This document shows, in pieces, positions 1 to 24,069 of a DNA stretch of 24,069 bases (positions are counted from its first letter, which is position 1; each line of letters opens with the position of its first letter). The DNA is taken from the NCBI GenBank assembly GCA_044868695.1, contig JBIOWP010000099.1, forward strand, positions 1-24,069, given 5' to 3'. The DNA is from a bacterium (GTDB taxonomy: Bacteria; Sysuimicrobiota; Sysuimicrobiia; Sysuimicrobiales; Kaftiobacteriaceae). The position numbers were made by a program, and so were the translations under genes. The notes under the pieces were generated by a model. That model was not told the DNA's origin, did not search any database, and was given only the letters and a program-made list of their open reading frames with translations.

Positions 1-106
1 TGGGCCACGGGTATTGTAACACAGCGATCGGCGTCCAATCCCGGCCCGCCGGGGGCACAGAGAAAGGTGAGTGCGCATCGTTCGAGAATGGTGCGTCGGA
101 GTTGAA

Positions 107-1633
107 ATGAGCGCGAACCTCCTTAAAGAGTGGCTTGGCCACCGTACCGGGCGGTTCGCCGCCGTCCTCGCCCTCTACACGTTGTTGTTCCTCCTGTGGG
201 TCGCGTTCGGGGCCGCCTCGCTCCCCCACCGGACGGCGATCGGAGACCTCGCATTTCTGCCCATCGGCCTCACGGCCGCGGTGCTGGCGCTGCGGCTCGG
301 CGGTCACCCCGGGCTGCGGGCGCACGAGCGATCCGCCTGGCGCCTGCTCGGCCTGGGGATGAGTTGCTATGTGGCGGGAGACGTGCTGTGGGCCTACTAC
401 GAAGTCGTCCTCGGCAGCGACCCGTTCCCGTCGCCGGCCGACGCGGGCTACCTGCTTTTCTATCCGCTCGTGATGATCGGCCTTCTGACATTCCCGTACG
501 CGCCGCGGACGAAGCAGTCTCAAGTGAAATTCTGGCTGGACGCGGCGACCATTCTGCTGGGTGGATTCATGCTGATCTGGTACTTCCTGCTCGGCCCGAT
601 CGCGCTGTCGGAGGTCACCGACACGACGACCCTGGTCCTCACGACCGCCTATCCGATCGGAGATTTGGTGCTCGTTTTCGGGGCGGCCGCGATCCTGCTC
701 CGCCAGCCCGACCGGGGCAGCCGGCACGCGCTGGGCATGCTGGCGGCGGGCATCGCGGCATTTCTGGTTGCCGACATCGCGTTCGGCTACCGGGACCTCC
801 AGGGGGTGTATGAGGCCGGCGACTGGCCCGACGCTTTCTGGATGCTGGCGTGGGGCCTCTTCGCGTCCGGTGGACTCTACCAGTCGTGGCGTGCATCCAC
901 CAAACCTCCCGTCGAGCACTGGCCCGCCGACGACATCCAGAATGTCAGCGCCGCCCCCTACCTCGCCGTCGTCCTTGGCTACGGCCTCCTGTTTGTCTCC
1001 GGCGGCTACGCGACGCCCTATCCTCTCGGTGGCCTCCTGTACAGCGCGATCGCGATCACGGCGTTCGTGCTCCTGCGGCAGCTCACCGTCATGGGCGAAA
1101 ACCTCCGGCTGATGGCGGACCTCCGCGAGCTCGCCACGACCGACAGCCTCACCGGCCTGCTGAACCGCAGAGAGTTCTTCGCGCAGGCAGAACGCGAGTT
1201 CGCTCGGTACCAGCGCTACCGGCACCCGCTGGCGGCGATCATGATCGATATCGACACCTTCAAGGTCATCAATGACCAGTACGGCCACCGGGCAGGCGAT
1301 CTTGTCATGCAGACCGTCGCGGGGCAACTCCGGAACGAACTTCGAAAAGTGGACCTGGCCGGCCGCTACGGCGGAGACGAGCTGGCGATCCTGCTGCCGA
1401 TGACCGCACTGCACGACGCCTCGGGCGTGGCGCAGCGCCTCCTCGCCGCGGTCGCGGAGAACCCCGTGGCGTTTGAGGCGCACTTGATCAAGATCTCCAT
1501 CAGCGCAGGGATCACGACGGCGGAAGGCATGCAGTCTCTTGCCGCTCTGTTGCACCGGGCCGACGAGGCGCTGTACGAGGCGAAGCAGGCTGGGCGGAAC
1601 CGGATCAAGCTGGCGATGCCGGGCGTATCCTAG
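107..1633 (+). CDS. Membrane-bound GGDEF-domain protein (putative diguanylate cyclase) with multi-TM N-terminal sensor region
   Basis: About 8-9 hydrophobic segments (including FPSPADAGYL) followed by TDSLTGLLNRR, DIDTFKVINDQYGH, RKVD (RxxD I-site), RYGGDEL and ADEALYEAKQAGRN. ATG at 107 follows GGAG at 98-101; the ORF track's GTG at 71 is an alternative start. Confidence 0.9.
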   Translation: MSANLLKEWLGHRTGRFAAVLALYTLLFLLWVAFGAASLPHRTAIGDLAFLPIGLTAAVLALRLGGHPGLRAHERSAWRLLGLGMSCYVAGDVLWAYYEVVLGSDPFPSPADAGYLLFYPLVMIGLLTFPYAPRTKQSQVKFWLDAATILLGGFMLIWYFLLGPIALSEVTDTTTLVLTTAYPIGDLVLVFGAAAILLRQPDRGSRHALGMLAAGIAAFLVADIAFGYRDLQGVYEAGDWPDAFWMLAWGLFASGGLYQSWRASTKPPVEHWPADDIQNVSAAPYLAVVLGYGLLFVSGGYATPYPLGGLLYSAIAITAFVLLRQLTVMGENLRLMADLRELATTDSLTGLLNRREFFAQAEREFARYQRYRHPLAAIMIDIDTFKVINDQYGHRAGDLVMQTVAGQLRNELRKVDLAGRYGGDELAILLPMTALHDASGVAQRLLAAVAENPVAFEAHLIKISISAGITTAEGMQSLAALLHRADEALYEAKQAGRNRIKLAMPGVS

Positions 1634-1642
1634 GCGAAGGAC

Positions 1643-2617
1643 TCAGATGCGGTGCACCGTCAGCAGGGACATACCCACCGCGCCGACCAGGAGCAGGACG
1701 GCCGCGCCCGCGGCAAGCGCGCTGACTTCCGTCGGCCGCGACTCCCACCCGATGGTCCGGCTCAGCTGGCGGTACACGCGCCGCAGCTCCAGCGCCGAGG
1801 TCGCGTGGTAATATGACCCACCGGTGATCTCCGCAATCTCGCGCAGCGTGTCCTCATCCAGCCGGACCCAGATGCTGCGCCCGCCGAGGTTGAGGAACGT
1901 CCCCTCCGGCGTACCGATCCCCACCGTGTAGACGCGCGCCTCCTGCTCGCGCGCGACGCGCGCCGCATCCTGCGGGAGGACTCCCCGGTTGCTTTGGCCG
2001 TCTGACAGCAGCACAATCGTTCCGGGCGGCACGGGAGGCCGCGGCGGGGGCGAGGGCATGAAGGGCGAGACCGGACGCTCACGGCCCGGCAGGGCCCACA
2101 CGGCTTCGAGGAGTCCGTCTCCGATCGCGGTCGCGAACTCCGTCGAGAGCACGCCGATGGCGTCGACGACCCTGCTCCGGTCGGCGGTGGGCGGAACGAC
2201 CACAATCGCAAAGCTGCTGAACGTCACGAGTCCCACTTTCAGCCCGCGGGGCAGGGTGTGCACGAACTCTATCGCGGCGGCCTTCGCCGCTTCCATCCGG
2301 TTGGGCGGAAGGTCGTCGGCCAGCATGCTGCGGCTGACATCGATGGACAGTACCACCGTGTTCTGGACTGCGGGAACCGGCATCGGCGCGACCGGGCGCG
2401 CGAGTGCGAGGATGATCGCGGCCAATGCGAGAGCCGTCAGGCCAGCGGGAACATGCCGCCGCCATGGAGATGAGACGGAGGCGGCCTGCTGCACCAGCGC
2501 CAGTTGCGTGAACGCCACCGGGCGCCGCGCCGGGCGGCGCAGTGCCCACACGTAGACCGCCCCGAGCAGCGGGAGCACCGCCAGGACCGCCAGCATCACG
2601 GGCCATTGGAACGTCAT
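1643..2617 (-). CDS. VWA-domain membrane protein (BatA-like N-terminus), MoxR-associated
   Basis: N-terminal MTFQWP plus TM helices, ALARP motif, MIDAS motif DVSRS, PNRMEAAK, TAIGDGL, LLSDG and a C-terminal TM helix. ATG at 2617 overlaps the upstream gene's stop (ATGA). Confidence 0.9.
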   Translation of the reverse strand: MTFQWPVMLAVLAVLPLLGAVYVWALRRPARRPVAFTQLALVQQAASVSSPWRRHVPAGLTALALAAIILALARPVAPMPVPAVQNTVVLSIDVSRSMLADDLPPNRMEAAKAAAIEFVHTLPRGLKVGLVTFSSFAIVVVPPTADRSRVVDAIGVLSTEFATAIGDGLLEAVWALPGRERPVSPFMPSPPPRPPVPPGTIVLLSDGQSNRGVLPQDAARVAREQEARVYTVGIGTPEGTFLNLGGRSIWVRLDEDTLREIAEITGGSYYHATSALELRRVYRQLSRTIGWESRPTEVSALAAGAAVLLLVGAVGMSLLTVHRI

Positions 2618-3636
2618 GGGATGCGCCTGAACCACATCATCGAGCACGCGCCGCCGGTCAGAATCAGCAGTCCCGCCGCCGCCGCCAGCACCGAGGTAAT
2701 CTCGGTACGCCGGCGCTCCCATCCCATCGCACGGCCGAGCTGGCGCGACACGCGCCGCAGCTCGTCGCGGTCCGAGATCGTGAAGTACTCTCCGCCGGTC
2801 ATCTGCGCCACGCGCTGCATCAACACCGGATCAAACGGGACCAGGACGAGCTGCCCGTCCACGAGCATCACACTGCCGCTGGTCGTCCCAACACCCACAC
2901 CGAAGATGCGGACGTTGGCCTCCTTGGCCAGCGACGCCGCCGCGGTGGGATCCGCTCCCAGGTTGCTGATGCCGTCCGAGAACATGATGACCGCAGCCGG
3001 CGGCAGCGTCACCGGCGGCGCCCCGGCCGGCGGGGGAGGCGGCGCAGGCATGAACGGCTGCTGCGGAGACAGATTGAGACGGTCTCCGAGGAGCTCCCTG
3101 CGCTCCGGGAGCGCGCGCAGCGCCTCGACGATGGCCGATCCAACCCCCGTCGCCTGAAGAGGTTTCAGCGCCGTGATCGCCTCCCGGAGAATCTGCCGTT
3201 CCGTCGTCGGTGGGACAAGAATCTGGGCGTAGTCGCTGAACGCGATGAGCCCCACCTTCGTCGAGGCCGGCACCGTGTCGAGCACCTGCAGGGCCGCCTG
3301 CTTGGCTGCGTCCAGCCGGTTGGGCTTCACGTCTTCACCGATCATGCTCTTGCTCACGTCGACGGCCAGGATGAGCGCCGCCCGGTTGGTGGGCAGCGGG
3401 ATGGCCGCGATCGGCCTGGCCATGGCGGTCGTCAGCAGCGCCACCGCGGCGACGTAGAACCCGGCGCTCACGTGGCGTCGAAACGCCGGCGGCCTCGTCC
3501 ACAGGTGCCCCAGCAGGTGGGAGTCGGCGAGCGCGGCCTCATATCGAGCCCGGATGCGTTGCGCGCGCACGTACCCCCACAGCAGCAGGGGTGCCGCCAG
3601 GGTGCCCCACAGCATTACCGGCCAGCCAAACTCCAC
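2614..3636 (-). CDS. VWA-domain membrane protein (BatA-like N-terminus), MoxR-associated paralogue
   Basis: MEFGWP plus TM, AMARP, MIDAS DVSKS, PNRLDAAK, FSDG and a C-terminal TM helix; clearly paralogous to the adjacent VWA gene. Confidence 0.9.
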   Translation of the reverse strand: MEFGWPVMLWGTLAAPLLLWGYVRAQRIRARYEAALADSHLLGHLWTRPPAFRRHVSAGFYVAAVALLTTAMARPIAAIPLPTNRAALILAVDVSKSMIGEDVKPNRLDAAKQAALQVLDTVPASTKVGLIAFSDYAQILVPPTTERQILREAITALKPLQATGVGSAIVEALRALPERRELLGDRLNLSPQQPFMPAPPPPPAGAPPVTLPPAAVIMFSDGISNLGADPTAAASLAKEANVRIFGVGVGTTSGSVMLVDGQLVLVPFDPVLMQRVAQMTGGEYFTISDRDELRRVSRQLGRAMGWERRRTEITSVLAAAAGLLILTGGACSMMWFRRIP

Positions 3637-4505
3637 CGACTTCTCCTCCGACGGTACGACACAAAGCGCAGCAGCGGCTGCAGGAGTGGTTCCGCAGTGG
3701 AAAGTTCGAGCACGTCGACCGCCGCTCCCCTCAGGGCCGACGAGACCCGATCGCGCTGGGCGGCCACCAGGTCCCGGTACGCCTGCCGGAAGCGTGCGTC
3801 AGACGTGTCGACCCACAACTGCTGTCCGGTTTCAGGGTCTCGGACGGACAGCCCTCCGACGTCGGGGAGATCCCGCTCGGCAGGATCGGTAATCCACACC
3901 GCGATCACGTCGTGGCGGCGTGCCAGGTCCCGCAGCGGACGCTCCCATCCGGGCGCGGCTTGAAAGTCGGAGAGCACGAACATCAAGCTGCGGCGGCGCA
4001 CGGCCCGGGCCGCCTGGACCAGCCCATCCGCCAGCCCGCCGTCCTGCGGCGCTCCACGCGCCCGCGTGAGCGCGTGCAGGATCCGCAGCACGTGCACCCG
4101 GCCGCCGCGCGGGGGCACGAACACGTGGCGTCCGGGAAACCCGATCACACCCACTTTGTCGCCGTGGCGCGCCACGATGTACGCGGCTACCCCGGCGAAC
4201 TCCGCGGCGGTCTCCTGCTTCAACTGGCGGCGGGTGCCGAACGCCATCGAGAGTGAGAGGTCGACCAGCAGCCAGGCGGTGAGCTCCCGTTCTTCAAGAT
4301 ACTGCCGGACGAACAGCCGGTGCATCCGGGCTGTGACGTTCCAGTCGATGCGCCGGATCTCGTCTCCCGGCTCGTATTCGCGCACTTCCGCCAGGTCGAG
4401 GCTGGGGCCATAGAACACCCCCGTGTAGTCGCCGAAGAGGAACCCGTCGAGCCTCCGCACGACTTTGAACTCCAGCCGCCGCAGGATGCTCTCAGGCGTT
4501 TCCAT
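3615..4505 (-). CDS. DUF58 family protein
   Basis: EVREYEPGDEIRRIDWNVTAR, LLVDLSLSMAFG and FVLSDF; typical position downstream of moxR. Confidence 0.9.
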   Translation of the reverse strand: METPESILRRLEFKVVRRLDGFLFGDYTGVFYGPSLDLAEVREYEPGDEIRRIDWNVTARMHRLFVRQYLEERELTAWLLVDLSLSMAFGTRRQLKQETAAEFAGVAAYIVARHGDKVGVIGFPGRHVFVPPRGGRVHVLRILHALTRARGAPQDGGLADGLVQAARAVRRRSLMFVLSDFQAAPGWERPLRDLARRHDVIAVWITDPAERDLPDVGGLSVRDPETGQQLWVDTSDARFRQAYRDLVAAQRDRVSSALRGAAVDVLELSTAEPLLQPLLRFVSYRRRRSRWSLAGR

Positions 4506-4534
4506 TCCCGATCAGCCCCACCGGCCGGCCGCCG

Positions 4535-5557
4535 TCACGTCTGCGGCGCCCGCGCGGTCTCGTACGGATCACCGATGTGCACCCGCGGGGACGGGATCTG
4601 TTCCAGGACGCGGGCCACGATGTGGTCGCCGGTCAGGTTTTGCGCCAGCGCCTCGTACGACAGCACCAAACGGTGGCGCATGACCTCGGGAGCGATGTCG
4701 CGCACGTCTTCGGGCAGCGCGTACTCGCGCCCGCGGACCAGCGCGAGCGCCTTGGCTCCGATGATCATGTTTAGGGACGCCCGAGGGCTGCTGCCGTACG
4801 AGATGTATGCGGCCAGGTCCCCCAGGCCGAACTCGCCCGGCCGCCGCGTCGCGTTGGCCAGCGTGACCGAATACTCCATGAGCTTGGGATGCACGTAGAC
4901 GGCATCGGCGACCCGCTGCATCTCCAGCAGATCCCCGACCGGAATGACCGGCTGCACCTCGGGGTGTTGGACCGCCATCCGTTCCACGACGCTGACTTCC
5001 TCCAGCACGCTGGGGTACGTGATGACTACCTTGAACATGAACCGGTCGACTTGCGCCTCCGGCAGCGGATACGTCCCTTCGCTTTCAATAGGGTTCTGCG
5101 TGGCCAGGACCAGGAACGGGTTCGGCAGAGGAAACGTCTGCTTGCCGATGGTCACCTGCCGCTCCTGCATCGCCTCCAGCAGCGCGGACTGCACCTTCGC
5201 CGGCGCGCGGTTGATCTCGTCCGCCAGCACCAGGTTCGCGAACACGGGCCCGAGCTCCGTGTCGAAGGCCCCGGTGTGCTGGTTGTAGATGCGGGTGCCG
5301 ACCAGGTCCGCCGGAACAAGGTCCGGCGTGAACTGGATGCGCTTGAACTCGCCGTCGATGACCCGGGCGGTCGTCTTGATGGCCAGCGTCTTGGCCAGTC
5401 CCGGCACGCCCTCGATGAGCACGTGGCCGCGGGCGAGCAGCGCGACCAAGATCCGCTCCAACATCAGGTCCTGGCCGACGATGACTTTCTTGATCTCGAG
5501 CAGGACGTTGCGCATCGTCGCCGAGGCCTGCTGGAATGTCTCCACCGGAAGTCTCAC
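4535..5557 (-). CDS. moxR: MoxR family AAA+ ATPase
   Basis: Walker A GVPGLAKT, RIQFTPDLVPAD, Walker B LADEINRAPAKVQSALLEAMQE, ATQNPIESEGTYPLPEAQVDRF. GTG at 5557 is preceded by AGAGGAGG. Confidence 0.93.
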   Translation of the reverse strand: MRLPVETFQQASATMRNVLLEIKKVIVGQDLMLERILVALLARGHVLIEGVPGLAKTLAIKTTARVIDGEFKRIQFTPDLVPADLVGTRIYNQHTGAFDTELGPVFANLVLADEINRAPAKVQSALLEAMQERQVTIGKQTFPLPNPFLVLATQNPIESEGTYPLPEAQVDRFMFKVVITYPSVLEEVSVVERMAVQHPEVQPVIPVGDLLEMQRVADAVYVHPKLMEYSVTLANATRRPGEFGLGDLAAYISYGSSPRASLNMIIGAKALALVRGREYALPEDVRDIAPEVMRHRLVLSYEALAQNLTGDHIVARVLEQIPSPRVHIGDPYETARAPQT

Positions 5558-5628
5558 GCTGCTGCCTCCTCTACCGCGGTTTGGCTGCATGCTACACCCC
5601 ACGTCTGCGCGCGGTCAAGGCGGGCGGG

Positions 5629-7116
5629 TCACTCGCTCCGCCACCGCCTGCCGTCGCGCGCCAGCAGGTCGTCCGCCTCTTTCGGCCCCACAGCGCCGGC
5701 GTCGTAGTTAGGAAAATCCGCCGGGGGCTCCGCCGCCCACTGCGCGAGCAGCGGGTCGACGATCGCCCACTGGAGCTCCACTTCGTCCCGCCGCGGGAAC
5801 GAGGTCTGGACCCCGTGCAGGACGTCGAGCAGGAGGTGCTCGTAGGCCGGGTGCTCGGCTTCTCCAAAGTCACGGTACGAAAAGTCCAGGGTGACCGATC
5901 GGATCTGGTGCTTGTGTCCGGGCACCCGCGCCGCAAACCTCAGCGCGATCTTCTCGTCCTCGGTGCTCTTGAGCACGAGCACGTTGTGATCCATCCCCGC
6001 CATGTCATAATCGCGGAACAGCCGCAACGGAGGCTGCCGGAACACCACGACGACTTCCGTGTCCTTCCGCGCGAGGCGCTTCCCCGCCCGCAGGTAGAAC
6101 GGCACGTCGGCCCACCGCCAGTTGTCGATCTGCAGCCGCATCGCGGCATAGGTGGGCGTGGTCGATCTCAGGTCCACGCCCTCCTCGTCCCGATAGGCCG
6201 GCACGGGCGCCCCACGCACCACCCCGGTGCCGTATTGGCCCCGGACCGCGTTCTCCCCGCGCACCGGTGGGATGGCCCGCAGCACCTTGGCCTTCTCGTT
6301 GCGAAACCCCTCGGCGTCGAAGACGGCGGGCGGCTCCATGGCGATGATGGCCAGTAGCTGAAACACGTGATTCTGAATGACGTCCCGGACGACACCGACT
6401 TCCTCGTAGAAGCGGCCGCGCCCACCCACCCCGATGTCCTCGACGAAAGAAATTTGCACGTAGTCCACGTAGCGCCGGTTCCAGACCGGTTCGAACACGG
6501 TGTTGGCGAAGCGGAACACCACCATATTCTGCACCGTTTCTTTCCCGAGATAGTGATCGATGCGGTAGACCGATTCCTCGCCGACCACCCGGTCCACGAG
6601 GCCGTTCAGCCGCCGGGCGGAGGATTCGTCGTGGCCGAACGGTTTCTCAATGATGACACGGGTCCAGGGCGCCCGGCTCCCCCTGCGGACCAGTTCGCTG
6701 CGGCCCAGGTTGGTGATGATTACCTCATACGTGGACGGGGGCGCGGCCAGGTAGAACAGACGGTTGCCGCCGATGCGGAACCGCAGCTCCAGGTCCTGGA
6801 GCGCTCTTGCGAGGGTGGTGAAATCGGACTCTTTGGTCGAGTCGGCCGACACATAGAAGAGGCGCTCGGCAAACCGGGCCCAGGAATCCGGGTCGACCGT
6901 ACCGGTGCGGGAGGCGCCCTCTCGGGCAAACGTCCGGAACTGCTCGTCCGTCAATGCGCGCCGCGACATCCCCAGGACCACCAGGGACGGCGTCACGGCC
7001 CCCTCGCTGTGCAGGCGGTAGAGTGCCGGCAGGAGCAGCCGCTGGGAGAGATCGCCCGTGGCGCCGATGATGACCAGCGTCACCGGATCGTTGGCGTGCG
7101 CGGGGGGACGGTTCAT
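5629..7116 (-). CDS. zwf: Glucose-6-phosphate 1-dehydrogenase
   Basis: GATGDLS, IIEKPFG, YRIDHYLGKETVQN, RDVIQNH, RWADVPFYLRAGK. Start set to ATG 7116 (preceded by AAGGA) because the longer ORF-track start would overlap the tRNA. Confidence 0.95.
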   Translation of the reverse strand: MNRPPAHANDPVTLVIIGATGDLSQRLLLPALYRLHSEGAVTPSLVVLGMSRRALTDEQFRTFAREGASRTGTVDPDSWARFAERLFYVSADSTKESDFTTLARALQDLELRFRIGGNRLFYLAAPPSTYEVIITNLGRSELVRRGSRAPWTRVIIEKPFGHDESSARRLNGLVDRVVGEESVYRIDHYLGKETVQNMVVFRFANTVFEPVWNRRYVDYVQISFVEDIGVGGRGRFYEEVGVVRDVIQNHVFQLLAIIAMEPPAVFDAEGFRNEKAKVLRAIPPVRGENAVRGQYGTGVVRGAPVPAYRDEEGVDLRSTTPTYAAMRLQIDNWRWADVPFYLRAGKRLARKDTEVVVVFRQPPLRLFRDYDMAGMDHNVLVLKSTEDEKIALRFAARVPGHKHQIRSVTLDFSYRDFGEAEHPAYEHLLLDVLHGVQTSFPRRDEVELQWAIVDPLLAQWAAEPPADFPNYDAGAVGPKEADDLLARDGRRWRSE

Positions 7117-7160
7117 ACTATGTTCCTTGCCCTCAAATGCTGCGCGCGACCCGCCGCGGT

Positions 7161-7190
7161 TTGACCCACCCTCGGGTGCCGTGCTACCAT
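7161..7190 (+). promoter_or_regulatory. Sigma70-type promoter of tRNA-Pro
   Basis: TTGACC (7161-7166), 18-nt spacer, extended -10 TG-C-TACCAT (7182-7190), 9 nt before the tRNA. Confidence 0.65.
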
Positions 7191-7199
7191 CCTCGTGAC

Positions 7200-7276
7200 C
7201 GGGGCGTGGCGCAGCGTGGTAGCGCGCGTGGTTTGGGACCACGAGGCCGCCGGTTCAAGTCCGGCCGCCCCGACCA
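7200..7276 (+). tRNA. tRNA-Pro (anticodon UGG)
   Basis: Full cloverleaf: acceptor CGGGGCG/CGCCCCG, D stem GCGC/GCGC, anticodon stem CGTGG/CCACG with loop TTTGGGA, T arm GCCGG-TTCAAGT-CCGGC, discriminator A and encoded CCA. Confidence 0.97.
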
Positions 7277-7321
7277 CACCAAGCATCTTCCTCCTATATG
7301 ACGATGGCGTGAAGAGCAGGG

Positions 7322-7912
7322 TCAGGAGCCCGACGGGGGGTCTCCCTGTGGTGCGCTCGGACGCGCGGGCGGGGCCGGCTTCGCCGCCGCCTCGCGCGCG
7401 AGCTCGGTCGTCCTCTTCGGCCGCAGGTCCGCCCGCCCCAAGAAGTCGCTGGCGAGGTACCGTTCGAGCAGGTCGCGCACCTGCTGCGTCCGGGCGGGAT
7501 TGCCGGCGCGGGCCTCGGCGACCCACGTCTTGTCCACCCGGTATGTCTTCAACTGCGTTCCGTCGTGAAAGTGCACCAGCGGATGCTTCATCGAGTCTTC
7601 CAGGACCAGGATCTGCACGCTCAGCCCAAGCGCGCCGGCCACCGCGGTCGCCTGGTCGAGAACCCACTGCCGTTTCGGATCCAGCTGCTGCCCAGGCCCC
7701 ATCCCAAGGGTGCCGGCCACAGTCTTCCCCTTTAGAGGGTTGGGGTCCAGCCCCGGCCCCCTGGGCCCCTGCTCCCCCCGCCGCCGGCGGACATTACCCA
7801 TGATCTGCTCCCACACGTCCAGTCCGGCGACGACAAAGGCTCCCGCGAAGAAGAACAGCACGGCGACGGTCAGGGACCAGTAGCGGAAGAACGCTTTAAG
7901 CTCCGGCGGCAT
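7322..7912 (-). CDS. Hypothetical protein with single N-terminal TM anchor (about 196 aa)
   Basis: ATG 7912 preceded by GGAGAGG; hydrophobic YWSLTVAVLFFFAGAFVVAGL followed by RRRR, a globular-looking middle and an Ala/Pro-rich tail. No family recognised. Confidence 0.7.
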   Translation of the reverse strand: MPPELKAFFRYWSLTVAVLFFFAGAFVVAGLDVWEQIMGNVRRRRGEQGPRGPGLDPNPLKGKTVAGTLGMGPGQQLDPKRQWVLDQATAVAGALGLSVQILVLEDSMKHPLVHFHDGTQLKTYRVDKTWVAEARAGNPARTQQVRDLLERYLASDFLGRADLRPKRTTELAREAAAKPAPPARPSAPQGDPPSGS

Positions 7913-8039
7913 CGGATAACCTCTCCATCTCTGGTAGTTTGGCGCCCACGGACACCCCTCCTCCCGCCGGCCATGGCGGCGAGACCGGCGCCCCTCCCCC
8001 GTCGTCTTGGTCGAACAAGCAGGAAATGACCGGGAGGGG

Positions 8040-8045
8040 TATAAT
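8040..8045 (+). promoter_or_regulatory. Candidate -10 element upstream of ku
   Basis: Perfect TATAAT in a GC-rich intergenic region, 67 nt before the ku ATG; no convincing -35. Confidence 0.35.
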
Positions 8046-8112
8046 ACGCGTACATCCATTCGCCGAAAGCGGCCCGCGCGCCCGGCGTCGAGGGAATCGG
8101 AGGAATCGTCCC

Positions 8113-8955
8113 ATGCGTCCCATCTGGAAAGGTCACCTGACCTTCGGCCTGGTCACGATCCCGGTCAAACTGTACACCGCGACCGAGGGGAAAGACATCC
8201 GTTTCCGCCTTCTCCACCGCTCCTGCATGACACCTATCCAGAACAAACGCTACTGCCCCCATCACGAACAGATCGTGGACTGGAACGACGTGGTCCGAGG
8301 CTACGAATACGCGAAAGACAAGTTCGTTCCGGTCGCCGACGAGGAACTCGACAGCGTGCCGCTGGACACCGCGGGCACGGTCAACGTCACGTCCTTTGTC
8401 GAGCTGAGCGAGATCGACCCTCTCTATTATGAAAAGTCGTACTATCTCGCGCCAGACGAGGGAGGGCAGAAGGCGTACCGTCTCCTGCACGACACGATGG
8501 ACGAGACCACCAAAGTGGCCGTGGGCAAAGTCGTCATCAAAGAGAAGGAACACCTGGTGGCGGTGCGCCCCTTCGATGGGACGCTGGTCATGTCCACACT
8601 GTACTATGCGGACGAAGTCCGGCAGACGAGCGACATCCCCGAACTGCCCGTCCAGGCCAAAGTGCATCCCAATGAAAAGAAGATGGCGATGCAGTTGATC
8701 GAGGGCCTCGTCGCGGCGTTCAATCCCGCCGAATACCACGACGACTACCGGGAGGCGCTGCAGAAGGTCATCGCAGCGAAGGTGGATGGCGAGGCCGTGG
8801 TCGCCGTGCCGTCGCGCAAGCAGGAGAAGGTCGTGGATCTGATGGAAGCCCTGCGCCGCAGCCTGCAGGTCACGCGGAAGGAGAAGTCCCCGGTCTCCCG
8901 CCGGGCCCGCGTGTCGGCCCCGCGCGCGGCGGGCATGCGCGAGCGGCACCGCTAA
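8113..8955 (+). CDS. ku: Ku protein (bacterial non-homologous end joining)
   Basis: MRPIWKGHLTFGLVTIPVKLY, VVRGYEYAKDKFV, IDPLYYEKSYYLAP, AYRLL, YHDDYREAL, VVDLMEALRRSL and a basic tail. GGAGG precedes ATG 8113. Confidence 0.96.
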   Translation: MRPIWKGHLTFGLVTIPVKLYTATEGKDIRFRLLHRSCMTPIQNKRYCPHHEQIVDWNDVVRGYEYAKDKFVPVADEELDSVPLDTAGTVNVTSFVELSEIDPLYYEKSYYLAPDEGGQKAYRLLHDTMDETTKVAVGKVVIKEKEHLVAVRPFDGTLVMSTLYYADEVRQTSDIPELPVQAKVHPNEKKMAMQLIEGLVAAFNPAEYHDDYREALQKVIAAKVDGEAVVAVPSRKQEKVVDLMEALRRSLQVTRKEKSPVSRRARVSAPRAAGMRERHR

Positions 8956-8959
8956 CCGC

Positions 8960-9096
8960 AAACTACCGTTGGAACGTTGGAGCGTTGAAACGTTGAAGCG
9001 GCCAGAAACTACCGTTGGAACGTTAGACCGTTGAAACGTTGAAGCGACTGATCTATGTTGTTTTGACGTTCCAACGTTTCAACGCTTCAACGTAGT
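8960..9096. repeat. Intergenic octamer-periodic repeat element: two 41-bp direct repeats plus an inverted arm
   Basis: AAACTACCGTTGGAACGTTGGAGCGTTGAAACGTTGAAGCG at 8960-9000 recurs at 9006-9046 (39/41 identical). The unit is CGTTGRAR; 9067-9096 is a reverse-complement array of the same unit. Confidence 0.9.
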
Positions 9097-9097
9097 C

Positions 9098-9817
9098 ATG
9101 GCCCGCGCATACATCGGGACGTCCGGGTTCAGCTACCCTGAGTGGAAGGGAACCTTCTATCCGGCCGACCTGCCCAACGGCGAGATGCTGCGATTCTACG
9201 GGCAGGCGTTTGCCACCGTCGAAATCAACAACACCTTCTACCGGTACCCCGGTGAAGACACGCTGGCTCAGTGGGCGGCCGCCGTTCCCCCGGAGTTTCG
9301 CTTCGCGATCAAGGCGCACCGCCGGATCACCCACAACAAACGTCTCGCCGACGTCGACGGAGATTTAGCGTTTCTCTTTGAGCGGATCCGCCGTCTCGGC
9401 GACCGGCTCGGACCGATCCTGTTTCAGCTCCCACCGTCCCTACGCTGCGACCTGACGCTGCTGGAGTCGTTCCTTGCCGGCCTGCGGCCAGGGGGACAGG
9501 CCGTGCTTGAGTTCCGCCACGCCAGCTGGCGCCAGGACGCCGTGTACCGCCTGCTGGACACCCACCGTGTCGCGCTGTGCATCGCGGAGACCGACGAGGA
9601 AGCGCAGCCAGTCGAGGTCGTCGGGCCGGTCTCGTATCTGAGGCTGCACAAATCCCGTTATACGGACGAGGAGCTGCGCCGCTGGGCCGGATGGACCCGG
9701 GACCGTGAGGCGGAAGGCCGCAGCGTCTTCGCCTACTTTACGCACGAGGAGGGGGCGCCGGCAACGGACTACGCAAAAGAGCTCGCCGCGCTTACCGCTT
9801 CGGGACCTCGCTCATGA
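9098..9817 (+). CDS. DUF72 family protein
   Basis: YIGTSGFSYPEWKGTFYP, TVEINNTFYRYP, FRFAIKA, LGPILFQLPPS, LEFRHASW, YLRLH. Confidence 0.93.
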   Translation: MARAYIGTSGFSYPEWKGTFYPADLPNGEMLRFYGQAFATVEINNTFYRYPGEDTLAQWAAAVPPEFRFAIKAHRRITHNKRLADVDGDLAFLFERIRRLGDRLGPILFQLPPSLRCDLTLLESFLAGLRPGGQAVLEFRHASWRQDAVYRLLDTHRVALCIAETDEEAQPVEVVGPVSYLRLHKSRYTDEELRRWAGWTRDREAEGRSVFAYFTHEEGAPATDYAKELAALTASGPRS

Positions 9818-10178
9818 TCGCGAGGATGTTGTCTTCCGAATCGTAGAAAAAGGCCATCCACAGGTCATAGGTGTCCATCTCGGCGATGAGATGCGGCGCG
9901 TCGCGGAACTTCACGCCTCGCCCGGTCAGCCCGCGATGGGCCTCGGCAATGTCCGGGACACGGAAGTACAGCACTGAGCTCCGGCCGGATTGACCGGATC
10001 CTTCGGGGCGGCTCAGCATGAGCCGGACACCGGCGCAGTCGAAGAACGACAGCCCCGGCGGCGCGCTGAAGAGGTAGGCCATGCCGAGCCGGTCCCGGTA
10101 AAATGCCGTCGCGCGCTCGACATCCTTCACCGCGACGTGGATCTGGCCGATCTGCGACAGGCGGATCTCCTGCGTCAT
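9792..10178 (-). CDS. VOC (glyoxalase/bleomycin-resistance) family protein
   Basis: IGQIHVAVKDVERATAFYRDRLG, LSFFDCAGVRLML, WMAFFYDSEDNILAIMSE. GGAGG precedes ATG 10178. Confidence 0.9.
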   Translation of the reverse strand: MTQEIRLSQIGQIHVAVKDVERATAFYRDRLGMAYLFSAPPGLSFFDCAGVRLMLSRPEGSGQSGRSSVLYFRVPDIAEAHRGLTGRGVKFRDAPHLIAEMDTYDLWMAFFYDSEDNILAIMSEVPKR

Positions 10179-10271
10179 GGACGCCTCCGATCGCAACTCC
10201 CCGTGATGGCGGCTCGCGGGAGGGAAGCCGGCGTGCCGCGTGCTACTCTAGGATAACATCATGGCCCCATC

Positions 10272-13079
10272 ATGAGCCTGGAAGAGTACCAGCGAAAACG
10301 GCGATTCCCTCACACCCCGGAACCGCGCGGGCGCGGAACCCCGGCGCCCGCGGGGCGAGTCCAGGGGCTCCGTTTCGTCGTGCAGGAGCATCACGCCACA
10401 CGGCGGCACTGGGACTTCCGTCTCGAGATGGACGGGGTGTTGAAATCCTGGGCCGTCCCCAAGGGACCCACCTACGACCCCGACGAGAAGCGGCTCGCGG
10501 TCCCGGTCGAAGATCACCCGCTGGACTATGGGGAGTTTGAAGGCGTGATCCCGGAAGGCAATTACGGCGCCGGCCCGGTGATGGTCTGGGACACGGGTAC
10601 CTACGAGGTCCTGGAGGGCGATCCGGCGCAGGCATATGCCCGCGGAAAGCTGACCCTCATCCTCCACGGGACCAAGCTGCGCGGAGAGTTTCATCTTGTC
10701 CGGACCAAGATGGGCGGTGAAGTCCAGTGGCTGATGTTCAAGAAGCGCGATGACGACGCGGTGCCCGGGTGGACTTTGCCCGAGCCGTCCACCTCCGTCC
10801 GGACCGGCCGGACCATCGAGCAGATCCGGACCGAGGCCGGGGCGCAGTGGATCTCAGGACCCAAGGGAACGAGGAAACTAGGGAACAAGGGAACCAGAGA
10901 ACCAGGGAACACGCGAGAACAGGGTAAGACGGCAAAGAGGAGCGCCCTGGTTCCCTCGTTCCCTCGTTCCCCCGTTCCCGTATCCAAGCTCAGGCCGCTC
11001 AAGCTCGACCGACCCGGAAGCAATCCGCCTCTGCGGGACGTCAAACCGATGCTGGCCACGCTGGTGGACGCGCCCTTTGACGATCCGGCGTGGCTGTTTG
11101 AAATCAAATGGGACGGGGTGCGCGCCATCGCCTACATCCGCAGCGATGGCCCCAAGCGCGAGGTCACGCTGCGCAGCCGTGGAGGAATGACCCTCAACAC
11201 CCAGTTCCCGCAGATCGTGGACGCGCTGTATGCCGAGGGGCTCCCCAGCGCCGTTCTCGACGGAGAAATCGTCGCGCTGGACGACCGCGGCCGCGCGCAC
11301 TTCCAGCTGTTGCAGTCCCGCCTCCACGGAGACGGAACCGCGCCCGGACACGCGCCCATCATTGCCTACTACGTGTTCGACGTCTTGTACTTCAACGGCC
11401 ACCGGCTGGTCGACAGACCCCTGGTCGAACGCCGGAAGGTGCTGGAGGCGATCCTGCGCCCAGGCCGGGTCAGCCGCGTCTCAGAGGCCGTCCGGGGAGG
11501 CGGAATCTCCTTCTATCGCGCCGCCCAGGAGCTGGGGGTGGAGGGCATCGTGGCCAAGCGCGCCGACGCACCCTACCGGCCCGGCGAACGCGGGAAGACC
11601 TGGCTGAAGATCAAGGTGACTCAGCGGATGGAAGCCGTGGTGGGCGGTTTCACGCGGGGCCGGGGCGCGCGAGTGAAGACCTTCGGTGCGGTGCTGCTCG
11701 GCGTACACGATGAGCAGGGCCGCCTGCGCTACATCGGTCACTGTGGCGGCGGTTTCACCGATACTGAACTGCGGCGGCTGATGGCGCTGCTGCAGCCTCG
11801 CGTGGAAGCCGCGTGCCCGTTCTCTGAGGTCCCGCCGTCAAACGAGCAGGTCACCTGGGTCAGACCCGAGCTGGTCGTGGAAGTCGAGTACGCAGGCTGG
11901 ACGAACGACGGCCTCCTCCGCGTCCCGGTCTATCAGGGACTGCGGACCGACAAGCCGGCTCGCGAGGTGGTGCGGGAGGTCCCGCAGCCCGCAACACCAC
12001 CCCAGGAACCCCGCACGCCGGCCGTTCGTGCGCCTGGTCCAGACCGGTCCCTGGTCCCTGGTCCCCGGTCCCTGGCAGCCGATCCAATGACAGCAGTCGA
12101 GTTCACCAACCTCGACAAGGTGTTCTGGCCCGCCCAAGGGTACACGAAGGGCGATCTCATCCGCTACTATCTGGACGTCGCGCCTCACATCCTTCCTCAC
12201 CTGCGCGACCGGCCGGTAACGCTGCGCCGGTTTCCCAACGGCATCGCCGGCGAGAGTTTCTACCAGAAGGACTACCCGGATGCACCCGCGTTCGTTCACC
12301 TGGTCAGGATCTGGACGGAGAGCGAAAAGAAGATGATGGCCGCTCCGGTCTGCAACAACCTCAACACGCTGCTCTGGCTGGCACAGCTTGCCGACATCGA
12401 AATCCACACCTGGTTCAGCCGCATTACCCCGCTGCAGCGCCGTGAGGGAGGGCCGCGCGCGGGAACGGAGTTCGCGGCCTCCGCGGAGGCGCTCCGCGCG
12501 AGCGTCCTGAGCCGGCCGGACTACGTGGTGTTCGACATCGATCCTTATCTGTTCCCGGACAACAAACTGCCGCAGCGCAAGGGGGAGAAGGATCCTGACT
12601 ACTCGCGCCGGGGGTTCAATGCGGCGGCCGAGGCGGCGCTGCTCCTGCGCGACGTCTTGAAGAAACTGCGCCTGGACAGCTTCATCAAGACCTCCGGGAA
12701 GACGGGGCTGCACGTCTTTGTTCCGATCGCCCGGCGGTACATGTTCGACCAGGTGCATGCATTTGCGAAAACCGTCACGCAGTACCTGGAAGGACTTCAC
12801 CCCGCCAAGGTAACAACGGCGTGGGCGGCGGAGCAACGGGTGGGCAAGGTTTTCCTGGATTACAATCAGAACCGGCTGGGCGCCACGCTGGCCAGCGCCT
12901 ACAGTCTCCGGCCGACCCCCGACGCCACCGTGTCCCTACCGGTGTCGTGGCGGGACGTCGAGCGTGGGTTTGATCCGCTGGAGCACAACCTCCGGAGCGT
13001 CCCCCAGCTGATGCGCAAACGGAAGGATCCGTGGCGCGACCTGCTGGCGAAGTCGCAGTTGCTGGAGAAACATCTCTGA
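10272..13079 (+). CDS. ligD: DNA ligase D (phosphoesterase - ATP-dependent ligase - primase/polymerase domains)
   Basis: PE domain FVVQEHHATRRHWDFRLE...SWAVPKGP...EDHPLDY; ligase motif I FEIKWDGVRA, LDGEIV, YVFDVLY, EGIVAK, WLKIK; POL domain FTNLDKVFWP, RFPNGI, FDIDP, KTSGKTGLH, DYNQN, AYSLR. Confidence 0.97.
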   Translation: MSLEEYQRKRRFPHTPEPRGRGTPAPAGRVQGLRFVVQEHHATRRHWDFRLEMDGVLKSWAVPKGPTYDPDEKRLAVPVEDHPLDYGEFEGVIPEGNYGAGPVMVWDTGTYEVLEGDPAQAYARGKLTLILHGTKLRGEFHLVRTKMGGEVQWLMFKKRDDDAVPGWTLPEPSTSVRTGRTIEQIRTEAGAQWISGPKGTRKLGNKGTREPGNTREQGKTAKRSALVPSFPRSPVPVSKLRPLKLDRPGSNPPLRDVKPMLATLVDAPFDDPAWLFEIKWDGVRAIAYIRSDGPKREVTLRSRGGMTLNTQFPQIVDALYAEGLPSAVLDGEIVALDDRGRAHFQLLQSRLHGDGTAPGHAPIIAYYVFDVLYFNGHRLVDRPLVERRKVLEAILRPGRVSRVSEAVRGGGISFYRAAQELGVEGIVAKRADAPYRPGERGKTWLKIKVTQRMEAVVGGFTRGRGARVKTFGAVLLGVHDEQGRLRYIGHCGGGFTDTELRRLMALLQPRVEAACPFSEVPPSNEQVTWVRPELVVEVEYAGWTNDGLLRVPVYQGLRTDKPAREVVREVPQPATPPQEPRTPAVRAPGPDRSLVPGPRSLAADPMTAVEFTNLDKVFWPAQGYTKGDLIRYYLDVAPHILPHLRDRPVTLRRFPNGIAGESFYQKDYPDAPAFVHLVRIWTESEKKMMAAPVCNNLNTLLWLAQLADIEIHTWFSRITPLQRREGGPRAGTEFAASAEALRASVLSRPDYVVFDIDPYLFPDNKLPQRKGEKDPDYSRRGFNAAAEAALLLRDVLKKLRLDSFIKTSGKTGLHVFVPIARRYMFDQVHAFAKTVTQYLEGLHPAKVTTAWAAEQRVGKVFLDYNQNRLGATLASAYSLRPTPDATVSLPVSWRDVERGFDPLEHNLRSVPQLMRKRKDPWRDLLAKSQLLEKHL
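10863..10979. repeat. Octamer tandem array with inverted arm inside the ligD PE-ligase linker
   Basis: Six tandem units of consensus NAGGGAAC (10863-10910), followed by GTTCCCTC GTTCCCTC GTTCCCCC GTTCCC (10950-10979), the reverse complement of the same unit. Confidence 0.85.
12034..12071. repeat. Heptamer tandem repeat inside the ligD ligase-POL linker
   Basis: CCGGTCC CTGGTCC CTGGTCC CCGGTCC at 12044-12071, plus CTGGTCC at 12034-12040. Confidence 0.75.
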
Positions 13080-13090
13080 ATAGTATCTAC

Positions 13091-13783
13091 TCACTGGTCA
13101 CTCAGCGCGGGCTGCTGCGTTGAGGCCAGCTGCCGTAAGTAGGGACGCGCGGCGGCCAGGGCCCTGGCCCGGTGGCTGATCCGGTTCTTGACCGTCAATG
13201 GCAGCTGAGCCATCGTCTTGCCGTACTCGGGGATGAGAAAGATGGGATCGTACCCGAAGCCGTGAGATCCCCGGCTCGCGGCAGCGACCTGCCCCTCGCA
13301 AACACCCTCAAACGTGCGAACCGTCCCGTCGGCGGCCGCCACGGCGACGACCGAGCGATACCGGGCCGTGCGGGCTTTCGGCGGAACGCCCTGGAGGAGT
13401 TTCAAGATCCGGGCGTTGCGGGACGTATCCGAGACGCCGTCGCCGAGGAACCGGCGCGACTGCGGTCCCGGCCCCCCTTGGAGCGCGTCGATTTCTATTC
13501 CCGAATCGTCGGCCAGCGCAATGCGGCGCGTCAACCGCGCGACCGTCAGCGCCTTGCTGATCGCGTTCTCAGTGTAGGTGAGCCCGTCCTCGGCGAGATC
13601 ACGGATCTGCGGGAACGCGTCCAGGGAGTACACCTGCAGCGGGAGGTCCCGCAGGAGCTCGAGCATCTCGCGCACTTTTCCGATGTTCCTCGTGGCCAGG
13701 ACCACCTCAAGCGCCGTGGAGGGCGGCGCGGCCCGGCGGGTGCGCGCGGATCTGGGGCGTACGTTGCGGGACGTCCTGGGCAC
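13091..13783 (-). CDS. rdgB: Non-canonical purine NTP (XTP/dITP) pyrophosphatase, RdgB/HAM1 family
   Basis: LATRNIGK, ENAISKA, LADDSG, GFGYDPIF, KNRISHR; lies downstream of rph. Confidence 0.95.
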   Translation of the reverse strand: MPRTSRNVRPRSARTRRAAPPSTALEVVLATRNIGKVREMLELLRDLPLQVYSLDAFPQIRDLAEDGLTYTENAISKALTVARLTRRIALADDSGIEIDALQGGPGPQSRRFLGDGVSDTSRNARILKLLQGVPPKARTARYRSVVAVAAADGTVRTFEGVCEGQVAAASRGSHGFGYDPIFLIPEYGKTMAQLPLTVKNRISHRARALAAARPYLRQLASTQQPALSDQ

Positions 13784-13816
13784 GCGTGATACACCTCGGT
13801 GAGATCGCCGCCGGGG

Positions 13817-14560
13817 CTATCGCCTGGCGGCGGGGAGGACGTCGGCGAGCGCATCCTTCTGGTGAGCGATCAGCCGCCGGATGCCCTGCTCGGCCAGCGC
13901 CAGCAGCTGGAGCATCTCCTCGCGCGAAAAGGGCAGGCCCTCCGCTGTTCCCTGTAGTTCGACGATGCGCCCAGACTCCGTCATGACCACGTTCATGTCC
14001 ACACGCGCGCGGGAGTCTTCCTGGAAACTGAGATCGAGGACGGCCTGCCCTTCCACGAATCCCGCGCTGGTCGCCGCCAGGAACTCGCGCAGCGGCCAGA
14101 CCGTGATCGCGCCGGTGGACCGCAGCACGTGGAGCGCGTCCACCAGGGCCACGAACGCGCCGGTGATCGCGGCGGTGCGGGTTCCCCCGTCGGCCTGAAT
14201 GACGTCGCAGTCGATCCAGATCGTCCGCTCGCCGAGCTTTTCAAGATCGACGGCCGCCCGCAGCGAACGCCCCACCAGCCGCTGGATCTCCTGCACGCGC
14301 CCGCCGGGTCGGCCGATGTCTCTCGCGTTGCGCTCTTGGGTCGCGCGGGGAATCATGCCGTACTCGGCGGTGATCCATCCCTGCCCGGCGCCGCGGAGCC
14401 AATGGGGAACGCGGTCTTCGATGCTGGCGGAACAGACGACGCGGGTGTCCCCGAGCTCGATCAGAACCGAGCCCTCGGCGTATTTCAGATATCGCCGGGT
14501 GAGTGTGACGGCTCGCAGGTCATCGGGCCGGCGCCCATCGGGCCGCGGCATGTGCTTCAC
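13817..14560 (-). CDS. rph: Ribonuclease PH
   Basis: [69 protein letters not shown]. Start is GTG 14560 (GTGA overlap) or ATG 14551. Confidence 0.96.
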
Positions 14561-15318
14561 ACCTCATAGGTGACGCCTTCCTCGGCAACCTCGGCGCCGC
14601 CGAACTCCTTCGCTGCTGCGTCGCGCGACTCCTTGACCGCATGCCGGGGCGAAAAGAAATGGGTCAGCAGCAGTCGCTTCGCCCCTGCGCGCCGCGCCGC
14701 CGCGCCGGCCATGCCGCCGGTGAGGTGGCCCAACTGGGCAGACAGATGCTCATCGCCCTCCATCAGCGTGCACTCGCACAGGAACACATCGCAGCCCGAC
14801 GCCAGCCGCTCGAGAGCGTCACAGGGACCGGTGTCGGCGCTGTAGACAAGGCGGCGGCCGCCGGCGGTCACTTCTACGGCGTGGCAGGGCGTCGGATGGA
14901 CCGTCAGCACAAACCGCAGGCGCGCGCTCTTCACGACCCCCGCGCCGTCCTCAAGCGCCCGGAAGGAGAACCCCGCGGTAAACTCCTCCCGGGACTCTGC
15001 CTTCGGCAGACAGGCGGCCAGATAGCCCGCCGCGCCGGCGGGCGCGAACAGCGGCACCGGAGGCGCGCCCGGCGCCGGCATCCGGCCGTACGCCAGCTCG
15101 TTGCGCAGAGGGTAGATGTCGCTGAAGTGGTCGGGATGCAGGTGGGTGAGCACTACGGCGTCGAGGTCAAACGCGGTGCAGACCCGGTGGAGGCTGGCGA
15201 CCACGCCCGAGCCGCAATCCAGCAGAATCCGGACACCGTCGGCCTCGACAAGATACCCCGGGCAGGCGCCGCCGGCAGGCGGATATGGAGACCACTTTCC
15301 CAGGACGGTGAGTTTCAT
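14557..15318 (-). CDS. MBL-fold metallo-hydrolase (RNase Z-like / Rv1339-like phosphodiesterase)
   Basis: MKLTVLG, LLDCGSG, THLHPDH (HxHxDH), YSADTG, GHLT, LLLTHF. Confidence 0.88.
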
Positions 15319-16995
15319 TCAAGGACTGGGCGACGGATACACGGCGAGAAAGCGGGTGATGCCGCGGTAGACGGCTTCGGCAATGCGGCGGCGGAACCCC
15401 TGGTCGCGCAGCCTGGTCTCGTCGTCACTGTGGGAGATGAACGCCGTCTCGACGAGGACCGTCGGGACCCCGCTGTCGCGCAGCACCAAAAAGTTCGCCG
15501 TCTTGATCCCACGGCTGGGGATGCCGAGGACGATGCCGAGTTCGTCCTGGATCATTTGCGCCAGCGCAAGACTCTGCGGCGTCAGGTAATAGGTTTCCGA
15601 CCCATTGACGGCCGCGCGGGCCGACGCGTTGGCGTGCAAGCTGACAAAGAGGGTCGCGCCTGCGTCGCGGGCCACCCGCGGCCGGTCGGCCAGTTCCACG
15701 GTCGTGTCGGTGTCGCGGACCATCATCACCCGGACCCCGTCGGAGGTGAGCAGGTCGCGGATCGACAGTCCGATGTCCAGCACAACGTCGGCCTCCCGCA
15801 ATCCACTCGGGCCGATGGCCCCCGGGTCTCTGCCACCGTGCCCCGGATCCAGCGCCACCAGGTGTCCGCGCGCGGGGCTCGTGCTGAGATCGACCACGAG
15901 GTGACCCGATGACTGGCTGGTGACGTAATTCAACTTGCGCTTCAGCGTGACCACAATGCGGGTCACCGGAGGGTTCGCCGTAAACTGCGCCGCGCGGACG
16001 GCGATGACCGACGTCCCGTCCACGGCGAACTCCTGCTTGACGGGGATGAACACCGCATCCTGAATGTCGATGGCGAGGCGGTCGGGGAAGACAAATTCGC
16101 GGATCTTGTACTCCATCGGCCCGAGGCCGTCCACGGTGATCCGGCCGGCCTCGCCGTCGGGCTGGAATGAGATCCCCATCACCTTGATCGGACCCGCCGC
16201 CGGAGACGCCGGACCGCTGTTGGACCCGCCTCCACCGGCGTCGAGCGGCATGGACCCTTTGGGCCGGATTTCCAGCATCACCATATAGCTTGTCGGCGCG
16301 GCCGTGACCTTGATGTCGACAGGCTGATCCAGGTCGAACACTATCCGCGAGACATACGGCCTGACCTGGAACTGGCCCGTGCGAATGCGGATCACGCCGG
16401 CATCGCCGACCGGGTACTCACGTTCCTGCGTCCGCAGGGCGGCGTTGAGGAAGTCGACGACCAGCCGGTCCGGCTTGCTGAGCACGTTGGTCTCGACCTG
16501 CAGCGGCCCGGTGGCGTCGACGGCAACCTGCAGCGTGCCTCCAAACAGCTGCGGTGCGACGGCGGTGATCTGTGAACTGACGAACAGCGCCTGGTCGGCT
16601 TCCTCAAACCTGGTCCAGGCTCCCAGCAGCCCAAAGACCGCCTGCGCGGGCACGAACACGTGAGAGCCGATCAGCGCCGGGGCCGCGGGCAACGCGCGCG
16701 CGCGGCCGTTGACGACGGCGGTAGCTTCGTTCAAGCGCAGCTCTACTGTGGTCCGGATCCGGTTGGCGATGACGATCGTACGGTCGGTCTCGTAATAGGC
16801 AGCGATGGCCCCCATGGGCTCGAACAGCCCGGAAATGGGAGCCATGACCTGCCCGTTGAAGAGCACGGCAGGAGCGGCAAGCGGCACGTCAACGCCGTTG
16901 ACCACTACCCTGACTCCGGCGGCCTGCCCGGCAGCAGAACCGGACACCAACAACGCCATCACCGCCGTCAGGAGCGCGGCTGCAACGACTTTCAT
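15319..16995 (-). CDS. Secreted N-acetylmuramoyl-L-alanine amidase (stalk/Cu-amine-oxidase-N-like domain, two AMIN domains, Amidase_3)
   Basis: Signal peptide; two AMIN-like repeats (PDRLVVDF...RIVFDL; PDRLAIDI...RIVVTL); catalytic LDPGHGGRDPGA, READVVL, FVSLHAN, LVETAFIS. Confidence 0.92.
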   Translation of the reverse strand: MKVVAAALLTAVMALLVSGSAAGQAAGVRVVVNGVDVPLAAPAVLFNGQVMAPISGLFEPMGAIAAYYETDRTIVIANRIRTTVELRLNEATAVVNGRARALPAAPALIGSHVFVPAQAVFGLLGAWTRFEEADQALFVSSQITAVAPQLFGGTLQVAVDATGPLQVETNVLSKPDRLVVDFLNAALRTQEREYPVGDAGVIRIRTGQFQVRPYVSRIVFDLDQPVDIKVTAAPTSYMVMLEIRPKGSMPLDAGGGGSNSGPASPAAGPIKVMGISFQPDGEAGRITVDGLGPMEYKIREFVFPDRLAIDIQDAVFIPVKQEFAVDGTSVIAVRAAQFTANPPVTRIVVTLKRKLNYVTSQSSGHLVVDLSTSPARGHLVALDPGHGGRDPGAIGPSGLREADVVLDIGLSIRDLLTSDGVRVMMVRDTDTTVELADRPRVARDAGATLFVSLHANASARAAVNGSETYYLTPQSLALAQMIQDELGIVLGIPSRGIKTANFLVLRDSGVPTVLVETAFISHSDDETRLRDQGFRRRIAEAVYRGITRFLAVYPSPSP

Positions 16996-17178
16996 CCCCT
17001 ACCTCACCGTGCGCACACCACCTGCCGTTCCCTTGGAGTCTCCTTCGCAGACCTCTCCCGAGCCTCTGGAGTTTCGCCCGGGCGTGCGGATTTCCTGCGA
17101 GGATTTCACGCGAGGCGATACGAAACCGTGACGTGCGTCGAATAGTTGTGGAACAAACCCCCAAGAAGGGAGCTTCCT

Positions 17179-18111
17179 ATGGGTGACCTGGAGCGCTACA
17201 TCGTCGAAGAGTGGGCGGAGGACTACCGCGACGGACGGCTGAACCGGCGGGAGTTCCTCCGCCGGATCGCGATCATGGCCGGCGGCACCGCGGTCGCGCT
17301 GCCGGTGCTCGGCCAGCTGGGCGTCTCTGCGACTCTAGAAGAGGTTTCCGCGGCCGCCGCGCAGACGCCGCCCGCCGTTGCGCAGGCCCAGGGCATCACT
17401 GTCCCGCCGGACGACCCGTCGATCGAAGGCGGGATGGTGACGTTTCCTGCGGGCGCGGTGACCGTTATGGGGTATCTTGCGCGGCCGAAGTTCAGGGGCC
17501 CGGTCCCCGGGATCATCGTGGTTCATGAGAACCGCGGTCTGCTGGAACACTTTAAAGACATCTGCCGGCGGTTCGCCAAGGTGGGCTACATCGGGCTGGC
17601 GGTCGATCTCGCCTCCCACGAGGGCGGGACGGCAAAGTACAGTGATCCGGCCGAGGTCACAGCGATCCTGGGGCGCACGCCGCCGGAGCAGCTCGTGGCC
17701 ATGCTCAGCGCCAGCGTGTCATACCTGCAGAGCCTCCAGACGGTGCGGAAGGACCGGATCGGTGTTGTCGGCTACTGCTTTGGAGGCGGGATGACGTGGC
17801 GGCTGGCGACAAGCAATACCGCGATCAGAGCCGCCGCGCCCCATTACGGACCCAATCCTCCACTGGAGGACGTGCCGAAGACTAGGGCGGCGATCCTCGC
17901 CATCTACGGAGGAGAAGACGCCCGGATCAACGCGGGCATTCCGGACATCCGCGCGGCGATGGAGCGCGCTCACGTCACGCACGAGATCGCCGTCTACCCC
18001 GGCGCGAACCACGCGTTCTTCAACGATACCGGCGCGCGCTACCACGAGTCATCCGCAAGAAACGCCTGGCAGCGCACCGTGGCCTGGTTCGACCGCTACC
18101 TGAAGCGCTAG
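17179..18111 (+). CDS. Dienelactone hydrolase family protein (YghX-like) with twin-arginine-like N-terminal segment
   Basis: NRREFLRR plus hydrophobic stretch; VHENRGL, nucleophile GYCFGG, GEDARIN, ANHAFFND. GGGAG precedes ATG 17179. Confidence 0.9.
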   Translation: MGDLERYIVEEWAEDYRDGRLNRREFLRRIAIMAGGTAVALPVLGQLGVSATLEEVSAAAAQTPPAVAQAQGITVPPDDPSIEGGMVTFPAGAVTVMGYLARPKFRGPVPGIIVVHENRGLLEHFKDICRRFAKVGYIGLAVDLASHEGGTAKYSDPAEVTAILGRTPPEQLVAMLSASVSYLQSLQTVRKDRIGVVGYCFGGGMTWRLATSNTAIRAAAPHYGPNPPLEDVPKTRAAILAIYGGEDARINAGIPDIRAAMERAHVTHEIAVYPGANHAFFNDTGARYHESSARNAWQRTVAWFDRYLKR

Positions 18112-18896
18112 CGGAGCGACGCCAGCACAAACAGCCCGATCGAGCACAAGACGATGGCCCCGCCCGCGGCGAGGTTAAGGTAAAATGCCGCAGTCATGCC
18201 CAGCACGACCGCGGCCAGCGAGCACGCGACGGCGAGCCACAGGGTGCCTTTGAAACTGCGGGCGAGCCGCAGGGCCGTCACGGCGGGGATCACGATCAGC
18301 GCGCTCGTGAGCAGCACGCCGACCACCCGCATGGACACGACAATCGTGACCGCGACCAGGAACGTCAGCAGGAGGTTGACCGCATCGACCGGGATGCCCT
18401 GGACGCGCGCGGCTTCTTCGTCAAACGTAATCGCAAACAAATCCTTGTACAGAACGGCCACCAGGCCCAACACCAGCAGACCCAGGGTGAGGATGATCCA
18501 GAGATCACCAGGCCGGACGGCGGTGACCGCGCCGAACAGATAGGAGAACAGGTCGACGGTAAACCCGCCTGAGAGGCTCAGCAGCACCACGGCAGCCGCG
18601 AGGCCGCCGGAGAGGAAAATGGCGAGGGCCGCCTCGCCGAAGAGTTGACCGGATACGCGAAGCCGCTCAATGCCGACCGCGCCGATCACGGCAACCGCCA
18701 GCGCGCCCGCCGCCGGGTGCACCCCGGCCAGCAGCCCCAGCCCCACTCCGACCAGCGCCACGTGGGCCAGCGTGTCGGCGATCAGGCTCAGCCTGCGCAG
18801 CACGAGGAAGACGCCGATGGTCGGCGCGATGGTGCCGATCATGACACCGGCCGCCAGTGCGCGAACCATGAAGCCGTACTGGAGAAATTCTGGCAT
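18108..18896 (-). CDS. znuB: Zn/Mn ABC transporter permease
   Basis: FMVRALAAG, GVFLVLRRLSLIADTLAHVAL, YLFG, TFDEEAARVQG, VGVLLTSALIVIPA. Confidence 0.9.
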   Translation of the reverse strand: MPEFLQYGFMVRALAAGVMIGTIAPTIGVFLVLRRLSLIADTLAHVALVGVGLGLLAGVHPAAGALAVAVIGAVGIERLRVSGQLFGEAALAIFLSGGLAAAVVLLSLSGGFTVDLFSYLFGAVTAVRPGDLWIILTLGLLVLGLVAVLYKDLFAITFDEEAARVQGIPVDAVNLLLTFLVAVTIVVSMRVVGVLLTSALIVIPAVTALRLARSFKGTLWLAVACSLAAVVLGMTAAFYLNLAAGGAIVLCSIGLFVLASLR

Positions 18897-18904
18897 GCCG
18901 GGCC

Positions 18905-19696
18905 CTAATGGTGGTGCGCGACGACAAGACTTTCGGCGCGGTACAGCTGCGCCAGGGCGCCGGACCGGATGGCTTCGTCGGGACTCCCGTGGAAGACGAG
19001 GGTCCGATTGAGGCATGCCATCTGAGTCACCTCCGCGGCAACCACGCTGACATCGTGGGAGACCAGCGCCAGCGTCGTCCCGAACTCCCGGTTGAGGCGG
19101 CGTAGCAGGCTGTAGAACTGCTCCTGCGCATCCACGTCGACCCCCACGGTGGGCTCATCCAGGAGCAGCAGTTCCGGCCGGCTCGCCAGCGCCCGCGCGA
19201 TGAAGACCCGCTGCTGCTGGCCCGTCGACAGCCGCCCGATCGCGCGGTCGCCGAATTCCAACATGCCGACGGTGTCCAGCGCACGCTCGGCCGCTTCAAC
19301 GTCCGCGGCGCCGAAGGGCCGGCCCAGCCCGGCGCGCCCGGCGCGCCCGCTAATTGTCACCTCGAGCACCGTAGCCGGGAACCGTGCATCAAATGCGGTC
19401 GCCTTCTGGGGCACGTAGCCGACACGGTGCCACTCGCGAAACTCGTGAATGTCAGACCCAAAGAGGCGTACGTGGCCGCTCGTGGGCCGGAGGAGCCCAA
19501 GCAGGACCCGGAACAGTGTCGTCTTCCCCGACCCGTTCGGCCCGATGATCCCGAGGAAATCCCTGCGCTGGATCCGCAGGCTCACGTCGTCCAGCACGCG
19601 CTCGCGCCCAAAATCGACGCACACGTGCTCGACTTCCGCGACGACCCCGCTATCGGGGGCAGCCCAGTCCTTCGACGAGCCCGGTAAGGTTCGCAT
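18905..19696 (-). CDS. znuC: Zn/Mn ABC transporter ATP-binding protein
   Basis: GPNGSGKTT, GYVPQK, LSTGQQQRVFIARAL, LLLDEPT, VSHD and C-terminal HHH; exact start uncertain. Confidence 0.9.
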   Translation of the reverse strand: MRTLPGSSKDWAAPDSGVVAEVEHVCVDFGRERVLDDVSLRIQRRDFLGIIGPNGSGKTTLFRVLLGLLRPTSGHVRLFGSDIHEFREWHRVGYVPQKATAFDARFPATVLEVTISGRAGRAGLGRPFGAADVEAAERALDTVGMLEFGDRAIGRLSTGQQQRVFIARALASRPELLLLDEPTVGVDVDAQEQFYSLLRRLNREFGTTLALVSHDVSVVAAEVTQMACLNRTLVFHGSPDEAIRSGALAQLYRAESLVVAHHH

Positions 19697-20579
19697 ACAT
19701 CACCGTGAAGTAGTTGTCTCCGCCCCGCTCCTGCTCCAGCGTCAGCCCTTCCAGAGGATTCAACGGCGCCACGCGCGCGCCGGCTTCTCGAGCCACGGCC
19801 TCGGCCAACCTGGGACCATCCAGCGGCTCAAAGTAAACCACTGGAATCCCGCGCTGTCGGGCCAGGAGGATCACCTCAACCAGCCGCGCCGGAGGCGGCT
19901 CCGCCTCCGGGGTCACCCCCGTGATCGCGATCTGAGTGAGGCCGTACCGGCGGGCCAGGTATCCAAACGCGGCGTGCGTCGCAATGAACTCCGTGCGCGC
20001 GCAGCCGGCCAGCGCCCGTTCATACCGCAGGTGCAGAGCCCGCAGCTCCAGGTCCAGCGCCGCGGCGTTTGCCTCGTACTCGGGCCGCCCGCGGGGATCG
20101 GCCCGCGCCAGTCCCGCAAGAATCCGCGCGACCTGCTCTCGGGCCAGCATCGGATCCAGCCACACGTGCGGATCCACGCCCCCGGCGCTGCCTCGCGTCA
20201 CGAGCGGCAGCCCCTCGGTCGCGTTGACCTGTACGGCTGCGGCTGAAACTTCCGGCAACAGCCGGGTCAGCCACGGTTCCAGTCCTGCGCCGTTGAAGAC
20301 CACGACCCGCGCCCTCTTCAGCGCGACGACGTCCTTCGGGGTGGGCTCGTAATCATGGGGCTCCGCACCGGGCGGGATCAGCGTGCGGACATCGACCCGC
20401 CCCCCGCCGATACGCTGCGTAAACTCCGCCAGCGGATAAAATGTCGCCTCGACCGGCATGGGCCCCACGACCGCAGGTGGCCTTGCGCATCCCGCCGCCA
20501 GCACGGCCAGGACGCAGCAGCGGCCCAGCCCCCACGCCGGGGGTCTGCTCACCGCCGCCTTCGTGCCCGCGGCCGGCAT
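19650..20579 (-). CDS. znuA: Zn/Mn ABC transporter substrate-binding lipoprotein
   Basis: Lipobox LAAGC; metal-binding motifs EPHDYEP, DPHVWLDP, THAAFGYLA, LNPLE; exact start uncertain. Confidence 0.88.
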   Translation of the reverse strand: MPAAGTKAAVSRPPAWGLGRCCVLAVLAAGCARPPAVVGPMPVEATFYPLAEFTQRIGGGRVDVRTLIPPGAEPHDYEPTPKDVVALKRARVVVFNGAGLEPWLTRLLPEVSAAAVQVNATEGLPLVTRGSAGGVDPHVWLDPMLAREQVARILAGLARADPRGRPEYEANAAALDLELRALHLRYERALAGCARTEFIATHAAFGYLARRYGLTQIAITGVTPEAEPPPARLVEVILLARQRGIPVVYFEPLDGPRLAEAVAREAGARVAPLNPLEGLTLEQERGGDNYFTVMYANLTGLVEGLGCPR

Positions 20580-20998
20580 CGCTCACAGTAGCCGAACAGC
20601 TCAATCCGGTGCGCGGTCACCGCAAACCCCCGGCGGCCCGCCCCGCCCAGCGAGGGCAGCGTGCAGGCCTCCAGGCGGGCGATGCTCCCGCACGACAGGC
20701 AGACCAGATGGTGATGGTGCCCCTGGTCGTCTCGCAGCTCGTACCGCAGGCGGCCATCGTCCAGCACCACGGGGTGGGCCAGCCCTTCCTCGGCCAGAGC
20801 CTGCAGTGTCCGATACACGGTGACCAGACCGAGGCGCGGATAGATCGTCCGCGCACGCACGTGGATCTGGCGCACCTCTGGCGCGCAGCCGAGCGATGTC
20901 AGAGCCTGCATCACCGCGCGCCGCTGGACCGTCACCCGTTTCCCTCCGGCCCGCAGCCGTCGCAGGGTGTCAGGCGCTGGATCCGCGTGTCCACTCAT
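20549..20998 (-). CDS. zur: Fur-family transcriptional repressor, probably Zur
   Basis: RVTVQRRAV, LGLVTVYRTL, HHHHLVCLSCG, FGYCERC; first gene of the znu operon. GGTGGAG precedes ATG 20998. Confidence 0.85.
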   Translation of the reverse strand: MSGHADPAPDTLRRLRAGGKRVTVQRRAVMQALTSLGCAPEVRQIHVRARTIYPRLGLVTVYRTLQALAEEGLAHPVVLDDGRLRYELRDDQGHHHHLVCLSCGSIARLEACTLPSLGGAGRRGFAVTAHRIELFGYCERCRPRARRRR

Positions 20999-21020
20999 CT
21001 CCACCTTCACCGCGATTCCA

Positions 21021-21041
21021 AATTGAAACGTATTTTCAATA
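21021..21041 (-). promoter_or_regulatory. Zur/Fur-type operator palindrome
   Basis: Minus strand reads TATTGAAAATACGTTTCAATT, an AT-rich ATTGAAA-N5-TTTCAAT inverted repeat 22 nt upstream of the zur start; resembles the actinobacterial-type Zur box. Confidence 0.8.
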
Positions 21042-21092
21042 AGCCCGAACGCACCCAGCCTACCGTAGATGCGCGGTGACGTCAACGGCTGT

Positions 21093-22061
21093 TCAGGGCG
21101 TGAGGAGGATCTTTCCCGTGGCGGCCCGGCTCTGCAGGTGGCGGTGGGCGTCGGCGGCCTGCGCGAGCGGAAAGACGCTGTCCACCCGCAGGCGCAGCGC
21201 GCCCGACTGGATCCATGACAGCACGGCGGTGGCGCGGGCCAGCAGTTCCTCGCGCGTGTGGGTGTGATGGTGCAGCGTCGGCCGTGTGAGGAACAGGGAC
21301 CCCAGGCTATTCAGGACCTGCGGGTCGACCGGCGGCACCGCACCGCTGGACTGACCATACAGCACCATCATCCCCCGCAGGCTCAGACAGCGCAGGCTCT
21401 TCTCGAATGTGTCCTTGCCGACGGAATCGTAGACGACCTGCACGCCGCGCCCGCCGGTTAGGCGCTTCACGTCCGCCTCAAAATCTGTCCGCGAGTACAC
21501 GACGACCTCGTCGGCGCCGAGAGAGCGCGCGATCTGGGCTTTTTCATCGCTGGAGACCGTGGCGATCACCCGGGCACCTCGCCGTTTGGCCATCTGCAGT
21601 AGCAGGTGCCCGACCCCGCCGGCCGCGGCGTGGAGCAGCGTGGTGTCTCCCGCCTTCAGAGGGTAGGTATCGTGCGCCAGGTAGTGCGCGGTCATCCCCT
21701 GCAGCATCGCCGCCGCCGCGGTCCGCAGCTCCAGCCCTGGGGGGACCGGCACCAGACGCCACGCCGGCGCGACCACAAGCCCGGCATACGTTCCACCGAC
21801 GTTGGCGAACGCCACCCGCTCTCCGGGCTTGACCTCGGTCACGTCCGGACCGATCGCCTCCACCATGCCCGCGCCTTCCTGGCCGAGTGTGACGGGCAGC
21901 GTCAACCGGTACTGGCCGGACCGCTGGTAGCAGTCAATGAAGTTCACCCCGGACGCCTCGAGACGTACGAGCGCCTGCCCGGGGCCGGGATCAGGCACAG
22001 GAATCTCCTCGTAGCGCAGCACCTCGGGTCCACCGGTGGTGTGAATCCGGACCGCCTTCAT
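21093..22061 (-). CDS. qor: NADPH:quinone oxidoreductase (zeta-crystallin/MDR family)
   Basis: MKAVRIHTTGGPEVL, GVNFID, LGQEGAG, LQGMTAHYL, HAAAGGVG, VVYDSVG, YGQSSG, GSLFLTRPTL, TGKILL. AGGAGG precedes ATG 22061. Confidence 0.93.
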   Translation of the reverse strand: MKAVRIHTTGGPEVLRYEEIPVPDPGPGQALVRLEASGVNFIDCYQRSGQYRLTLPVTLGQEGAGMVEAIGPDVTEVKPGERVAFANVGGTYAGLVVAPAWRLVPVPPGLELRTAAAAMLQGMTAHYLAHDTYPLKAGDTTLLHAAAGGVGHLLLQMAKRRGARVIATVSSDEKAQIARSLGADEVVVYSRTDFEADVKRLTGGRGVQVVYDSVGKDTFEKSLRCLSLRGMMVLYGQSSGAVPPVDPQVLNSLGSLFLTRPTLHHHTHTREELLARATAVLSWIQSGALRLRVDSVFPLAQAADAHRHLQSRAATGKILLTP

Positions 22062-22151
22062 CGCTGGATGTCGACCTCCTGGGGAATGTGGCGCAGATGT
22101 CAATTCCCACCGGATCCCGCGCACTCCTCTCCCCCGCCCTCCGCCACGGGA

Positions 22152-22167
22152 TGGCAGCAGTCTTGCT
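22152..22167 (+). promoter_or_regulatory. Candidate sigma54 (-24/-12) promoter upstream of the small CPxCG gene
   Basis: TGGCAGCAGTCTTGCT has exact GG-N10-GC spacing and one mismatch to TGGCAC-N5-TTGCW. Confidence 0.5.
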
Positions 22168-22276
22168 CCCAGGTATCACTTGGAAGGGCTGAACTAGCGC
22201 CGACTTGGGTACGTAACCATGTTAGAAGGGGCCAACTGGCGGTGGACCCTTGCAGGGCCCTAGAGGGGAGCAGGCG

Positions 22277-22468
22277 ATGGGTGTCTGGCGCTGTCCACAC
22301 TGCGGATCGGTGGTCACTCTGGAAGCTCGGTTCGGCGAGATCCTGGCAGTCTACGATCTGTGCGCGGTCGGGGGCGATGCCAGGGCCGGCCGCGGCCCTG
22401 TCCGGATGGAACCCCTCTCTCCCGAGGTGAACGCCCGCGAGCCGGAGCTGGCCGGCAGCCGGGCATAG
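22277..22468 (+). CDS. Small hypothetical protein (63 aa) with CPxCG motif
   Basis: Strong RBS GAGGGGAG before ATG 22277; MGVWRCPHCGSVVTLEARFGEILAVYDLC...; GC3-rich codons; followed by a terminator hairpin. Confidence 0.7.
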   Translation: MGVWRCPHCGSVVTLEARFGEILAVYDLCAVGGDARAGRGPVRMEPLSPEVNAREPELAGSRA

Positions 22469-22491
22469 GCGGTAACCTCTCAGAAAGAATC

Positions 22492-22519
22492 ACGCGGGGC
22501 GGCAGATGCCGCCCCGCGT
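22492..22519. terminator. Probable bidirectional intrinsic terminator between convergent genes
   Basis: Perfect 13-bp inverted repeat ACGCGGGGCGGCA-GA-TGCCGCCCCGCGT; short T run on the + strand and GATTCTTTCT on the - strand. Confidence 0.75.
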
Positions 22520-22547
22520 TTGCATGCCCGCTCACACCTCAGGGTCG

Positions 22548-23864
22548 TTAGCGGCGCGCTTTCACCGGAGGGGCGCTGGTAGGACCCGCGACGGAGCTCT
22601 CGGCCACCAGCGCCAGGAACTCGGCTGCGTCCGCATGCGCCCCGCGGTCCTTCAGGGCCAGCCCGAAGTCCCGCGCGATGTCGACAGCCTTCGTCTGCAT
22701 GCCCCGACCGCGGAAGGTGGCCAACGCTTGTCGTACGCCGTCAACGGCAGGCTTCACTTCACCACGAGCCAACCGGATGCGACTGAGCGCGACCTGCGCT
22801 TCCGCAGCCTCAACTGGATCGCCTGTCCGCTGTGTCTCACCCAGGGCCCTGGCAACGAAATGTTCAGCCTCCTCGAGTTCACCCAGCGTCAGGTGCACTC
22901 GGCCGATCTCAGTAAGGATCGAAGCACGGTCGCGCGGCCGCTGGAGTCGCTCAATCACGCGCAACGCGTGGTGGAAGTGGCGCAACGCCTCGTGAGTTCG
23001 CCCCTGCTCATGGTCCAGTTGCCCCAAATTGTGGAGTACCATCATCAGGTCAGGAAGCTCCTCGGCGGACTCAAATGAGTCGCGGGCGTGGAGCAGGTTC
23101 TCGCGGGAATCATCCAGCTTACCCAATTTCCGGTGGACCCACCCGAGACCCCAGAGCGCCCGGCCGCGCAGGACGGAGTCGTGGCGGGTCACCTCGGCCT
23201 CAACCGCCTCCTGATAACGCCTGAGGGCGGAGTCCAGTCGATCCACCCGGGTCAACGCCGTTCCCAGGAGAATGAGCGCCTGCACACGCGCCGGATCACG
23301 ACCGGCTTTGGCTCGCCGGAACACTACCAGGGCCGACTCCAACACGTCCGCGGCCTCCGGGTACGCCCGTTGACGCAGCCTCAGCCTGCCCTGCTGCACC
23401 ATGACGCGCCCCAACCGCCAGTAGTCTTTCTCACGCTCACATGCCGCCAGCGCCGCATCCAGGGCGGCCGACGCGTGAGCAAAATCATCCTTCTCGATCG
23501 CGACCTCCGCGGCTTGGAGCTGTACCTCCCGGCCTGCCTCGTCGACACGGAACTTCTCGGTGAGAAATTGGACAGTATCGAGGATCCTTGACGCGGTCGC
23601 ATAGTCACGCCGGCGTATCGCATCGCGGCTGATCGCAAGCAGACTTCCGGCAGCTGTCTCATGCACATGCCCGTCTTGCCCGAGGAGGGCGTCCACCGAT
23701 GCGTCCAGTTGACGCGCAAGAAACACGAGCGTCTCTACCGACGGTCTCGTCCGATCACGCTCCACCAGGCTGATGAAGCTTTTTGACAGCCTCCCGCCAC
23801 CAAGCTGCTGCTGGGTTAGTCCACGCGACTGGCGAAGCTGACGGATTCTCAAGCCGAGCGACAT
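22548..23864 (-). CDS. XRE-family HTH + tetratricopeptide-repeat transcriptional regulator (NprR/PlcR-like architecture, 438 aa)
   Basis: LGLRIRQLRQSRGLTQQQLGGGRLSKSFISLVERDRTRPSVETLVFLARQL (HTH_3 pattern) followed by multiple TPR-like helix pairs (ALWGLGWVHRKLG, VLHNLGQLDHEQG, ILTEIGRVHLTLG). GGAGGGGG precedes ATG 23864. Confidence 0.9.
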   Translation of the reverse strand: MSLGLRIRQLRQSRGLTQQQLGGGRLSKSFISLVERDRTRPSVETLVFLARQLDASVDALLGQDGHVHETAAGSLLAISRDAIRRRDYATASRILDTVQFLTEKFRVDEAGREVQLQAAEVAIEKDDFAHASAALDAALAACEREKDYWRLGRVMVQQGRLRLRQRAYPEAADVLESALVVFRRAKAGRDPARVQALILLGTALTRVDRLDSALRRYQEAVEAEVTRHDSVLRGRALWGLGWVHRKLGKLDDSRENLLHARDSFESAEELPDLMMVLHNLGQLDHEQGRTHEALRHFHHALRVIERLQRPRDRASILTEIGRVHLTLGELEEAEHFVARALGETQRTGDPVEAAEAQVALSRIRLARGEVKPAVDGVRQALATFRGRGMQTKAVDIARDFGLALKDRGAHADAAEFLALVAESSVAGPTSAPPVKARR

Positions 23865-23922
23865 CGACGAAGCCCCCTCCGGTTGCGAGTGCCTAGACGA
23901 CTCTGCCTCATCAAACGAGGCA

Positions 23923-23959
23923 AGCATACCAAAACTTACCGATAGCAAGCAAGGTGCCA
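23923..23959 (-). promoter_or_regulatory. Promoter region of the HTH-TPR regulator (overlapping sigma54-like and sigma70-like motifs)
   Basis: Minus strand TGGCACCTTGCTTGCT (23959-23944) matches TGGCAC-N5-TTGCT. It overlaps TTGCTT (23952-23947)-N18-TATGCT (23928-23923) with an extended -10 TG. Confidence 0.55.
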
Positions 23960-23989
23960 GGGCGCGGGAGCGTGGCACCCGTACGGCTC

Positions 23990-24069
23990 CTAGCCCCCGT
24001 CAGGACCGATGTCCCCTGCCAACTGGAAGACGGCGGGTAGAGCCCCTCCGTCTGGTCCGATATCGCCTG
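23990..24069 (-). CDS. 3' end of a small ORF (5'-truncated by window edge) encoding duplicated GDIGPDGG; candidate signalling propeptide
   Basis: Frame from 24067 reads GDIGPDGG-ALPAVFQLA-GDIGPDGG-stop (TAG 23992-23990). The two copies differ at 6 of 8 codons, all synonymous third positions. Confidence 0.75.
   Translation of the reverse strand, partial: GDIGPDGGALPAVFQLAGDIGPDGG

Follow-up and report, generated by a model that had tools for sequence, protein, structure and literature searches.

To our knowledge, RRNPP peptide signaling has been described as a trait of Bacillota. In the available text of PMC10075063, RRNPP(A) systems share a five-part signature: a propeptide of 10–100 a.a., a Sec signal, a receptor of 250–500 a.a., TPRs, and receptor and propeptide genes that are direct neighbors. 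In the NprR–NprX pair of the Bacillus cereus group, an HTH domain and a Rap-like TPR domain are combined in the receptor, and the Sec propeptide of 40–50 a.a. carries a Gly/Asp/Pro-containing core of 7–9 a.a. (PMC4147580). Both nprX and the phr genes of the Rap–Phr systems have sigma-H promoters, according to the same source. The Phr cores are 5–6 a.a. long, with Arg2 bound by Asp194 and with Asn227 of RapF anchoring the peptide backbone (PMC3601957), and duplicated pheromones, with tandem cores in one propeptide, are described for phi3T and phi105 (PMC11343458). Tandem pheromone copies have been published for Rap, AimR, NprR and PlcR propeptides (PMC11343458, PMC9765709), and in PlcRa–PapRa, papRa is located upstream of plcRa (PMC4147580). 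The AloR–AloP systems of Paenibacillus, which we compared by description only, include HTH-TPR receptors, several pairs per genome with some receptors lacking a peptide, Gly-rich cores, and aloP downstream of the receptor gene (PMC7425212).

The window analyzed here, a stretch of 24,069 nucleotides, is the entire contig C99 of the host genome (G000) and terminates at 24069 inside an ORF, which is therefore incomplete. From 24067, the minus strand translates as GDIGPDGG-ALPAVFQLA-GDIGPDGG-stop, with a period of 17 a.a. This 3′ half of a putative propeptide ORF (23990..24069, minus strand, as are all features of the pair) consists of core copy 1 (24044..24067), directly preceded by a predicted signal-peptidase cut after Ala, a 9-a.a. 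spacer ending in Q-L-A (24017..24043) with a predicted second cleavage site, and core copy 2 (23993..24016), which is C-terminal and abuts the stop codon. Six of the eight codons are unlike between the two copies, and every change is synonymous. Translation and codon comparison thus confirmed the repeat reported in the initial annotation, and so did the coordinates its claim that the ORF ends shortly before a co-oriented XRE-HTH/TPR gene: 125 nt separate the end of the stop codon, at 23990, from the receptor ATG, at 23864. A six-frame comparison of G000 covered 72,647 stop-terminal 8-mers, and this is the sole one with an exact copy at most 40 a.a. upstream; the duplication did not arise by chance. 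A propeptide HMM matched G000 at a single place, the window tip (E 9e-8). The propeptide gene is real and selected.

Full-length homologues are available in databases, where a profile built from 16 propeptides matched 54 proteins (57 database propeptides when three cluster members are added). Five of these matches or cluster members (P0147, P0169–P0171 and P0140) carry two GDIGPDGG cores within a 50-a.a. protein, and P0169 shows one mismatch to the 25 residues of the window. The N-terminus of the homologues comprises 25 a.a., basic and then hydrophobic, ending in V-Q-V-A; these proteins support the earlier suggestion of an Ala before copy 1 and imply that about 25 signal-peptide codons are absent from the window. 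Across the 57 database propeptides, Ala occupies position −1 in 112 of 117 cores and Gln position −3 in 55 of 117, and the first seven residues are the same in the first and last core in 50; the first core begins after residue 25 in 37 of 50. A hydropathy rule was used to call signal peptides. By this rule, the short ORF with a ribosome-binding site and a signal peptide that had been expected is present in relatives, with a length of 40–135 a.a. (median 48) over 60 called loci. No family in Pfam or NCBIfam matched the propeptides.

The arrangement of repeated cores behind a recognition stretch that ends in Ala resembles multi-core RiPP precursors, and one NCBIfam RiPP TPR model matched far under its cut-off (43.6 versus 1125 bits). 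A multi-core RiPP precursor, whose Gly/Asp/Pro cores would be modified (e.g., cyclized) by enzymes encoded elsewhere, is nevertheless highly improbable: the leader is Sec-type, unlike a RiPP leader, and the Pfam matches of 58 ORFs at nine loci, with flanks of up to 4 kb (the upstream side of the window is missing), include no maturase family. The adjacent modifying enzymes that would have favored this alternative in the initial annotation were thus not found there. The neighbors vary, the common ones at the nine loci being an aldo-keto reductase upstream and a quinone-oxidoreductase-type dehydrogenase downstream, and the HTH-TPR gene is the sole constant partner.

This partner (22548..23864) encodes a 438-a.a. 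receptor candidate with HTH_3 and TPR_12 domains (E 2.9e-37 for TPR_12), an NprR-like architecture on a predicted Rap-like TPR superhelix. Its ribosome-binding site is at 23873..23880. Longer starts (GTG at 23978; the 459-a.a. P0172) were discarded because they run into the promoter elements and the start in relatives corresponds to 23864. The structural model is all-helical (pLDDT 91.5), and the six highest-ranking structural matches to it are Rap proteins with bound peptide (Z 33.3–34.2, rmsd 3.5–3.9, 346–357 residues aligned), with NprR at ranks 9 (apo, Z 30.5) and 15 (with NprX, Z 29.0) and AimR at Z 24.5. The predicted fold is thus closest to Rap and NprR, in agreement with the RRNPP-type receptor proposed from the start, with some unrelated TPR proteins within 3–5 Z units (APPBP2, Z 31.4; MalT, 29.1). 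Foldseek placed LGN first by E-value and gave the highest TM-scores to Rap, up to 0.66. Sequence identity to Rap and NprR is 12–15%; NprR was not among the PDB sequence matches listed, and PlcR was matched by its HTH alone and was not within the best 50 structural matches.

Compared with the RRNPP(A) signature, four of the five features are found here: a propeptide of 50 a.a. in the closest full-length homologues, a receptor of 438 a.a., TPRs, and genes 125 nt apart, the junction of the window allele being unconfirmed in the sequencing runs described below. As to the Sec signal, the N-terminus is missing from the window, and the homologues have the basic and hydrophobic stretches with Ala at −1 called by the hydropathy rule. 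The pair is like NprR–NprX in its HTH and Rap-like TPR domains of similar size and in the propeptide and core described above, and unlike it in the upstream peptide gene, the two identical cores (one C-terminal), a sigma-54 box before the receptor, and a host outside Bacillota with Omp85 present and no Spo0A found. With Rap–Phr, the source of the best structural matches, it shares tandem cores and apparently an anchoring Asn in register, whereas Rap has a three-helix bundle and binds proteins and the window receptor has an XRE HTH; in place of the Arg2–Asp194 contact of Phr, an acidic core residue 2 appears to face Arg245. With PlcRa–PapRa and PlcR–PapR, it shares an HTH-TPR regulator and, with the former, the gene order. 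AloP13 (SHGRGG) resembles the GHGG cores of a paralogous clade (PMC7425212). Membership in three subfamilies was considered and rejected: NprR, by 14–15% identity and the upstream, not downstream, peptide gene; Rap, which has the three-helix bundle and no HTH; and PlcR, from which the receptor is set apart by the ~290 a.a. of PlcR and the HTH-only match. The initial annotation had emphasized a multi-copy, propeptide-first pair; both features were seen, but neither is new, since both are known in Bacillota (PMC11343458, PMC9765709; PMC4147580).

Receptor matches at E ≤ 1e-20 were obtained in 46 of 61 genomes and in all sampled families save f4 (0/12) and f2 (0/1). Among the 105 matches collected, 99 were intact at the N-terminus with 400 nt or more of upstream sequence, and an upstream ORF with a ribosome-binding site and a signal-like start was called at 60 of these 99 loci, or 59 once L056, a membrane protein on inspection by eye, was dropped. 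The same rule called 22 of 556 background genes in G000, one being a true paralogous pair on C53. The remaining 39 loci, including whole clades and L036, lack a propeptide call. L028, from an unpublished genome (G033), is counted in the locus, promoter and arm tallies, and no conclusion hangs on it. In 24 metagenome loci, a propeptide was found in 16 and none in six (51% identity), with upstream DNA missing in two.

In a tree of 103 receptors, the window protein falls within a 26-member clade (SH-aLRT 99), of which 22 have an upstream propeptide, with two copies in 18 and one copy in four. All 18 two-copy propeptides have identical cores with 1–8 synonymous codon differences. The members without a call are the window, L034 (contig end), L032 and L036. 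In L032 (G013:C12), a propeptide remnant 170–400 nt before the receptor has lost the stretch with the ribosome-binding site and start relative to L016 but kept the core and a sigma-H-like motif; it is possibly a non-signaling allele. Core type varies by receptor clade (GDxxP, GHG(G/D)xELL, GDDNGP and DGxxGGG), as does the copy number, from one to five; in other families of the phylum (L057, L058, L074–L079 and L023), the precursors carry three to five core copies, longer or of other sequence, and in some the last unit diverges. The earlier expectation that adjacent secreted ORFs co-vary with the receptor thus held for the adjacency and for the change of core from clade to clade; within the clade, the correlation between core and receptor identity is weak (Spearman 0.23–0.29), and the TPR part does no better than the HTH.

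Two further receptor genes occur in G000. The locus L098 on contig C53 (804–932 and 944–2287) is a second propeptide–receptor pair with a 43-a.a. precursor ending in a single C-terminal GHGGGELL; a sigma-H-like motif lies upstream, and rpoN with a sigma-54/pilin cluster about 8.5 kb away. The third paralogue (L105, C14, 874–2199) has no upstream propeptide and belongs to a propeptide-less clade that is conserved across family f1 and lacks the residues W238, R245 and N279 discussed below; this paralogue is possibly an orphan receptor or has a different ligand.

The residues of the predicted groove bear on whether the exported peptide is the ligand. Receptor residues 262–355 aligned with RapF 209–303, which places N279 at most one residue from RapF N227 by the alignment ranges. 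An Asn at this groove position is common across TPR proteins generally. All 23 clade receptors compared carry W238, R245 and N279, and none of 16 receptors from a clade lacking any credible propeptide has them. Position 245 is Arg with GD cores (23/23) and Glu with GH cores (12/12), and position 279 is Ser in the 12 GH-core receptors; at position 275, 16 of the 23 clade receptors have Arg and the window receptor has Met. Since the spacing of R245 ahead of N279 (34 residues) is close to that of D194 ahead of N227 in RapF (33), we infer a charge-reversed contact to core residue 2. If the exported peptide were not the ligand of the regulator, it might be sensed by a membrane histidine kinase or be a regulated product, with the HTH-TPR protein sensing something else. 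The many family members without a propeptide and the weak fine-scale covariation would fit this explanation, as would the likely outer membrane of the host (Omp85), which would complicate peptide release and re-entry. We regard it as unlikely, because the groove residues are kept with propeptides and lost without them, the charge swap matches core residue 2, no kinase is a conserved neighbor of the close loci, and the adjacency holds across unrelated neighborhoods. Taken together, the propeptide and the HTH-TPR protein most probably form a cognate RRNPP-like pheromone–receptor pair, as judged from sequence comparison and structural modeling.

The family-level reading is independent of the contig tip, on which the exact pairing of core and receptor depends. 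We compared four soil sequencing runs (X1, X4, X5 and X6) over 23400–24069, none of which covers 23969–24069. X1, X4 and X5, from two studies, agree with the window at every letter as far as 23968, beyond which they share a different 30-nt continuation; its minus strand has a TAG and then a hairpin arm similar to that of L002 and L003. The loose ends of X6 beyond 23968 are mutually discordant. The divergence of X1, X4 and X5 indicates that strains with the window receptor carry a different segment there, and the window tail represents a further allele or, alternatively, a contig tip that derives from a sister organism. In the latter case, the system would be real and the RRNPP-like reading would still apply at the family level, but the last 101 nt would have been joined from a sister strain or species at a conserved promoter stretch, and the receptor's own propeptide allele would differ. 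Short contigs of other organisms that match 23915–23968 alone, and the contig end just 101 nt beyond the junction, agree with such a joining. It is a lesser possibility in our judgment, as the window tail has a plausible arm and hairpin of its own and its peptide fits the tree place of the receptor beside GDIGPGS carriers. Moreover, contigs drop rare variants, the source sample of the window is perhaps not among the compared runs, and the other allele is visible for 30 letters only, none of them coding. A single-protein scan of genome contigs for an extension of the contig found nothing, alignment scans gave relatives only (51–74%), and neither the other allele nor a second copy was found on other G000 contigs. 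The upstream neighbors of orthologues lie mid-contig elsewhere in G000.

The propeptide genes share promoter-like and flanking elements. AGGA-n17/18-GAA, which we take to resemble the sigma-H consensus, occurs in the 150 nt upstream of 42 of 59 propeptide genes, against a resampled mean of 1.0 (maximum 5 in 500 rounds), 48 of 1073 G000 genes and 8 of 102 receptor upstream regions; these and the following contrasts are descriptive, because the motifs were spotted in the same sequences in which they were later counted and the genomes are kin. The window's own copy would lie beyond the contig end. sigH was over the cut-off in G000 and in 38 of 41 genomes of the phylum. Leader and trailer contain a perfect complement of 9–15 nt in 27 of 59 propeptide genes, versus 2.9% with shuffled trailers; within the 26-member clade, the mean complement is 10 for cognate and 7.3 for non-cognate arms, and the arm sequence differs between clades. 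In 16 of 18 loci with both elements, the leader arm begins 8–14 nt past GAA, and the arms pair at a probability of at least 0.95 in eight of eight folded examples. The leader arm thus sits where a transcript would begin; an RNA 5′–3′ end helix is the likelier reading of the arms, and inverted operators the less likely one. Counts of G-U versus A-C, compared to tell RNA from DNA, did not discriminate between the two (14 versus 18). The 3′ arm of the window (23960..23970), whose 5′ partner would be beyond the contig end, spans the 23968 divergence point. The trailer hairpin of the window is no more stable than its shuffled versions (z −1.19). Complements of 14–15 nt flank the ORFs of L091, L096, L097, L099 and L103, where the sigma-H-like motif is absent and another promoter type may operate.

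Before the receptor gene, a candidate sigma-54-type −24/−12 box (23944..23959) lies 79 nt from the ATG and is a perfect match to what we take to be the sigma-54 consensus. Such boxes number 14 in G000; among the receptor genes, they precede 10 of the 28 close ones and none of the 76 others. Six of the G000 matches are on C53 around rpoN, which is over the cut-off, including one ahead of a pilin-type gene, and another match precedes a PilT-like gene (named by eye). The box suggests co-expression of the receptor with pilin and other sigma-54 genes. An extended −10-like element (23923..23931) marks a second, overlapping promoter candidate of the housekeeping type; this −35/−10-like pattern is seen in five of the six closest loci and was missed by a consensus scanner. 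A terminator-like hairpin past the receptor gene (22492..22519) is weak evidence alone (one found versus a shuffle mean of 0.8). We looked for a receptor operator or target genes, and none were identified.

In the circuit that we propose for this pair, sigma-H would transcribe the propeptide gene on slowing growth, giving a short mRNA with paired 5′ and 3′ ends. Following Sec export, signal peptidase would cut after Ala25 and free the N-terminus of core 1, and an extracellular or periplasmic protease would cut after the Q-x-A of the spacer and trim core 1, yielding up to two GDIGPDGG peptides per precursor. The identical copies most likely raise the signal dose per precursor, not its diversity. 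An Opp-type permease would re-import the peptide; 31 SBP_bac_5 (Opp-type binding protein) matches over the cut-off in G000 show the presence of such permeases only. Inside the cell, GDIGPDGG may occupy the groove of the TPR domain, where N279 would hold the peptide backbone and R245 would pair with Asp2, and thereby switch DNA binding by the HTH domain.

The host, which probably belongs to CSP1-3/Sysuimicrobiota, likely has an outer membrane, and Spo0A was not over the cut-off in G000 (95% complete). A receptor 66% identical to that of the window was found in Armatimonadetes bacterium 13_1_40CM_64_14, whose name matches a deep-soil CSP1-3 family in the available text of PMC11962464. Look-alike clusters are labeled Armatimonadota and Sysuimicrobiota, as well as Chloroflexota, Actinomycetota and Dormiibacterota; a plasmid search gave two generic TPR matches. 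Tentatively, these data might represent a phylum-wide RRNPP branch in a probably diderm, non-sporulating deep-soil lineage, with sigma-H pheromone mRNAs closed by an end helix, several identical signals per precursor, a charge-reversed pocket and a link to a sigma-54 pilus regulon. Such a branch would place the sigma-H/propeptide/TPR circuit before or outside Bacillota, uncoupled from sporulation, and the sigma-H link without a detected Spo0A bears on the origin of that circuit. In mostly open literature, the supplements of two RRNPP surveys aside, no report of RRNPP systems from this phylum, or from candidate phyla, came to light, and "quorum" is absent from the available text of PMC11962464 and PMC11604079; neither the lineage nor the regulatory layout was found in print. 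The receptor–propeptide pairs occur in most families of an uncultured phylum that is abundant and inhabits soil and hot springs, and their approximately 60 readable peptide codes are a test set for receptor specificity and for the retention of identical pheromone copies. All components are small, and culturing the source organism would not be needed to test them in vitro or in a laboratory host.

Other genes of the window were also noted. Convergent with the receptor gene, a 63-a.a. ORF on the plus strand (22277–22468), with a CxxC at its start, a ribosome-binding site and no Pfam match, is conserved in eight of eight aligned downstream regions. A near-sigma-54 box (22152–22167, plus strand) and further invariant blocks lie upstream of it, in a region shared with a divergent dehydrogenase gene. 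Elsewhere, 7939–13079 contains Ku-like, DUF72-like and 935-a.a. LigD-like genes, a non-homologous end joining set named by eye, and a tRNA-Pro gene is located at 7200–7276.
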